NCBI GenBank assembly: GCA_050950825.1
Contig: JBMNIH010000011.1
Coordinates: 79,163 to 143,162, forward strand
Source: Clostridia bacterium
GTDB lineage: Bacteria > Bacillota > Clostridia > JAAYHZ01
Reading direction: 5' to 3'
DNA: 64,000 bases
The position numbers were made by a program, and so were the translations under genes. This document shows, one piece after another, positions 1 through 64,000 of the stretch (its first letter is position 1; each line of letters starts with the position of its first letter). The notes under the pieces are model-generated. The model did no database searches, had not been told where the DNA came from, and saw only the letters and a list, made by a program, of their open reading frames with translations.

Positions 1-263
1 TCCTTGTAGTCTTCGTCAACAATGATAATGAATCGTAAGTGTTTATACTCTTCCATGTGCCTTACGGTGTATATAAACTGTCGTTCTTCTTCGGCAGGCA
101 CGGTAGGATGAAGGATCAAAAGATCGATATCGTGTCTTTCTTGTATTTTATTGAGTGCTTCCCGAGTGTTATGCGCTGTCAGAATAACGTAGTCACTTAA
201 CGCATATTGGATAGTCAAACGGTCCGCTGTCGTATTTCCCACCAATAGGATTGTATCCGGCAT
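1..263 (-). CDS. N-terminal part of a signalling protein with a degenerate receiver (REC)-like domain; runs off the window start
   Basis: Manual translation from ATG at 263: MPDTILLVGNTTADRLTIQYALSDYVILTAHNTREALNKIQERHDIDLLILH...; GGAG RBS upstream; REC-like pattern lacking the canonical Asp residues. Confidence 0.55.
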   Translation of the reverse strand, partial: MPDTILLVGNTTADRLTIQYALSDYVILTAHNTREALNKIQERHDIDLLILHPTVPAEEERQFIYTVRHMEEYKHLRFIIIVDEDYK

Positions 264-460
264 ATGCACGTCTCCTGTTGCGAATCGAAGTTATGTAGCT
301 TCCAAATAAACATTAACTTAATTTTACACGAACCGCAATTGCTAGTAAATACCTAAAGCAAATTCTAACAATTATATTTACTTATTCCAATGTTTATCAA
401 AATTTTTCAACTTTTTTCCCGATTCATCATCTTCCCTCTATTATATTATATTACCAACCC

Positions 461-1072
461 TCATATCCGGTTCCGGTCAAAATCCGTTCTCCTTTTCATC
501 CCTCCTTTGCTTTTAAGCCTACAAATCAGCTGCGTCATGGTTCCCATGGGGCAGTAGACGCACCAGCTGCGCGGTTTGAAAAAAATCATGGTGATAAGGC
601 CTAAAACGGTAGATGTCAGCATGATGCTATAAAAACCGAATGCAAATTGGACGGCCCAATCGGGAAAAATCGACCCGCGATATGCCCAATGCCAAGGAAC
701 CTTAAATGTCCATAAAACGGTTACGACTTCTTTTAGGGAACGAGCATCCGAAAAAACAAGCCAAGTGTTCCACAGCATCAAGAAAAACATGGTCAAAAAA
801 AAGATCAAAAACCCGTAGCGAAACCAAGGCTTTCTTACGAATGGCGGAATGTCCTTTTTACGGGATAACCCCAATTTCCCGCCTATAAGGGAAAAAAGCC
901 TGCCTCTTCCGCAGTAGCGATTGCAGTAGAGCTTCGTACCGGTTACGATTGATAGGAAGAGGGGTATAAAGAAGCATAAAAGGCCGATCCAAGCAAACAA
1001 AATATTGAAAAAGCCGAGAATCAAATAGACAAGAGAAAAGATCCAAAGATAATCGTACCGGTGCTTTTTCAT
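461..1072 (-). CDS. 4Fe-4S binding membrane protein (NapH/MauN-like)
   Basis: CxxxC-G and CxxCP motifs (YCNRYCG, WCVYCPMG) with several TM helices; likely start MKKHRY at 1072 overlapping the ferredoxin stop. Confidence 0.8.
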   Translation of the reverse strand: MKKHRYDYLWIFSLVYLILGFFNILFAWIGLLCFFIPLFLSIVTGTKLYCNRYCGRGRLFSLIGGKLGLSRKKDIPPFVRKPWFRYGFLIFFLTMFFLMLWNTWLVFSDARSLKEVVTVLWTFKVPWHWAYRGSIFPDWAVQFAFGFYSIMLTSTVLGLITMIFFKPRSWCVYCPMGTMTQLICRLKSKGGMKRRTDFDRNRI

Positions 1073-1281
1073 GCCGTCACCTCCGAGAGGGTAATGACGG
1101 ATGCCGGGCATTCCTTTACACATTTCCCGCAGCCCATGCAAAAAGATTCGTCAACGGCGGCATAAAGGCCTTTGTATACGGTAATCGCATCATGAGGACA
1201 AACAAGGACACAGCAGCCGCATGCGGCGCATTCTTCCTTGTATACCTTCGCTTGCCGTTTTCGTTTTTTCACTTGCTTCAT
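1069..1281 (-). CDS. 2x[4Fe-4S] ferredoxin
   Basis: Two CxxCxxCxxxCP motifs in 70 aa. Confidence 0.9.
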   Translation of the reverse strand: MKQVKKRKRQAKVYKEECAACGCCVLVCPHDAITVYKGLYAAVDESFCMGCGKCVKECPASVITLSEVTA

Positions 1282-1353
1282 TATTCGACTCCTTTTTCGT
1301 AATGTTTTTCAAAGCAAGTGTAACGAAAAGGCGTCGTTTTTACCGTGACTTTG

Positions 1354-3846
1354 TTACAAAATCAAAAGAAATCCTGTTTCTTCGAAGAAATCCTTTTGTA
1401 CGGCCATTTTAACCTCTTCCGGAGCCGACACGTTTTTTACCTTCACTCCGCCTTCGCTTTTGTGGAAAGAGATTTTTCCGTAGTCCTTTACGCCGTGATC
1501 TTCCAAAATCTTTCTTGCAAGCATCGTCAGCTCGAAATCGTTGGTAGAAGGGTTTACCGACAAAGGCCATCCGATGGCACGGGACAATTCTTTCATCTCT
1601 TTTTCATAACGTTCGCCGATCTTCGGGGTAATGAAGGACAGTTCGATGGTTTTTCCCTCTTTGCTTATCTTAACGCTTTTTTTGTAAGGCTTATGCTTTT
1701 TGTCCTGAAAAAACAGATCGATAGCCGTCATGGCTCTGTTTTGCTCCAGGGGTTCTTCGGCCTTTGCTCCGTTCAATACGTTTATGGGAACGGATAAGCC
1801 TTTTTCTTCCTCCAGCTTCAAAGGCAATCCGGTTAACTCGAAAAATCGGTTTTCGATTTCTTCTTTTTTCTCCGTTTTGCTTGTTTTCACGGCAAAGGTA
1901 TCCGTTTCTTGGTAGTGGGATATCTTCCCCGGAGCCAAACCGTACCGCTCCAAAAGCACGGTGATTAATTTTTTCGCCGCATTGGTGTTGCACTGTTCGT
2001 TAACTTCCACGGACCAGCCGGTTTTTTCTTCGAATTCCTTTATCAAATGCCCGTACCTTTCCTTGGCCATTTTAGGATAATCAAAGCTTAAAAGGGCGAT
2101 TTTCTCTTCGTACCTTGCTCCTTTTTTCGACAGCCCCGCTTCCTTCGGGAAAAACTCATCGGCAAAGCGAAGCATTTCGTTGATTTCCATGATGCCGTCG
2201 TTAACGCTCTCCATAAGCTCGTCCTCCGTTGCCGGAAGGAAGATGTAGGTTCTTTTAAAGTCGTGTTTGAAATATCGGGTACCGTTCAAAAGCCGGTTCA
2301 GCTCTTCCGCTTGTTCTTCCTTCGGGTCTTCCCCGTACCAAAGGTAATGAATTTCTTCCACGGTGAATCCTTTATATGGATTCGGAAGAGAAAGAATGTA
2401 TTCTCGCAATATCGGTATGTTTTCTTCCGTTAAGGGATCCGGTCTTCCCATGGAGGCCGGTTTTTCTTTTTGTATTTGCTTTCGGGGATTCCGAATATTC
2501 ATATCGAATACTTCCCCGTTGGAAGGAACGATGATTTGGGCATAGATATTCTTGGCTACGTCGCCTGCCAATTCCCGGATCACGCTTGCTTCTCCGTGGT
2601 TAAAGAAAATTCTTCTCGGCGCCAATCTTTCTACCAAGGCGGTGATTTGGGACTTGTCGGCATGGGCGGACAACCCGTATTTCCCTACGCCGCATTTGAC
2701 CTCGTAATGGACGCCGTCGATGGTAATGACCTTTTCTTCTTGGTCCTTGGCCTCCGCCAAAGCCAAAAGGCTTCTTCCGGGCGCTTCCTCGTCTTGGTAT
2801 CCGGTAATGGCGATAAAATTGTTTTCCTTTGTGAACAAGGCCTTGGCGTAATCTTGGCTGGGTCCACCTGTTAACATCCCGGAGCTGGATACAATACAGC
2901 AAGGCTCGGAGGACTCCAAGATTTGCTTTCGCATTTCATGGTCCGTAACCTTTCGAAAATTGTCGTCGGTAAAGATACGGCTTCCTCTTAATACTTTTTT
3001 AGCATGGATGCTTCGCAGGTAGTTGGGATTGTTTTCGTAAATGGTGCAGACATCCTTCACCATTCCGTCTATGTACACCGGGATTTCGGGAAGCTCGTTT
3101 TTATTCATGGCTCTTTTCAAGATAAGGATCACTTCTTGGGCTCTTCCTAAGGCAAAGGCGGGAATCAATATTTTGCCCTTATCTTCGATTGTTTTTCTTA
3201 CGGTTTCCACAAGCCTCTTCTCTTCGTTTTGCCTGTTGGAATGAAGGCGATCCCCGTAAGTGGATTCGAAAACGGCAACATCCGGCCGAAGCTTCGGGAT
3301 GGCGGCTCCCTCCACCGTCAATTGGGGCGTTACGGAAAAGTCCCCGCTGTAAAAGAAGGAGCCTTCCTTGGAGGTTATGTAAACGGATGCGGCTCCGAGA
3401 ATATGACCGGCATTAAAAAACATCGCCTTGATATCGTCGGTTATCCGGATTTCATTGCCGGGATTATAGCAAAGGATTCGGTTCAGCATGCTTACCACGT
3501 GGCCTTCGGAAAAGACCGGTATTTCCGCTTCTTGCTTTTCCATGATCTTTAAGCTGTCGTAAAGCAAAACCCGTATCAAATCCTTTGTGGCAAAGGTACA
3601 GAAAATGGGTGCATCCGGATACTCGCGGCTTATAACGGGCAGCGCACCGATATGGTCCATATGGGCATGGCTTACAAAGATCCCGTTGATACCTCCGTTT
3701 TCTTGGATAATACGAAAATCCGGTAAATTGTCCTTTGCCTTGGTCATTCTCATACCGCAATCAAAAAGAAAATTTTTGCCGTCGATTTGAAAAAACAAAC
3801 AGCTTGCGCCGACTTCTTCGGCTCCGCCGCAAAAAATGAGCTTCAT
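1354..3846 (-). CDS. MBL-fold beta-CASP ribonuclease (CPSF73/YSH1-like) with long C-terminal extension
   Basis: GGAEEVGASC, DCG, SHAHMDH, AGHILG, YSGD, ESTYG, PAFALGRAQE, SSGML, LSAHAD motifs; likely start MKLIFCGG at 3846. Confidence 0.9.
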   Translation of the reverse strand: MKLIFCGGAEEVGASCLFFQIDGKNFLFDCGMRMTKAKDNLPDFRIIQENGGINGIFVSHAHMDHIGALPVISREYPDAPIFCTFATKDLIRVLLYDSLKIMEKQEAEIPVFSEGHVVSMLNRILCYNPGNEIRITDDIKAMFFNAGHILGAASVYITSKEGSFFYSGDFSVTPQLTVEGAAIPKLRPDVAVFESTYGDRLHSNRQNEEKRLVETVRKTIEDKGKILIPAFALGRAQEVILILKRAMNKNELPEIPVYIDGMVKDVCTIYENNPNYLRSIHAKKVLRGSRIFTDDNFRKVTDHEMRKQILESSEPCCIVSSSGMLTGGPSQDYAKALFTKENNFIAITGYQDEEAPGRSLLALAEAKDQEEKVITIDGVHYEVKCGVGKYGLSAHADKSQITALVERLAPRRIFFNHGEASVIRELAGDVAKNIYAQIIVPSNGEVFDMNIRNPRKQIQKEKPASMGRPDPLTEENIPILREYILSLPNPYKGFTVEEIHYLWYGEDPKEEQAEELNRLLNGTRYFKHDFKRTYIFLPATEDELMESVNDGIMEINEMLRFADEFFPKEAGLSKKGARYEEKIALLSFDYPKMAKERYGHLIKEFEEKTGWSVEVNEQCNTNAAKKLITVLLERYGLAPGKISHYQETDTFAVKTSKTEKKEEIENRFFELTGLPLKLEEEKGLSVPINVLNGAKAEEPLEQNRAMTAIDLFFQDKKHKPYKKSVKISKEGKTIELSFITPKIGERYEKEMKELSRAIGWPLSVNPSTNDFELTMLARKILEDHGVKDYGKISFHKSEGGVKVKNVSAPEEVKMAVQKDFFEETGFLLIL

Positions 3847-3948
3847 CCGTATCCTCCCGTTTCCGTTTTGTCTGTTAATAAAATCGTTTTTCGTTTTAAT
3901 TAGTATATCATAAAAAAGGGATATCTCGCTGCAGGCATACAAAAACGA

Positions 3949-5940
3949 TAGCGTCAATATACATTCGGAAATAAAAAGAGAGAGTTCACCCTTATGATAA
4001 GATTAAATCTTGTCTGTATCATATATCATTTCCATCAATTTTTCCACATTTGTTTTTTTAATTGATTATTACACATCACCCTATTTAAGAATTCATGAAG
4101 ACAATAGCAAATGCACAAGTAAAGTACTCATTTATTCCACGGTTCGCTTTACGACGAGCCTCTGCCGGCATGTTTAGTGGCCTCTGCGGCATCTTCCTAC
4201 AGGGTGAAGCCGGATACGGCTTTGTGTGTTTGATGCCAGGCAGACAAGCCTAACATGCCGTCTACTCATCGTAAAGCGACTTTCGCGGCATAAAGCCTAC
4301 CGTCACACGGTTACAAAGTCATAGCGGTTCAAGCTGCTTATGCGTCCCAAGCCAGTGTGGTCATATTCTTTAGCCACTTCATACTGCTCCTTTCCAAACC
4401 ATGTATGTGACGTCTGGTATCTTCCGCATACGTCCATTTTGAATGTCTTCTTCTCAGATCTCTTATCAATTCTTCTTGTGCTTCACGCCTTTCCTTTTGC
4501 TTTTTTCGTTGTTTTTGATATTTTAGCAAGTCAAGAATCTTACCGCCGTTTCTTTTGTACGCTCTGAGCCTTGCCATGCGGTCGCAACCCAATTCGCTCC
4601 ATCCCATTGGTCTGCTGCTCATTCTTGCCGACAATACATGGCTTATTTGCCCTTCTATGCAATATGTCCAGCCGCTTGTTTCTTCCACTCGGGTTTTTAT
4701 CCCTTGCCAATGATTTAGAAAATATCTTAACGCATCTTCCACTTCTTGCTTCTTGTTTTCACTTTCCGTAACCTTCAGGATCTGCTCATAGATATTCTTC
4801 AATTCCTTTTTGTCCAAACGATTCAAGGCTCCCCAAATCCAGTCTTTCACCTCGTCCGCGCTATCGTAAAGATGCGCCACTGACCTGTTTATATATTTCA
4901 TCATATGGTATTTATCAAGGACATATTTGCTGTTCTCCAAATATTCGCATCCTTTTTTTATCCACGAAGCTCCGTCTCCGACTACGTATATTCTCTCAAG
5001 ATAGTCCGTATCGTATGTTTTTTCTATGTATTCGGCAACCTCCATCCAAAGCTTTTCGTTGCCTTTGCCACCCTCGTAAATACCGCAAAAGTATTTTTTT
5101 CCGATCAGCTTATATCTGGGATTCTTGGATGCTTCCCCCGATTCATTGATAATATCCTCGAATACACAAACAAGCTTAGGCATCAGGGTATTAATCTTAT
5201 GGCCCCTCGCATCTCGCTTCAAATCGCCCTTTTCATTCCAAAACTGTGCCGCCACATGATCTTCATCGGCTATGACATGAAGCCTTTTTATCTTCTTCTT
5301 TCCTTCCGGTTCCGGCATCGGCATGTCCGCCTCAATCTCATGTACCAGATCCATCACGGCTTGTTTGCTAATGCCTTCTTCCGCTTTTATGCTTGCATTC
5401 TCTCCGCCTTTGCGGTAACTGCTGTCTATACTTTCTTCCAAGGCTCTCGCAGCTGCGCCTAGCGTTACCTTCTGGTGCGGTTCAAATCCGAGCACCTGAT
5501 CCAAAAGATATACATACTCACCCGTTCCTTTCGCACAATATCCGGTTCGGCAGAATTCAACCTTACCCATGACATCTACGATGGTTTTCTTTTTGTTCCT
5601 GTGCTCGACATTCCAATACTTTTTTCTCACGCTGCTTTCTCGTATATCGTTATCAGCTTTCTCGTACAAATCCGCTATAAGGCTGACCGCTAACGTTGAC
5701 GTAACTTTATTAACGAGTGCAGTCAAATCATCGGCATCTTTTTTACCTGCCAGAATATCACCCATCATTTTTTCAATTTCGACTAACCCATTTTCAATAA
5801 AATGTAGTATACTTTTATACATAGAGGACACCTTCCTTTGTGATTTTTTGTTTTGGAAATTTAATCATATCACAATCGGGGTCCTCTTTCTATTTGTTAT
5901 ATTCCTCCATTGATTATTATCCGAAACTTACTTTACGCTA
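3949..5940 (-). mobile_element. ISLre2-family insertion sequence
   Basis: Transposase plus imperfect terminal IRs (TAGCGTCAATATACATTCGGA at 3949 vs reverse complement of the end at 5940, TAGCGTAAAGTAAGTTTCGGA); no target duplication visible. Confidence 0.7.
4338..5822 (-). CDS. ISLre2-family transposase
   Basis: IADEDHV, VVGDGASWIK, LDKYH, IEGQISHVLSARMSSRPMGWS motifs typical of ISLre2/UPF0236 transposases. Confidence 0.9.
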   Translation of the reverse strand: MYKSILHFIENGLVEIEKMMGDILAGKKDADDLTALVNKVTSTLAVSLIADLYEKADNDIRESSVRKKYWNVEHRNKKKTIVDVMGKVEFCRTGYCAKGTGEYVYLLDQVLGFEPHQKVTLGAAARALEESIDSSYRKGGENASIKAEEGISKQAVMDLVHEIEADMPMPEPEGKKKIKRLHVIADEDHVAAQFWNEKGDLKRDARGHKINTLMPKLVCVFEDIINESGEASKNPRYKLIGKKYFCGIYEGGKGNEKLWMEVAEYIEKTYDTDYLERIYVVGDGASWIKKGCEYLENSKYVLDKYHMMKYINRSVAHLYDSADEVKDWIWGALNRLDKKELKNIYEQILKVTESENKKQEVEDALRYFLNHWQGIKTRVEETSGWTYCIEGQISHVLSARMSSRPMGWSELGCDRMARLRAYKRNGGKILDLLKYQKQRKKQKERREAQEELIRDLRRRHSKWTYAEDTRRHIHGLERSSMKWLKNMTTLAWDA

Positions 5941-7190
5941 ATCGGCCTGCGTGAAAATTTATCCTTTGGGGAGATTGCAAAACGACTCGGCAAAGACCGT
6001 TCCACCATTTCCAGAGAATTCAGGAAGTATGCTGATATCGAAAAGTCCGGCTACGGAGCAGCCGGTTACAACGCCTGTTTTCATCGTCCGAATTGCACGA
6101 AAAGCCACGTTTGCAAAGGTGATTGCGGGCGGCAGTCGGTTAAATACTGCAAGCTGTGCGGCCGATGTAATGATTTTTGTTCGGATTTTGAGGAACAAAC
6201 CTGTATCATCCGCATGAAACCGCCCTATGTCTGCAACGGTTGTGAGGAGCGAAACCGCTGTACTCTTGAAAAAACTTTGTACAGCGCAATATCGACACAG
6301 AAAGCAGCAGCCAGGAATATTTCTGAGTCTCGCCGTGGAGTGCTGTCCACTGAGCAGGAATTGACTGTGCTTAACGAATTGGTAACACCGTTGATTTTGC
6401 AAGGTCTTTCGGTTCATCAAATATATGCCAACAATGTGGACAGTATGATGTGCAGTGAAAAGACACTGTATAACTATATGACTGTGGATTCTTTGATGCC
6501 CGGAACATTGATTTACCACGAAAAGTCAGGTATCGTCCACGCAAGAAAAAGAAAGAGTTCAAAGTGGACAAGGGCTGTTACATAGGGCGTAACTATCCGG
6601 ATTACCAGTTATTTATGGTAAAAAATCCGGAATACCACACCGTGCAAATGGATTCCGTTATCGGTGCAGTCGGAGGGAAAGTCTTGCTGACGATTCATTT
6701 TCCGGATACCGGTTTTATTCTTGCATTCCTGCGAATCTCCAATACATCCCAATCGGTCATTGATGTTTTCGATAGGCTGTACATTACGCTCGGGAGAAAA
6801 CTGTTTGAAAGATTATTTCCGGTGCTACTCACCGACAGAGGTTCTGAGTTTTCTAATCCGGCTGCTTTGGAACGGTCGCCAGACGGAATCCTGCGAGCCC
6901 ATGTCTTCTACTGCGACCCGAACGCACCATTTCAAAAGGGTTCGCTTGAGGTCAATCACGAGTTGATTCGCCGGATTTTGCCGAAAGGCACGAGCTTTGA
7001 CAACTTGGAACAGGCTGACATTGACCGGATGATGAACCATATTAATTCCTACAAGCGTAAAAAGTTGAACAACAAAACTCCCTTTGAAGCCTTTGAATTT
7101 TATTATGGGAAAGAGCTTTTTGGAAAACTCTGTTATGAGCAAATTCCGTCTAACAATATTATTTTAACGCCAAAACTGTTAAAACGATAA
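5941..7190 (+). pseudogene. IS30-family transposase, 5'-truncated and frameshifted
   Basis: Frame from 5941 reads IGLRENLSFGEIAKRLGKDRSTISREF (HTH), then a Cys-rich block; 1-nt frameshift near 6479 (YNY / DCGFFDARNIDLPRKVRYR); catalytic core QMDSV, TDRGSEF, FQKGSLEVNHELIRR. Confidence 0.9.
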
Positions 7191-7334
7191 TCAAAAAAAC
7201 ATTTGAATTTATGGGCCGGGATATTTGAAACATCTTGTGGTTTTGGGGTTGCGTTTTGTATTGCCAAAATTTTGCTGTAGTCGTTACCTCTATTTTAACA
7301 TGCTCATTTCTTACGATTGATTAACAAAATCTAT

Positions 7335-7474
7335 TGCATTACGTTTGCAAATCGTGCGTTTCGATTACATATGTTGCATTTCATTTACGAATTGGGTTTT
7401 TGACTTTGCAAATTTGCGTTTCGTTTGCAATTGTTGCGATTCGTCTTTTAAATGTGACATTATGTTTTACAATT
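7335..7474. repeat. Degenerate 20-bp tandem array (about 7 units) at the right end of the IS30 element
   Basis: Units tgcattacgtttgcaaatcg / tgcgtttcgattacatatgt / tgcatttcatttacgaattg / ggtttttgactttgcaaatt / tgcgtttcgtttgcaattgt / tgcgattcgtcttttaaatg / tgacattatgttttacaatt. Confidence 0.7.
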
Positions 7475-7696
7475 AAGCAATATATTCGATGAGGTAAGGC
7501 GTGCAATTTTCGTCATCCAACCGAAAAACGACATGAAAGGTATATAATCGATTCCAAAAATCATGAGACATGGGATAATAGCCCGCTTTAACCGTGGCAA
7601 CCATGAACAATTGCTTAGGAGTGACCGCAACTTTCAGCCCGGTGCAAAAAGGGCTTTATGCAACCATGTATGAAAAACAAAGCAAAGCATACACAT

Positions 7697-7734
7697 AAAA
7701 ACAGTGTAAGAGACGGATCCCCTACACTGTTTTT
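7697..7734 (-). terminator. Intrinsic terminator (potentially bidirectional) after the epimerase gene
   Basis: AAAAACAGTGTA ... TACACTGTTTTT inverted repeat. Confidence 0.7.
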
Positions 7735-7755
7735 CTACGGTTACCGCTATATATT

Positions 7756-8943
7756 TTATTCATCCTTCATTTTTTTCAAAATCTTCGAGCAAAGAAGCAG
7801 GGCTCTCGGTAAATGGAAGGGTCCTTTCCATAAGGAGCCTTTCAATGTGTTGGACACGGTTCCGTCGCGGTGAAGATATCCGAACCATTCCCCGTATTCC
7901 TTGTCCGCAAACCGGTCGAAGGAGTATTCGTGGATTTTGTTAAACCAATCCGCATATTTCGGATCCTTCGTAATATCGTATGCAAGAAGGAGGGCATATA
8001 GAGCTTCCGTATGAGGCCACCACAGCTTCATATCCCATTCCAATTGCTCCGCAGGCTTTCCTTCGATGTCCACAAAGTACAAAATACCGCCGTACACCTT
8101 GTCCCAACCGATATCCAAGGACCAATCCAAAATTTCAATAGCGCGGTCAATTAAGCTTTGATCGTTCCGGTACAGGCCTTCATGGATCAAAAACCACACG
8201 GTTTCAATGGAGTGTCCCGGATTGATGCATCTTCCTTGGGGCGAATCCAGTCTTTCTCCGTTTTCCCCTACGGTTTCGAAGAGGGCTTTTTCACCGGGCT
8301 TCACAAAATCACGAAAAATGGTATCGGTCATCTCTTTTGCAAGCTCGTCCAACAAGGGATCCTTGTCAACTTCCCTCAACACCTGAATGGTGGATAGCAA
8401 AATCATCGGTAAAGACAAGCCCTTGGTTCTTCTTGTTTTCGGATTGATTTTCGGAACGGTCTTCGAAGGATCCTTGTAAAGGTCCACGACTCTTAAGAAA
8501 GTATCCTTTGCCAATTTCAGCGCTTCCTCGTCGCCGGTGGCTTTATAGTATTCGGCGCAAGCGATAATGGCGAAGGTTTCGCTGAACATGTACCGTCTTT
8601 TTTGAAGAGGACGCCCGTCTCGGGTGACGGTGAAAAACATACGCTTGTCCTCGTCGTAGCAGTACTTTACAAGAAAATCGTACCCGAGCTGTGCCGCATC
8701 GAGCCATTCTTCTTTTTTCTCAACGTCGTTGTAAAGCTTGGAAAACATCCACGTGCCTCTTCCCTGAAACCATACGGACTTATCCGTGTTGTACACGTTC
8801 CCTTTCCTGTCCAAGCAGGTAAGGTATCCGCCGTACTCGCGGTCCAAAGCATGATTCATCCAAAAGGGGATGCAATTGTCGAGCAAAAAGGATTCGTAAT
8901 GCTCGTACAAGTTCGTTAAGGTTTTCTTATCGATATGTACCAC
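7756..8943 (-). CDS. N-acylglucosamine 2-epimerase (AGE family)
   Basis: DKSVWFQGR, INPGHSIE, KLWWPHTE, GEWFGYLHRDG, KGPFHLPR motifs. Confidence 0.92.
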   Translation of the reverse strand: MVHIDKKTLTNLYEHYESFLLDNCIPFWMNHALDREYGGYLTCLDRKGNVYNTDKSVWFQGRGTWMFSKLYNDVEKKEEWLDAAQLGYDFLVKYCYDEDKRMFFTVTRDGRPLQKRRYMFSETFAIIACAEYYKATGDEEALKLAKDTFLRVVDLYKDPSKTVPKINPKTRRTKGLSLPMILLSTIQVLREVDKDPLLDELAKEMTDTIFRDFVKPGEKALFETVGENGERLDSPQGRCINPGHSIETVWFLIHEGLYRNDQSLIDRAIEILDWSLDIGWDKVYGGILYFVDIEGKPAEQLEWDMKLWWPHTEALYALLLAYDITKDPKYADWFNKIHEYSFDRFADKEYGEWFGYLHRDGTVSNTLKGSLWKGPFHLPRALLLCSKILKKMKDE

Positions 8944-9143
8944 CTCTTTACTATACTTTTAATAACTTGGAATCAATACCTATCATACCGGATATATGAA
9001 AATAAGAAAATACGTTAATGTCACCGGGGAAAGAGAATCCGGCTTGATCTTATATAAAAAAATAAAATAACCGACCGTTGTATGTGATAATATCGTTAAG
9101 TAAGAAAGCATTTGAAGACGTATTATGAAAAGGATGAACCGTC

Positions 9144-9495
9144 ATGATAATCAAATTTCTCGGCATGAACATATCTTTAAAGGATCCGAAAAGGCTCGCT
9201 TTATTTTATCGGGATGTGTCGGGACTTCCCATGTTGAATGAAAGCCCCGACTACGACGGTGTGACCTTTGGCAACAGTAACAAGGAGCCGGTTTTATGGA
9301 TTTGGGATGAAAGCAAACGGGGCAGAGCAAACGAAGGTGCCGTATGCCGTGTATTTCATTGCGATGATCATGACAAAACCTACGAGGAGCTAAAGCAAAA
9401 GGGTGTTGACCTTGATTCCCCTAAAACAGCCGTATGGGGCGGAAAAAGAGCTTTATGTGAAGGATCCGGACGGAAATACCGTTTTGATTCTGTAG
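9144..9495 (+). pseudogene. VOC/glyoxalase family protein with +1 frameshift near the C-terminus
   Basis: One extra A in the run at 9443-9447; removing it gives ...WGGKELYVKDPDGNTVLIL* (the typical VOC 'DPDGN' end); could also be a sequencing error. Confidence 0.75.
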
Positions 9496-9575
9496 GCTTC
9501 ACAAAGAGCCTCATGGGATACATATAAAAATCTTAGGGAAAGGATGCATGGATTTTAAAAACATGCGAGGAACTT

Positions 9576-12500
9576 ATGAAAAACAAGAAGCGCAACCGAA
9601 GGGAAGTTTTTAAAAGCTTAAAAAATCCGGGAGACGTTATCCGCATAGCGGATCGAAACGAACAAATACCGACGGGGGCAGATGACCTTTTCTGCTTTGT
9701 TCTGCCGAAACCCGTCGAAAAAGAAGAAGCGAAGGCTCTTTTTCAAAGCCTTCCGGAATACCCTGTCAACAAACGATTTTACACGGGTGAAAGCCTCGAT
9801 ATCCAAGATACTTTTCGAATCTTTGCGGATCCTATAAGGATCCATATCCAAACCAAGTTCGTAAACAAAAAAGGCTTCGGAAAATCCTTATGCAAAAAGC
9901 ATATCCTGCTTTTTGCCGTCGGTCAAAGCAGCGATGAAATCTACAGCACGGAATTCGATTTTATGTCCGAGCAAAAAGTTCATATTACTTACGGACCTAT
10001 CAGCGGTATCGGGTTTTCCCATTACCCTTTGCAAATCGACGATGCGGACATTCAAGAAACGGATTACGGGTATGTAGGATACGTTTCTTTTCCTTGGAAT
10101 CGTCTTTCCGTCGATCTTTCCGAAATCCGGTTTAACGTATTGAGGGTCGATTGGGGTGCCCATCCCATGACCTCCTTTATCCCCGTGGCTCATTCTTCAT
10201 TTGTCCACACTCCGAAATCTCCCGTCCGGGTTATGATTCTTATGCAAAACCAAGGCCGTATGGCGCCTCTACGCCCGACGGAAAACCTGACCAAGCAAAG
10301 GAGCGGCTCTTTTGTAACCATGCACCGGGTTCGCGACAGGCTTTTTCAAATATCCGGACTTGATGAAAGACAAAAAAAGAAGCTGACCCTCCTATCCCCG
10401 AAGGGTATCGAAACGGAGCTTTTAGCCGATTATACTTTTTCTGAAGGAAAAGTCGTCGCAAGCTTTCTTCTTCCCTACTTGTCCGAGGAGGGCTTGTACC
10501 GAATACGATATAATGACGAATCCGTCCTGTATTTTGACAAACGAGACGCCGTCGAATCGATTTACAGCCGTATCGATGAGACGGATGAGCAAAGCCTTGA
10601 AAAAATATCCGTTGACATTGAAAACATAAGCGAAAAGGCGAAAAAAATGCTTCAAATCGTACCTCCCTACTCCGGGCTGGAAAACGTCCCGGATCCTAAG
10701 GATACGAGCCTTCGCCCCTATATGCTCTTTCGATACGATTTGGATAATCCCCAAAAAATCATTTCCATTAAAACCGGGGACGCTTATCCCGACGACAATT
10801 ATCCGGAGGATCATGCAACCGTTATCGACAACGGGACGGGAAAGCGGATCGAATACCCCTATTATGTATCCGAGGACGGTTTTGATTTGTACCTTACGCC
10901 CGGCCTTTGGGCAAACCAAAAAGTCTATATCTGCCGCCATGTATCGGAGCTTGCGGACGAAGACCCGGCAGGTGCCGCCCTCGTCCTTTACAAGCTTGCA
11001 TCCTGCTACAAGGACTATGCTCCCGCCGTAGACTACTACTACATCAATTACCCGATATCAAAAGCGGCGGGTCCTCCCTACCCGTATTTCGGCGGCTTGT
11101 GGTCACGGTGGTTCTACCACGAGCCGGTTTACATGGCGGGGATTGCGGAAGCTTACGCCAAAATCAAAAAAACGGATGCCTTTGAAAAGCTCAAAGAAAA
11201 ATACAACGAGGATATGGAAAACCTTATCCTCTATATGATTAAGGACACGGTTAGCTTTATCGAATCCTACGGTATGTGTAACGGGAACATGGACCCTGCC
11301 GAATGGATCGGCCTTATACGGATCGGACAGGCCTTAAACCGCTGCGACTATATACTGGACGTTTTGGATCGCATCCGTGAATTCATACAAGTCAACTTCA
11401 TGTTCGACGGCTTTTGGAAAGAAACCACCCTGTCCTACCACGACAACGTGGTGAAGGGACTCTTGCAAGCCTTTTCCCGGATCAACAAAGACTCGGAAAA
11501 TATTTTAAAAGGGTTTCCCGTGCTGCAAAAAGCGATGGATATAACGAGGAGGCTGGTGTATCCTAACGGGAAATTTATCCCCGTTCAAGATACCCACTTG
11601 TCCGAGATTCATGAGGTTTCGGACATCGTCTTTGAAAACTTTCTTCTGCCTTGCTCCAAGATTGTCCGTTTAGCGGGACCCAAAGGAGAAAACCACACGC
11701 AAATCGTTTTCCTTGCGGAACCCAAATACGGTCACAACCACTTGGATGCTCTGAGCTTCAATCTGTTTTCCCGAGGCGTGGAAATGATCCCGGACTACGG
11801 TTACACCCATACAAGCTACCGCTACTGGACCCTCAGCACGTTAGGCCATAACACGACGGTTGTAGACGAGAAAGATTCCAAAAACCAAAGCGGCGGCAAT
11901 CTTTTACAGTACGTACCGGCATCCTTCGGAACCGTAGGTCTGGTAAGAGGCGCCGACCCCTTCTGCTACGAAGAGGCTTCGGTCTACGACAGGCAAATCG
12001 TAACGGTGCCCGGCGAAAACGGGGATATCGGATATACGGTCGATATTTTCCGTGTAGAAGGCGGAAAAAGACACGAATACACGTTAAACCTTTGCTTGGA
12101 TTATGACATCGTAACCTCTTGTTCCTTAAATTTGGACGGCTACAGCGAAACCCTGCTTCCGGAAGACGTCCGCTATGAAAAGCCCATGGAAGAATTATCG
12201 AAGGGCTATGCGGAAGGCCGGTACACGGCATACATGTTCGTAAAGGACGTAAAATACGGTAGTATCGAAAACCGACCTTATCTTGTCTCTTACGTCATCA
12301 AGGATAAGGAACACGAAGGAAAAGGCATTCATATCCACGGAGTACCTTCGGAGGGTGTCCTCATGATAGGGAAAGCCCCCTCCATGAGGGATACGAGAAT
12401 TTCCTTCGCTTACGATTTAAACGACCGAAAAGATAACCATTGGTCGGATAAATTGGTCATCCGAAAGGAAGGCGACAATTTAAAATCCTCCTTTGTCCAT

Positions 12501-13097
12501 GTGTTTGAGCCCTTCGGCAATAACGAAAAAACGGTTGTGAGAAAGGTTGAAAAGCTCTTAAAGGATCCGGCCGACGAAAAGGACGTATTGATAAAAATAA
12601 CCTGCGAAGGTTATACGGACTACCTGTTCAGTGCATACGATACCATGGAAATGACCTATGACGGAATCGTTTTTACCGGCTCTTTCGGATTCGTACGGAT
12701 GAAAAACGAAAAAGCGGTTTTCATGCAAGTCCTCAAAGGAAGCGTAAAAACAAAGAATGCGCTGCTTTCCAAAGAAGCCTCCTACTCCGGTATCGTTGAA
12801 GAATGCCGATCTCGTAAAGAAGGCCATGGCGCAAACGGCTTTATCGTAAACGAGCCCATACCGGAAGAAAAGGACTTAAAAACCGTCATCATCCGGCACC
12901 CGGACGGTTCCGTTCACGCATACACCGTCGAAGGCATTAAAAAGCTCCAAGGAAAAACACTCGTTGATATCGGCGATACGGACCCCGGCTTTACCGTAAT
13001 AAACGAAAAGCGGTCAAAAATGCAGAGCTTTCCTTTCTATCAATGGGAAGGCGAAACGAAATATGTCATTGACGAAACAGGGTTTTTAAGGCCGTAA
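9576..13097 (+). CDS. Heparinase II/III-like polysaccharide lyase family protein with N-terminal extension
   Basis: DGFWKETTLSYH, GHNHLDALSFNLF, DYGY, TLGHNTTVVD motifs. Confidence 0.8.
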   Translation: MKNKKRNRREVFKSLKNPGDVIRIADRNEQIPTGADDLFCFVLPKPVEKEEAKALFQSLPEYPVNKRFYTGESLDIQDTFRIFADPIRIHIQTKFVNKKGFGKSLCKKHILLFAVGQSSDEIYSTEFDFMSEQKVHITYGPISGIGFSHYPLQIDDADIQETDYGYVGYVSFPWNRLSVDLSEIRFNVLRVDWGAHPMTSFIPVAHSSFVHTPKSPVRVMILMQNQGRMAPLRPTENLTKQRSGSFVTMHRVRDRLFQISGLDERQKKKLTLLSPKGIETELLADYTFSEGKVVASFLLPYLSEEGLYRIRYNDESVLYFDKRDAVESIYSRIDETDEQSLEKISVDIENISEKAKKMLQIVPPYSGLENVPDPKDTSLRPYMLFRYDLDNPQKIISIKTGDAYPDDNYPEDHATVIDNGTGKRIEYPYYVSEDGFDLYLTPGLWANQKVYICRHVSELADEDPAGAALVLYKLASCYKDYAPAVDYYYINYPISKAAGPPYPYFGGLWSRWFYHEPVYMAGIAEAYAKIKKTDAFEKLKEKYNEDMENLILYMIKDTVSFIESYGMCNGNMDPAEWIGLIRIGQALNRCDYILDVLDRIREFIQVNFMFDGFWKETTLSYHDNVVKGLLQAFSRINKDSENILKGFPVLQKAMDITRRLVYPNGKFIPVQDTHLSEIHEVSDIVFENFLLPCSKIVRLAGPKGENHTQIVFLAEPKYGHNHLDALSFNLFSRGVEMIPDYGYTHTSYRYWTLSTLGHNTTVVDEKDSKNQSGGNLLQYVPASFGTVGLVRGADPFCYEEASVYDRQIVTVPGENGDIGYTVDIFRVEGGKRHEYTLNLCLDYDIVTSCSLNLDGYSETLLPEDVRYEKPMEELSKGYAEGRYTAYMFVKDVKYGSIENRPYLVSYVIKDKEHEGKGIHIHGVPSEGVLMIGKAPSMRDTRISFAYDLNDRKDNHWSDKLVIRKEGDNLKSSFVHVFEPFGNNEKTVVRKVEKLLKDPADEKDVLIKITCEGYTDYLFSAYDTMEMTYDGIVFTGSFGFVRMKNEKAVFMQVLKGSVKTKNALLSKEASYSGIVEECRSRKEGHGANGFIVNEPIPEEKDLKTVIIRHPDGSVHAYTVEGIKKLQGKTLVDIGDTDPGFTVINEKRSKMQSFPFYQWEGETKYVIDETGFLRP

Positions 13098-13114
13098 AGA
13101 GGCCAAAAGGCTTG

Positions 13115-13148
13115 AAACGCCGTGTCTTACAAAGCACGGCGTTTTTTT
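13115..13148 (+). terminator. Intrinsic terminator
   Basis: AAACGCCGTG...CACGGCGTTT stem followed by a T-tract. Confidence 0.85.
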
Positions 13149-13277
13149 GCTTGATTTTTTCTAAAGGATCATAAGATATTGCAAAGAAACGGATTGATAA
13201 ATATTTAACTATATTGTATAATGAGATTGTTAAATTATTATCATATAGATATATATAACTATCGGGAGGTCTTGATT

Positions 13278-14036
13278 ATGAAACTGAAAGGAAAAGTAGC
13301 CGTTGTTACCGGTGCCAGTGCGGGTATCGGAAAAGATATCGCGTATCAATATGCCAAAGAAGGCGCAAAGGTTTTGGCCGTGGCAAGACGAGCCGAAAGG
13401 CTCCGGGAGCTTGCGGAAAGCGCAAAAGGCTTAGAAGGCGAAATCATTCCCTTTGCCGCCGATATGACGGATAAAAACCAAGTCGTTGCCATGATTGATG
13501 AAGCGATAAAAAGATTCGGAACCATCGATATTCTCGTAAACAACGCGGGAATCATGGACGATTTCAGCCCTGCAGGCGATGCGGAGGACGATATGTGGGA
13601 CAAAGTGATCAAGGTGAACTTAAGCGCTCCTTTTTATTCCACCAAGCATGCCGTCCGTCACTTTTTGCAAAACGGCGGAGGCGTGATCATTAACGTAGCC
13701 TCCATCGGCGGGCTTTGCGGTTCGAGAGCCGGCGCCGCCTATACCGCTTCGAAGCACGGTTTGGTAGGGTTAACGAAGAACACCGCTTCCATGTACGCTA
13801 ACAAGGGTATCCGCTGCAACGCCATTTGCCCCGGCGGAGTCGAAACGGAAATTTTTACACAAGACTATATGCAGAACATTAACAAAGAAGGAATGAATAT
13901 CGCCGTACAAGGTCCTCCCGTTCGAATGGGCAAAGGTCATGAGATTGCATCCGTTGCGGTGTTTCTCGCAAGCGAAGATGCAAGCTATGTCAACGGACTG
14001 TGCATGGCCGTTGACGGCGGCTTGACGGCCCACTGA
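13278..14036 (+). CDS. Short-chain dehydrogenase/reductase
   Basis: TGASAGIG, NNAG, YTASK motifs; GGGAGG RBS before ATG 13278. Confidence 0.93.
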   Translation: MKLKGKVAVVTGASAGIGKDIAYQYAKEGAKVLAVARRAERLRELAESAKGLEGEIIPFAADMTDKNQVVAMIDEAIKRFGTIDILVNNAGIMDDFSPAGDAEDDMWDKVIKVNLSAPFYSTKHAVRHFLQNGGGVIINVASIGGLCGSRAGAAYTASKHGLVGLTKNTASMYANKGIRCNAICPGGVETEIFTQDYMQNINKEGMNIAVQGPPVRMGKGHEIASVAVFLASEDASYVNGLCMAVDGGLTAH

Positions 14037-14260
14037 TCTATTTGATAACTAAAATTTTATTACCCCCTTCAGAAAACAGGAGTCATTCTCCTGTTTCTTT
14101 ATTTTAAGAAATTCACCATTTATCCCTTTACCGGACGAAGACTCTTTTGGGGGTGGTATAATGAACCGGAACGGAAAAGATTTTTTTAAAAAAAATGAAA
14201 TTTAAATGAACCTTTCCTTTGCTTCGATTGTATATGTATGCGAGAGGAGGCTTTAAAAGG

Positions 14261-14758
14261 TTGGTTGACGAGTACATAAAAAAATACGGGAAGCGGTTAT
14301 ACGGACTGTGCTTGACTCTTTGTGCTTTTTCCGACGAAGCGGATGATTTATACCAAGACACATGGTTAAAGGTATTGAAGAATATTTCTCAGTACGACGA
14401 AACCAAAGAGTTTGAGCCTTGGCTGACCAAAATTTGCGTCAATACCTACCGCAACAAATTACGAAGAATCGCCAAAGCACCCTTTTACAACCGATTTTCT
14501 GACGGGGATGAGAAGGATAGGGTTTTAGAATCCGTATCGGCGGAACATCCGAAGGACTACGGCGATTTACACAAAGCCATCGACAAGCTTCCCGAAAAGT
14601 ACCGAATCACCGTTATCCTCTTCTATTTCAACGATTTGGATTTAAAATCAGTCGCTTCAACCCTTGGAATTCCCGTAGGAACGGTAAAATCCAGGTTGAA
14701 CAAAGCCAAAAAACTGATAAAGGAGGAGTTGAATCGTGAACCGGATCTACAATTTTGA
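14261..14758 (+). CDS. ECF-type RNA polymerase sigma factor
   Basis: ADDLYQDTWLK, FEPWLTKI, GIPVGTVKSRL; GAGGAGG RBS before TTG 14261. Confidence 0.9.
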   Translation: MVDEYIKKYGKRLYGLCLTLCAFSDEADDLYQDTWLKVLKNISQYDETKEFEPWLTKICVNTYRNKLRRIAKAPFYNRFSDGDEKDRVLESVSAEHPKDYGDLHKAIDKLPEKYRITVILFYFNDLDLKSVASTLGIPVGTVKSRLNKAKKLIKEELNREPDLQF

Positions 14759-15011
14759 AGCAAAAGAGCCGCCCTTTTTAAATGAAAAAATGCTGCGGGA
14801 GAAAATGAAACGGCGTAAAACCCGTATCATGTCCGTTCTTTTGGCATGTGCCGGATTTCTTTCCCAATTATGCATATTGATCATCGGCTTGATTACGCTG
14901 GAGAATTTCCCGATTCTGTCCTTCTTTTGCTTTGTATACCTCGTTGTGGCTCTTAGCGGCGGCTGCGCCGTCCTTATCGTATTTAATCGTGAAAGGAGTA
15001 AATTTGTGTAA
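14736..15011 (+). CDS. Small 2-TM membrane protein (candidate anti-sigma partner)
   Basis: Overlaps the sigma gene end; two hydrophobic helices. Confidence 0.65.
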   Translation: MNRIYNFEAKEPPFLNEKMLREKMKRRKTRIMSVLLACAGFLSQLCILIIGLITLENFPILSFFCFVYLVVALSGGCAVLIVFNRERSKFV

Positions 15012-15922
15012 TGAATCTGTCCATCCTTGTATCCGTTATACCTTTATCTCTTCTTTTCGCCATCCCCATACTCATAGGCGTTTACGTATACAAAGACGCC
15101 GTACAACGGGGGATGAACGGCGCTTTATGGGCTTTGGTTGTCATTTTGACTCCGGGCTTTATCGGCCTTATCATCTACCTTCTGGTTCGAAACGGGTATT
15201 CCCGCCTGCAGTGCCCTAACTGCGGCACGAAGGTTACCGAAGAGTATACCCTTTGTCCGAAATGCGGAACTACACTGAAAGCCTACTGCCCAAGCTGCCG
15301 TTTTCCCGTAGAGAGGGACTGGACGGTTTGCCCGAAATGCGCCCAAAGCTTATCCGGATACCAAACCTCTTATACGCCTCCGGTCGAAAACAAGGATAAT
15401 TCCTTAGGAAAAATCCTTTTGATTGTGATCATAACCCCCGTTTTGCTGTTCACGACGCTAATCCTGTTCTCCGTAAACTACAACCGGTCTTCCGTTCGCG
15501 TAGGCTATACCAACACGGCGTATTTGAACGAATCCCATTATGCCGAACGTCCGGAGGTTTTAGAATGGATCGAGCAATGTAAAAAAGATCCTTCCAAAAT
15601 CTACGCCCTTTATTACGAAGCTCCGGACGGAGATCAAACGCTCACCACGTACCTGATCTATCGGCCTTTCAATGACCAATATACAGGCGTTCAAACAAAA
15701 ACCGTTGAAAAACTCTTCGGCCGAAAGAAGGTGACGGTTGATTTTAATCAAAATCTATCTCATTTCCGTTACGAGAACCAATTGGTCTGTATAACGGTTT
15801 TATCAAAAAGAAGCGTGATATTCAATGTGAGAGTAGACGGAAAGCCTGCGGATTTCGAAATCACTCCGGTCGATTACAACCCTGCATTGTTTATGATTCG
15901 TGAAAGCGCGGCGGCTGCATAA
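15011..15922 (+). CDS. Membrane protein with double zinc-ribbon domain
   Basis: Two N-terminal TMs (YKDAVQRGMNGALW), four CPxC motifs, a further TM and an extracytoplasmic domain. Confidence 0.8.
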   Translation: MNLSILVSVIPLSLLFAIPILIGVYVYKDAVQRGMNGALWALVVILTPGFIGLIIYLLVRNGYSRLQCPNCGTKVTEEYTLCPKCGTTLKAYCPSCRFPVERDWTVCPKCAQSLSGYQTSYTPPVENKDNSLGKILLIVIITPVLLFTTLILFSVNYNRSSVRVGYTNTAYLNESHYAERPEVLEWIEQCKKDPSKIYALYYEAPDGDQTLTTYLIYRPFNDQYTGVQTKTVEKLFGRKKVTVDFNQNLSHFRYENQLVCITVLSKRSVIFNVRVDGKPADFEITPVDYNPALFMIRESAAAA

Positions 15923-16443
15923 AGCCGCCTTTTCACCTATTATGAATATTTTTTATCCCTTAGATTCACTACTATTTCCGACCCTAATAAACTTATCACC
16001 ATTTATATATGGTGTTTCCTTGAGCGCTGATACAGTGAGGATTCTATCCATTACCGGAATGGATAGGATTCGCTTAATTGACTTTATTATCTACAGAATA
16101 TAAATTATCAAGTAAATATCAACCTATTGTTTATTCGCAGAATTTATTGAAGCATCCCGCAAATTATTGATAAACTATATTTTATGGTGTAGTATAATAT
16201 TAACAAATCCCACAGGCCTCTGTCGTTGACAAGCACACTTAGTGGGCTTTTTGCATTTAAGGAGAAAAATGCGGATATTCTTTAACGTTACGTCAAATCG
16301 ATACTTTCTTTGACAGTGCTTCATTAGAAACTTTGATGCAAATATATAAAGCTTTTCAATTTTTCGTCAAGTTGATTTTGCATATTGTTCGTTATACAAT
16401 GGAAAAACAATGACAGTATACATTATATAACCGGGTTGATGAT

Positions 16444-17394
16444 ATGCTTTGCCAATTTACCATCGGAAAATTCAAATCCTTTAAAAATGAATCCGTATTG
16501 GACCTTTTTGCCGAGAATATCCGTGAGCATGAAAAAGGCTTGATTACGGATCCTTACGACGGCGAAGCTTTCTTGCCCGTCTTATCCGTTTACGGCCCCG
16601 ATAAGGGAGGAAAATACGAGGTTTTCGAAGCATTCGATTTTCTTTCCCAAAGAGTCCTGTTTCCGGATAATGAAGTCCGGTCGGATTCTCCGGTGCATTT
16701 GGAGGTCCTTTTTCGTGTGAAAGAGAGGGAGTACAAATATATATTTGATTACAGGCAAGCCGTTATTTCGGAAGAATGCCTGTATATGCGAGATCTTGTA
16801 TCAAAAAAACCGGATATATTGTTTGAACGGATAGGAACCGAATATTACCTTGGTCCTGGTTTGGGAAGCTTTGAATTACAAGACCTAAACCCATCCCTTT
16901 CGCTTTTGTCCTGTCTTTCAAAAAGCGACAAAAGCAATATTCTAAACGATGCCGCGGCTTGGTTTCAAAGCATCCGATACGTTCGTTATGACGATACCTT
17001 ATCCTTATCCTATGAAAACCCTTTTCCTATTCTTTCGGATTCCTTGGAAAAGGGCGGACTTCTCCTTCTGGATGACCGCGGTTTTCAGCCGGACTCGAAT
17101 TTCTTTTTGCGTATCATCGAAATGTTTAAAGACCCGATATTGAATAAAAAAGGAGCCCAATTGATTTTCACCTCCGGTGATCCTACGATTATGAATTCCG
17201 CCGTATTCCGAAGAGACGAAATTTGGTTTTCGGCTGTAAACAAGAACAACGAATCGATGCTGTATCCTCTTGTCCTTTTCAAATTAAACAAAGAAAATTC
17301 CGTATACATTGATTACGGAAAAGAGTACACGGAAGGAAGGTACGGTGCGGATCCCGATTTTAAAGGCTTTCGCTCGAAGGAGGAAGACCCATGA
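16444..17394 (+). CDS. RloA/AbiLi-like ABC-type (AAA_21) ATPase, degenerate
   Basis: MLCQFTIGKFKSFK start, YGPDKGGK (altered Walker A), LLLLDD, AQLIFTS, RRDEIWF, GRYGADP motifs. Confidence 0.75.
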   Translation: MLCQFTIGKFKSFKNESVLDLFAENIREHEKGLITDPYDGEAFLPVLSVYGPDKGGKYEVFEAFDFLSQRVLFPDNEVRSDSPVHLEVLFRVKEREYKYIFDYRQAVISEECLYMRDLVSKKPDILFERIGTEYYLGPGLGSFELQDLNPSLSLLSCLSKSDKSNILNDAAAWFQSIRYVRYDDTLSLSYENPFPILSDSLEKGGLLLLDDRGFQPDSNFFLRIIEMFKDPILNKKGAQLIFTSGDPTIMNSAVFRRDEIWFSAVNKNNESMLYPLVLFKLNKENSVYIDYGKEYTEGRYGADPDFKGFRSKEEDP

Positions 17395-18062
17395 AAAGCG
17401 AGCCTTTAAAAGCCGATACAAAAGAAAAATTGGAAGCCTTAATGCAAAAGAAAACAAAAGAAACTCAGGTCCTTCACCCCTTGCCGCCTTATACGGTCAT
17501 TTTTTGCGAAGGTACCAAAACGGAGCCCTTATATATCCGAGGCTTTACCGAACGAATCAACAAAAAGTACGAAGATATGACGCCGAAAGAACGAATTACG
17601 GTTATCGGAACGGGGAGAAGCGGAAAAAGTCTTTTGGATTACGCAAGAAAAAAAGTTAAAACGGAATTTCCCGAATGCCAAGTCGTGTGGCTTATGTACG
17701 ATAAGGACGACTCCTCCGATGACGATTTTGACAACACCCAATTCAGTGCACAGGATCGGGCCTCGAAGCAAGAATATCGTGTGGCATGGTCCAACGAATG
17801 TATCGAGCTTTGGTTCCTGCTTCACTTTCGGCCTCTTTTCTCGCAAATAGGCAGAAAGCGGTACAAAGAAATATTAAGAGAATACTTTCCCTACAGGAAA
17901 AACGCATTGCAAATCTACGACATACTCAAAGACAAAACCGATATCGCCATCGCTCGAGCAAAAACGCTATACGAAAGCTACGAAAAGAACACGCCTCCCT
18001 CCAAAAGGATTCCGGCCACAAGAATGCACGAATTAATAGCTTTCTTACGGGAATATCTATAG
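17391..18062 (+). CDS. RloB/AbiLii-like (TOPRIM-type) protein
   Basis: IFCEGTKTEPLY, MYDKDD, SNECIELWFLLHF motifs; translationally coupled to the ATPase. Confidence 0.85.
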   Translation: MKSEPLKADTKEKLEALMQKKTKETQVLHPLPPYTVIFCEGTKTEPLYIRGFTERINKKYEDMTPKERITVIGTGRSGKSLLDYARKKVKTEFPECQVVWLMYDKDDSSDDDFDNTQFSAQDRASKQEYRVAWSNECIELWFLLHFRPLFSQIGRKRYKEILREYFPYRKNALQIYDILKDKTDIAIARAKTLYESYEKNTPPSKRIPATRMHELIAFLREYL

Positions 18063-18075
18063 CCCATCAATACAA

Positions 18076-18543
18076 TCAAACAATATCCGCAATATCGAAG
18101 GATAAAACCTTCTTTAAATCCTCAAGGCCGACTTCCACTTGGCATCCGATTTTACCCGCGCTGAAGAATATGGTTTCAAAATTCTCCGCGGTTTTATGGA
18201 TGACGGTTTGAAAAGGCTTTTTCATTCCTATGGGCGAACAACCGCCGTGAACATAACCGGTCAAAGGGAATAGCTCCTTTAATTTAATCATTTCCACGGA
18301 TTTTTCCCCTACGCATTCGGCGGCCTTCTTTAAGTTCAGTTCCTCCGCCACGGGAACCAAAAACACGTAATGCTTTTTGGATTTGCCCACCGTCACCAAC
18401 GTTTTAAAAACCCGATTCGGATCTTGGTTCAAAACCCTCGCCACCTCAAGCCCGGCTACGGCATCTGTTTTTTCGTAATCATGGCTTTTGTATGCGATTT
18501 TTGCTTTATCCAGTATTCTCATCACGTTTGTCTTTGTAGTCAC
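18076..18543 (-). CDS. ybaK: Cys-tRNA(Pro) deacylase
   Basis: KTNVMRILD, VFKTLV, TGYVHGGCSPIGMKK motifs. Confidence 0.93.
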   Translation of the reverse strand: MTTKTNVMRILDKAKIAYKSHDYEKTDAVAGLEVARVLNQDPNRVFKTLVTVGKSKKHYVFLVPVAEELNLKKAAECVGEKSVEMIKLKELFPLTGYVHGGCSPIGMKKPFQTVIHKTAENFETIFFSAGKIGCQVEVGLEDLKKVLSFDIADIV

Positions 18544-18638
18544 TTGGTCTCCCCTTTTCCTCGCATCTTTTTGATTTCTTTAAAACGGTTCTATTATATC
18601 ACCTTATGACCCTCGACTTAAAGACAACCTAAGAAACT

Positions 18639-19379
18639 TCAATTCATAGAATATAGCTTTTCGTATTCTTCATCTAAAGACAATATGATTTTTTCCGTCA
18701 GCTCAAACAAGCGGTTCAAGTCTTCCTGGATATCTTTACGGTCTTTTATGAGCTCCGTATGCCAAAAATACGGCCACATCCCGGCGGAGCCTCCCCCTTC
18801 CGAATAGATGATAAAGGCCAATCGGGAGTCGCTGCATAAAAGCTCGGTGCTGTTTTTGTACAAAGACAAGTCCGTGATCACTTCCACGTACTCTCGGACA
18901 TCCTCGGGTATCTTGCGGTAGTCCGGTGCAAACAGGGACCCGTCGGGATTCCGAGGAAGCTCAAACAAAGCAATCATGTTTTTAACGGCCAGATCCGAAA
19001 AAAAGCCCTTCAGATTCCTTACCAACCCGTTGTATTCCGAAATGTCCTCCAAAAGCTCGGCGCTTAAAGGAACACCGATCAATAAATCGTCAAAGACGAT
19101 TTCTCGGTTCATAATCTTTTCATAGATCCCGTCCATTCTTTTGGCTACGGGATTCGTCCGAAGAATATACTCCTTTTCTTGGCCAACGGATTCTACTTCC
19201 CTGTTTTCTTGGGTTTCATTTAAGCTTTCGGAATACAAAGAAAGTATCTTCGAAACCTTATCAAGGGTTAATGCTTGTACCGCAACGATGAGAATTACGG
19301 AAAAGATAAAAAGGACGACCAAAATTCGGCTCAGGTCGGACATTTTATTAAATCCGTTATCTTTACTTGTTTTTTGCAA
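18639..19379 (-). CDS. Hypothetical protein with N-terminal membrane anchor
   Basis: 246-aa ORF, GGAGG RBS, single TM near the N-terminus. Confidence 0.65.
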   Translation of the reverse strand: MQKTSKDNGFNKMSDLSRILVVLFIFSVILIVAVQALTLDKVSKILSLYSESLNETQENREVESVGQEKEYILRTNPVAKRMDGIYEKIMNREIVFDDLLIGVPLSAELLEDISEYNGLVRNLKGFFSDLAVKNMIALFELPRNPDGSLFAPDYRKIPEDVREYVEVITDLSLYKNSTELLCSDSRLAFIIYSEGGGSAGMWPYFWHTELIKDRKDIQEDLNRLFELTEKIILSLDEEYEKLYSMN

Positions 19380-19480
19380 CGGTTACACCTCCGTCTTGTT
19401 TCATTCCCAATATGTCGATTATACTATACTTTGTATAGAATTTACCATCGGATCGTCTTTTCTATGTATTTCGGAGGCAA

Positions 19481-19511
19481 AATAAAAGCCGTTAATATAA
19501 CGGCCTTTATT
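19481..19511 (-). terminator. Intrinsic terminator after the solute-binding protein gene
   Basis: AATAAAAGCCGTTA...TAACGGCCTTTATT imperfect inverted repeat. Confidence 0.6.
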
Positions 19512-19526
19512 GGAAACACGGATTTT

Positions 19527-21353
19527 TTATTTATTCTCTACATAAGTACGATAGTACTCAAAGGTTTTAATTTCATCACGGTTCCAAATTTCCACCCATT
19601 TATCCAAGCCTGCAGCGTATATTTGCTCGATATATTGCTCCCATTCATTGTCGATATTGGCTATCTGCCCTTGATTGAATCGGGTGATAAAATCTTTATG
19701 AACCGCATTGATTTGGGCAGAGGTTTCTTCTTGTAACGTCTTAAATTCCTTGTACATTTCCATGGGCATTGTGAAGGCGGAATAGTACTTATCCGGTCGA
19801 ATCCACAAGCTGTCATCATAGAAGCCGCCGGGGTGATATTTATTCCAGAACTCAACCCATTGGACGGTGCAGGCATCAAAATTCATATAGATTTTGTAAT
19901 CGTTGATAAAATGCTGATTACCGAACTGCCCGAAGGTAGCCCCTTCTCCCCTGCCTTTGTATTGGGGCGGTATTTTTTCAGGGTCGGTAAATATCAAAGG
20001 ACTGTTGAATGGTTCTCCGGCCCATTTATAGTGAATATGCTCGATACCCCACTTGTAGCGTATCCAATCTTCTCCGAAATAGGTGTAGTCCAAAATTTGG
20101 AACAAACGAATCAGTTTTTCGTCGGATACATGAGCCGCTATGGGATAGGTTACGCTCGGATCCCAGTTGAATGTAGCATAAGGACGATACTTTCCGTTTT
20201 CACCGGGTACGGGAGTAATGACAAAACGAGCATCCGGATCCTGAAGCAGTATGGAAGCCGGCGGCCACTGTTCCATATCCGCATAGGTACCCAATATTCG
20301 GTAACCGCTTCTTGTGTTCATATAACCTACTTTACCGGTCGCCCATATGGACTGCAAATCGGCGGCATTTACGCTTCTTAAAAATCCTTTGTCCAGCATT
20401 TCTCTTACATACTGCAAGTAATCACGGTAAGGAGTATAGGCGTAATACGGAACAAAATCTCCAGTGACAGGGTCTTTATAGAAGTGAGAATCGTCCTTGT
20501 CATATCCGAACATATTGTATGTAATGTAGCTGTCGTTGATGGAGCCGGTAAAGGTCGATCCGTAGGTATCGTCTACGCCGTTGTCGTCCGGATCATCCTC
20601 GGTAAAAGCTCTTAATATTTCTTTTACATCGTCCAAAGAAAATTTCGTGGTACTGAAATATACCGTATCGTCCCATTCCGGTTTTACCACGCTTTTCATG
20701 GGAGTTAAGTTTTCCGGTTCATAACCGATATTCTCCAGCCAATCCAAGCGCCACAAAGGTACATATCCGGTATGCGTTGCACGAGGAGTCAAAGCCGTTA
20801 ATCCGTAGTACAAATCTTCCGTCCCCTCTACCCTGTTCATATGAAAGCCGACGGCATCCTCTAACATTTTCTTGTAATAGCCGGGGTAGTATTGCTTAAT
20901 CAAATTCAAAGGTACGGTTCTTCCTAAGCCTTGTTCCACCATATACACGCCGGATTTGTAATAAAAGCCGTAGTCCGGTACGTCTCCCGCCGCCAACATC
21001 ATATCCACTTGCTCATTGGCACCGGATTTTACAAGGATATCCCAGAAGTTAAATTTCACATTGAACTTTTCCTCCAGCTCGACTTTATCCCAGCGTCCTT
21101 CCACGAACTCCGGATTGCCGAGAAAATTAAACTCAAATTTCTCCGCAAAGGGGTTCTCTATAACCGTTGTCGTCTCCGACGTTGTCGTTTTTGGTTCCGG
21201 TGCCTTCGTTGTTGTCACGGCTTTTGTTGTTTGCACCGAGCTTACAGACGATTCGCTGCTTTCGGAAGGATTTTTTTCGCTGCTTGTGTTACAAGCCGCA
21301 AAGTTAAGAATAACAGCCGTTACCATTAATAATATGAACGCTTTTTTCATCAT
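19527..21353 (-). CDS. ABC transporter solute-binding lipoprotein (carbohydrate, LplA-like)
   Basis: Lipobox FAAC, Ser/Thr linker, MLAAGDVPD, RLDWLENIG, DDPDDNGVDDTYG, WGIEHIHY. Confidence 0.88.
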   Translation of the reverse strand: MMKKAFILLMVTAVILNFAACNTSSEKNPSESSESSVSSVQTTKAVTTTKAPEPKTTTSETTTVIENPFAEKFEFNFLGNPEFVEGRWDKVELEEKFNVKFNFWDILVKSGANEQVDMMLAAGDVPDYGFYYKSGVYMVEQGLGRTVPLNLIKQYYPGYYKKMLEDAVGFHMNRVEGTEDLYYGLTALTPRATHTGYVPLWRLDWLENIGYEPENLTPMKSVVKPEWDDTVYFSTTKFSLDDVKEILRAFTEDDPDDNGVDDTYGSTFTGSINDSYITYNMFGYDKDDSHFYKDPVTGDFVPYYAYTPYRDYLQYVREMLDKGFLRSVNAADLQSIWATGKVGYMNTRSGYRILGTYADMEQWPPASILLQDPDARFVITPVPGENGKYRPYATFNWDPSVTYPIAAHVSDEKLIRLFQILDYTYFGEDWIRYKWGIEHIHYKWAGEPFNSPLIFTDPEKIPPQYKGRGEGATFGQFGNQHFINDYKIYMNFDACTVQWVEFWNKYHPGGFYDDSLWIRPDKYYSAFTMPMEMYKEFKTLQEETSAQINAVHKDFITRFNQGQIANIDNEWEQYIEQIYAAGLDKWVEIWNRDEIKTFEYYRTYVENK

Positions 21354-21358
21354 TTTCA

Positions 21359-21858
21359 CCTCCCTAATAATACTTTGATTTTCTTTGAATATCTCACTCA
21401 TTCTTAGATTTTCTCATTTTTCAAGATGAGCCACATGGACAGACAATACATTGTTGCATAATTATGGATTCCATAGTGCATACTAATTAAACCTGCGTCG
21501 TTTTGCTGTTTTACGGCCATTAGTATCCACACATTCTCCGGTGGCAACCCTCCCATGTCTAACGGGGTCATAGCCCTTAATTCCTTCGTTCTGCCTGCCC
21601 ATGGAGGTGGATGTCAGTCAAGCTCCTTCACGGGGTCATTGCCCTTATGGTGAAAATTCATCCCGACTATCCGGCTCTTCTTGTCAATGTTCAATCTATA
21701 ATGAATGAATAGTGAAAACTTGAGTTTTACTCTGTCCCCTTGCACCGCTTAGTTACTTCCGTCATTGCTCGAGGAAGACTGTCAAGGGTCGGCGCAAGCC
21801 GAACGCAGTCTTGCCCTTGACCGTCTTACGAGAGCAATGTATCCTTCCATAAGCCTCC
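21359..21858 (-). mobile_element. Non-autonomous 495-bp IS110/IS1111-like element without a recombinase ORF, inserted in a Shine-Dalgarno sequence
   Basis: Flanked by a CCTCC (GGAGG on minus) direct repeat at 21359-63 and 21854-58; excision restores AAAGAAAAGGAGGTGAAAATG; contains a duplicated 18-nt motif and guide-like segments matching the insertion site. Confidence 0.75.
21530..21680 (-). ncRNA. Putative bridge/seek RNA (boundaries approximate)
   Basis: Stem AGUCGGG/CUUGACU closing an internal loop with AUUUUCACC and GAAGGAG around a GGG...CCC hairpin; a second related module with stem CCUCCAUG/CAUGGGAGG. Confidence 0.65.
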
Positions 21859-22089
21859 TTTTCTTTACACGTAAAATCCGCAATGACGATGTTCTCTATG
21901 TTCTCTATCTTTTCGTCATCGACCGGTCGAATTGATATCTTTTACAACATTTTACCTAATTTTCGATAATGAAAAAAAAGGAACGAAAATGACATGTTTT
22001 TTTAAACAATGACTATAAATTACACAAAGGAAAGAGATTTATTAAATTATGAGAATGGAAGGAAATAATCGACATCAAAAGTAAGGATT

Positions 22090-22977
22090 TTATTCCGTAT
22101 GTTGTTTTCGGTATTCTTTGGGCGTTAATCCGGTGATTTGTTTAAATTTTCGAAAGAAATAGTTGGAATTATTAAATCCCACCATATCCGATATTTCCGC
22201 TACCGTATACGGTTTATTTTTCAATAAATAGCAGGCATGATGGATTCGGTGCTGTGTAAGCTTTTTTGAAAAAGTGACGCCGTAGGATTCTTGTAGAATT
22301 CGTGTCAATTGGCGAACACTCAAATGCATGATTCGAGCCAAATCCTCCACTTTTATATCCTGCATATAGAAAGAATTAAAAAATCCGTCAATAAAGGCTT
22401 CCCTGTTTTCCTGGGTATATTTGAAAAACGGCTTGCTTTCTTCTCCGGTTGTACTGAAGACCTCTCTTAGTATACTAATGATCAGCTGTATAAAACCGCT
22501 TCGAATCACGGCGGTATAACCTAGCTTCGGATTTTCGAATTCTTTTATGATACGCTCAACCATATGAATTTGCTCGGTATTGTCACGGAAGATATAGTAT
22601 TTGTCAATTTGATCGGCGTAATTAAATATCTCGGAATAAATCCCGCTTTTCGGCTCAATGCTGAATCGAAAACTGCATCGGGATGTGCTTTCTTGGGAAA
22701 TGTTCATGATGGAATGGTATACACGAGGGCAAATAATTAAGCAACTTCCGGCATGCAATAGGATTTCCTTGTGGTCCACGTTAAATTGATGCTCTCCGCT
22801 CTTTATGAAATGTACCTCATACACGGGATGATTGTGAAAGGATACGGTCCACGACCCGGATCCGAAAAAGCTTTTGTTTAAATATACTCGCAAAAGAGCA
22901 TCCTGAATATCCGCTTCGAAGTTGTATGTCTTCGTATCGTTCATTTTTTCTATTGGAAGGCTTTCCGAACAATTCAT
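22090..22977 (-). CDS. AraC-family transcriptional regulator (cupin sensor)
   Basis: HNHPVYEVHFI cupin motif; VGFNNSNYFFRKFKQITGLTPKEYR HTH. Confidence 0.92.
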   Translation of the reverse strand: MNCSESLPIEKMNDTKTYNFEADIQDALLRVYLNKSFFGSGSWTVSFHNHPVYEVHFIKSGEHQFNVDHKEILLHAGSCLIICPRVYHSIMNISQESTSRCSFRFSIEPKSGIYSEIFNYADQIDKYYIFRDNTEQIHMVERIIKEFENPKLGYTAVIRSGFIQLIISILREVFSTTGEESKPFFKYTQENREAFIDGFFNSFYMQDIKVEDLARIMHLSVRQLTRILQESYGVTFSKKLTQHRIHHACYLLKNKPYTVAEISDMVGFNNSNYFFRKFKQITGLTPKEYRKQHTE

Positions 22978-23369
22978 CTTATCACCCGTGAATTATGGCA
23001 GAATAAATAAATTTCCTATACTTTCATTTTACTACCAAACCTTTTTCACTACAAGGCGTACCGCTTTGGAAATATATATTGCGCGAAGACATCGGGTTTT
23101 ATGATTCCGAGCGATTTTAGACAGCCGAAAAAACATCCGTACCAAGATACCCTTGTCCTGTTTTCATTTGTTTGTTTGGTTTATTCACATCTTTGCTTAT
23201 AAAACGTTTATCGGTATTTTGATTTTGGCTCCTGTCCGGGTACAGGCGCATTGGTTTCGGTCGATACATACATGGGATATATGGGAAATCAAGTGATGAG
23301 TGGGGTCAAAGCGGATCGCAATGGAATCACAGTTTGCAATAAAGGTAGTCAAACAGGAGGGTTGAGTCC

Positions 23370-25013
23370 ATGAAGTTATTTAAAAAATGGTGGTTCCTGG
23401 TCGTTACTGTTGTTATTGTTTTTATAATTATCATTCCCAAGGATGGAAATGTTCAGCAATCATCGACAGATCGAATATCAACATCCTCTGTTGCCACGAC
23501 AACCGGCATCACAACTCAAGCAATAAAAGAGGAAACAACCGAGAATAAAACAACGATATCTTCATCTATAACCGAAGTAACAACACAGAAAACAGAGAAA
23601 CAAGAAACTATAAAATCCGAAACTTCAGTAACAGCTGACACATCGACTGCCGATACAGCCGTCACAACAACCGCAGAAACTGCCGTTAAGCCGGTGACAG
23701 AATCCACAACAAAGCCCATATCCGAAACAACATCGAAGCAAACAACCGAAGCATCAACCAAGCCGATAACCGAGACGACAACCAAGGCAGTCACGGAAAC
23801 TACAACAACGGCTGTAACCGGACCTGCCGTATCACCGGTAGCGGATAATCCGTTGGATGAAATACAAGTTTACTTTTTCGATGTCGGTTAAGCCGATTGC
23901 ATATTAATTAAAACCGATGAAGCGGCAATGCTAATAGACGCAGGAAATGACAACGACGGCATCGGTCTTGTATCGTATTTAACCGATCCGGGCATCGATC
24001 ATTTCGATGTTTTGGTAGCGACACACCCGCACGAGGATCATATCGGCGGTATGGATGAAATTATTAATGCTTTTGGAGCTTCCGTAATTTTTATGCCAGA
24101 CGTGCAGTACGACTCTAAAAATTATAATGATATGCTTTACGCAATTGAAAAAAATCATGTAGAAATCGTATACCCGAACGTTATGGACACGTTTTCACTT
24201 GACGGCATTTTATTCACGGTTTTATCTCCTGCAAGTGACTATTATGACGATTTAAACGATTACAGCATTGTCCTTCGGATGGATTATAATGATATCTCAT
24301 TTCTTTTCACCGGTGATGCGGAAACAAAGGCCGAAACGGAAATGCGAACAAATGACAATTTGAATCTTGATGTTGACGTTCTTAAAGCAAGCCTTCATGG
24401 GTCCGGTACAAGCAGCACTGCACAGTTCGTATATAAAGCCGGCCCTCGGTATGTAGTCATATCCGTCGGTGCCAATAATTCTTACGGACACCCGGATAAC
24501 ATTGTTTTAAATCGCTTTATAACTTACGGTGTCGAGGAAATTTACAGAAGCGACAAGGACGGTACGATTATAGCTGTGACGAACGGGTCTTCTATTGCAT
24601 TTTCTACGATTGACACCGATATAGACGGTAGAGGATCAACAGGTGCACCCGCTGTTACGACACCGGCCGTAACGACTCCGGTCGTAACTACATCGGCAAC
24701 AACGGCACCGATAACAAGCACAAAGACTGTAGAAATAGTGAAAGTGGATAAAAAAGCAGAGATAGTAACCATTAGGAACAATACCTCGAATGATATCAAT
24801 ATGACCGGTTGGAGATTGGTTTCCGTAAAGGGAAATCAAGTTTTCAACTTTCCTGCAAATTATATTTTAAAAGCAAATAGTACGGTAACGATATCTTCGG
24901 GCGATTCGGCAGGAGATTTGCAATGGACGAAGGCCAACGTTTGGAATAATAGCGAATCCGATCCGGCAGAATTATACAACGGAACCGTTTTAATTGACAG
25001 GTGGGATGATTAG
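23370..25013 (+). pseudogene. ComEC/Rec2-like MBL hydrolase with Thr-rich linker and lamin-tail domain, broken by an in-frame TAA
   Basis: FFDVG*ADCILI (TAA at 23889-91 where Gln is expected), THPHEDHIGG, FTGDAE, YGHP; C-terminal MTGWRLVS...VWNN lamin-tail-like domain; the HHGS motif has decayed to LHGS. Confidence 0.85.
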
Positions 25014-25295
25014 TTTAAAAGAGTGTAAATATTTCCGTTGCGGCGGAGGTTCTTCCGCAAATTCGGGCATTTAGTTGGGGGAAAGTCAAGAACAAAGAGC
25101 CGGAAAGTGTCTTCCGCCGTCTTTCCTTAAGCCTTTTTTCATCAAAAAAAATTGCCGAATGTTGCAAATGAATTTTGTAGAACCCTCGTTAATTGCTATT
25201 GAAGGGCAAAGGCGTTAACGATATGATGTATGTATGCTCGAAATTCCTTGATAAATCGATAAATTCTAAGGATCAATCCATGGGAGGATCTCAAC

Positions 25296-26570
25296 ATGAT
25301 TTTTGGAGTGGCAAAAGAACTGATAACCCCGTATTTTAAAACCAATATTTCTTGTACCGGTGCTTTCGGATACCCCTTTGAAGGCATTCATGACGACGTT
25401 TACGTCAAAGCGGTGGTTCTGCAAGACGACAAAACAAAAGGCCTGATCATTGCTACCGATTTGTTGTTTCACAACCGAACCTTTTTCCTTTGGGCAAAAG
25501 AATACGCAAACAAGAAATACAATGTGCCGAAGGAACAAGTTGTGGTGAATCATTCTCACAACCATAACGCGCCTTCTTGCTTCGGATACGATGATGACCA
25601 CGTATCCCAAGAATACGAAGACTTCTTAAAGGAAAGATTGGAAAGGTGCATCGACAGAGCCTTTGCCAATACCTTTGAAGGCGAAATGTCCTATACCGCC
25701 GTAGAAGAATATTTCTTGAACATCAATAGGCGTCGGCTTATGGATGACGGTACCATCCAAAACCGTCCGAATCCGTTAGGACCGAAAGACAGCATGGTGG
25801 ATATTCTAAAAGTATGCGATAAAAAGGGGAGAATACGCATCCTTATGGTATGCTACTCTTGCCATCCCGCCACATACCCGGATCTGTTGGAAATCAGCTC
25901 CGAATACCCGGGCAGGCTGTGCCATAAGCTGGAAGATACATTCTACGGATGTACCGCCGTATTCTTACAAGGCTCCGGCGGAAATGTAAAGACCAACATA
26001 TCTTCAAGAGGAGATCGATATGTACGGACGACATACGATGAAATCGACGAAATGGCAATGATATTGCAAAGCAAGATAACAAAAGCCATATTAAATCAAC
26101 CGTTTTCCAAAGTGGACTTGGACCTTGGCGGAGTCGAGTTTGAGATTCCTTTGGAAGTCGAGCCGGCACCGAGAGAATATTTCCAAAACGCTATCGGCAA
26201 AAGGCCTTCAAAGCCTTTATTGGATCGTAACGCCATAAGAATTCTTGAAAACTACGATACCATGGAAAGCACCGTGATCCTGCACGGCGGAATATTGAAG
26301 CTTTCATCGGATCTGTGCATTGCCCATACGGGAGGAGAACCCTGCTACGAAGTGGAAGAAATCGTAACAAAAGCGCTGGAAAACATAAAAGTAATATTCT
26401 CCGGATATTCCGATGCCATCGCCTACATTCCTACGGACAAGCTGATACCCGAGGGCGGGTACGAGGTGGACAGCTTCTTGGAATACGGAAACAAAGGGCC
26501 CTTTAAAATCGGAATCGATCAAAAAGTATACGACGCCTTCAACAGCGGAAAAAAGAAGTTGTTTGGATAA
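25296..26570 (+). CDS. Neutral/alkaline ceramidase-like amidohydrolase
   Basis: GIHDDVYVKA, HSHNHNAP, YSCHP, ISSEYPG, FLQGSGGN, EGGYE. Confidence 0.75.
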   Translation: MIFGVAKELITPYFKTNISCTGAFGYPFEGIHDDVYVKAVVLQDDKTKGLIIATDLLFHNRTFFLWAKEYANKKYNVPKEQVVVNHSHNHNAPSCFGYDDDHVSQEYEDFLKERLERCIDRAFANTFEGEMSYTAVEEYFLNINRRRLMDDGTIQNRPNPLGPKDSMVDILKVCDKKGRIRILMVCYSCHPATYPDLLEISSEYPGRLCHKLEDTFYGCTAVFLQGSGGNVKTNISSRGDRYVRTTYDEIDEMAMILQSKITKAILNQPFSKVDLDLGGVEFEIPLEVEPAPREYFQNAIGKRPSKPLLDRNAIRILENYDTMESTVILHGGILKLSSDLCIAHTGGEPCYEVEEIVTKALENIKVIFSGYSDAIAYIPTDKLIPEGGYEVDSFLEYGNKGPFKIGIDQKVYDAFNSGKKKLFG

Positions 26571-26650
26571 TAAAGAATTTAAGAAAAACAAGATACGAAC
26601 AGCCGGGCCGAACTTATCCTCGGCTGTTCCGTTTTGTTGCAAGTAAAAAT

Positions 26651-26956
26651 CTATTGTATAATATGATTTGCAAAAGGCTTAAAAATTTCAATTTTAATTG
26701 CGGTAAAGCCCGTGATTGCAAGAATCGTTCGTCCATACGGATTGGCGTATATGATATTGAAAAAAGGCATCGCATCCTGTCGGTACATTTGAAAATAATG
26801 AATGGCGAAGTACATGGATACGATAAAAAATACGAAGGTAACAATTTTTTCGGCTTTCTTCCAAACCGAATAAAGAGGAAGTCTTTTGGCTTTCGGAAAT
26901 TCTTTTACTTTTGCTTTTACAAAAGCCGTGCTTTCCTTCATGGAGACGATCTTCAT
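26651..26956 (-). CDS. Small hypothetical membrane protein
   Basis: GGGAGG upstream of ATG 26956; two hydrophobic segments; follows the phosphatase on the same strand. Confidence 0.4.
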   Translation of the reverse strand: MKIVSMKESTAFVKAKVKEFPKAKRLPLYSVWKKAEKIVTFVFFIVSMYFAIHYFQMYRQDAMPFFNIIYANPYGRTILAITGFTAIKIEIFKPFANHIIQ

Positions 26957-26984
26957 GTTCCCTTTTCCTCCCGGGACGGCCTCT

Positions 26985-27608
26985 TTAGGAATTGGCATCG
27001 GACTTTAAGTGGCTATGATCGTTTATGTAAAGCACCTTGCACTGATCGTTTTCAATGCGAAAACCGTTTAAACACGTATTGTGCTGAGCAAAGCGGATAC
27101 CGCTTGCAGGATCAAGCCCCAGCAGGGCGGAGATGAAAAGACCGTTAAAGGTTCCGTGAGCAACAATCAAAATCCTTTCGCTTTCTTGGAATCTGTCCTT
27201 GATATACTCGACCATGTATTTTGCCCGTATGTATCCGGTTTCTCTTGTTTCATTCCCGGGATCGACCCAGCCTTGGTCCGAGTCCAAGATCTCATCCATC
27301 AGCCGTATGCCCGGGAAACGCTCTTTCAGCACTTTTCCGGGAATGCCCGTATGCTTATCCAAGCCTCGCACCTCTCGTAAGTGAAAATGAACCTCCGGCT
27401 TGGTTTCACGATTGGAGCATACGATCCATGCGGTCTCCAGGGCACGGACTAAGGGACTGCACAAAATATGATCAAAATGCTCGTTTTCCAACCGCTTCGC
27501 CAAAAGCCGGGCTTGCCGTAATCCCTGCTCCGTCAATTCCGGATCCGGGCAATCGTAGTCCACAATATTTCCTAAGGATTCTCCGTGTCTTACAAGTACG
27601 ATTTCCAT
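26985..27608 (-). CDS. Histidine phosphatase family protein
   Basis: LVRHGES, CSPLVRA, VAHG motifs. Confidence 0.92.
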   Translation of the reverse strand: MEIVLVRHGESLGNIVDYDCPDPELTEQGLRQARLLAKRLENEHFDHILCSPLVRALETAWIVCSNRETKPEVHFHLREVRGLDKHTGIPGKVLKERFPGIRLMDEILDSDQGWVDPGNETRETGYIRAKYMVEYIKDRFQESERILIVAHGTFNGLFISALLGLDPASGIRFAQHNTCLNGFRIENDQCKVLYINDHSHLKSDANS

Positions 27609-27778
27609 TTTTACTTTTAACTCCCGTATTACGTTTTTTCTTTATTTCATTCGTCTTTGTTTCCCATTATACCGGCGGACGGGAATAGGAAGAATAAATA
27701 TTTTTTAAACGTTCGAGAAAATCGACAAAAGAAAACCCCCTCCATGCTTTTCCGTCGCACTTCGGGGGTATACACTCT

Positions 27779-28624
27779 TTAGATTTTTTCTACCGGCAGC
27801 CAAATCTCGCAATATTGATCGTCCGGGTTATCCGTAGGCGGAGTGTACATTTCCACGATATATTTTCCTCCAAGCTTATACTCCTTGCAGCTCGGAAGCC
27901 ATTCGCTCCAAATCCTCGTGTTTACATCCTGCAAGGATTTCGGAAGCCTTCCTCTGCAGGGGAACACCGCCCATGTTCCCGCGGGGATCACTCTCGTTTC
28001 GAAGCCTTCGGGGACCTCGTTCCACGGAAGATAATTGTCGGCAATCATATAGTCGAATTTTGTCCCGTCGCCGTCCGCCCATATGCCGTACATTCCGCAA
28101 ACAAATTTACCGTCTTCGCTATTGAAATGTTCATTCCAATATTTCGGGATCATTTCGTATGCCGTTTCGGGGTAAAAGGTTTTCTACTTCCCCATCACCG
28201 TAAACTGCGCCTTTTCTACGATCTTGTACTCCAACATGGTACCGCCCTCCAACGTTACTTTGATTTTGAGACGTGCAAAGGATTTTAAACTTGCACCCTT
28301 TGCTTTTGCAGCCGAAGGAGAAATCCCGTGGAACCTTGTGAATGCTCGGGTAAAGCTGTCGGGAGAATCGTAACCGTATTTAAGAGCAACATCGATAATC
28401 TTTGCATCGGTACTCGATAATTCCTCTGCCGCCATGCTGAGCCTTCGATTTCGAATATACTCTCCTACGGAAAAACCGCACAGGACGCCGAATATTCTTT
28501 GAAAATAGAACGGGGAAATGTACGCTTTTTCGGCAATATCCCGGATATCAAGCTCTTCCGTCAGATGATCCTCCATATACTCAATGGCATTTTGGATACC
28601 CTCAATCCATTCGATCATGTTCAA
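27779..28624 (-). pseudogene. AraC/Rob-type regulator with GyrI-like domain, split by an in-frame TAG
   Basis: HTH ORF 28184-28624 and GyrI-like ORF 27779-28153 are in the same frame; stop at 28184-86. Confidence 0.82.
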
Positions 28625-28703
28625 TCCCTCTTCGACTTTATTTACATGATACCGGTTCGGTACTCCCTAATCCCGACTTTTTATGCTATCTGCTGCAGGA
28701 ACT

Positions 28704-30272
28704 TTACGCTTCGGCGTATTCAATCCTGTTTCTTCCGGACAGCTTCGCTTTGTACATCAAACGGTCGGCGATGGCCACAATCTCTTCTACGGACCTGTCC
28801 CTCTCGTACCGGACGGTAGCCACTCCCAAGCTTGCGGTAACGTATTCGCAAACGGGAGATTTTTTATGCTCTATTTTAAGGTCCCGAATCGTCTTTCGAA
28901 TTTTATCCGCTATCTTCACGGCGGCATGAACGTCCGTATCCGGCAATATGCAGGCAAACTCTTCTCCTCCGTAGCGAGCCGCCAAATCCACGGACCGGCT
29001 GATGCAGTCCGCCAACACTTTGCCGATTTGGCGCAAACATTCGTCTCCCGCAATATGGCCGTAATGGTCGTTGTATTCCTTAAAATGGTCGATATCCAGC
29101 ATGATGACGGATAAGTAAGAGTTCGTACGGCTGAGTCTGGAATACTCCCGTTCCAACGTCATATCGAAGTTTCTTCGGTTTGCGATTCCCGTAAGGCCGT
29201 CCGTGTTGCTTAATTCCGTCAATAGGCGATTGGATTCGGCTAAAAGAAGCTCCATTTCCTTTCTGTCGTTAATGTCCGTCAGCATGGCAAAAGAGCCCTC
29301 GAATCTTCCGTATTCGTCAATCAAAGCCTTTGCGGAAACCAAAAACCAATGTCTTTCCTTGTTCTTTGTTAACAAGCAAACCTCATACACCGAATCGTCG
29401 CCTTTTTTCCGAAGCGATTCCTGTTGCCTGTATATATCAAGCAGGTCCTCGGGAAACAAGGAGACGTAGGACATGCCGATCATTTCTTCTACGGTGTGTC
29501 CTAAGCTTGAAGCCATGTTTTGATTGGCAAAAGTTATTTCTTAATTTTCATTGAAGATGAGAATACCTTCGATAGAGGTCTCCACGATTCGTTGGAATCG
29601 AACTTCGCTTTCGATTAAGCTTTGCTGCATCTCCAATACCTTCAAATCGCTTCTTTCCTTCGATATCATCAAAAGTAAAAAGGCGCTCATCAAGAACATG
29701 CAAAAGCTTAACCCGGGTATGACGGCGGATATGATGCCGCCTTCCAATCCCATGGCAATATCCGGCAGTATAAAGCAAACCACAGAGCCGATCAGAAAAA
29801 CCGATCCCGTCACGAAGTAGCATACACCTAAAATCATTCGCATCGGAAATTTCAGATCGGATTTACCGAGCAAGAAAAAACCGGGCAGAAAGTAGAAAAC
29901 GCTTTGGAGAAGAAAAAAGACGCCTACTCCATAGGGGGCAACGAGAAAGTAAGCGAGGTTGCATGCGAATATTATCACGATGAGGGTTGCAAGATGTACT
30001 TTTCTTTTTATGGATTGCCCCAATAAAATTCGTACGGCCCACGCTTCATAGGCACAGCCCGCTAGAAGAGACAAATTGGCCGGCACGGTTAAAAAGTCAA
30101 ACCGATCGGTTCGAAGATAAAGCAACAAAAAACCTATACCTTGCAGTATTTTAGCCAGTATCCAATAAGGCACCTTTTGGGGGTTGTTTTTGTTGTGTTT
30201 AAAGGCTACCAATAAAAGACCGAATAAAAAAGATCCGATCGCCAACATGAGCATTACAGTATTTACGTCCAC
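28704..30272 (-). pseudogene. Membrane sensor-PAS-GGDEF diguanylate cyclase split by an in-frame TAA
   Basis: Multi-TM ORF and PAS/GGEEF ORF in the same frame; stop at 29541-43 inside the PAS start (EGILIFNEN*EITFAN). Confidence 0.85.
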
Positions 30273-30460
30273 GCTATTACCCTCACAAAAAAGCAGTCAA
30301 TATACAAGCGGTTTGAAATAACGAATGAATATATATTCCTTTCACCGAGTATAATCATTGATATTATTAGTCAATTTTTCGGGATATGCAAGAAAAAATG
30401 AAACACACCGTAAAGGAATTCCGATTCCATTCGTCGTATTTCAAAAAACAAATCTTCCTG

Positions 30461-31249
30461 CTATATCAATCTCCCTTTCCGAAAAGGCGCCGTCATAAAA
30501 CGCCAAGCGGCTTTCCCTCCGTTAAGCCAACGGATTTGAACGCCGTTTTTTGCGTTCTGCAGAATTTTCGGTACGAAGTATCGGGCTACCGTTTCCGGTC
30601 GGTCCGCCAGTATGTTAAAGATCTTTTTAAACCGTTCATCCGATATGACCTCCGACGGCTCCCCGTCGGGCGTCTTGGTTATGAAATCCGTCAGCATCAT
30701 GCCCGGGGACAACCTTCCCGCAATGACGCCGGTACCCTTTAACTCCTTCGAGAGTCCCCTCATAAAGTAGGTTAATGCGCATTTTCCGGTTCCGTAAAGG
30801 ATGGTCTTTTCTTGTATTCGGTTATCCGAGCCTAAGCCCTCCATGCTGTATATGGCACCGTAGCCTTGCTTGATCATGGCCTTCGCCGCGATTTGGGATC
30901 CGAAGATCATGCCTAAAACATTGGTGTTGATTACGCTTTTCGTATAGGCTTCTTCCGTTTCCCAAGAAAATGTATACGGCGTATTTTGCCCCGCGTTGTT
31001 GATCCATATATCGATACTTCCCCAACGCTTGCAGGATTCGTCCCAAAGATTTTGAATGCTTTTTTTGTCCTGAACGTTGCAGGGGACATAAAGGTATTTT
31101 CCTTCATAAGGGGAAAGCTCGGCTTGAGCATTCTCGGAAAGGGCCTCGCCCCTTCCCGAAAGGGTTACGTTGCACCCGTTTTTTAAGAATTCTTTTGCCA
31201 TTGAAAAACCGATACCGCGGGTGCTGCCGGTGATTACCACATTTTTCAC
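30461..31249 (-). CDS. Short-chain dehydrogenase/reductase
   Basis: TGSTRGIG, WINNAG, YGTGK. Confidence 0.9.
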   Translation of the reverse strand: MKNVVITGSTRGIGFSMAKEFLKNGCNVTLSGRGEALSENAQAELSPYEGKYLYVPCNVQDKKSIQNLWDESCKRWGSIDIWINNAGQNTPYTFSWETEEAYTKSVINTNVLGMIFGSQIAAKAMIKQGYGAIYSMEGLGSDNRIQEKTILYGTGKCALTYFMRGLSKELKGTGVIAGRLSPGMMLTDFITKTPDGEPSEVISDERFKKIFNILADRPETVARYFVPKILQNAKNGVQIRWLNGGKAAWRFMTAPFRKGRLI

Positions 31250-31275
31250 GTTGCATCCTCCTTTGGCTATGAAAA

Positions 31276-32055
31276 TTACACAATCATGCTTTTTATTCTC
31301 TCATAAGCGATATTTAAAAACCTCGATGCCGACAGGCCTTCATACAGATCGGTAAACTCCGTATTCACTTCTAACGTTAGAGGACCCGGATAATGACATG
31401 CCTTTATCTTTTTCATGACGGATTCCCAATGGACGGTACCGTCTCCCGGTAACAGGTGAAGATCTCCCGTTTCGTCGTTGTCGTGCAAATGAAGCGCAAA
31501 AAGCCTGTCACCGAAAAGGTCTAACAAATTCGCTCCTTTGGTAAAGCAATTCTCGTGGCCGCTGTCGTAGCAAAAGCCCAATCGATCCGATTGAATACGA
31601 TCAAATACGAATTGTATGTGCTCAAACCTTCTTACATTCTCCATCGCGATATTGACGTTCTTTTGCTCCGCAAGCTCCGTCAAAGCCTTGATTCTTTGAA
31701 GGCCTAGCTCCGACGGCGGCGGCGGGGTGTCTCCGCCGGTAAGATGGAGGACCGTCGTAGGGATTTGATGTACCGAGCAATAAAGGATACACTGTTTATA
31801 CCGGTTCATAATTTCCTCGGCCTGAAGGTCGTCCGTCCAAAGGAGGTTGGCATTGTCAAAGGGGGCATGGATGTTCTCCACCTCCAAGCCCAATGCCCTC
31901 GCTGCATCCGGCAAGGATTGCTTGTCCTTTTCATCGCCTTCCGGCTCATCGCCCCACCAAAGAAGCACGCTGTCAAAACCCGCTTCTTTTATCAATCGCA
32001 ATCTTTCCTTATGTTCGATCCGATATCCGAACCAATTGTGTATACCTATTTTCAC
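31276..32055 (-). CDS. Sugar phosphate isomerase/epimerase (AP endonuclease 2 TIM barrel)
   Basis: AMEN, YDSGH, LHLHDND, LTLE motifs. Confidence 0.88.
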   Translation of the reverse strand: MKIGIHNWFGYRIEHKERLRLIKEAGFDSVLLWWGDEPEGDEKDKQSLPDAARALGLEVENIHAPFDNANLLWTDDLQAEEIMNRYKQCILYCSVHQIPTTVLHLTGGDTPPPPSELGLQRIKALTELAEQKNVNIAMENVRRFEHIQFVFDRIQSDRLGFCYDSGHENCFTKGANLLDLFGDRLFALHLHDNDETGDLHLLPGDGTVHWESVMKKIKACHYPGPLTLEVNTEFTDLYEGLSASRFLNIAYERIKSMIV

Positions 32056-32084
32056 CGTATCCTTCCCTTTCCTTCGTCGTCGTT

Positions 32085-32696
32085 TTAAAAATAGAGTCGA
32101 ATTACGTCTTTCGATGATAGCATATCCCACTTTATATTCCCTAAAAGAAAATATTGCCCGTATGGAATGTATGTTTCCTTGTCTATCCGGGTTTGGTCGT
32201 CGAAGGTCAAGCCGTGCCGCTTTAGAATGGTTTCGTAAGTACCGTTATTGTATATATGGGCGTGATATACTTCGGCATAAGGAACCAGCTCGGGCTTGCT
32301 TCGCATCGTATCGGGAGATAAATCGATAAGAGAGTGGGCGATATGCCTCGGTGTATTCGGATCAAAAAACAAAGCAAAAGCCGATTTTTTCGGAAGCTCC
32401 GAAAGGACGTCTTTCGGGAAAGTGTCGTACAGAGCTTGAAATTCCGGCGGCAGTCGGTCCTTCAAAATGGCATCCTCAATGGGTCCGACCTGCAAGTGGG
32501 CGAAGGACAGATAAGACCTTACCGCCAAATCCTGATATTTCAGCAAATGAGCCACCTTGCCGAGCCCCAAATAGACGGACATTTCCTCGGGGTCGACCTT
32601 TAAGGCTTGAATGTAGCAATCCATCGCCTCTTTCAAATACCCTTGCCGCTTTAGGTCGGCACCTCGGTCCAAAAACTGCGCCAATTTATAACTCAT
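32085..32696 (-). CDS. TPR-containing hypothetical protein
   Basis: GYLKEAMDCYIQALKVDPEEMSVYLGLGKV TPR; GAGG RBS before MSYKLAQ. Confidence 0.7.
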   Translation of the reverse strand: MSYKLAQFLDRGADLKRQGYLKEAMDCYIQALKVDPEEMSVYLGLGKVAHLLKYQDLAVRSYLSFAHLQVGPIEDAILKDRLPPEFQALYDTFPKDVLSELPKKSAFALFFDPNTPRHIAHSLIDLSPDTMRSKPELVPYAEVYHAHIYNNGTYETILKRHGLTFDDQTRIDKETYIPYGQYFLLGNIKWDMLSSKDVIRLYF

Positions 32697-33254
32697 CAAA
32701 AACACCTCTTTTTTTGCTCCGTCTGTCCCACCGAATACATAGCATGTTTTCTTTCCATATCCGAAAAAACAGCGGAAATCATCATTATTTGCCGAATACA
32801 AATGAAGCGAATCGTTTTTCTCGTCTTGCCTCCCTTTAAAAAAATCCTTTGACCGATTGTCGAATCCCTTTGTTTTTTTATGATTTTTCTCCGTCGTGTT
32901 AATGGCATTGGGATAACCCCGGTATAACCGAAAGAAATAACGAAAAACCGAGGCGATGAAAAACAAAACCTCGTGTACGGGGCTTTGATATACTTGCCAA
33001 AAAACTGTAATATCTATATTCATCTTACACCAAGGGAATATAATAAGTAAACAAAAGTTTTTCCGGGTTGATGCTTTCTTTGGTATGCCGGTATTGTATG
33101 AAAAATCCCGTGCCTTTCCCTATCGTTTTTTCATACACACGTAAAATATCCTTCCTTTTAAAATTTCCCGATTAACCGCGTCCGCTTTTTTCATCCGAAC
33201 CAAAAATAACGGTAGAATATGATGGGTTTACGTGCAAATATTGAAAAATGATTG

Positions 33255-33284
33255 TTGACAAAAAGAATCAAAGAGGAATATATT
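33255..33284 (+). promoter_or_regulatory. Putative sigma-A promoter of the atp operon
   Basis: TTGACA-N18-TATATT upstream of atpB. Confidence 0.5.
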
Positions 33285-33431
33285 AATTAACATGAAAATA
33301 TACGGGTTGCTTTCGTAACGAAAAATGTACATATGCATAAGTTAACGCTAAAAAGGAAAAAATGGCGGTAATATTAAAAAAGTTGTCCGCCTTTCCTTCG
33401 CTATGAAAGAAAACGCAAGGAGGACAAAGAA

Positions 33432-34241
33432 ATGACAAAAAAGATAAACAAAACGGTTATAATCCTATGGATCTGCGTCATATTGGTTTTGTTAGCAGCG
33501 TCTTTTTTTGTTGCTCCTCCCGATAGAAGCGGCGAATCCATTAAAGAACAGATGCGGGATGCGGTACTGCATGACGTCAACAAGATTAACTTTTTGGGAA
33601 TCAAGGACGTAAACCCCGCCTTCATATCCGCCGTTGTCGTTACATCCTTTTTGCTGTTGGCCGGTGTATGTATACGCCTATTTGTCATACCGAAGTTTCA
33701 AATCATTCCCTCTAAGTTTCAGCTTTTGCTGGAGCAATTGGTAGGGTTTTTTGCAAGCTTTGCGAAGGAGAAAAGCCCTCACCGATATCGTTTTTTAAGC
33801 GCCTATATCTTCGGAGCAGGCATGTACATCTTCTTCGGGACCTTGTTCGAACTGTTCGGAATCCAAGCCGTAACCGTAAACGGCCGCTCCATTGCTCTCC
33901 CCGCTCCCTTGGCGGACATTAACGGGGCCATTGCATTGGGGTGCTTATCCTACCTCATAGTTTTATTCGGAGGATTTTTTGGAAACGGGTTCAAGGGCGT
34001 AGGCTCAGCGCTGAAGGATTTTACGATGCCTCTTTCCATGAGCTTTCGTCTGTTCGGAGCCCTTTTAAGCGGCGTATTGGTGACCGAGCTTTTGTACCAT
34101 TATATATCTTTAAGCTTCGGACTGCCCGTGGTTGCGGGCGTGCTGTTCACCCTGCTGCATGCTTTGGTTCAGACGTACGTTTTGATTATGCTGACCGCTA
34201 CTTCTTACGGAGAAGCATCCCATAAAAAAGAGAGAAAATAA
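33432..34241 (+). CDS. atpB: F0F1 ATP synthase subunit a
   Basis: PSKFQLLLE, PLADIN, SMSFRLFG (essential Arg), VQTYVLIML. Confidence 0.9.
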   Translation: MTKKINKTVIILWICVILVLLAASFFVAPPDRSGESIKEQMRDAVLHDVNKINFLGIKDVNPAFISAVVVTSFLLLAGVCIRLFVIPKFQIIPSKFQLLLEQLVGFFASFAKEKSPHRYRFLSAYIFGAGMYIFFGTLFELFGIQAVTVNGRSIALPAPLADINGAIALGCLSYLIVLFGGFFGNGFKGVGSALKDFTMPLSMSFRLFGALLSGVLVTELLYHYISLSFGLPVVAGVLFTLLHALVQTYVLIMLTATSYGEASHKKERK

Positions 34242-34275
34242 CGAGCAGGTATATGCCTGTAAGGAGGTTGTTACC

Positions 34276-34611
34276 ATGAAGATGCATAGATTTTTGCTGT
34301 TTGTTTTGGTTTTAATTTTAACGATTGGTTTTTGTACATCGGTATATGCCGCGGCGGCGGAAGATAACCCTGCCGATGCGACGGATTCTACCGGCTCGAA
34401 AGCCATTGCCGCCGCGATCGTGACCGGTATCGCCGCCGGTGCAGGCGCCATTGGCATGGGCATTTCCACGGGCAAAGCATACGAAAGCATTGCCCGCCAG
34501 CCGGACGCAGAGGACAAGATTCGCGGAAGCATGTTCCTAGGTCTCATATTCATCGAAACGGCCATTATCTACGCTTTGGTCGTAGCCATTTTGGTCATAT
34601 TCGTATTGTAA
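34276..34611 (+). CDS. atpE: F0F1 ATP synthase subunit c with N-terminal extension
   Basis: GAGAIGMG, ARQPD, FIETAIIYAL. Confidence 0.93.
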   Translation: MKMHRFLLFVLVLILTIGFCTSVYAAAAEDNPADATDSTGSKAIAAAIVTGIAAGAGAIGMGISTGKAYESIARQPDAEDKIRGSMFLGLIFIETAIIYALVVAILVIFVL

Positions 34612-34625
34612 GTGGGTGATGAAGA

Positions 34626-35105
34626 GTGAACATACCTTTGAATATCGATTTTCAGCAAATTCTTTTGCACTTATTCAACTTCTCCATACTGTCTTTCGGT
34701 TTGTATCTTTTGCTTTTCAAGCCCGTTCAAAGCTTTATGGAAAAAAGAGAGCATACCTATTTGGATATGCATCATAAGGCGGAAACGGAATTAAAAGAAG
34801 CGGAAGAATTAAAAGCGGCTTACGAAAAGCATTTGGAGACTGTGGAAGCCGAAGTCGAAGAATACAAGAAAAAAGCCATGGAGGAAGCGGAAAGAGAGGC
34901 GGACGAGCTTTTGCAAAGCACGAAGCAGCAAGCCGCCCAAATTATTATGGAAGCCAAAAAAGCGGCTCAAAAAGAGCGGGAAAAGATTTTGGAATCCGCC
35001 CAAAAGGAGATCGCATCCATGGTTATGGATGCTGCGGAAAAATTGCTTTCCTCGTCCACATCGGAAGCCTTGGATCGTTTCTTGTATTCCGTAAAGAAGG
35101 AGTAG
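34626..35105 (+). CDS. atpF: F0F1 ATP synthase subunit b
   Basis: N-terminal TM, LLFKPV...EKRE, long coiled coil. Confidence 0.88.
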   Translation: MNIPLNIDFQQILLHLFNFSILSFGLYLLLFKPVQSFMEKREHTYLDMHHKAETELKEAEELKAAYEKHLETVEAEVEEYKKKAMEEAEREADELLQSTKQQAAQIIMEAKKAAQKEREKILESAQKEIASMVMDAAEKLLSSSTSEALDRFLYSVKKE

Positions 35106-35114
35106 AAGCAAGCC

Positions 35115-36878
35115 GTGACTGAAAAAGATTTGATAACCCGAGCCCTGTTGTTTTGCGCCGACCCGCCGTCGGAGCGGCATAAAAGGCAGATCATCGACTT
35201 TTTAAAGGATAAATACCAAAGCGATATCCCTCTTTCTTGGGTTGAGGATAAAAGCATTAAAAACGGGTTTCGCTTGGAAGTGGAAAAGGACGGGCAAAAG
35301 TCGGTTTACGATTGGAGCCTAGAAGCAAGACTAAACCAGCTGAAGGAAGACCTTCGCCGTCTGTCTCCCTCCGTCGACAATATCATCCCTTTGATCAAGG
35401 AAACCATCCGAAATTGGACTCCGAAGGCGATGGAGCAGGAAATCGGAACGGTCCTTACGGTAGGAGACGGTATTGCAACGGTGAAAGGACTGCCCAATGC
35501 CTCTTACCAAGAAATCCTTCTTTTTTCTTCCGGTATACGGGGAATGGTGCAAGAGCTTAAAAATGATGAAGTAGGCTGCATTTTGTTTGACGACGGCTCA
35601 AGCATCGCCGCGGGAAGTCCCGTGAAAAGAACGGGAAGAACCGCAGGGATCCCGGTAGGGCGAGACTTTATCGGACGCGTCGTGGACGCCTTGGGAAACC
35701 CCATTGACAAAGAGGAACCCATTACGGCGGACGAGTACCGCAGCCTTGAATCCCCCGCTCCTTCCATCACCGACCGTAAACCGGTTTATCGGCCTATGGA
35801 AACCGGGATTTTGGCCATCGACTCCATGTTCCCTATCGGTCACGGACAAAGGGAGCTAATCATCGGGGACCGCCAAACCGGGAAAACGTCCCTTGCCGTG
35901 GATACCATCTTGAATCAAAAGGGAAAGGACGTCATTTGCATCTACGTGGCCATCGGGCAAAAGGCAAGCACCGTTGCCCAAACGGTCCATACCCTTCGAA
36001 GGTTCGGCGCCATGGAATATACGACGGTTATCAGCGCATCGGCAAGCGACCCCGCTCCCCTTCAATACATCGCCCCTTATTCGGGCTGTACCTTAGGGGA
36101 ATATTTTATGAACAAAGGAAGGTCGGTATTGATCATATACGACGACTTGACCAAGCATGCCGTTGCTTACCGATCCTTAAGCCTGCTTTTGGAACGATCT
36201 CCGGGTCGTGAAGCCTACCCCGGCGATATATTCTTTCTCCACTCTCGACTTTTGGAGAGGTCGGCACAGCTTTCCGACGAAAAGGGCGGCGGAAGCATGA
36301 CGGCTCTTCCCATTGTGGAAACAAAGGCGGGAGACATCTCCGCCTATATCCCCACCAACATCATTTCCATCACGGACGGCCAGATCTATTTGGAAAAGGA
36401 CTTGTTTTTCTCCGGGCAGCGCCCCGCCATCAACATCGGGCTTTCCGTATCCCGTGTAGGAAGCAACGCCCAAACCAAAGCCATGAAAGCGGCCGTTGGA
36501 TCCCTTCGCTTGGACTTAGCCCAGTTCCAAGAGATGGAGGTTTTCATGCAGTTTGCAGGGGATTTGGACGAGATGACACAAAAACAGCTTTCCTACGGCC
36601 AAGGGCTGATGTACTTATTAAGGCAGGAAAAACACGAGATTCTCACCCTTTATGAGCAGGTGATTCTTCTTACCGCCGCTTTAAACCGAGTGATGCAGGA
36701 TGTATCCCCCGAGGATGTTCCCGATTTTAAGCACGGCTTGTTGGAATATTTCGAAAAGCAAGCCTCCTATATACCCCGAGAAATCGAGAAAACCCGGGAG
36801 CTGAAGCCCGAACTAAAAGAAGAAATCGTGAACATCGCGCGAAAATATGCGAACACGGTTTGGCATAAGGCGAGGTGA
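35115..36878 (+). CDS. atpA: F0F1 ATP synthase subunit alpha with fused delta-like N-terminus
   Basis: GDGIA, GDRQTGKT, PGREAYPGD, ISITDGQI; extra N-terminal ~90 aa. Confidence 0.95.
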   Translation: MTEKDLITRALLFCADPPSERHKRQIIDFLKDKYQSDIPLSWVEDKSIKNGFRLEVEKDGQKSVYDWSLEARLNQLKEDLRRLSPSVDNIIPLIKETIRNWTPKAMEQEIGTVLTVGDGIATVKGLPNASYQEILLFSSGIRGMVQELKNDEVGCILFDDGSSIAAGSPVKRTGRTAGIPVGRDFIGRVVDALGNPIDKEEPITADEYRSLESPAPSITDRKPVYRPMETGILAIDSMFPIGHGQRELIIGDRQTGKTSLAVDTILNQKGKDVICIYVAIGQKASTVAQTVHTLRRFGAMEYTTVISASASDPAPLQYIAPYSGCTLGEYFMNKGRSVLIIYDDLTKHAVAYRSLSLLLERSPGREAYPGDIFFLHSRLLERSAQLSDEKGGGSMTALPIVETKAGDISAYIPTNIISITDGQIYLEKDLFFSGQRPAINIGLSVSRVGSNAQTKAMKAAVGSLRLDLAQFQEMEVFMQFAGDLDEMTQKQLSYGQGLMYLLRQEKHEILTLYEQVILLTAALNRVMQDVSPEDVPDFKHGLLEYFEKQASYIPREIEKTRELKPELKEEIVNIARKYANTVWHKAR

Positions 36879-36884
36879 CGGCTT

Positions 36885-39630
<2,746 letters not shown>

Positions 39631-39634
39631 AGGG

Positions 39635-40090
39635 CTACTTGTTTACGACGGCGATGCAAAAACCGTCCCAACCCTTGAGCCCCACCGTTTGGACGGCCGT
39701 TGCCGACAGGATCGGGTTTTGCGCCATATCGGATATGAATTGTCTTACTCCCTGAACTCTTTCATCCGTACTGTCCGCATTGCAAATTTCGCCGTTTCTT
39801 ACCGTATTGTCACCGATTCCGTGGCAGGCCCTTCCATGACTTCGACGATCGCATCCACGCTTGCCCGCTTGAAATTTTCTCGGGCGATTTGTGCATACCT
39901 TTTATTCGCCTCCAAAGTAATGACACGGCCTTTAGGACCTGCGGCACGGGCAAACCATAGGGTGCTGTATCCGGCCAAGGTCCCGAATTCCAATATTCTT
40001 TTTGCATTCATTAATCGGGCAATGAGGTAAAGAAGCTTCCCCTGATTGGGGGCAACTTCGTGATGAGGAAGTCCGTTAAAACAGGCCGTT
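39635..40090 (-). pseudogene. O-methyltransferase (COMT/YrrM-like) remnant with 5' loss and internal deletion
   Basis: VAPNQGKLLY...ILEFGTLAGYSTLW in one frame joined to DNTVRNG...QTVGLKGWDGF in another; the FIDADK segment is missing. Confidence 0.8.
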
Positions 40091-40183
40091 TAAACCGAAT
40101 TCCCGTATAAATTTGTCAGCTAAACGTCAAATGCACAGGAGGATCGAATCGGATTAAAACGGCCTGATTTATTGAAAAATGAT

Positions 40184-41176
40184 TTAATTGCCTTTTTTCC
40201 CGCAGCAGTTTTTGTACTTCTTTCCGCTTCCGCAGGGGCAAGGATCGTTTCTTCCTACTAAGAATTCTCGATTAAACGGAATTACGTTGGAGACTTTGCC
40301 GAAAGGTTCTTCATCATCCTCAAAGTCTTCATCGAACTCATCGTCGAATTCTTCATCCCAATATTCATCGTCTTCACCGTCCGAATCCTCGCCGAAGAAG
40401 CTAAAGAAGTCGTCGTCCAAATCGTACTCATCGTCTTCGACTCCGACCCAATCCTCCAAGCCGTAGATATCGTACTCGGAAATTACGGTAAGATCCTCGT
40501 TGTCCTTCAATTCCTCCAAGACTTCCTCTACGGGCCGCTCCAGCTGCTCTTCCACGAAGTCCAATTCGGCCAGTACTTCCATTACCTTTCCGTCATCGAC
40601 GGCTTTGACAATGTCGTTTTCCAATCCTTTCGGGTGTATTAAGCAGCAAACACTCGGAAGCTCATCCCATACGGCGCTGTAGTCCGCTTTCAGCTTTCCG
40701 TTGAAAAGGGACTTAAAGTAGAATACAAGATGTTCCCTTGTAACCTTGCCTTCGTTGAGAAGAATAAGGAGGGAATACAGCGCTTCGTCTCTTACGTATT
40801 CATCCAACGAAGAATCTTCAATAATGTTTTTTATCGGATCAAGATTGCCGTCGCAAACGGAAGCCAATATTCTTGCGTAATCGTCTGCAATGGCACTTCC
40901 AAATAATTCGATGCTTTGGTTATCCGGAAGGTAAGCAAGCTTCACCACGTATTCATACGCCTTAGACTCACGAAAGTAAGCAAGCAAATATACCGCCGGA
41001 ATTTGGATGAGACGGTCCTTCTCCTTGGCAAGCTTTTTCGCGTTGCTCAATGTATATTCCATGATTTCAAGCAGCTCCGGAATGGCTTCTTCCCTATGCT
41101 CCATGGCATACTTGACCGCCTTTGTCGGGAAATTACCGTCAAATCGTTCGAACCCCTTAAATATTTTTAAATTCAT
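40184..41176 (-). CDS. DUF1186-like protein with acidic linker and SEC-C motif
   Basis: [18 protein letters not shown]-rich tract, [18 protein letters not shown]. Confidence 0.85.
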
Positions 41177-41333
41177 TTTCGTTCTCCATTCTTTATCATA
41201 AAAAATACCGCAGGGCTTATTATACCTTATAGTCGCCGTTAAAAAAACACTTTTCGGCTATATGTTTACGGTTATCAAACATAACCGATTTTTTTGTCGG
41301 TTTTTGTCTAAATCTGTTTGCCGAATGAAGCCG

Positions 41334-41783
41334 TTAGAAAAACGCAAAGGGATTGGGTTCATTCGGGTCGTTATAAATTTTACAGTCTAACATCCAATCA
41401 TCAAGTTTTTCTTTTATGGTTTCATCCAATTCGAGATAGTCGTCTTCCGTTATGTGCCCTCGTTTCAACATGCATTTGTAGAACTTCTTGATGCTTGTCG
41501 CCGTACTTTTGATGGAAGCGGGGGTGGACCACACGCATTTACGTATAAAGAATTCTCCCAAATAGCCGGATATGTTCATCCAATCGGTTCCTTCCGCCAT
41601 TTCCAAAGCTTCCCATTGCAAAAGGTAGACATTGAGGTAGAACTTCACGTTTTGGTAATGCCTTCGAATCGTATTCTCCTTTAAGCCTTCCTTCGTTAAG
41701 TCCTCAATGAATTCTTTCAAGTAAACGTCGTTTTTCTTTTTAATTTCTTTCATTTTTTCATCATAATCGTCGTATTCTTCCAT
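41334..41783 (-). CDS. Stand-alone integrase SAM-like (N-terminal) domain protein
   Basis: EGLKENTIRRHYQNVKFYL and TPASIKSTATSIKKFYK resemble tyrosine-recombinase core-binding domains; no catalytic domain. Confidence 0.65.
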   Translation of the reverse strand: MEEYDDYDEKMKEIKKKNDVYLKEFIEDLTKEGLKENTIRRHYQNVKFYLNVYLLQWEALEMAEGTDWMNISGYLGEFFIRKCVWSTPASIKSTATSIKKFYKCMLKRGHITEDDYLELDETIKEKLDDWMLDCKIYNDPNEPNPFAFF

Positions 41784-41803
41784 ACAAAAAACTCTCCGTT
41801 CTT

Positions 41804-42556
41804 TTACTTATACTTTTTATTCGGCTCCGCCTTTATCGTCACTTTGCAGCCTTCGTCAAGGCGATACAAGAGTCTGCCGATATGCTCCATCGTATATCTT
41901 TTCTTCACCGATATTATGAAGATTTCGTTCCATCCGTAACTAATGGTCCCGTTGAGGTCGTCCCCGAATAACAATTCTCTTGCATGCTCGGCATCGTCTT
42001 CCAATGCATATTCAAGCCTTCGGTTGGTTTCCTTGATATCGAAATATTCGGGGTCAAAAATGCGTCCGTTTGTATCCTTTTCAGCCCACGCCAACATCTC
42101 TTTTCTTTCGGGGTGATCTTTATCCATGATAATGCGAAGGAAATCTTCATAACCTCCGACCCCTCCCGCATCCTCCGAAGGTCTGTGCCTTGCGCCGGCA
42201 AGGCATACCGGTATCGCGTTATTCTTCGTATCCTTTATTCGCTTTTCAATAACAATATCATGACACCAAGAGTCGCCGTAATCATATACGTATTCGCACT
42301 TGTCATGTAGCTTAAACAGTTCGTCAACGGTTGTTGCTCCGGAATCCATTTCCTTTATGTCTTCTCCGTACAGCTCTTCGGGAGGACAATCCTCATCGGG
42401 AACGGTAACAACGATCCGATCAAATTCGAACCTGTACCAATGATAATCAAACCAATTGAAAGCTGCTTGTATCACTTGATGCAATTGCTGAAACGTAATA
42501 TTCCCCGGAATTCTTAGCCTTCTCCAAATAAGCGGTTTTATGTCCTTAATATACAC
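41804..42556 (-). CDS. Plasmid pRiA4b ORF-3 family protein
   Basis: PLIWRRLRIP, LHQVIQAAFNW, YVYDYGDSW, PSEDAGGVGGY; start uncertain. Confidence 0.88.
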   Translation of the reverse strand: MYIKDIKPLIWRRLRIPGNITFQQLHQVIQAAFNWFDYHWYRFEFDRIVVTVPDEDCPPEELYGEDIKEMDSGATTVDELFKLHDKCEYVYDYGDSWCHDIVIEKRIKDTKNNAIPVCLAGARHRPSEDAGGVGGYEDFLRIIMDKDHPERKEMLAWAEKDTNGRIFDPEYFDIKETNRRLEYALEDDAEHARELLFGDDLNGTISYGWNEIFIISVKKRYTMEHIGRLLYRLDEGCKVTIKAEPNKKYK

Positions 42557-42692
42557 CTTGATATCATAAAAAACTTGTGAAAAATGAAGGCAAGCTAATA
42601 TTTTTAAACGTTTAGTATAATAGCAGCAGAGGAAATGTTTTTAAAAACCCGATACGATATACTAAATACCGGTGAAGGAAAGGAGGCATACC

Positions 42693-43994
42693 GTGCAGTA
42701 CCCGAAAAACCTTAAAACCGTATTGGAATATATCGAACGAAATCTTAAAACCGATATTACGGCCGAAGAGTTGGCAAGGATGGCGAACTACTCAACGTTT
42801 CACTTTTGCCGTTTGTTTTCTTCGATAATGGGCTCATCCGTCTCGGGCTACATCTTAAAGCGGAGGTTGGACCATGCTCTTTCGGAAATCGCCTGCGGCC
42901 GAAAAGCCATGGACGTTGTCCTCGAGTACGGCTTTGATACGTACGCAGGGTTTTACAAGGCTTTTGTAAGGATGTACGGCTGTTCTCCGAAAAAATATCT
43001 TCGTATTTACAAAGAACATAAAGTCAATAAACCGGAGGTGGTATCCGTGTATTCGGAAAAAGACATACGAAGCATTTTGGAGCATTGGGATATTGAAAAA
43101 AACCTTCCCGTCAAAGACATCTATATTATGGACGGAGCAAAGGTATCGGGTAACGTTTGGACGGTAGGAAACGATTACATCTTAAAAACCGGAAAACGAG
43201 AAGCATTGATTAAAAATCTTCGCATAGCAAAGGAGCTTCATAAATTAGGCTTTTCTTCTTCCCTGCCCGTATTAACAAAGGACGGAAAAGAATATGTAGA
43301 CAATGAAGAAATCTTTGTTCTGACACACGGGATCAAGGGAAGCCCTCTTCCGAAATCCGAAAGATTCGGTGAAAATCGTTATGCATTCGGTTTGGAATAC
43401 GGAAAAAGTATTGCCAAGCTTCATAAAGCTTTAAAGGCCGTACAAAAGGAGGTATCTCTTGACGAAACGGATTTGTATCGCCATGTGACAAATTGGGCGC
43501 TTCCCAATGTAAAAAAGCAAAACATTCAATGGAGCATGGGAATCGATGAAAGCTTTTTTGACGATTATGTAAATCGCTTCGGCGTATTGTTTGAAAAATT
43601 ACCGAAGCAGCTGATTCACCGAGATCCGAATCCCGGCAACATCCTGTTTGACAAAGATAGGGTAAGCGGATTCATTGATTTTGATTTAAGCGAAATCAAT
43701 ATCCGTTTATGGGATGTTTGCTATTGCGCAACCGGTATCTTAAGCGAAGGAAGCGATGAAGCTTATGAAAAATGGCCGGAAATACTGAAGGGAATTCTCC
43801 ACGGTTATGACCAAGAAGGAAAGCTTACCAAAGAAGAAAAGCAGTCGGTCTTCTATGTCATATGCTCTATCCAAATGATTTGTGTCGCTTACTTTGAAAG
43901 CAAAGACATATACAAGGAGCTGGCAAAAACCAATCGGAAAATGCTGATGTACATTATCAACAAAAAGGATGAAATATCAAGCATGTTGAATTAA
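42693..43994 (+). CDS. AraC HTH fused to an APH/choline-kinase-like phosphotransferase
   Basis: N-terminal AraC HTH; C-terminal IHRDPNPGNIL and FIDFD kinase motifs. Confidence 0.85.
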   Translation: MQYPKNLKTVLEYIERNLKTDITAEELARMANYSTFHFCRLFSSIMGSSVSGYILKRRLDHALSEIACGRKAMDVVLEYGFDTYAGFYKAFVRMYGCSPKKYLRIYKEHKVNKPEVVSVYSEKDIRSILEHWDIEKNLPVKDIYIMDGAKVSGNVWTVGNDYILKTGKREALIKNLRIAKELHKLGFSSSLPVLTKDGKEYVDNEEIFVLTHGIKGSPLPKSERFGENRYAFGLEYGKSIAKLHKALKAVQKEVSLDETDLYRHVTNWALPNVKKQNIQWSMGIDESFFDDYVNRFGVLFEKLPKQLIHRDPNPGNILFDKDRVSGFIDFDLSEINIRLWDVCYCATGILSEGSDEAYEKWPEILKGILHGYDQEGKLTKEEKQSVFYVICSIQMICVAYFESKDIYKELAKTNRKMLMYIINKKDEISSMLN

Positions 43995-44017
43995 ATCATT
44001 GTAACCGTAACGAGTCC

Positions 44018-44056
44018 AAAACCCGCTTGGTCCAAGCCGTTTACCAAGCGGGTTTT
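44018..44056 (+). terminator. Intrinsic terminator
   Basis: AAAACCCGCTTGGT...ACCAAGCGGGTTTT perfect 14-bp inverted repeat. Confidence 0.8.
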
Positions 44057-44211
44057 ATCGAAATCTAGGTTTTTCAACTATAATGTATTACAATGGTAGC
44101 AAACGGACTGATTCTATAAATCATTCCTAACCGTCGATAACCGTTTCATCATATAATCAAGCAAATTTATTATCTTTTCCGATAATCGTCGGAATCATTA
44201 ATGACCGGAGG

Positions 44212-44427
44212 ATGATAGCTATGAGTACGACCTTTTGTGAAACGTGTAGAAAAGAGGTTACATTTTCATCGGAGACCGCCTCCATAAAGGCAAAGCTTAA
44301 AGGTCAAGAATATATCTTCACCGGGAAGAAAGCGATTTGCATTGAATGCGGAAATGAGGTCTATGCAGCGGATATAACGGATGAAAACTTAAAATCATTG
44401 TACAATGCGTACCGTCGAAATAAATGA
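44212..44427 (+). CDS. MqsA/YgiT-type zinc finger protein (probably a truncated antitoxin)
   Basis: FCETC...CIECGNEVY...DENLKSLYNAYR; GGAGG RBS. Confidence 0.65.
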   Translation: MIAMSTTFCETCRKEVTFSSETASIKAKLKGQEYIFTGKKAICIECGNEVYAADITDENLKSLYNAYRRNK

Positions 44428-44479
44428 CTTTCAACTATATCCTCTTTTTATAAAGCCGATTTTCGGCATCACTTCGGCT

Positions 44480-45217
44480 TTATGCTTCGGCAACAACAAT
44501 TAAACGCCGGCTTTGATCGTTATACTCATTCATATCATAATCCCCGTATATATGAACCTTTGAGAATCCTGCTTGCGGAAGCAGCCGGTTATAATCCTCG
44601 TCAAGAAGAATTCTGTAGACGATATCGTACAGGTTGCTTTCCAATCGCTCTGCGCTATGGAAAAGGTCCAATATATGTATGGTATGAAGCCTATCCTTAC
44701 GTTCTTTGACGAAAATCCGTGAAAAATCCGGACGATTCACCACCACCTCAATAGACGGTAGCGTTAACGTATAATGGGTTGTCCCTTGCGTTAAGATCAA
44801 TATTCCGTTTTTATTCAACCGGTTTTTCATAGAGCGAAGAGCCGTCAATAAATCCTCATCCGTCTGCATATGGGTCAATGAGTTCGTAAGGCATACGATC
44901 GCATCAAAGGTTTTGTCAAATACCCGCTCCAGATACCGAAAATCGCATTGGTATAACGGGATGCTGTAATTTCTATTATTCAGATTCTTTTGCGCCACAT
45001 CCAGCATCGATTTGGAATAGTCCGAGCCCCATACCTTGTATCCGGACTGTGCCAGCATCAGCAGATGCTGACCCGTTCCGCATGCACAGTCCAATACGCG
45101 CTCGACTCCGTATTTTAAGAAAATCTTGTTAAAAAACGTTTTCTCATCACCCAAATATTCGTCAATCGGACCGAATTCGTCATAGTCATAAGCAAATTTT
45201 TCATACGGATCCTTCAC
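44480..45217 (-). CDS. Class I SAM-dependent methyltransferase
   Basis: VLDCACGTG, FDAIVCL. Confidence 0.9.
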   Translation of the reverse strand: MKDPYEKFAYDYDEFGPIDEYLGDEKTFFNKIFLKYGVERVLDCACGTGQHLLMLAQSGYKVWGSDYSKSMLDVAQKNLNNRNYSIPLYQCDFRYLERVFDKTFDAIVCLTNSLTHMQTDEDLLTALRSMKNRLNKNGILILTQGTTHYTLTLPSIEVVVNRPDFSRIFVKERKDRLHTIHILDLFHSAERLESNLYDIVYRILLDEDYNRLLPQAGFSKVHIYGDYDMNEYNDQSRRLIVVAEA

Positions 45218-45259
45218 GGATCATCACCTCCGGAATATTTATACTTGTTTACACCCTTT

Positions 45260-46045
45260 TCATTTGCCCGATATTTTTTCTTTATCCTTCTCTATTTCAG
45301 AAAGCATGTATTCTGCAAACTCTTCTGCCTGTTCCTCATCCGTCGAGACCTTTGCATCGTTTTGGTATTCTTCCAAAGCAGCGGTAATGAGAGTTCGATA
45401 TTTTTCCGGGACATTCATAAGCCCCCACTCCCCTCCTTCTTTTTTTGAAAGAACAAGACAGACTTTAACATATGCCAGCACCCGACATAAATTAAGAATG
45501 ATATATGTGGGATTATTTAAAATATCCGTTTTTGCATTATGAATGTCATGCCAAAGGCTGTCGAAATATTCTTTTTTGCCCACAGGTGAAAAGACCTCTT
45601 TGATCTCTTTCCCGTAGAGTGTTTTTCCTCTGTGGTATATAACCGTAACATGAGCGGCCAGGTCTTTATCCGTTCCCTTCATCTTTTCTATATATTCGTT
45701 CGGGTTTGATCGGTACCAATCCAAATGCATCAAAGAAAAATGAAGCTCATACGGTGTCGGATAAGCAAAAGGCTTTAAGAATTCCTCTTTTACGATACTA
45801 AGCTCCATCCCCTTTGGCGGAGCTTCTTTATTAAATTCAATCGTCATGTCCATATACATTTTCTTGGTTTCATAGGAAAGATCGTTTTCCACAACCGTCA
45901 AAAGGTCGATATCGCTTTTCTCGGCATTAAAACAACCCGTCACGGCAGAACCGTGTAAATATATGCCGATCAAATTATCGCCTAAAAGGTCGATATTCTT
46001 TTGTACAAAACGATCCAACAAATTTTGATACTTCTTTATACCCAT
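45260..46045 (-). CDS. Aminoglycoside adenylyltransferase-like nucleotidyltransferase (AadA/ANT, DUF4111-type)
   Basis: GIYLHGSAVTG, SDIDLL, DKDLAAH, ILNLCRVL, LSKKEGGEW. Confidence 0.82.
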   Translation of the reverse strand: MGIKKYQNLLDRFVQKNIDLLGDNLIGIYLHGSAVTGCFNAEKSDIDLLTVVENDLSYETKKMYMDMTIEFNKEAPPKGMELSIVKEEFLKPFAYPTPYELHFSLMHLDWYRSNPNEYIEKMKGTDKDLAAHVTVIYHRGKTLYGKEIKEVFSPVGKKEYFDSLWHDIHNAKTDILNNPTYIILNLCRVLAYVKVCLVLSKKEGGEWGLMNVPEKYRTLITAALEEYQNDAKVSTDEEQAEEFAEYMLSEIEKDKEKISGK

Positions 46046-46305
46046 ATACCCATACCCGGCTGAAAAATATCCGAAAGCATAATATCGTATAAAGCTATTC
46101 TACTACAAAAATCCGATATTTCATAAAAAACAGGCGACCTTCTTCATCTATTCTTCGTCAATATGAATCCGTATGTCTGTCCCGAATACATCGAAAGCAT
46201 GCTCTATACCGAAACCGAATCATGACGAATTTGTTTGGATTTTCTATTGACGTCCAAATATTCAAATACTAATATATAATTGTAAATTATTCTCGGAGGT
46301 TCGCT

Positions 46306-46680
46306 ATGTTTGATTATGAAAAACACAAAAAGCATTATTCCGAAGCCAAGTTTTGGGACAAGGTATTGAAGTTTGCGAAGAAAGCAGGTATCAAGGTTGT
46401 TTACAACGCGTTATTGCTGTTCTATACCCTCCAAAAGCCCGACGTTCCTCCGCATGTAAAGGGGATTATTATCGGGGCTCTTGGATATTTCATATTCCCT
46501 GTCGACATTGTTCCCGATATCGTACCGGTTGTAGGTTATGCCGATGATTTAAGTGCACTTTTAGGTGCTCTCGGGTTAACCGCTCTTCATATTGACAGTA
46601 CAACAAAAGACATGGCAAAGCAAAAATTGAGGGATTGGTTCGGTGATTATGACCAATCCGAAGTGGAAAATGACAATTAA
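46306..46680 (+). CDS. YkvA/DUF1232 family protein
   Basis: ALGYFIFPVDIVPDIVPVVGYADD. Confidence 0.9.
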   Translation: MFDYEKHKKHYSEAKFWDKVLKFAKKAGIKVVYNALLLFYTLQKPDVPPHVKGIIIGALGYFIFPVDIVPDIVPVVGYADDLSALLGALGLTALHIDSTTKDMAKQKLRDWFGDYDQSEVENDN

Positions 46681-46835
46681 CAGATTTCACATGCATTGGC
46701 TTCGTAACGATAATGCCGGATTAGCATAAGGCTTTAAGAAGGACAACCGTAAATAATTGTTCTTTGATTTGATGAAACTCTTGCTTGACAATAGCATAGT
46801 CAAGATGCAATAATGAAGCAGAGGCGAAGTCAAAT

Positions 46836-47396
46836 ATGAATAATGTAGAAGAAAAAACGTTTTTTTCATCCGTGTGTAAAGCTATCATCGGTGAAGACAA
46901 AGAATTACGAAGGCTATTTTCCGATAACAATCCTTTGTATTCACGGCAGCATAACGGCATTTGTTGTCTTTATGAAACAACAATGGTGTACTTGGTATTT
47001 AAGCAATTGTTGAAGGACGGATTTCCATACATCGTATCATGGGAGCATCCGTATCCGGGAAACAGCAGTCTAAAAGCGGACATGGGTATATTGAATGCCG
47101 ATCATAGCGTTAATTCCCTTGTGGAATTTAAAATATGGGTTTCGGAAAAAGGCGAAGAAGTAAGAGCCGATGTTGAAAAATACAATAAATGCGGATTTTC
47201 GGGAGACAAATACTTGTGCGTCATCGAATACGGCGGACCGAATATGTTTGATAACTGTAAATACTTAACGGATAATAATCCGGAAATGGACATTATCGGC
47301 ATGGAGACATTCGACACCCGCTATTTTGACTCATGGAGAACCCAACAACTTATAGAGAACCCCGTTAACCTCTACTTTTTCAAAATGAAAAAATAA
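46836..47396 (+). CDS. Hypothetical protein, possible PD-(D/E)xK nuclease
   Basis: YE...WEHPYP...KADMGI...VEFK pattern. Confidence 0.55.
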   Translation: MNNVEEKTFFSSVCKAIIGEDKELRRLFSDNNPLYSRQHNGICCLYETTMVYLVFKQLLKDGFPYIVSWEHPYPGNSSLKADMGILNADHSVNSLVEFKIWVSEKGEEVRADVEKYNKCGFSGDKYLCVIEYGGPNMFDNCKYLTDNNPEMDIIGMETFDTRYFDSWRTQQLIENPVNLYFFKMKK

Positions 47397-48330
47397 AAAG
47401 ACAAGCCCTAAGATTAAGAAAGAGACTAAAGCAAAAATGCCGTCTTTTATACCTTTACCGAACATTCTTACAGACGCTCGGCATCACTATCCCTTGTGCC
47501 TTCCTTTTCTTCCTTTTTAAAGCGTATTTGAAAAGGCTCTTGAGCGCAGCTAAATTCAATCTTTTTGTAAATCTCCGTCTCGTTGTGCAATTCGCTTCTT
47601 GCTACGTTAATGTTCATATAGGAGACCGGAATATACCCTTTCGGCAAGGATACGACGATTTGCACCGCATCTCCCCTTTGCCGTCTCCTCCTGTAAATTC
47701 GATTTTGCCCAACGTAAGGATGAAAAACCGCAATTCTTAATAGAAACGTTTATGGACAAATGACCGTCGTTGTAGAATTTAAATATGCAGGTCGATAAAA
47801 AATCCCGAAACCGTTTTGTGCTTTTATATTGAGTAAAATCACCCTCGCACTCTGTATATGCTGAACCTCAATGTCGCCTATAAGGGAATACGGTATATCG
47901 TTAACCGTTGCGCATATGACTGCATTTTCAATACGGAAAAGCTGATTTTCGGCAATCAATCTCCGGCCTTTGTTCTCAATCACTTGAAAAAACGTATTTG
48001 TTTTCCTATTCGCTTTGCTCCTTTTGTTCGTCAACAGATATCGGGAGACCTCCAACCAAGATTAAGTTAAGTATACCGGTTTTTACCACATAGTGAAGTC
48101 TCGTATTTTGTTTTATTACCTATATAAATGAATTCACAGACGGTGTTTCGACTCTTTCCGTTGGCGAATACCGAAAATATCTAGAAAAAAGCTATTACAG
48201 GAGAATTGAACCGCATGTGATGGAATTGTTACCGGGATTAACGAGAAAAAGATAATCATACAAACAAAAAAATGGTAAACTTATAATTAAATAATCAAAT
48301 TAAAATTTAATACGGAAGGCGGAAAACGCA

Positions 48331-49569
48331 ATGCAAAACCATGATGTAAATCTCGGTGTTATCGGTCTTGGATCAAGAGGTCGCGGCCTGATCAGAACCA
48401 TGTTGAATATAGAGGGGATACGGATTCTAGCCATATGCGACTCCAATCCCGGCTTCTTTGAGCAGATACTTCCTGTCTTCGATAATGCCTTGGTACCGAA
48501 ACCGGATACCTATACGGATTACAAAGCGCTTTTGGCCAGGGATGATATACAAGGCGTTGTTATTGCCACCAACTGGATCACTCATATTCCTTTGGCCATT
48601 TCCACCATGAAAGCCGGTAAATATGCCGGAGTAGAAGTGGGCGGTGCGGCATCCACGGAAGAGTGTTGGCAACTGATCAAGACGTACGAAGAAACCGGTG
48701 TTCCTTGCATGATGTTGGAAAACTGTTGCTACGGTAAATATGAAATGATGATGTACAACATGATCAAACAAGGAGTTTTCGGAGAATTGGTTCATTGCGA
48801 ATGCGGATACGGACACGATATACGCAAGATGGCGGGAAGCCTTAATAACCGGTTGTATAACAATATGCATCGAAACGGAGATTTGTACCCGACTCACGGC
48901 GTAGGTCCCATTGCCAAGATGCTGAAAATCAATCGAGGAAACCGTTTTGTCAGCATCGTATCCATGGCTTCGAAAGCGGTAGGCTTAAGAGATTGGATCA
49001 AAAAGAACAAAGAGCCGGATTATGAATTGGCAAATTTCGATTTTGTAAAAGGGGATGTCGTTCAATCTCTGATCAAATGTGCCCACGGTGAAACCGTATT
49101 GGTTACCCATAATGTCTCATTACCCCGTCCCTATTCCCGTTTTAATTTGGTTCAGGGTACCAATGCCATCTATTCGGAAGAAAGAAGCGGCATTTTCATT
49201 GATCAAAAAACACAAGAAGAAAAATGGGATCCCATTGATGACTATTTTGAAGAGTACGGTCATCCTCTTTGGAAGGACTTTATCAATAGCGGTGTCAAAG
49301 GCGGGCACGGCGGTATGGACCATTTAACATTGCTCGCATTTGCCGATGCCATTCGCAACAAAACGCAAACTCCCATCGATGTATATGATGTTGCAACATG
49401 GATGGCCATAACCGTATTATCCGAACAATCCATCCACACGGGAAGCTCCTCCGTTGCGTTCCCCGACTTTACAAACGGAAAATGGATCGACAGAGAAAAA
49501 CCTGTCAAAAGTATCTATGCGCTGGACGACATTTATCCGGAATGCTTTGTTAAAGGTAATGAATTGTGA
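48331..49569 (+). CDS. Gfo/Idh/MocA oxidoreductase, GH109-like (NAD-dependent glycosidase)
   Basis: GLGSRG, MMLENCCY, LYPTHG, GHGGMD, PDFTNGKW. Confidence 0.85.
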   Translation: MQNHDVNLGVIGLGSRGRGLIRTMLNIEGIRILAICDSNPGFFEQILPVFDNALVPKPDTYTDYKALLARDDIQGVVIATNWITHIPLAISTMKAGKYAGVEVGGAASTEECWQLIKTYEETGVPCMMLENCCYGKYEMMMYNMIKQGVFGELVHCECGYGHDIRKMAGSLNNRLYNNMHRNGDLYPTHGVGPIAKMLKINRGNRFVSIVSMASKAVGLRDWIKKNKEPDYELANFDFVKGDVVQSLIKCAHGETVLVTHNVSLPRPYSRFNLVQGTNAIYSEERSGIFIDQKTQEEKWDPIDDYFEEYGHPLWKDFINSGVKGGHGGMDHLTLLAFADAIRNKTQTPIDVYDVATWMAITVLSEQSIHTGSSSVAFPDFTNGKWIDREKPVKSIYALDDIYPECFVKGNEL

Positions 49570-49851
49570 AATACAAAAAAATGAGAATGTGTTGCTCACT
49601 TATTTTGAATCCAACCGAATAATTTCAAGGCGAGAGCAACACATTTTCATTCTTACATACCTCAATGACTTCAATCAAAGTATACAGGTGTTAATCAGGA
49701 TATGTATCTACAATAAGCAATTTTGGACATCCAATGGTCCTATATCCTTTTACTTTCCGATCTGTTATAACAAGCCGGCTGCCTTCCGGCAAGGACGGAG
49801 CCCATCATCGCCGAGTGTAGCTTAAAGATAAACCATACTTCTTTTAACAGT

Positions 49852-50066
49852 TATATCGTCCCCTTGCGGAGTGAATGGCAACTGCTAATAATATACGTAT
49901 TATCAATTGTTACTGTAGCCGTCCCCTTACGAGGATATAATCCAAGGAACAAAATGCATCGCATAATAAAGGATCCGCCCCCTGGCGGGGTTTATTCCAA
50001 AAGGATACACAAATGAAAAATGAATTTTATACACCTTTTCCGTCCCCTTTACGGGGTACTCAATAG
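49852..50066 (-). CRISPR. Cryptic array of four degenerate type III-A repeats directly downstream of csm6
   Basis: CG(T/C)CCCCT..CG.GG-like cores at 49857, 49920, 49976, 50041, same orientation as the main array; intervals of about 32, 24 and 33 nt. Confidence 0.65.
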
Positions 50067-51395
50067 CTAAAACAGCATGTTCTTGATTATGCGATTTGCA
50101 TTATCATAAGATTTCAGGGTATTATTGTCAATCTTAATATCGATAGCCTTGGTTACTTTGACCAATAAATTAAAGATATCTTCCGGTGAATAACCTTCGG
50201 TCGCATTTATAACTCTTTCTTTTGTTACAATAGTAATGGTATGAGCCGCTTCATTTCGTATTTTTTTCTCTATTTTGTTGAGCGTCTCGATATCCTCAAT
50301 GATTTCATGAGAACTGAAATGCTTTAATAAAACCGTCATAGTTTCCGTATTTAAGAAATCCGGTATAAAATTTCCTTTAAACCTTGCTTGAAGCGCACCG
50401 AGTACTTCCGGATTCTTGTTGAGTTTTTCCAAACACCAATAGGGTACATTTCGATTTTTCCCTCTCATTTCGCAATAATCCTTGACTGCATCGATATTGC
50501 ACAAGACTTTTAATGCTCTTTCAAGCAAACTCGTCAAAATCGGGGTAATACCTCTTACAAAATCCGCATACTCCTCGTTATGAATTTTCGTTTGCAACCA
50601 TAAAAGATATTCGACGATTTTGTAATTTTCATTATTTTTTTCCGGTAACAAATCATAAGGAAGAGAATTTAATTCTTTCAACATCTTCAGTACATCCAGT
50701 TGGGTTCTCCATTTCATAGCTTTTAATAAACAGACGACATCCGACGGAATATGATTCTTTATGGATTCGGCTACGGCCAATGCGGCGGAATAATCGTAAG
50801 CATCGATATGGTTTACCACAACGTTCTTCATTACTTCGGCAAGAAGAGTCACGCTTTCGGATTTACTGCAACGGTTTTCAAAATCCTTCGTGTTGTCTTT
50901 ATTGTATTCCCAATAAAAATGAACATCGTAATCTTTGATATTCTCCCTATGCTCGTTAATCTTTTTCGCCGGTGTTGACACTTGAACCGGAATTATCGAA
51001 TCTCCCGACACGGCGGCTATAAATTGCAGGGCACCTTTCATTGACGGCGTTCCGGACGATACATTGAGAATGACGGTTGCATCACTGTGCTTTTCCCTTA
51101 TTTCTTTAATTAACTCTCGATACTCTTTATAAAACAAGTCAAACTTATGTACATCGACCAGATCGCGGCGTTCGATAATGTGAACATCAAACTTATGACC
51201 GAGCAGTTCTCCTAATCGATGAATGCAGAAGCGATATCGATCGTCTTTATCATGGAATTCGCACATTTCTTTGGATAAATATAAATAGACGCTTTCCGGC
51301 TTATAAACTCTACAAATATGAAGCATGGAACCGTCCCTGAAATTAGAAATAGGATCGGTACCGCCGATAGCGGAAAACAAAACATACTTTGTCAT
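50067..51395 (-). CDS. csm6: Type III-A CARF-HEPN ribonuclease Csm6
   Basis: FSAIGGTDPI, NVSSGTP CARF motifs; RNEAAH HEPN motif. Confidence 0.92.
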   Translation of the reverse strand: MTKYVLFSAIGGTDPISNFRDGSMLHICRVYKPESVYLYLSKEMCEFHDKDDRYRFCIHRLGELLGHKFDVHIIERRDLVDVHKFDLFYKEYRELIKEIREKHSDATVILNVSSGTPSMKGALQFIAAVSGDSIIPVQVSTPAKKINEHRENIKDYDVHFYWEYNKDNTKDFENRCSKSESVTLLAEVMKNVVVNHIDAYDYSAALAVAESIKNHIPSDVVCLLKAMKWRTQLDVLKMLKELNSLPYDLLPEKNNENYKIVEYLLWLQTKIHNEEYADFVRGITPILTSLLERALKVLCNIDAVKDYCEMRGKNRNVPYWCLEKLNKNPEVLGALQARFKGNFIPDFLNTETMTVLLKHFSSHEIIEDIETLNKIEKKIRNEAAHTITIVTKERVINATEGYSPEDIFNLLVKVTKAIDIKIDNNTLKSYDNANRIIKNMLF

Positions 51396-51428
51396 GACAT
51401 TCTACCTCATTTCATCATATAACGCTCA

Positions 51429-52532
51429 TCATTGTATTTGTAATTGGCAAAGCCCCATCTCCATAATTTCTCCATTGTATCGGGTACACTTTAGCAAACG
51501 GGGAGAAACACCGAGTTGAATATCTTTATGGTGTTGATGCTGCATACGAATGAATTTCGGCAGAGTACGGTTAAAAATCTCGCTTGTGACACGCACCCCT
51601 TCTTCTTTACCGAAAATGGCATATGTAACGGTCTTGGAGGCATATCCGCATCCTCCGCCTAAGTAAAATGCATTTTTCGGATAAACCTTTTGCCTTCCGA
51701 AAGCTTCCAAAAACGTTTTTTGATAATGACTGAAAAATCGATTTACGGCATTTGTTAGATATTCTACATCATACGGATAAAGCTTCGTATCGATTGTCAT
51801 ATCAAACTCGACGGTAACATCCGGTCTGATACATTCTCGAAAAACATTGATTGGTTTTTCTTTTCCGTCGACGGTTACATCAACCTTTTGGCACAAAACC
51901 AAATTCGCCAATGCCAGAGGCTTACTGTCGCTGATGCGAATACCCGCCAAGTGGTCGTTGGCAGCATGTTTTTTCTTCTTCGGATATCTGTTCAATGTAT
52001 GAAACACATCTTGTTCTATCGATTCCATAGGATATTTCAATACATCTTTTTTCTCTTTGTTTTTTATCTCCTCTTTTATCGCATTCTTAACGGGATCGGA
52101 AACATTCCGATTCAGCAAAGCGTGTCCTAAAAGAGCGGTTCTTAAGGCACCCTTAAGGCTGCTACCGGGAATATAGGGATTTCCGTATGCATCTTTTATA
52201 CACGCCAAAACTTCTTTTCTGCTTCTTCCTTCGATAACGGCGTCACCGCTGTCTAAGCTATAGGACATCCAAGGGAGGTATTGTTTTTCCTGTATCAAGT
52301 TTTCTTTGAAAAAGAGTCCCAAATCTTTGTCCTCATACAATAAGTAATTGTAATACTTATCGAGAAGTTTTAATTTTTGAAATCCGGACAGCATTTTCGC
52401 TTGGTCGGGGATATAGACTTTTCGTGTTCTTCTATCAAAGACATATTCTTTTTTCGGTATGGATGTACCGGACCCTATAAACACAGGTGCCAAGGTTTTC
52501 ACGGTGATTTTATACGTTTTCAAAAAATCCAC
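51429..52532 (-). CDS. csm5: Type III-A RAMP protein Csm5
   Basis: APVFIGSG, PYIPGSSLKGALRT, YLGGGCGYASKT. Confidence 0.92.
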   Translation of the reverse strand: MDFLKTYKITVKTLAPVFIGSGTSIPKKEYVFDRRTRKVYIPDQAKMLSGFQKLKLLDKYYNYLLYEDKDLGLFFKENLIQEKQYLPWMSYSLDSGDAVIEGRSRKEVLACIKDAYGNPYIPGSSLKGALRTALLGHALLNRNVSDPVKNAIKEEIKNKEKKDVLKYPMESIEQDVFHTLNRYPKKKKHAANDHLAGIRISDSKPLALANLVLCQKVDVTVDGKEKPINVFRECIRPDVTVEFDMTIDTKLYPYDVEYLTNAVNRFFSHYQKTFLEAFGRQKVYPKNAFYLGGGCGYASKTVTYAIFGKEEGVRVTSEIFNRTLPKFIRMQHQHHKDIQLGVSPRLLKCTRYNGEIMEMGLCQLQIQ

Positions 52533-53456
52533 CTAATCCACCTCCAAAAACAAAGGCTTACCGTAGCGATAAACGGGATGATTTCCTCCCGAAGAAACAT
52601 CGTAAATATCGCCTTCAAATTGAACGGAAAAACAGCTTCCCGAGCGGAATAAATACATGTCTTTTTTCTTAACAAAGCTTTCCGCATAGTTTTGAGACTG
52701 TACAAAACCGCTTCTTTTGCCGACGAGATAATAAGCGTTTTGCATTGCCGACTCCAATTCATTCTCTTTCGGTAAACAAAAGGATAAGGTCATGTAGGTT
52801 TTTGCGTTTTTGCTTTTTAAACGCTTTTCCATCGTAAAAGGTACATTCGCTTTTTCCGTTTCAAATTTACCGTAGCCGGATGAAATTTTGCCTCCCACCC
52901 CGGTAAAGGACAACCCTTGCAGGAGCCGTTCAAAAAGTGCAATCGTTTTTTCTTTTTTATATCCTACGCAAAAATAGATACCGTTTCCTCGTTTAAATCG
53001 ATAAATACCTATTTGGTAGGGTTCGGTCTCCGTGTATGTTTTAATCGAATTTTTTTCATGGGTTTCAAAAACTCCTAATCCGCTTAACGTTTTCTCTTCG
53101 TCGTCCGCCTTAAGGTCTCCCGCCATATATTCGTCCAGTTTATCAACGGGAATATACTTTAACTTTTTAAAAGCTTTCTTGAACTTCGGACTGCTTGTCT
53201 TTTCGGCAAGTACGGGCTTTAAAGGTTTCGGAATATAAATGCGGCTTTCAATAAAAGGCAAACCGTCGGAAAAAACAAGCTCTTTGCTTCTTACGGCATT
53301 GACCCATTCCTTTATATCCAAACCTTGCTTTACCGTTTCATGACACAATGCGGAAAAGAAGGTATCGGAGGGTAATGTATATTCGCTGCCGGATAAACCG
53401 CCGTCTCCTATATGTACTCCGGTTTTAAAATGCAGTTTGTACAGAATGAATTCCAT
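52533..53456 (-). CDS. csm4: Type III-A RAMP protein Csm4
   Basis: VHIG, SDTFFSAL, GVGGKISSGYGKF, HPVYRYGKP. Confidence 0.92.
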   Translation of the reverse strand: MEFILYKLHFKTGVHIGDGGLSGSEYTLPSDTFFSALCHETVKQGLDIKEWVNAVRSKELVFSDGLPFIESRIYIPKPLKPVLAEKTSSPKFKKAFKKLKYIPVDKLDEYMAGDLKADDEEKTLSGLGVFETHEKNSIKTYTETEPYQIGIYRFKRGNGIYFCVGYKKEKTIALFERLLQGLSFTGVGGKISSGYGKFETEKANVPFTMEKRLKSKNAKTYMTLSFCLPKENELESAMQNAYYLVGKRSGFVQSQNYAESFVKKKDMYLFRSGSCFSVQFEGDIYDVSSGGNHPVYRYGKPLFLEVD

Positions 53457-53458
53457 TA

Positions 53459-54133
53459 TTACACACCCTTGAGCACTTTCTTGCAATCCTCAACGATCGC
53501 CGGATTGACCTCGCCCATGACCAAGTTAATATCCAAATTTTCAAATTGAATTTTTCCGTAGCCTCTCGATCCGTGCCCGCCTATATAGTCGAATTCCAAT
53601 AATTTTAACCCTTCCTTTACCAAATGAATGTCTTCCAAGATTTCCTCTTCGTTTTCCGCCTCGTAAATAATATGTAGATCAAAAGAACTGCCCCGAATAA
53701 CGCGCTCGATTTGCCTCGGATTCGCTTCGGCTTTCATTCGGTGGATGCTGTTTTCAATTTTTATTTCGGTAGGCGACAACGCTCCTCTTCTTCGAAGCTC
53801 CTCGGCATTATTAAGAATCGTATCGGAAAAAAGAAGTCTGCTTTTTCTTATTTCACCTTTTTTAGAGGATCCGAAAAGCCGCAGTATGAGGACGTGATCG
53901 TCGTTATGGTTGTAATCGTCGTAATCGTCATCCGGGTATTCATTTAACTTTCTCGCCAATAAATATCTCATTTTTCCCTTCAAACTGCTGCCCGGAATGA
54001 TGGGTAAACCTGTCAACGCATCTCTTATAACGGGAGCATCAACGGAACCGATGGCGGAAAACTGCGTGGCTCCGCCTATATGCATTCCGGTGATTACGTT
54101 GATGACACCCGTTATTTCAAACTTGGCATACAT
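53459..54133 (-). CDS. csm3: Type III-A RAMP protein Csm3
   Basis: TGMHIGG, AIGSVDAPV (catalytic Asp retained), IPGSSLKGK, GGHGSRGYG. Confidence 0.95.
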   Translation of the reverse strand: MYAKFEITGVINVITGMHIGGATQFSAIGSVDAPVIRDALTGLPIIPGSSLKGKMRYLLARKLNEYPDDDYDDYNHNDDHVLILRLFGSSKKGEIRKSRLLFSDTILNNAEELRRRGALSPTEIKIENSIHRMKAEANPRQIERVIRGSSFDLHIIYEAENEEEILEDIHLVKEGLKLLEFDYIGGHGSRGYGKIQFENLDINLVMGEVNPAIVEDCKKVLKGV

Positions 54134-54150
54134 TGTGTTTTCATCCTCCT

Positions 54151-54558
54151 TTAATCTCTGCCGCCGTAGAATTTATGGTATGCTACCAAAGCCTCCATGT
54201 ACCTGCAAAAGATCAAAAGCTGAGACCGACTCGTCTGTATCTCATCGATATGCTTGAATATTTCCGCTTTTTCTACGAACTTCCGAACCGCTTGCGTGTT
54301 ATCTCGACCCGCTTCATAGGCAAAACGCATCTTGAGGTATTGGATACGGCCTAGAATATCGTTATCCAGCTTTTCATCCAATCTCATGGACACCGTGTTG
54401 TAAATATCCGTGATCATCGACAGCAGGTTTCGTATTTTCGATGTGGTAAGCATGAGTTTATAACCGTCCCCGTTTTTCTCAGGAACCCGCAAAGATTGAA
54501 TGACTTCCTCCGCTTTAGGGACATAATTCAGTTCATTTAATTCCGCCAAAAAACTCAT
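54151..54558 (-). CDS. csm2: Type III-A small subunit Csm2
   Basis: LTTSKIRNLL, AYEAGR, YMEALVAYHKF. Confidence 0.93.
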   Translation of the reverse strand: MSFLAELNELNYVPKAEEVIQSLRVPEKNGDGYKLMLTTSKIRNLLSMITDIYNTVSMRLDEKLDNDILGRIQYLKMRFAYEAGRDNTQAVRKFVEKAEIFKHIDEIQTSRSQLLIFCRYMEALVAYHKFYGGRD

Positions 54559-56867
54559 CTCCTCTCCCTTGTGATGTAATCGTACAGATGGATGGCGCAC
54601 ACAAGCTCTTTAGAGTCTTTATCCGACTGCATCCATTCAACCATTTTCTTAGAAAATTCACGATATAAAGCTTTTTTCGATTCGCTTTCTTTTTCACCGG
54701 GTGCCATACGGGCTAAAAGGTGTGCGTACCTTGCCAGATTGATACGGTCGTCTCGATTCTGAATCAAAATCAACAGATTATGCAAAAAGCTTCTGCCTCT
54801 GCCGCTTGAACCTCCGAAAAACCGTTTTAAGATACTGTATTTTTCTTCCAAAACATGATGGATAAAATCATGCTGCGAAAAAACGAATTCGTCGGTAAAC
54901 AGCGCAATCGAGTTTTTGCCGGGATTCGATTTTGCTCTGCTTTCCAGTTCGCCGGTTTGCTTTGCTATCGCGGCTATCGGATATTTATACGGATAAATCC
55001 CTATCCCTGCCGATAAGGTTAACGTTCCTTGGCTATATCGGTTAAAACTGCGGTACAAATCCACGGTGAACCCGATGATGTCATCCCAAGACCCGACTAT
55101 AAAAATGTCGTCTCCTCCGGAATACACAATCGTTGCATTTCGAGGCCTTATATCTTGATTCTTACCGATACGGTATTCGCCGTGTTCCAAAAGATAATTA
55201 ATATGCAGTTTAAAGAATTCGGATAATTTTCTTGAGAAGGAAGCGGTTCGGGACAGGGTTACATAATCATCTTGGTTCCGTTCGCTTTCAAATCCCGAAA
55301 CAAATGCTTGTCCCAAATCGTCTACATCCGCTCTTAATACGGCAATGCGCTCGATTCCTTCCGCCGCCCGGGCCAATTCATCAAAAATTTTTTCATCGGT
55401 ATAATCTCCGACCCATAATCGGGTAGTAACATAATGACCGTGATACAAATTGTTTTTACCGTAACTTCGAACATAGGTCAAATCCCTCGCCATTCGGCGA
55501 TTCAATGTATCCACCGTATCCGCAACCAAATAGCGGTCCCCCGGCAAAGGCAAGGATACACCCTCCGGTTTTTCCGATACCACACTGAAAAAGGAATCTC
55601 GCAATATATTTGTCGATATTTTTTCCAATGCATCGCATATGCCGCATCGGTTGCTTGAAATTAAAAAATCCGTTCGTTTACAAACAACGCATTCTCTGTC
55701 ATAGCGTTCCGTATTTCCTTGATTCAATTCCAAAATTTCGTTTGCACCGTACCGATGCAATTTTTTAGCCGACACCTTTGACGATGCGGTCCTAAAAATA
55801 TTTCCGTAACTTCCTTTCGGTATATTCCGTAAATCACGGACACAAAATTCGCTGTATCCGCAAGCAACATATAAAGAAGTTTTGTAAGTCTTTAAAAACC
55901 ATCGGTTTGTTTCTTTTTCGAACCTTTCGATTTTTTCAATGACATCTCGTGTGTTCGGCAGCAGCAAATAGGCGTGACCTCCGCCGGAATACATAAGGTT
56001 AACCCGTGTTAATCCTATAGACTCCAAGAGTTCATCGATCAAGTGCTCGACCATGATTTCCAGATAAAAGGATCTTGCACGAAGCGTCTTCAATGCTCTT
56101 TCGCTGCTTACGGTGTAAATGAAATCTTGAATGCCCGATACATCCATTTCAAATAGAAGAAATGCTTTTTCCGAATAGAAGGTTTCTTTATTCGTCTTCA
56201 ACCTCGTTTTATAATCTCTACAGCCTAGGCTTTCTAAATAACGGAGTATGCAGACACCTATACAAGCCGTCATCTTTAAGTGGTCATACAAAGAGATGTC
56301 GGCGATTTCTCCTTCGCCTTGCAAAGATGAAACGTATGAAAGGTTGTTATGCAGTGTATCCAGCAGTAAATGAACGAAGTCTCGAGTAAAAGAAACATTC
56401 AAAAGACATTTTTCCATATTCTTTGCAATATCGTCATACGCCTTTTGGTCAACCGTTGGAGAATCGGGAACAGGATAATTGATATCCCGTTCTTTTGTGT
56501 ATGTTTTCACGGAATAAAAGTATTTTTGTCGGTTTCCGTTTAATATATTAAAAATGCTTTCCAAGGGTCTGATACTCGAATCCCCTTGATTTTGATTCTC
56601 CTGTTGAAGCTTCGTTTTTCTGTTCACAATATCATTGGCCGTCTCCGTGATGTATACGAGAGAGGATTCATTGTTCGAGTGATAGAATAGATCCGTATTA
56701 TGATGATAAAGGACTTGATCCAAAAGGTCCTTATCGGTTATGCCTACCTTTTGCAGCAGATCGTATCCTCTTTTACAGTGATCTTCATCGTTAAGTTGGG
56801 AACCTGGTATTTTCCCGAGATCATGCAATAAGCATCCAAGCACTATCTTGAACATATTCTCATTCAT
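54555..56867 (-). CDS. cas10: Cas10/Csm1
   Basis: LLHDLGK, ISLYDH, DVSGIQDFIY, LRARSFYL, DVDDLG, YSGGDD. Confidence 0.95.
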   Translation of the reverse strand: MNENMFKIVLGCLLHDLGKIPGSQLNDEDHCKRGYDLLQKVGITDKDLLDQVLYHHNTDLFYHSNNESSLVYITETANDIVNRKTKLQQENQNQGDSSIRPLESIFNILNGNRQKYFYSVKTYTKERDINYPVPDSPTVDQKAYDDIAKNMEKCLLNVSFTRDFVHLLLDTLHNNLSYVSSLQGEGEIADISLYDHLKMTACIGVCILRYLESLGCRDYKTRLKTNKETFYSEKAFLLFEMDVSGIQDFIYTVSSERALKTLRARSFYLEIMVEHLIDELLESIGLTRVNLMYSGGGHAYLLLPNTRDVIEKIERFEKETNRWFLKTYKTSLYVACGYSEFCVRDLRNIPKGSYGNIFRTASSKVSAKKLHRYGANEILELNQGNTERYDRECVVCKRTDFLISSNRCGICDALEKISTNILRDSFFSVVSEKPEGVSLPLPGDRYLVADTVDTLNRRMARDLTYVRSYGKNNLYHGHYVTTRLWVGDYTDEKIFDELARAAEGIERIAVLRADVDDLGQAFVSGFESERNQDDYVTLSRTASFSRKLSEFFKLHINYLLEHGEYRIGKNQDIRPRNATIVYSGGDDIFIVGSWDDIIGFTVDLYRSFNRYSQGTLTLSAGIGIYPYKYPIAAIAKQTGELESRAKSNPGKNSIALFTDEFVFSQHDFIHHVLEEKYSILKRFFGGSSGRGRSFLHNLLILIQNRDDRINLARYAHLLARMAPGEKESESKKALYREFSKKMVEWMQSDKDSKELVCAIHLYDYITRERR

Positions 56868-57624
56868 TTGTTTCAAGTCCCCCTTTTTTAATAATACGGA
56901 TTCCTCCCATTCCCAAGGCACATTTAATACCTACTCCGGAATATTCGCCGAACGCAAGCATGAAGTGAACCAAGTTTACCAACGGTTGGGGACCGTGAAC
57001 TTTTATTCCGATTCTTCCGACAAAAGAAGGTATGCGAACTCCTTCCAAGTGAAAATGAGTACTTCTTAAATTGTATCCGACGATTTCCGAATATGTTTCC
57101 AGCTGTTCCAAGACTTCATCGCTTTTTATCGAAAAATCTACAGCATTCGAATCGAACTTATTCATCAAACTTTGGTAGATTAATTTCAAAGTTGGCATTA
57201 GCACATATTTTCCCCGGCTTTTAAATGCACAGGGCGTAAGAAAACGAATATTAAAAAATTGTCCGCTGTCTTTAAAATACGTTTCATCAATCAATTGTTG
57301 ATAGGTAACTTCCGTCAACTGTTTATCGGAAATATTTAAATACCGATCTTTGTGTTTTAAATAAACTCGATCGAATTTCTCATCCAGAAGCGGACATAGA
57401 ATATTATTTTTGGAATCTTCCGACAAAGTTTGAATATGCCAATATATACAGTTCCCCTTACATTCTATGTATTGGCTGTACGGTTTCCATCCTGCTTGAT
57501 GTAGGCTTTCGGCATAATAGGAATCAATATATTCCATTAATACACCATGCAGTAACGAAGAGATGTTTACATCAAATGATTGTTCCTCTTTTGTCTCTAG
57601 TATAATCGTTAATCTTGATAGCAT
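56860..57624 (-). CDS. cas6: CRISPR endoribonuclease Cas6
   Basis: LHGVLME, FLTPCAFK, GEYSGVGIKCALGMG G-rich loop. Confidence 0.93.
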   Translation of the reverse strand: MLSRLTIILETKEEQSFDVNISSLLHGVLMEYIDSYYAESLHQAGWKPYSQYIECKGNCIYWHIQTLSEDSKNNILCPLLDEKFDRVYLKHKDRYLNISDKQLTEVTYQQLIDETYFKDSGQFFNIRFLTPCAFKSRGKYVLMPTLKLIYQSLMNKFDSNAVDFSIKSDEVLEQLETYSEIVGYNLRSTHFHLEGVRIPSFVGRIGIKVHGPQPLVNLVHFMLAFGEYSGVGIKCALGMGGIRIIKKGGLETNE

Positions 57625-57726
57625 GAAACACCCACCGCAAATAATGAAGAAAAGGAAAATGCACCCTCGAATGAATAGACTAACACAATAATATGGCTAA
57701 GTCAATTAAAACAACCTAATTCTATT

Positions 57727-58088
57727 CTTCCCATTCCCTTGCAGGTATTAGATTCAACCGGAACTCATTTCCAATTCGTTCAGAGCGGATTTTCCCGTCC
57801 CCTCACGGGGGTTAGTTGTAACTGCAACAATCCGTAATGGCGTAGTATTTTCGTCCCCTCACGGGGGTTAGTTGTAACAGAAACGACGACCTATACCTGA
57901 CCATTTTCGTCCCCTCACGGGGGTTAGTTGTAACATTAAGGACTCGCCGATAACGCAGAGAACGTTAATTGACTAAGTGACATTTTCGTCCCCTCACGGG
58001 GGTTAGTTGTAACATCAGCATGTATAATGTCTATTATGTCACGAATGACATGCAATATTTTCGTCCCCTCACGGGGGTTAGTTGTAAC
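57727..58088 (-). CRISPR. CRISPR array: five 32-nt repeats (GTTACAACTAACCCCCGTGAGGGGACGAAAAT on minus) plus one degenerate terminal repeat
   Basis: Repeats at 57791 (variant), 57847, 57903, 57982, 58057; degenerate copy (21/32 vs the 57791 repeat) at 57727-57758; spacers 32, 24, 24, 47, 43 nt. Confidence 0.95.
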
Positions 58089-58300
58089 GGCAACTTTATG
58101 CAACACAGTGTTTTCAAAGGTTTCAACATGGCTTTGTGCGAGTGTCATTTTTTTATGTTTAGTTAGGTTCATAAAAAAGTTAAAAAGTAGCCGAAGCCTG
58201 CTTGCAGAGCCAAGTGCGAATCTCCCAGGATTTTAATGTACACTTGAGGTTCGCACTAAATAATACAGCTTATGTCAACTACTATTGTTAGAATACCATA
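58089..58300 (-). promoter_or_regulatory. CRISPR leader
   Basis: AT-rich, next to the intact end of the array, with inverted repeat GTGCGAATCTC (58214-24) / GAGGTTCGCAC (58246-56). Confidence 0.65.
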
Positions 58301-58360
58301 GTTAATACATTTCTTCCATAGGATTCATAATTAAATATTCAAGCTCTATATTATAAAAAG

Positions 58361-58390
58361 AAATCCCGCTATATCGGTTATAGCGGGATT
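58361..58390 (-). terminator. Intrinsic terminator after the solute-binding protein gene
   Basis: AATCCCGCTATA...TATAGCGGGATT with T-tract on minus. Confidence 0.75.
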
Positions 58391-58417
58391 ATTTTGAAAA
58401 AGGTTTTTGTAATGTTT

Positions 58418-60256
58418 TTACGGTAATTTTCCGAAGTTTTCATAAGTCGGTATTGCAGGATCGTTCCATATCTTTACCCATTCTTCCAGACCGGCTGCAT
58501 AGATTTGCTCGATATATTGTTCCCATTCCGTATGGATATTGGCTATCTGGCCATTGAATACCTTATTCACAAAATCATTGTGTACCGTGTTGATCTGAGG
58601 CAATGTTTCATCCCTTAGTTCTCTGAACTCCTTATAGAGTTCCGGTGTCATGGTAAATTCGGAATAGTATTTATCCGGTCGAATCCACAAATTATCGCTA
58701 TGATAACCTCCCGGAAAATATTCATCGTAGTAATCTATAATTTGGTTCGTGAATGCATCGTAGTTAAAATACATTTTATTATCACTGATAAAATTGACAT
58801 TACCGAATTGACCGAAAATATTGGTCCCTTTTCCTGCATATTTCGGAGGAATCTTCTCAGGATCCGTCAAGATGATGGAACTCTTGAAGGGTTCACCGTC
58901 CCATACGTAATGGACGCCTTCGATTCCCAGCTTATAACGAAGCCAGTCTTCACCGAAGTAAGCATATTCTAATAATTGCATGAGTCTTATCAGTTTTGCA
59001 TCCGATACATTAATGCCTACAGGATAAGTTGTACTTGAGTTCCAGTCAAAGGTCCAATAGGGGCGGAATTTTCCTGAACCCGGTACCGGCGTAACCACAA
59101 AGGTAGCTGTAGGTTCCGTTTCCAGTATGGATAAAGGCGGACGGTTTACCGCTTGTTGGTTATATCCTAAGATGGACGATCCTAACAATGCATTCATAAA
59201 CCCGGTTTTTCCGGTTTTCCAAATAGCAATTAACTCGCTGTAGTAGTCATCTATCCCGGGAACCCATCTCATATATCCTTTATTAAGCATTTCCATCAAA
59301 TAATCCAAGCTGTCTTTATACGGCGTATAGGCATAATAGATAACATAGTCTCCCGTCACCGGATCTTTATAAAAATGATTTGCGTCCTTGTCAAACCCGA
59401 ACATTCCGTAAGTACTGTAGACGTCATACCACGTATTTGTGAAGGCCGTTCCATATGTATCGTCAATGCCGTTGCCGTCCGGATCGTCTTCCGTAAAGGC
59501 TCTGTAAATTTCTTTTACATCATCTACGGTGAACTGTGTTGTCGAGTAATAGACCGTTTCACTGTATTCCGGGAAAGCCGTTGACACCATAGGTACCAGG
59601 TTTTCCATTTCATATCCTATATTCTCCAGCCAATCCAGTCTCCACATGGGTATATGATAAGTATGTGTAGTTAAGCAAGTAAAGGCGGTAAAACCGTAAT
59701 ACTCTCCTTCCTTATCCGGTACCTTGTTGAATTGCAATCCGACAGGGTCTTCCATGAGTTTTTTGTAATAGCTCGGATAATACTCCTTCATCATGTTGAG
59801 TGGAATGGTTCTACCCAACCCTTGCTCATACAAATACTGTCCGCTTGTATAGTAGAACCCGTAATCAGGAACATCTCCCGCCGCTAACATCATTTGGACT
59901 TGTTCCATGTTACTCGAGTCCACCATGATGTTCCACATTTTCAAGTCCACGTTGAATTTTTCTTCCAGCTCCAGTTCGTCCCAACGTCCTTCCTCGTAAA
60001 GATGGGAAGAATAGGTTCCTACCAACCAAGTGATTTCCATCTTTTCTGCAAAAGGATTCTCATCAACTTTGACCGCTGTTGTGGTTTCTTCTTTTTTGGT
60101 TTGTACGGTCGTTGTTATCGCTTTCGTGGTTGTCGTGGTTTGTTGGACGCTTGTTGTTGTTTCCGTCCCTTGTACATCACCTTCCGTTTTAGCACATGCA
60201 GCCATACCAAGGATAAGAACAATCACCATTACCAAAACCGATACTCTTTTCAGCAT
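58418..60256 (-). CDS. ABC transporter solute-binding lipoprotein, paralogue of 19527-21353
   Basis: Lipobox MAAC, MLAAGDVPDYGFYY, DDPDGNGIDDTYG, WEQYIEQIYAAGL. Confidence 0.88.
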   Translation of the reverse strand: MLKRVSVLVMVIVLILGMAACAKTEGDVQGTETTTSVQQTTTTTKAITTTVQTKKEETTTAVKVDENPFAEKMEITWLVGTYSSHLYEEGRWDELELEEKFNVDLKMWNIMVDSSNMEQVQMMLAAGDVPDYGFYYTSGQYLYEQGLGRTIPLNMMKEYYPSYYKKLMEDPVGLQFNKVPDKEGEYYGFTAFTCLTTHTYHIPMWRLDWLENIGYEMENLVPMVSTAFPEYSETVYYSTTQFTVDDVKEIYRAFTEDDPDGNGIDDTYGTAFTNTWYDVYSTYGMFGFDKDANHFYKDPVTGDYVIYYAYTPYKDSLDYLMEMLNKGYMRWVPGIDDYYSELIAIWKTGKTGFMNALLGSSILGYNQQAVNRPPLSILETEPTATFVVTPVPGSGKFRPYWTFDWNSSTTYPVGINVSDAKLIRLMQLLEYAYFGEDWLRYKLGIEGVHYVWDGEPFKSSIILTDPEKIPPKYAGKGTNIFGQFGNVNFISDNKMYFNYDAFTNQIIDYYDEYFPGGYHSDNLWIRPDKYYSEFTMTPELYKEFRELRDETLPQINTVHNDFVNKVFNGQIANIHTEWEQYIEQIYAAGLEEWVKIWNDPAIPTYENFGKLP

Positions 60257-60297
60257 TTTTTCTCCCCCCATTTTCAGTTTTTGAGATATTGCTTTTA

Positions 60298-61896
60298 TTA
60301 TTCAAAAAACAATTTCACATCCATGTCGGTTACAATCAAATCGTTCTTCCCGTTTTCCAAGCTCATCGTGATCCGATTGTTCCCTAAAATCCACGGGTCC
60401 GAGGGTACATCGATTTCATGCATCCCCTTCTTCCACCAATCCTTGCTGAAATACGTCTGTTCTTTTACGGCTTCTTTCGTAATTTCAATCGGTAAGTCCT
60501 TTCCTTTAAAATGTTCCGCTGTCAAGCTCCAAGGCGAATTGTCGTTGACTTGAATGTTTAGCTTTTCTCCTTCTTCCAAGCCTCTGCAGAACAATACCAA
60601 GACAACACGTAATTGCGTTTTTTCTTTCATTAATTCTTGGATGTCATCGGCTATTCTCACATTAACTACCCCGGTAATCTTTTGATCCTTGGATAAAACA
60701 AGAGGAAGCTGTCCTTTTCGGTTGAATACATAATCCTTGTTCTTTTTCACCAGTATATCCGGACTTCCTGCATCACTGTATATGGGTTTCCATGCGTCGG
60801 TTTTCTTTTTCCAGTTGTCCGTCTCAGGATCGCAATCACCGGACCCCGTAGCCAATTGGATACCGTCAACACCGGCTCTTAATAACAGGAATGCTTTTGC
60901 ATAGAACATTTCGTCCGTCATGTCTCTGTCGTATCGAACCACACCGGTTTTATCGTCTTCCGGCCGAGAATCGGAATCGATGTATCCCAAATAGGGGCGA
61001 ATACAACCAAAGACTTTACAGCCGGTTCCTCTAGTGTATTGAATAAATTGTTCTATCGGTACATCGAATATATCTCTTAGGCGGACAACGGTCGGAACAA
61101 TCACATCAATTAAACCTTGATCGACCCAAGTCTTCCAGTCCAACCCGATATCTTCGTAATTGATCGGCACTCGCACGATCAAAGCGATTTTCCTGTTTTC
61201 TTTGTTACCGATCTCTTTGGTCATTTCTCGAACCTTGGCAACAAATTCCGTCATAACGGGATAGTCTTCCTTCGGATTCTTCACGAAGGGAGGATACACC
61301 GCAAAGTCCATGGATATTCCGTCGACCCCCTTTAGAGCCGCTTCTCGTAAGATAGCCAGTTTAAAATCTCTTACGGCTTGAATGGAAAAGTCTAAATTCA
61401 CGCTGTTCGGTAATCGGTATTCCGGATGCTTTTTGTTAAACTCACCGACAAGACCGACCCACAACCAATTGTTTTCATCCGGAGGAGGATACTCGTGGTT
61501 CATTTCCAAACGAGCCCAGATCTTAAGACCTAACTCATGACAACGATTGACCGCCACTTCCAACGGATCATGACCTTTTTCGATCATTTCTTTGACGCTT
61601 CGGTGTACGCGTCGGTCTCCTTCCCGTAGCATATCCAATTGCTTTTGGGTCAATCGACTGCCGAAGGTTTCTCCTACCTTTGTATCAAAAGTGAATACGC
61701 TTCCCGGACCTAACCCCCATTCTTTTATGGATACCTTGGTATCGGCCAGAAAATCAATACAGCGTTTTTCAAGCACCTCTTTTGTCATACGCTCTACCAC
61801 AAAGAACTGGGTAAATCCGTCATCTCTTAATACGACGGGAACCTCTTTTAGGGGACCCTTTATCCAAGATTCCGGAACTTTATCTTCGAAGCTCAT
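60298..61896 (-). CDS. Glycoside hydrolase-like TIM-barrel protein (GHL10-like)
   Basis: DPLEVAVNRCHELGLKIWA, KHPEY, LDFSIQAVRD, VDGISMDF, DWKTWVDQGLID. Confidence 0.7.
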   Translation of the reverse strand: MSFEDKVPESWIKGPLKEVPVVLRDDGFTQFFVVERMTKEVLEKRCIDFLADTKVSIKEWGLGPGSVFTFDTKVGETFGSRLTQKQLDMLREGDRRVHRSVKEMIEKGHDPLEVAVNRCHELGLKIWARLEMNHEYPPPDENNWLWVGLVGEFNKKHPEYRLPNSVNLDFSIQAVRDFKLAILREAALKGVDGISMDFAVYPPFVKNPKEDYPVMTEFVAKVREMTKEIGNKENRKIALIVRVPINYEDIGLDWKTWVDQGLIDVIVPTVVRLRDIFDVPIEQFIQYTRGTGCKVFGCIRPYLGYIDSDSRPEDDKTGVVRYDRDMTDEMFYAKAFLLLRAGVDGIQLATGSGDCDPETDNWKKKTDAWKPIYSDAGSPDILVKKNKDYVFNRKGQLPLVLSKDQKITGVVNVRIADDIQELMKEKTQLRVVLVLFCRGLEEGEKLNIQVNDNSPWSLTAEHFKGKDLPIEITKEAVKEQTYFSKDWWKKGMHEIDVPSDPWILGNNRITMSLENGKNDLIVTDMDVKLFFE

Positions 61897-61957
61897 AACC
61901 GTTTTCTCCTTTCCTTCGACTTAAAATCGTATATGCAAAGGTAGAAATCATCCGACA

Positions 61958-62785
61958 TTAAAGAAATATGAGGGTGGAAAGCTCCATATATCTTTCGTGC
62001 ACCTCTTTGATTGCTTCCTGTGCCGTATCATAGGGAACCCAATCATAACGGTATTTCTCCTTGTCCATGAGAGAATAATTACAAAAGCACTGGCATTCTT
62101 TTGGATTTAAACAAAAGTTTAAATTCCTGCGAAGTCGGTAATGATAATCCGCATATTCAACGCAGAAGGATTTCACATAATCGTCTTGATTCAAAAGGAT
62201 CTGCGGATTCCGGACAAGCCGGTCCACGGATGCGAAATATCCTTTTTCGTCTAAATAGAACAAACCGAACCGAGGATCCACATACCCCCATCGATCTTCA
62301 AAATATAGCTCCGAAGTAAAATGACCGGAGAATACATGAAAAACCGTGCGCCCGGGTATCCCTTTGATTTCGCAAAGTGCCACCATAAGTCTGGAAACGC
62401 ATTCGCAAAGCCATTCTCCTTTTTTTATCAGTTCCTCTTCCGTCCCTCCGTAAAACAAGATTTTTCTGTTGTATTTTTTGTACAGGTCTCTTATGAAGCA
62501 CATGATGGCCAGAACAATTTCTCGCCGGCTTTTGCAATCTTCCGTGATTTGTTCAACGATGTTCTCTAACTCAATGCGTGTACCGGATTTGTACTTTGTC
62601 GGTTGCGGCGGAGCGTATAGAAAGTCTCTTGTTTCATCGCATAATAGGATTTGTTCGGCCAAACGCTCATAATCCACATTCGGACCGTAGTTAAGATACA
62701 GCTGTCTGCAAGCGATCCGATAGCATTCCTTTTGATAGTCTCCTTGTAGGTGTTTAACAATGTTCATCCCGGTGAATTCATCCAT
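61958..62785 (-). CDS. Transglutaminase-like (Cys-His-Asp) domain protein
   Basis: GEWLCECVSRL...GIPGR...GHFTSE...WGYVDP. Confidence 0.82.
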   Translation of the reverse strand: MDEFTGMNIVKHLQGDYQKECYRIACRQLYLNYGPNVDYERLAEQILLCDETRDFLYAPPQPTKYKSGTRIELENIVEQITEDCKSRREIVLAIMCFIRDLYKKYNRKILFYGGTEEELIKKGEWLCECVSRLMVALCEIKGIPGRTVFHVFSGHFTSELYFEDRWGYVDPRFGLFYLDEKGYFASVDRLVRNPQILLNQDDYVKSFCVEYADYHYRLRRNLNFCLNPKECQCFCNYSLMDKEKYRYDWVPYDTAQEAIKEVHERYMELSTLIFL

Positions 62786-63008
62786 AATGAAGCTGCCCCT
62801 TGCATTTGGTTTCGGTTATTTTAAGATAGATCTACTTAATAGCATTTTATGAAAGGATGAGTTATAAAACAATTAAGCGAAAGGAACTAATATCTCAAAT
62901 GATTTCCGAATTTTAACATACATTGCGAAATATCCAAGAAGCATGTATAATGGAAGAAATAGAAGCCGTTGATGTACCGGCATGTTTCATTCATTCGGAG
63001 GTAAGCGT

Positions 63009-63899
63009 ATGAAACCTCAATCTTTCGATGATGTTCATTCTTTCCGGGTACAAATCGATTCGGTTGATTTTACCGTCACCATAACCGATAGAATCTTTGC
63101 ATCGGAAAAGGATTTTTTTTATCTTCCTCATAACCACTCGGTGTATGAAATACAATACATAGCCGAAGGAACATGCCAAATTAACACCCAGAAAAAAGGC
63201 TATACGGCACAAAAAGGCGATATTTTTATTAATCATCCGAATGAGTATCATGTGTTTATAAGGCCAAAAGATGAAAATGTACATTTTACGATATTCAGCA
63301 TGTATTTGGCTTTTGAGAAAGAGCAAAGCGAAATACAGGATCCTCCTTGTTCTTCCCGTACCTTGGAATCGCTTTTGAACTCCCGTTACCATATTCATGA
63401 TTCGACAGGAAAGGTTGAAGAATTGTTACTGCTGATACATAATGAACTTGTTCAAAAGAGGTTTGGATATAAAGATGCCGTGCGAGGATTGCTCACCGTT
63501 TTGCTAACAAAGATATTTCAATTATTGATACCGGTAGAAACACCTACGGTGCAAGATAAAAAATCATTGAACGATTCCGATCGGATGATTACCATAGAGC
63601 GCTTTTTCCTTTTTAACTACCACAAAGATGTAACCGTTCAGGACTTGGCTAATGAACTTTATGTATGCTCACGTCGTGCCAATCAAATCCTCAATGAAAT
63701 GTTCGGGTGTTCTTTCACCAGAAAACTAACCCTTACAAGACTGGAAGTAGCCAAGTTCCTTCTTAAAAATTCCGATTATACGATAACGGATATCTCCTCC
63801 ATGTGCGGCTTCAACAACAAAAACTACTTCAACACCGTCTTCCGACAAGAATTCAACATGTCGCCTTTAGAATATCGTATGTTAAAAGGAAGAGTATAA
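63009..63899 (+). CDS. AraC-family transcriptional regulator (cupin sensor)
   Basis: HNHSVYEIQY, CGFNNKNYFNTVFRQEFNMSPLEYR; GGAGG RBS. Confidence 0.92.
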   Translation: MKPQSFDDVHSFRVQIDSVDFTVTITDRIFASEKDFFYLPHNHSVYEIQYIAEGTCQINTQKKGYTAQKGDIFINHPNEYHVFIRPKDENVHFTIFSMYLAFEKEQSEIQDPPCSSRTLESLLNSRYHIHDSTGKVEELLLLIHNELVQKRFGYKDAVRGLLTVLLTKIFQLLIPVETPTVQDKKSLNDSDRMITIERFFLFNYHKDVTVQDLANELYVCSRRANQILNEMFGCSFTRKLTLTRLEVAKFLLKNSDYTITDISSMCGFNNKNYFNTVFRQEFNMSPLEYRMLKGRV

Positions 63900-64000
63900 C
63901 GAGTTTTTCATCATTTGCCGTTAAAACTCTTATTCTTACTCTTACATTACATATTTCTCGCATAATATGTTATTATTTTGCAAACTACTATACAATCTAC

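Follow-up and report, generated by a model that had tools for sequence, protein, structure and literature searches.

The window analysed here, a 64,000-nucleotide stretch of the genome of a Clostridia bacterium (GCA_050950825.1, contig JBMNIH010000011.1, positions 79,163 to 143,162 of the forward strand), carries a 495-bp segment (21360..21854, minus strand) that is a real and recent insertion, located where a lipoprotein gene has its ribosome-binding site. It represents the 3' non-coding end of an IS110-family element, and we consider it, with a probability of roughly 80%, to be a one-ended copy that has no recombinase gene and comprises the guide-RNA gene and the right end only.

The inserted segment and its empty site

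On the minus strand the inserted unit reads GCTTATGG...TTAGGGAG, with one copy of an AG core counted, and its borders can slide by up to 5 bp owing to the ambiguity of a CCTCC repeat present at both 21359-63 and 21854-58. An earlier note, made from the letters of the window, had drawn attention to this repeat and to several further strings, and every string and coordinate it gave matches the sequence. These include the minus-strand strings AGUCGGG (21668-62), CUUGACU (21622-16) and GAAGGAG (21629-23), the last lying opposite the right flank CTCCTTT (21855-61), and the 9-mer AUUUUCACC (21657-49, minus strand), which is identical to the flank ATTTTCACC (21352-60). The 9-mer ATTTTCACC occurs five times in the window compared with 1.29 occurrences expected, with 2 of 100 shuffles reaching five, and since it is not rare on its own the case for a guide and its target must rest on other evidence, namely the family-level tests given below. 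The segment was also said to hold no long open reading frame, in agreement with longest internal frames of 55-56 aa.

The gene downstream of the unit (19527..21353, minus strand, start ATGATG at 21353-48) encodes a 608-aa putative lipoprotein (MMKKAFILLMVTAVILNFAAC...), for which no Pfam or NCBIfam family was matched. The left target flank of the unit, GTGTAAAGAAAAGGAG (21855..21875, minus strand), bears the AG core at its end and represents the earlier 5' half of the Shine-Dalgarno (SD) sequence of this gene. At the opposite border, the right-end terminus TTAGGGAG (21360..21367, minus strand), shared with the copies C9 and C10 of the same genome and with the metagenome locus L096, combines with the next flank letter, G, to give GGGAGG, the present SD of the lipoprotein gene. 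The insertion leaves GGGAGGTGAAAATG before the lipoprotein start, and the expectation that an SD would be retained after insertion is borne out, with the right end supplying GGGAGG.

An uninterrupted version of the site had been predicted, and public contigs from three studies carry the locus minus the 495 bp, giving AAAGAAAAGGAGGTGAAAATG. Comparison of the contigs of four public runs with positions 21000-22200 of the window places the empty joint between 21358 and 21854 (495 letters skipped, five letters fitting on either side), with the joint lying in a 1288-nt contig with 0 other letters in the DNA run X2, and being present too in the RNA libraries X15 and X16. In the same runs, contigs of the element are several-fold deeper and run into the C9 site and four further flanks, and at the 21854 end the element contigs of the four runs always continue into the recombinase gene. 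Contigs of the RNA libraries are deeper in the element than in its flanks, contig depth being unable to show expression, and these libraries give no cover at 21943-22200, which was counted neither way.

The left joint of the copy in the window (hereafter the solo copy) was itself seen in none of the four runs compared, so that the solo copy rests on a single assembly. An assembly artefact, with the true site being either empty or occupied by a full-length element, would agree with the missing joint, as well as with a best word share of 0.93 among the 24 runs listed, which by estimate is about that of an empty site together with copies elsewhere. However, the left flank and the internal start share no sequence able to mislead an assembler, and the joint lies exactly at the recombination point following AAGGAG, a coincidence if it were artefactual; we therefore regard an artefact as very improbable.

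Located in the 5' untranslated region and on the strand of the gene, the segment could also be thought of as a leader of the usual kind, or a regulatory RNA, belonging to the lipoprotein gene and having nothing to do with mobile DNA. This is refuted by identical copies behind recombinase genes elsewhere and by the locus being known without the segment, and the lipoprotein orthologue in G001, a genome of the same genus, likewise lacks the segment, with 25 nt separating it from the gene before it, leaving the leader reading with next to no weight. G001 was also tried as an orthologous empty site and was unusable for that purpose, with a synteny that differs by two extra genes: ORFs of 300 aa and >400 aa stand between an AraC-type regulator and the lipoprotein gene (L092/L090, G001:C210), whose own SD is weak there (AGAAGG).

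Full-length copies in the same genome

The segment is found at two more places in its own genome at 98-100% identity, with 490 bp being 100% identical to C9:204580-205069, and the C10 copy, which contains an internal gap, reaching 98-100%. The segment begins, in each of the full copies, 13 nt past the stop codon of a 427-aa ORF with the Pfam domains DEDD_Tnp_IS110 (PF01548, 4.7e-25) and Transposase_20 (PF02371, 2.7e-24), a match to NCBIfam NF033542 'IS110 family RNA-guided transposase' of 215.5 bits (cut-off 140), and a match to the C-terminal domain of the solved IS621 transposase 8wt6 (E 2.8e-10). The IS110-family origin put forward in the earlier note is confirmed by this recombinase, and full-length copies with an IS110 recombinase, which the note named as support, lie in the genome itself.

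Alignment of the regions upstream of the C9 and C10 recombinase genes locates the element's left end to CATTCCTGTAGTG, which lies 125 nt upstream of the recombinase start codon. The full element is ~1.9 kb in length and consists of the left end CATTCCTG..., a 125-nt leader, the 427-aa recombinase and a 490-nt tail ending TTAGGGAG. In the orientation of the recombinase it reads flank-(G)AG / CATTCC ... recombinase ... tail ... TTAGGGAG / G-flank, with the slash, here and below, marking a joint or recombination point. A search for subterminal inverted repeats returned 24 inverted pairs, with 0 of the 24 linking the two element ends.

These copies change the picture of what the solo copy has lost. 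An internal recombinase ORF was thought to have dropped out, leaving a junction near 21695; homology to the full copies is instead unbroken across the 490 bp and the recombinase lies beyond 21853/54, so there is no such junction. It is the whole 5' 1.42 kb that is absent, comprising the left end, the leader and the recombinase, and this missing piece would lie beyond 21854.

Searching the genome with nhmmer and the alignment A2 described below gave three copies of the RNA and two recombinase genes, with the other IS110-type genes of the genome being only 24-28% identical. The copy at C9 is intact, C10 has an intact recombinase and a broken RNA, and the window has the RNA only. In C10 the recombinase ORF is 98.8% identical to that of C9, and the 69 bp between two near-identical RNA hairpins are deleted (L003 1480-1530), fusing the 5' strand of the target loop to the 3' strand of the donor loop. 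A short related recombinase remnant, with 80% identity over residues 38-77 and then 87-110, lies at G000 C3:44116-44303 with no adjoining RNA copy.

Conservation and structure of the guide RNA

The conserved core of a bridge/seek-type RNA extends over about 21494..21689 (minus strand) and has an outer stem (21675-73/21518-16) and two stem-closed internal loops. Its conservation was followed through relatives of the recombinase, which gave 586 confirmed stretches, with 80 loci of 51-77% identity being kept. These loci are mostly from Lachnospiraceae and other Clostridia, the few other groups named by record titles being perhaps binning noise. The core of the tail (query ~160-345) was located 3' of the recombinase by blastn in 70 of the 80 loci, and several of the contigs among the 10 loci without a core match stop just past the recombinase gene. 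Alignment A2 holds 66 of the 69 distinct cores, with L011 (contig end), L008 (weak partial match) and L016 (close to L017) left out.

The structure drawn from A2 comprises the outer stem and two basal stems, each of which closes an internal loop with a distal hairpin, with the two distal hairpins (21644-32 and 21576-65) forming near-identical direct repeats. Its 22 pairs were drawn by hand from A2 and counted on A2, so the counts lean towards the structure itself and come from related sequences; on that footing, 93.4% of cells are paired compared with 20-47% when partners are slid, and 11 pairs show compensatory changes, with 0 of 500 shuffles attaining the observed values. RNAalifold applied to A2 returned a partial structure of 16 pairs, some of them implausible, and was replaced by the hand-drawn pairs. 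The fold of the single sequence is not more stable than those of shuffles (z +0.99), as expected for large open loops, and lends the structure no support, and an Rfam scan of 20800-22600 at E<=1 matched no family.

The compensatory changes in A2 uphold the bipartite target loop that the earlier note had recognised. The stem which it assigned to this loop stands less well, the strings being present as given, but the compensatory changes favouring a shifted register, GUCGG (21667-63)/CUGAC (21617-13).

The 5' part of the unit (21739..21854, minus strand) forms a long imperfect hairpin with 26-nt arms within an outer stem of its own. This outer stem measures 13 bp in full copies, where the two correspond to the inverted repeats I1 (L002 1515-1591) and I8 (L002 1492-1504/1603-1615), and the solo copy begins in the middle of its 5' arm, with the break at L002 1499/1500.

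Agreement of the guides with flanks and element ends

The target-binding loop (21613..21667, minus strand) is closed by the stem GUCGG/CUGAC and is made up of the 5' strand GAUGAAUUUUCACCAUAA (21662-45), the hairpin GGGCAAUGACCCC (21644-32) and the 3' strand GUGAAGGAGCUUGA (21631-18). The 3' strand of this loop, loop 1 (GAAGGAG here), reads in the same sense as the left flank, and the 5' strand (AUUUUCACC here) is complementary to the right flank, with its ...CACC pairing with GGTG; the segment that pairs with the top strand comes first and the one that pairs with the bottom strand second. A simple search for the best guide match at any downstream position gave no information and was replaced by tests in a fixed register at located element ends, the ends being found via conserved termini in 44 loci on the left and 49 on the right.

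The left guide follows the left flank closely, with 6.48 of 8 positions agreeing compared with 5.63 of 8 for permuted pairs (sd 0.12; 0/10000; n=44) and the signal lying at positions -7 to -3. Rare left guides match their own flanks at 8/8 positions (TAGGAAAG in L013, TAATGAAG in L021 and GTTAGGAG in L084) or at 7/8 (L067), and poorly matching variants are seen in L045 (4/8) and in L017 and L029 (5/8). For the right guide the mean is 3.06 compared with 2.72 of 8 in the fixed register (144/10000), and 4.18 compared with 3.72 when a slip of one base is allowed (0/10000), with signal at positions 2-4 only. The covariation of guide and target that had been suggested as a check is thus strong on the left side (0/10000) and weak on the right (144/10000).

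Seven different sites of this element all begin GG and match the right guide at 9, 7, 6, 5, 5, 4 and 4 of 9 positions, the site in the window being the best. The 9/9 match noted originally is therefore true of the window, but the signal in the family is confined to about the first 4 positions and is weaker than was claimed. A full copy on the metagenome contig L096 (640-660, minus strand) sits at GGGAG/GTATAAAATCATG and has GAAUGAG in place of GAAGGAG as its loop-1 3' strand; its own left flank is CAAGGAG, and the left flank of C10 is GAATGAG.

The donor-binding loop (21540..21595, minus strand) has the 5' strand AACGAAGGAAUUAA (21590-77), the hairpin GGGCUAUGACCC (21576-65) and the 3' strand CGUUAGACAUGGGAGGGUUG (21564-45). 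Its AGGAAU complements the ATTCCT found at the left end in full copies, and across the family the loop agrees with the left end at 6/6 positions in 50 of 56 loci, with loop and end varying jointly among the classes ATTCCT, CTTCCT and CTTCT-, these three classes amounting to few independent events. By eye, the 3' strand of the donor loop repeats the right end, reading GGGAGG, or AGGAGG where the right end is GAGGAGG.

Promoters formed across the circle junction are known for IS110 circles. In the larger clade (L066, L059), the right end …CTTGACTAAATAGGGAG joined to the left end CTTCCTGTATAAT… reads TTGACT-17 nt-TATAAT, a consensus promoter as read from the sequence; a TTGACT/TATAAT pair is not evident in the element of this genome.

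Insertion into Shine-Dalgarno sites

Ribosome-binding sites were the targets proposed at the outset, and they are seen as such both in this genome and across the subfamily. The left flanks of the subfamily end in AAGGAG or close variants, and the right ends read ...ATAGGGAG followed by G. Of the 46 loci in which the right flank extends for 200 nt or more, 29 have a start codon 2-16 nt past the end of the element with at least 50 open codons, compared with 243 of 1320 random positions taken from the same loci. The element and the downstream gene always point the same way, and the SD is rebuilt by the element's own right end. The Firmicute subfamily as a whole occupies AAGGAG/G SD sites in gene orientation.

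A mechanism of the following kind would account for this arrangement. Loop 1 would read the left half of the SD (GAAGGAG) and the GGTG that follows, and loop 2 would read the element's own left (ATTCCT) and right (GGGAGG) ends, with recombination at the AG core placing the element in AAGGAG/G in the orientation of the downstream gene. Through the rebuilt GGGAGG the gene would keep a ribosome-binding site and be cut off from its own leader; the translation signals are thus predicted to survive insertion while the element parts the gene from its earlier leader.

Several further observations concern the sites themselves. In L030 the right-end terminus is doubled in tandem before the start codon (ATTATTGAGGGAGGGAAG then ATTATTGAGGGAGGG), a pattern expected if a right end already present had served as the half-site for an insertion. 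In G062:C1, two full related copies lie 3.4 kb apart in the same orientation (2001646-2006678), and the recombinase gene of another copy is interrupted by an insert of ~1.6 kb (2921288-2924238). From an ATG onward (MSEIFKENQSIIREV...; window 21354-21401 and L003 1290-1339), the final 45 nt of the right end form an open frame which, in the window and in C10, happens to share the reading frame of the downstream gene, so that these genes are extended into the element by ORF callers; this ATG lacks conservation in L034 and L014.

Origin and fate of the solo copy

On the minus strand the left joint of the solo copy reads AAAGAAAAGGAG/GCTTATGG, the same point in full copies being ...TAACTTACACC/GCTTATGG. 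The joint sits exactly at the AAGGAG/ of the target, which argues that the solo copy arose through an event made by the recombinase. The joint is explained by no known guided reaction, with the start point (…CACC/GCTTATGG) having no AG core and, judged by eye, no trustworthy resemblance to either end of the element, to any guide or to the target. Given a joint at AAGGAG/ and a start within the arm of the 13-bp stem, both ends of the missing piece lie at special DNA sites.

Two routes to such a copy appear about equally likely. By the first, an aberrant mini-circle, in which the right end was joined to the point 13 nt past the recombinase stop, would have been inserted with only the right donor half matched, a course made conceivable by the half-match reactions described in a preprint (10.64898/2026.08.31.748434). 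By the second, an element inserted in full would later have lost its left end and recombinase gene, the loss starting from the cut made by the recombinase.

The earlier note went further, supposing that the segment could move in trans. This would make it a miniature, protein-free element that is itself mobile, excised by the recombinase of the full copies and reinserted at other ribosome-binding sites. Its insertion is precise and has an empty site, it retains an intact right end and guide RNA, and the same genome offers two recombinase genes. There is precedent in the minicircles that MITEPpu9/ssr9 forms with the ISPpu9 transposase, as described in PMC12288879, and in the half-site matches that suffice in some IS621 reactions according to the preprint (10.64898/2026.08.31.748434). 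Furthermore, a related derivative of ~250 bp with both ends (L097 350-612; G061:C1 ~2312250-2312510) lies at a ribosome-binding site, GGAAGGAG/GATTATATG, before a gene; MITE-like in form, it retains ~14 nt from the beginning of the left end together with the terminal ~220 nt, which include the right end, and lacks a complete guide RNA.

However, the left end that the donor loop reads (ATTCCT) is missing, the solo copy starting with GCTTATGG and not with CATTCCTG, and the genome contains a single solo copy, with no second solo junction and no other left flank of this kind in the four runs. Scanned against metagenomes, the first 22 nt of the unit matched one contig, the full-length copy at another site (L096), and no solo copy. 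Additionally, ISPpu9 constructs without either end box form no minicircles (PMC12288879). Movement in trans is consequently unsupported, and a mobile mini-element is an unlikely explanation; we retain the reading of a one-ended copy.

In five other genomes the RNA is almost always beside a recombinase gene, and the exceptions are ordinary decay products. Besides L097, these are L099, a 5'-truncated remnant without a target-like left flank, and L100, a copy with an internal deletion. The solo copy is unlike all three in that its left joint is exactly at AAGGAG/.

Lacking the left end, the solo copy probably cannot now excise by the normal route, and its excision in trans also seems unlikely. 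It may still yield guide RNA from the leader transcript of the gene. A more far-reaching and rather unlikely reading would see the solo copy as a half-site product, a mini-circle of right end and guide RNA lodged in the best-matching SD; guide-only parasites would then arise and spread, and the subfamily would act as a device for swapping leaders and promoters with translation signals left intact.

Significance and comparison with known systems

Bridge and seek RNAs are intensely studied as programmable recombination tools. The present work adds a large natural clade of Clostridia elements in which the guide is aimed at the SD, insertion follows the orientation of the gene, and the right end brings a replacement SD. 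Each jump would put a gene behind the element's transcription with its translation start not destroyed. No paper found in the literature describes guide-RNA elements that target the SD and replace it, and supplementary target catalogues may list such targets. Furthermore, one genome offers a one-ended guide-only copy, a full copy, a copy with 69 bp of its guide deleted and an empty site, a natural experiment that could bear on the formation of truncated donors and on whether a recombinase can use, in trans, the guide RNA of an orphan copy.

The element works like the IS621-type bridge RNA and IS1111-type seekRNA systems, with the features of the IS110 family that were tested all being present: recombinase domains (in full copies only), a two-loop RNA, matches of the target and donor loops, a short core at the joints and an empty site. 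IS621 and the IS110 group of bridge RNA elements were reportedly described by Durrant et al. and Hiraizumi et al. in 2024. The IS900 group of mycobacteria inserts between the ribosome-binding site and the start codon in one orientation and resembles the present element as an IS110-family member aimed at the translation start region of its host. The hed ORF of IS900 has no ribosome-binding site or start codon of its own (PMC8141618).

As with IS621 (PMC13626964 and 10.64898/2026.08.31.748434), a DEDD + Tnp recombinase acts here with a two-loop RNA that reads target and donor, and the core is repeated at both joints. The effective guide is short in both, IS621 having one short target guide, the 4-bp RTG (10.64898/2026.08.31.748434), and the signal here extending over ~4 positions. 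In contrast to IS621, the RNA lies 3' of the recombinase, the recombinase has 427 aa compared with 328 in the solved chain, the target is an SD site, and the core is AG on the recombinase strand. The IS1111-type elements ISEc11, ISPa11 and ISKpn4, as presented in PMC11187229, share with the present element a non-coding region (NCR) downstream of tnp, the same guide order, and matches that meet in the target; they differ in that no subterminal inverted repeats link the ends here, and in having transposases of 330-350 aa compared with 427 aa. An IS110-family group with a downstream NCR exists according to PMC11187229, and the element may belong there.

Also comparable to the solo copy is MITEPpu9/ssr9 of ISPpu9 (PMC12288879), a recombinase-less module with AG ends, found behind tnp or alone and dependent on the transposase. 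Unlike the solo copy, ssr9 has left and right boxes that mimic the ends of the IS, and is dispensable for transposition (PMC12288879). The solo copy carries the guide RNA itself and lacks the left end, with a left joint of AAGGAG/GCTTATGG and not /CATTCCTG, and is found once in its genome, which sets it apart from MITE-like elements. Recombinase-less modules such as MITEPpu9 are already known.

What the first reader, a model, noticed from the sequence alone, without database searches (positions are those of the whole stretch)
49852..50066. Cryptic repeat array behind csm6 that keeps the Cas6 hairpin while the sequence has drifted
Seen: four repeat-like units start immediately after the csm6 stop. 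On the minus strand the main repeat hairpin is CCCC-GUGA-GGGG followed by ACGAAAAU. The four variants are CCCC-GUAAA-GGGG/ACGGAAAA, CCCC-GCCA-GGGG/GCGGAUCC, CCUC-GUAA-GGGG/ACGGCUAC and CUCC-GCAA-GGGG/ACGAUAUA. Both stem changes are C-to-U, which keeps G-U pairing, and two loops stay GNRA, while the 5' halves diverge strongly. Established: degenerate repeats beside cas genes encode regulatory or antitoxin crRNA-like RNAs (CreA/CreR, mainly type I). Inference: these are selected Cas6 substrates giving non-canonical guides, or they process the cas mRNA 3' end, in an RNA-targeting type III system. A simply decayed old array is the alternative.
Basis: partly seen in the sequence, partly recalled or inferred. 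Interest (0 to 1): 0.7.

Follow-up and report, generated by a model that had tools for sequence, protein, structure and literature searches.

The report
Worn second CRISPR array behind csm6
Right after the last gene of an RNA-guided (type III-A) CRISPR defence locus lies a short, old-looking second repeat array that has kept only the small hairpin needed for cutting by the Cas6 enzyme, which suggests it is still used rather than mere debris.

Summary
Four repeat-like units lie on the minus strand just after the csm6 stop codon of an intact type III-A locus (cas6-cas10-csm2-5-csm6, with a 5-repeat main array upstream of cas6). Stems plus the first four tag bases match the main repeat at 45 of 48 positions. 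All other repeat positions match at 28 of 80 (Fisher p 1.5e-11). The conserved part is what a review reports as required for Cas6 primary processing in the Staphylococcus epidermidis III-A system: the hairpin plus GGGACG. Three of the four units keep both. A near-consensus promoter, the only one of its kind in the window, sits 46 nt upstream inside the csm6 3' end. A strong terminator follows about 200 nt after the last unit. The closest related operons, two Tissierellia MAGs whose seven Cas proteins are 45-61% identical, also carry hairpin-only units right after csm6. Those units are the only ones found in those genomes. No spacer target was found, and processing and loading are not shown. 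Best reading: an old, non-growing but still transcribed and Cas6-cut mini-array. Neutral decay is unlikely. A CreA/CreR-like regulatory role is unsupported. This is a new member of a known kind, of moderate interest.

The parts
50103..50131 (-). Promoter-like site TTGACA-17 nt-TATGAT (11 of 12) inside the 3' end of csm6, 46 nt upstream of the first hairpin
   Evidence: the only TTGACA-N16-18-TATRAT match in the window on either strand, expected 0.11; sites with at least 11 of 12 matches occur at 0.037 per strand-kb in the genome.
50067..51395 (-). csm6 (CARF+HEPN), last gene of the type III-A operon
   Evidence: TIGR02672, 447 bits. Pfam CARF, 6H and HEPN domains.
50036..50056 (-). Unit D: CCCC-GUAAA-GGGG plus tag ACGGAAAA. 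Keeps the hairpin and GGGACG.
   Evidence: 1 mismatch to the family motif.
49991..50035 (-). Spacer-like stretch 1 (45 nt to the next stem, including the drifted 5' repeat half)
   Evidence: No target found.
49971..49990 (-). Unit C: CCCC-GCCA-GGGG plus tag GCGGAUCC. Hairpin kept, but GGGACG is changed to GGGGCG.
49935..49970 (-). Spacer-like stretch 2 (36 nt)
49915..49934 (-). Unit B: CCUC-GUAA-GGGG plus tag ACGGCUAC. Has a G-U wobble; GGGACG kept.
49872..49914 (-). Spacer-like stretch 3 (43 nt)
49852..49871 (-). Unit A: CUCC-GCAA-GGGG plus tag ACGAUAUA. Has a G-U wobble; GGGACG kept.
49649..49851 (-). Non-coding tail after the last unit, holding a weak terminator-like hairpin at 49790-49774
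49575..49648 (-). Strong intrinsic terminator for the minus-strand transcript: about 15-bp stem 49648-49583 followed by U7 at 49581-49575. It lies between convergent genes.
   Evidence: Read and folded.
51429..57624 (-). cas6, cas10, csm2, csm3, csm4, csm5, all with open frames
57791..58088 (-). Main array: 5 repeats of 32 nt (the last with a changed tag) and spacers of 43, 47, 24 and 24 nt

Best explanation
This is a second, old and no longer growing CRISPR array of the type III-A locus. It is transcribed on the minus strand, both from its own promoter inside the csm6 3' end and by read-through from the cas operon. The transcript ends at the terminator at 49648-49575.

Cas6 binds each 4-bp hairpin and cuts at its 3' base. 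This releases 3-4 crRNA-like RNAs that start with the 8-nt tags. It also leaves the cas mRNA with a hairpin at its 3' end.

[quoted passage not shown] Only the hairpin and the first tag bases therefore still matter. Purifying selection has kept these while the 5' repeat halves, the loops and the tag ends drifted.

Shown:
- the anatomy
- the site-specific conservation
- the promoter-like and terminator-like signals
- the parallel layout in the nearest operons

Inferred:
- transcription from that promoter
- cleavage by Cas6
- loading into Csm (most plausible for unit D, whose tag is nearly canonical)
- any immune use of the guides
For: 1. Conservation pattern. Stems plus ACGR match the main repeat at 45 of 48 positions; the 5' halves, loops and last four tag bases match at 28 of 80 (35%, random about 26%). 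Fisher p is 1.5e-11. The stems are all G/C, the sites that GC-to-AT mutation pressure should hit first.

2. Match to known Cas6 requirements. A review (PMC5965381, passages read) reports that primary processing in S. epidermidis III-A needs hairpin formation plus GGGACG at the stem base. Units D, B and A (3 of 4) keep both.

3. Direction of the stem changes. Both are C-to-U, which keeps G-U pairs only in the minus-strand RNA. Across 161 related loci, unique hairpin cores show 29 C-to-T changes in the 5' arm against 11 G-to-A changes in the 3' arm (p 0.006). In 22 units from the window, L009 and L010, 96.6% of 88 pair cells are paired, with 10 U-G cells.

4. Transcription signals. The promoter-like TTGACA-17-TATGAT lies 46 nt upstream and is the only such site in 64 kb. 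The genome density of sites with at least 11 of 12 matches is 0.037 per strand-kb, so about 0.004 is expected in a 100-nt leader. A terminator with a U7 tract lies downstream.

5. Related operons. All 7 Cas proteins have their best matches in L009/L010 among 160 loci (45-61% identity), with the same gene order and no cas1/cas2.
   - Both loci carry 3-4 hairpin+tag units right after csm6.
   - Of 145 evaluable loci, only these, the window's own species and one locus with a canonical array have two or more units there.
   - In the contigs held for the L009 and L010 genomes, such units occur only at this locus.

6. L009 versus L010. Unit columns are 81 of 107 identical, other intergenic columns 122 of 247 (p 4e-6), and four-fold sites of csm6 69 of 105.

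7. System integrity. The cas genes are intact.

8. Weak support. Contigs from three RNA libraries lie on parts of 49648-50321.
Against: - There is no direct evidence of transcription start, cleavage or loading. The RNA-library contigs are of low depth and cannot show strand or ends, and DNA carry-over is not excluded.
- Three of the four tags differ from the canonical tag in their last four bases. Unit C has lost the A of GGGACG, so some units may be cut or loaded poorly.
- No protospacer was found for any spacer. The same holds for the main array against phages.
- The ancestral repeat is unknown. The 5' halves of units B and C look more like another repeat subtype of the family, so part of the 'drift' from the main repeat may reflect different origin.
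- There is no compensatory covariation, only one-sided changes.
- Common descent of the post-csm6 units with those of L009/L010 is not shown, because the Csm6 tree backbone is unresolved.
- A published survey judged type III mini-arrays to be likely degraded and non-functional (PMC10120712, passages read).
Confidence: 0.5

Rival explanations
1. The units are kept for Cas6 binding and cleavage as such, not for their guides. They punctuate or end the cas transcript: they cut off read-through RNA, leave a Cas6-bound hairpin that stabilises the csm6 3' end, or titrate Cas6. Alternatively they give crRNA-like regulators.
For: - Conservation stops after the Cas6 determinants; the tag ends needed for a canonical handle drift.
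- No terminator lies between the csm6 stop and unit D, only 10 nt.
- In L009/L010 the units sit at gene borders: between csm5 and csm6, after csm6 ahead of a UDG-family gene, and in L010 one solitary unit 11 nt before the cas6 ribosome-binding site.
- There the hairpins are conserved (81 of 107 columns) while the stretches between them are less alike (122 of 247) than four-fold sites (69 of 105).
Against: - A promoter of its own is not needed for 3'-end processing.
- Four units are more than one cleavage site requires.
- No complementarity to the cas locus or its promoters beyond chance 11-13-mers was found.
- No regulatory type III mini-array turned up in four literature searches.
- The low similarity of the L009/L010 spacers can equally reflect unit turnover.
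Confidence: 0.22
2. The units are a relic. The array was once functional, has lost its use and is now decaying, and the hairpins are simply what is left.
For: - Every unit differs from the others, and the tags are degenerate.
- No targets were found.
- Degenerate trailing repeats are common at array ends in this family.
- The published survey reached this view for type III mini-arrays (PMC10120712).
- The same-species contig L091 shows 0 changes in 427 nt downstream of csm6 against 4 changes in csm6, which is uninformative.
Against: - Uniform decay cannot give 45 of 48 against 28 of 80. If core sites matched at the non-core rate, the binomial probability would be about 1e-17; even at a 60% match rate it would be about 1e-7.
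- G/C stems should decay fastest.
- The promoter-like site is intact.
- The same layout persists in operons only about 50% identical in protein.
- When degenerate units of the family are picked by whole-length identity (n=76), stems are 80% kept against 61-64% elsewhere. The window's contrast is much stronger.
Confidence: 0.22
3. The array guards antisense small ORFs. The plus strand of each spacer-like stretch carries a ribosome-binding-site-like motif and an ATG, opening ORFs of 17-21 codons that run through the repeat complement. Csm guided by the minus-strand RNAs would silently cleave these transcripts, in the manner of a type III CreTA.
For: - All 3 spacer-like stretches show CAT followed 3-8 nt later by a TCC-type motif on the sense strand (read).
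- The plus strand of stretch 1 looks like a typical gene start.
Against: - The pattern was noticed post hoc.
- The spacing is poor in 2 of the 3 stretches.
- The reading frames through the repeat differ, and the peptides are unrelated.
- The only plus-strand promoter-like site is weak (9 of 12) and lies inside the array at 49875-49903.
- The look-alikes in other genomes are unrelated gene starts of low complexity.
Confidence: 0.03

Closest known systems
Canonical type III-A CRISPR arrays of Bacillota, with repeats ending CCCC-loop-GGGG-ACGRAAAY and processed by Cas6 (S. epidermidis model)
   Same: - Same hairpin and tag start.
- Same strand as the cas genes and repeat-like spacing.
- Promoter-bearing leader.
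- The hairpin plus GGGACG requirement reported for primary processing (PMC5965381) is met in 3 of 4 units.
- 54 of 66 arrays called in 81 related loci show the full CCCC-loop-GGGGACG core in their consensus repeat.
   Different: - The repeats are not alike over their whole length: 35% identity outside the core.
- Every loop differs, and three tags are non-canonical.
- There is no adaptation module in the locus.
- The array sits after csm6. In 33 of 81 loci the array lies between csm5 and csm6, and in 25 of those at least 1 kb ahead of csm6. L020, the one such gap checked, holds cas1-cas2.
Mini-arrays flanking type III loci (Shmakov et al. 2023 preprint, PMC10120712)
   Same: A short array of degenerate repeats just outside a type III operon. 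The preprint reports these for 10% of III-A loci (Table 1 and passages read).
   Different: That survey found no positional conservation and no targets, and called the mini-arrays likely degraded. Here the position recurs in the nearest operons, the Cas6 determinants are selectively kept, and a promoter is present. Its supplementary files 3 and 5, which list the type III cases, could not be seen.
CreA/CreR crRNA-like regulators of type I and V systems (CreTA; Cas-regulating RNAs)
   Same: Degenerate repeats beside cas genes that keep what the effector needs. Only abstracts were seen for PMC9458426 and 10.1101/2023.03.10.532045.
   Different: Those RNAs guide DNA-binding effectors to a promoter through partial complementarity. 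Here the effector targets RNA, no target in the locus or genome was found, and there are four units rather than one or two.
Degenerate terminal repeats of ordinary CRISPR arrays
   Same: Older units accumulate changes. In this family the trailing units often keep the hairpin and ACG.
   Different: Here no canonical repeats precede the degenerate ones. The whole array is degenerate and stands apart, 7.7 kb from the main array.

Membership tests
CRISPR array (type III-A, Cas6-processed) | Three or more direct repeats at regular spacing separated by unrelated spacers | tested here: met
   Four units with tag-to-tag spacing of 65, 56 and 63 nt. The spacers are unrelated to each other.
CRISPR array (type III-A, Cas6-processed) | Repeats nearly identical over their whole length | tested here: not met
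   Only stems plus ACGR are alike (63 of 72 pairwise positions). The other positions match at 44 of 120 among the four units. The repeat finder did not report them.
CRISPR array (type III-A, Cas6-processed) | Next to cas genes of the matching type, on the same strand | tested here: met
   The first stem starts 10 nt after the csm6 stop, on the minus strand like all cas genes.
CRISPR array (type III-A, Cas6-processed) | Cas6 determinants: repeat hairpin plus GGGACG at the stem base | tested here: met
   The hairpin is present in 4 of 4 units, two of them with a G-U pair. GGGACG is present in 3 of 4. The requirement is as reported in PMC5965381 for another species' Cas6; it was not tested for this Cas6.
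CRISPR array (type III-A, Cas6-processed) | Leader with promoter | tested here: inconclusive
   A consensus match of 11 of 12 lies at 50131-50103. Its activity was not measured.
CRISPR array (type III-A, Cas6-processed) | Transcribed, cut into unit-length RNAs and loaded into Csm | not testable with these tools
   Only assembled contigs from RNA libraries were available. They cannot show ends or strand.
CreA/CreR-type regulatory crRNA-like RNA | Spacer partly complementary to a promoter or transcript of a toxin or cas gene nearby | tested here: not met
   blastn-short of the four stretches against the whole genome gives best non-self matches of 15 nt (E about 0.09). In the cas locus there is only a same-sense 13-mer.
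CreA/CreR-type regulatory crRNA-like RNA | Spacer conserved among related loci | tested here: not met
   No significant similarity between the window's stretches and those of L009/L010. Some spacer families are shared between L009 and L010 only.
Degraded type III mini-array (as in PMC10120712) | No positional conservation in related genomes and no sign of constraint | tested here: not met
   The position recurs in L009/L010 and constraint on the core is strong. Common descent is not proven.

The most novel reading that the evidence does not exclude
In this lineage of type III-A systems without an adaptation module, hairpin-only repeat units are maintained as functional Cas6 sites that are uncoupled from guide content. 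A promoter-driven mini-array and units at gene borders serve to shape cas transcripts or to feed Csm with fixed, non-canonical RNAs. That would be a type III counterpart of the crRNA-like regulators known from type I and V, and would contradict the view that type III mini-arrays are debris.
Probability: 0.15. Interest if true: 0.75.

Novelty: new member of a known kind. Interest (0 to 1): 0.42.

Why it matters
Degenerate mini-arrays beside type III loci have been written off as decayed repeats. In this case the decay has spared the positions that a review reports Cas6 needs. The array has its own promoter-like site, and the nearest related operons show the same layout and, in the contigs held, have no other hairpin units. 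If the units are cut and used, three things would follow:
- Type III systems that have lost adaptation can keep a small fixed set of guides or RNA-processing sites for a long time.
- Repeat-finding tools that demand whole-length identity miss them.
- The minimal in vivo requirement for a Cas6 substrate could be read from natural variation.

Tried and rejected
**Targets**
- The four spacer-like stretches and the four main spacers were searched against the own genome. There were no matches beyond 15 nt.
- Both arrays were searched against the phage collection: best E 0.9 for the cryptic array and 4 for the main array.
- The cryptic array was searched against plasmids: best E 0.2.
- The cryptic array was searched against 399 scored genomes of the class. 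22 other genomes had matches at E of 0.01 or lower. I fetched the contexts of 18 matches in the stretch-1 and unit-D part of the query. Twelve lie at starts of unrelated ORFs, the rest are internal or non-coding, and all are short A/T-rich matches. I rejected all 18 as protospacers. The few matches to other parts of the query were not examined.

**Relatives**
- Csm6 was found in 1 of 60 related genomes, at 31% identity.
- The single-protein scan of genome contigs confirmed 0 of 108 stretches.
- L113 (50%) and L124 (48%) lack the csm6 3' end.

**RNA evidence**
- One read-laying run on four RNA runs gave low-depth contigs only.
- A contig of X18 ends at 49861, 2 nt from the predicted cut of unit A. 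Contig ends are not RNA ends, so I do not count it.
- Parts of the region without cover say nothing.

**Structure and RNA families**
- No compensatory changes were seen, and the shuffle control is uninformative because the 3' arm never varies.
- Rfam gave nothing on the units at E up to 1.

**Other checks**
- A unit-like site elsewhere in the genome (C6, 1 mismatch) lies inside an ORF and was rejected.
- A shared L009/L010 spacer family was searched as a 22-nt pattern in both genomes and found only itself.
- The idea of plus-strand small ORFs is weak; see the rival explanations.
- One search used a wrong register for unit D and is replaced.
- Supplementary files of papers were closed. Supplementary files 3 and 5 of PMC10120712 may list comparable type III cases.

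Full report
**What is there**

The window's minus strand carries a complete type III-A locus.
- A leader region is followed by a main array of five 32-nt repeats (58088-57791) with spacers of 43, 47, 24 and 24 nt.
- Then come cas6 (57624-56860), cas10, csm2, csm3, csm4, csm5 and csm6 (51395-50067), all with open frames and family matches.
- Cas6 scores just under the NCBIfam cut-off (53.6 against 58.65 bits) but above the Pfam cut-off.

Ten bases after the csm6 stop codon the first of four hairpin+tag units begins:
- D: CCCC-GUAAA-GGGG / ACGGAAAA
- C: CCCC-GCCA-GGGG / GCGGAUCC
- B: CCUC-GUAA-GGGG / ACGGCUAC
- A: CUCC-GCAA-GGGG / ACGAUAUA

Tag-to-tag spacing is 65, 56 and 63 nt.

Chance is excluded.
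- The 15-nt core with up to 3 mismatches hits 8 places in the window: 5 in the main array plus A, B and C. The expectation is 0.87, and 0 of 100 shuffles reach 8.
- A hairpin+tag scan finds the four units clustered, with only about four scattered weak sites on that strand.
- In the whole genome no other array of this repeat exists.
- One unit-like site on another contig is a coding sequence.

**Pattern of conservation**

I split each unit into a core (two 4-nt stem arms plus ACGR) and the rest (12 nt of 5' half, 4 loop positions, last 4 tag bases).
- The four units match the main repeat at 45 of 48 core positions and at 28 of 80 other positions. Fisher p is 1.5e-11.
- Among themselves they match at 63 of 72 core positions against 44 of 120. 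Random identity in this region is about 26%.
- Ascertainment cannot explain this. With a per-site match of 0.5, a unit passes a 10-of-12 core filter with probability about 0.02, and four consecutive units at array spacing with about 1e-7 (my arithmetic).
- The stems are pure G/C, so mutation pressure towards A/T should erode them first.
- Both stem changes are C-to-U. These keep a G-U pair in the minus-strand RNA but would give A-C mismatches in a plus-strand RNA.

The conserved core equals what a review (PMC5965381, passages read) reports from mutant pre-crRNAs of the S. epidermidis III-A system: hairpin formation plus GGGACG at the stem base are needed for primary processing. Units D, B and A keep both. 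Unit C has GGGGCG. I did not read the primary paper.

**Family context**

Csm6 has no close relatives in the collections.
- It was found in 1 of 60 related genomes, at 31% identity.
- Outside the window's own species the best protein is 54% identical, then 47% or less.

I fetched 80 loci from genome contigs (of 249 confirmed relatives) and 80 from metagenome contigs (of 230).
- Of 66 arrays called in the first 81 loci, 54 show CCCC-loop-GGGGACG in full in the consensus repeat. The rest are truncated consensus calls or other repeats, and all are on the csm6 strand.
- In 33 of 81 loci the array lies between csm5 and csm6, in 25 of them at least 1 kb ahead of csm6. In L020, the one gap I checked, the gap holds cas1 and cas2.
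- The window's locus has no cas1/cas2. The only copies in the genome lie on another contig, next to a 37-repeat array of an unrelated repeat.
- Degenerate trailing units that keep the hairpin are common at array ends.
- I also picked degenerate units by whole-length identity (55-85%), without weighting the hairpin. In 76 such units the stems are 80% kept against 61-64% for all other parts (some rows are register-shift artefacts).
- Among unique hairpin cores of 161 loci with a single stem change, C-to-T in the 5' arm occurs 29 times and G-to-A in the 3' arm 11 times (p 0.006). This count includes the window's own two events through L091.

Selection on the sense-strand RNA hairpin is therefore a family trait. 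The window's units show it in extreme form.

**The nearest operons**

All seven Cas proteins of the window have their best matches, among the 160 loci, in L009/L010. These are two Tissierellia MAG contigs. L092 and L093 are copies of L009.
- Identities: Cas6 51-52%, Cas10 50%, Csm2 56-61%, Csm3 58-59%, Csm4 48%, Csm5 53-54%, Csm6 45-47%.
- They share the gene order cas6-cas10-csm2-5-csm6 without cas1/cas2.
- Both carry 3-4 hairpin+tag units with differing loops and A/T-rich 5' sides directly after csm6, ahead of a UDG-family gene.
- Both also carry 4-7 such units between csm5 and csm6.
- L010 has one solitary unit 11 nt before the cas6 ribosome-binding site.
- Of 145 loci with a complete csm6 3' end and at least 300 nt downstream, only L009 (with its two copies), L010, the same-species contig L091 and L068 (a canonical array) have two or more units within 600 nt. 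Three loci have one weak hit each.
- In the contigs held for the two MAGs the exact hairpin pattern occurs only at this locus. MAGs may lack arrays.

L009 and L010 are 88% identical in Csm6 and 69 of 105 identical at four-fold sites.
- Their intergenic unit columns are 81 of 107 identical and the other aligned columns 122 of 247. This figure depends on the alignment.
- Some spacer families recur between the two mini-arrays and the two genomes.

A Csm6 tree puts the window with the 54% protein, and L011 with L009/L010. The link between these two groups is unresolved. Shared descent of the post-csm6 units is therefore plausible from the seven best hits but not shown.

**Transcription signals**
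- On the minus strand, TTGACA-17 nt-TATGAT lies at 50131-50103 inside csm6, 46 nt before the first stem.
- It is the only TTGACA-N16-18-TATRAT match in the window, with 0.11 expected.
- Sites with at least 11 of 12 matches number 5 in the window and 265 in the genome, or 0.037 per strand-kb. About 0.004 is expected in a given 100-nt leader.
- The organism has Spo0A, so it is an endospore-forming Bacillota, for which this consensus is apt.
- L009 and L010 also have an 11-of-12 site on the sense strand inside csm6, about 255 nt before the stop.
- The same scan found no minus-strand site of at least 9 of 12 in the main array's leader region.
- After unit A come about 200 nt of non-coding sequence with a weak terminator-like hairpin (49790-49774). 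Then comes a stem of about 15 bp (49648-49583) with U7.
- The 516-nt region folds better than its shuffles (z -3.8), and hairpins D, B and A appear in the minimum-energy fold.

**Expression data**
- Fourteen DNA runs from sludge, digester and bioreactor samples hold all sampled words of 49400-50600. They may include the source sample and are not independent.
- The same-species contig L091 differs at 4 sites, all in csm6, and at none in the 427 nt downstream. This is uninformative.
- Contigs of four metatranscriptome runs lie in pieces over the whole cas locus at depths of 1-14. Three of the four have pieces within 49648-50321.
- This is compatible with transcription but proves neither strand nor ends, and does not exclude DNA carry-over.

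**What it most likely is**

The best reading is an old second array that no longer grows but is still transcribed and cut by Cas6.
- Selection holds only the Cas6 determinants.
- The 5' half of the repeat matters for spacer integration, which this locus cannot perform, and in type III maturation it is trimmed from the crRNA 3' end. That last point is established knowledge, as summarised in PMC5965381.
- Unit D, with a nearly canonical tag, is the best candidate for a loaded guide.
- I give this reading 0.5.

The rival readings:
- Cleavage itself is the selected function (transcript punctuation, 3'-end protection or regulation): 0.22. It draws on the drift of the tag ends and the gene-border positions in L009/L010.
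- A relic that is now without function: 0.22. It must assume that constraint ended only recently.
- A Csm-guarded antisense small-ORF module: 0.03. This is a long shot.

**Comparison with the known**
- The preprint of Shmakov et al. (PMC10120712; passages and Table 1 read) reports mini-arrays near 10-16% of type III loci (10% of III-A). It found no positional conservation and no targets, and judged them likely degraded. This case belongs to that class but departs from the verdict on two counts: constraint and position.
- CreA/CreR regulators (abstracts only) act through DNA-binding type I and V effectors with partial matches to promoters. The defining target match was looked for here and not found, so I do not file the array there.
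- Four literature searches turned up no described functional type III mini-array. This is not proof that none is in print.

**Verdict**

This is a new member of a known kind, with a modest chance of being the first constrained type III mini-array.

Noticed in passing
window 57791-58088 (minus strand): The main array has unusual spacer lengths (43, 47, 24 and 24 nt). Its last repeat has a changed tag (ACGGGAAAAT). The simple scan found no sense-strand promoter-like site of at least 9 of 12 in 57600-58500.
   Followed up: partly
window 57506-57837: An RNA-library contig of run X15 matches up to 57837, in the middle of the last spacer, and then continues with 15 unlike letters. This may be a strain with another spacer or an assembly artefact.
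   Followed up: no
own genome, contig C6 146506-150349: A second CRISPR locus with 37 repeats of an unrelated 31-nt repeat, next to the genome's only cas1 and cas2.
   Followed up: partly
L010 2870-2889: A solitary hairpin+tag unit lies 11 nt before the cas6 ribosome-binding site. A Cas6 cut there would set the 5' end of the cas mRNA. The unit is absent at the same place in L009.
   Followed up: partly
L009 9752-10000 and 11327-11547; L010 9035-9517 and 10841-11094: Spacer-like stretches of two families recur in the mini-arrays before and after csm6 and in both genomes, which suggests growth by unit duplication. Both families contain CCTCC-like (anti-Shine-Dalgarno-like) words.
   Followed up: partly
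window 49991-50035, plus strand: The complement of spacer-like stretch 1 reads like a typical Bacillota gene start: a ribosome-binding-site-like AAAGGA, 8 nt, then ATGAAAAATGAA. Of the 18 match contexts fetched from other genomes, 12 are starts of unrelated ORFs, so the similarity is of low complexity.
   Followed up: yes
L009 11045-11073; L010 10559-10587: A promoter-like TTGGCA-17-TATAAT (11 of 12) lies on the sense strand inside csm6, about 255 nt before its stop, in both MAG loci.
   Followed up: no
window 45260-46045 and 42672-43994: An ANT-type nucleotidyltransferase-like gene (best 93.5 bits, below all curated cut-offs) and a gene fusing an AraC-type HTH with an APH phosphotransferase domain.
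   Followed up: no
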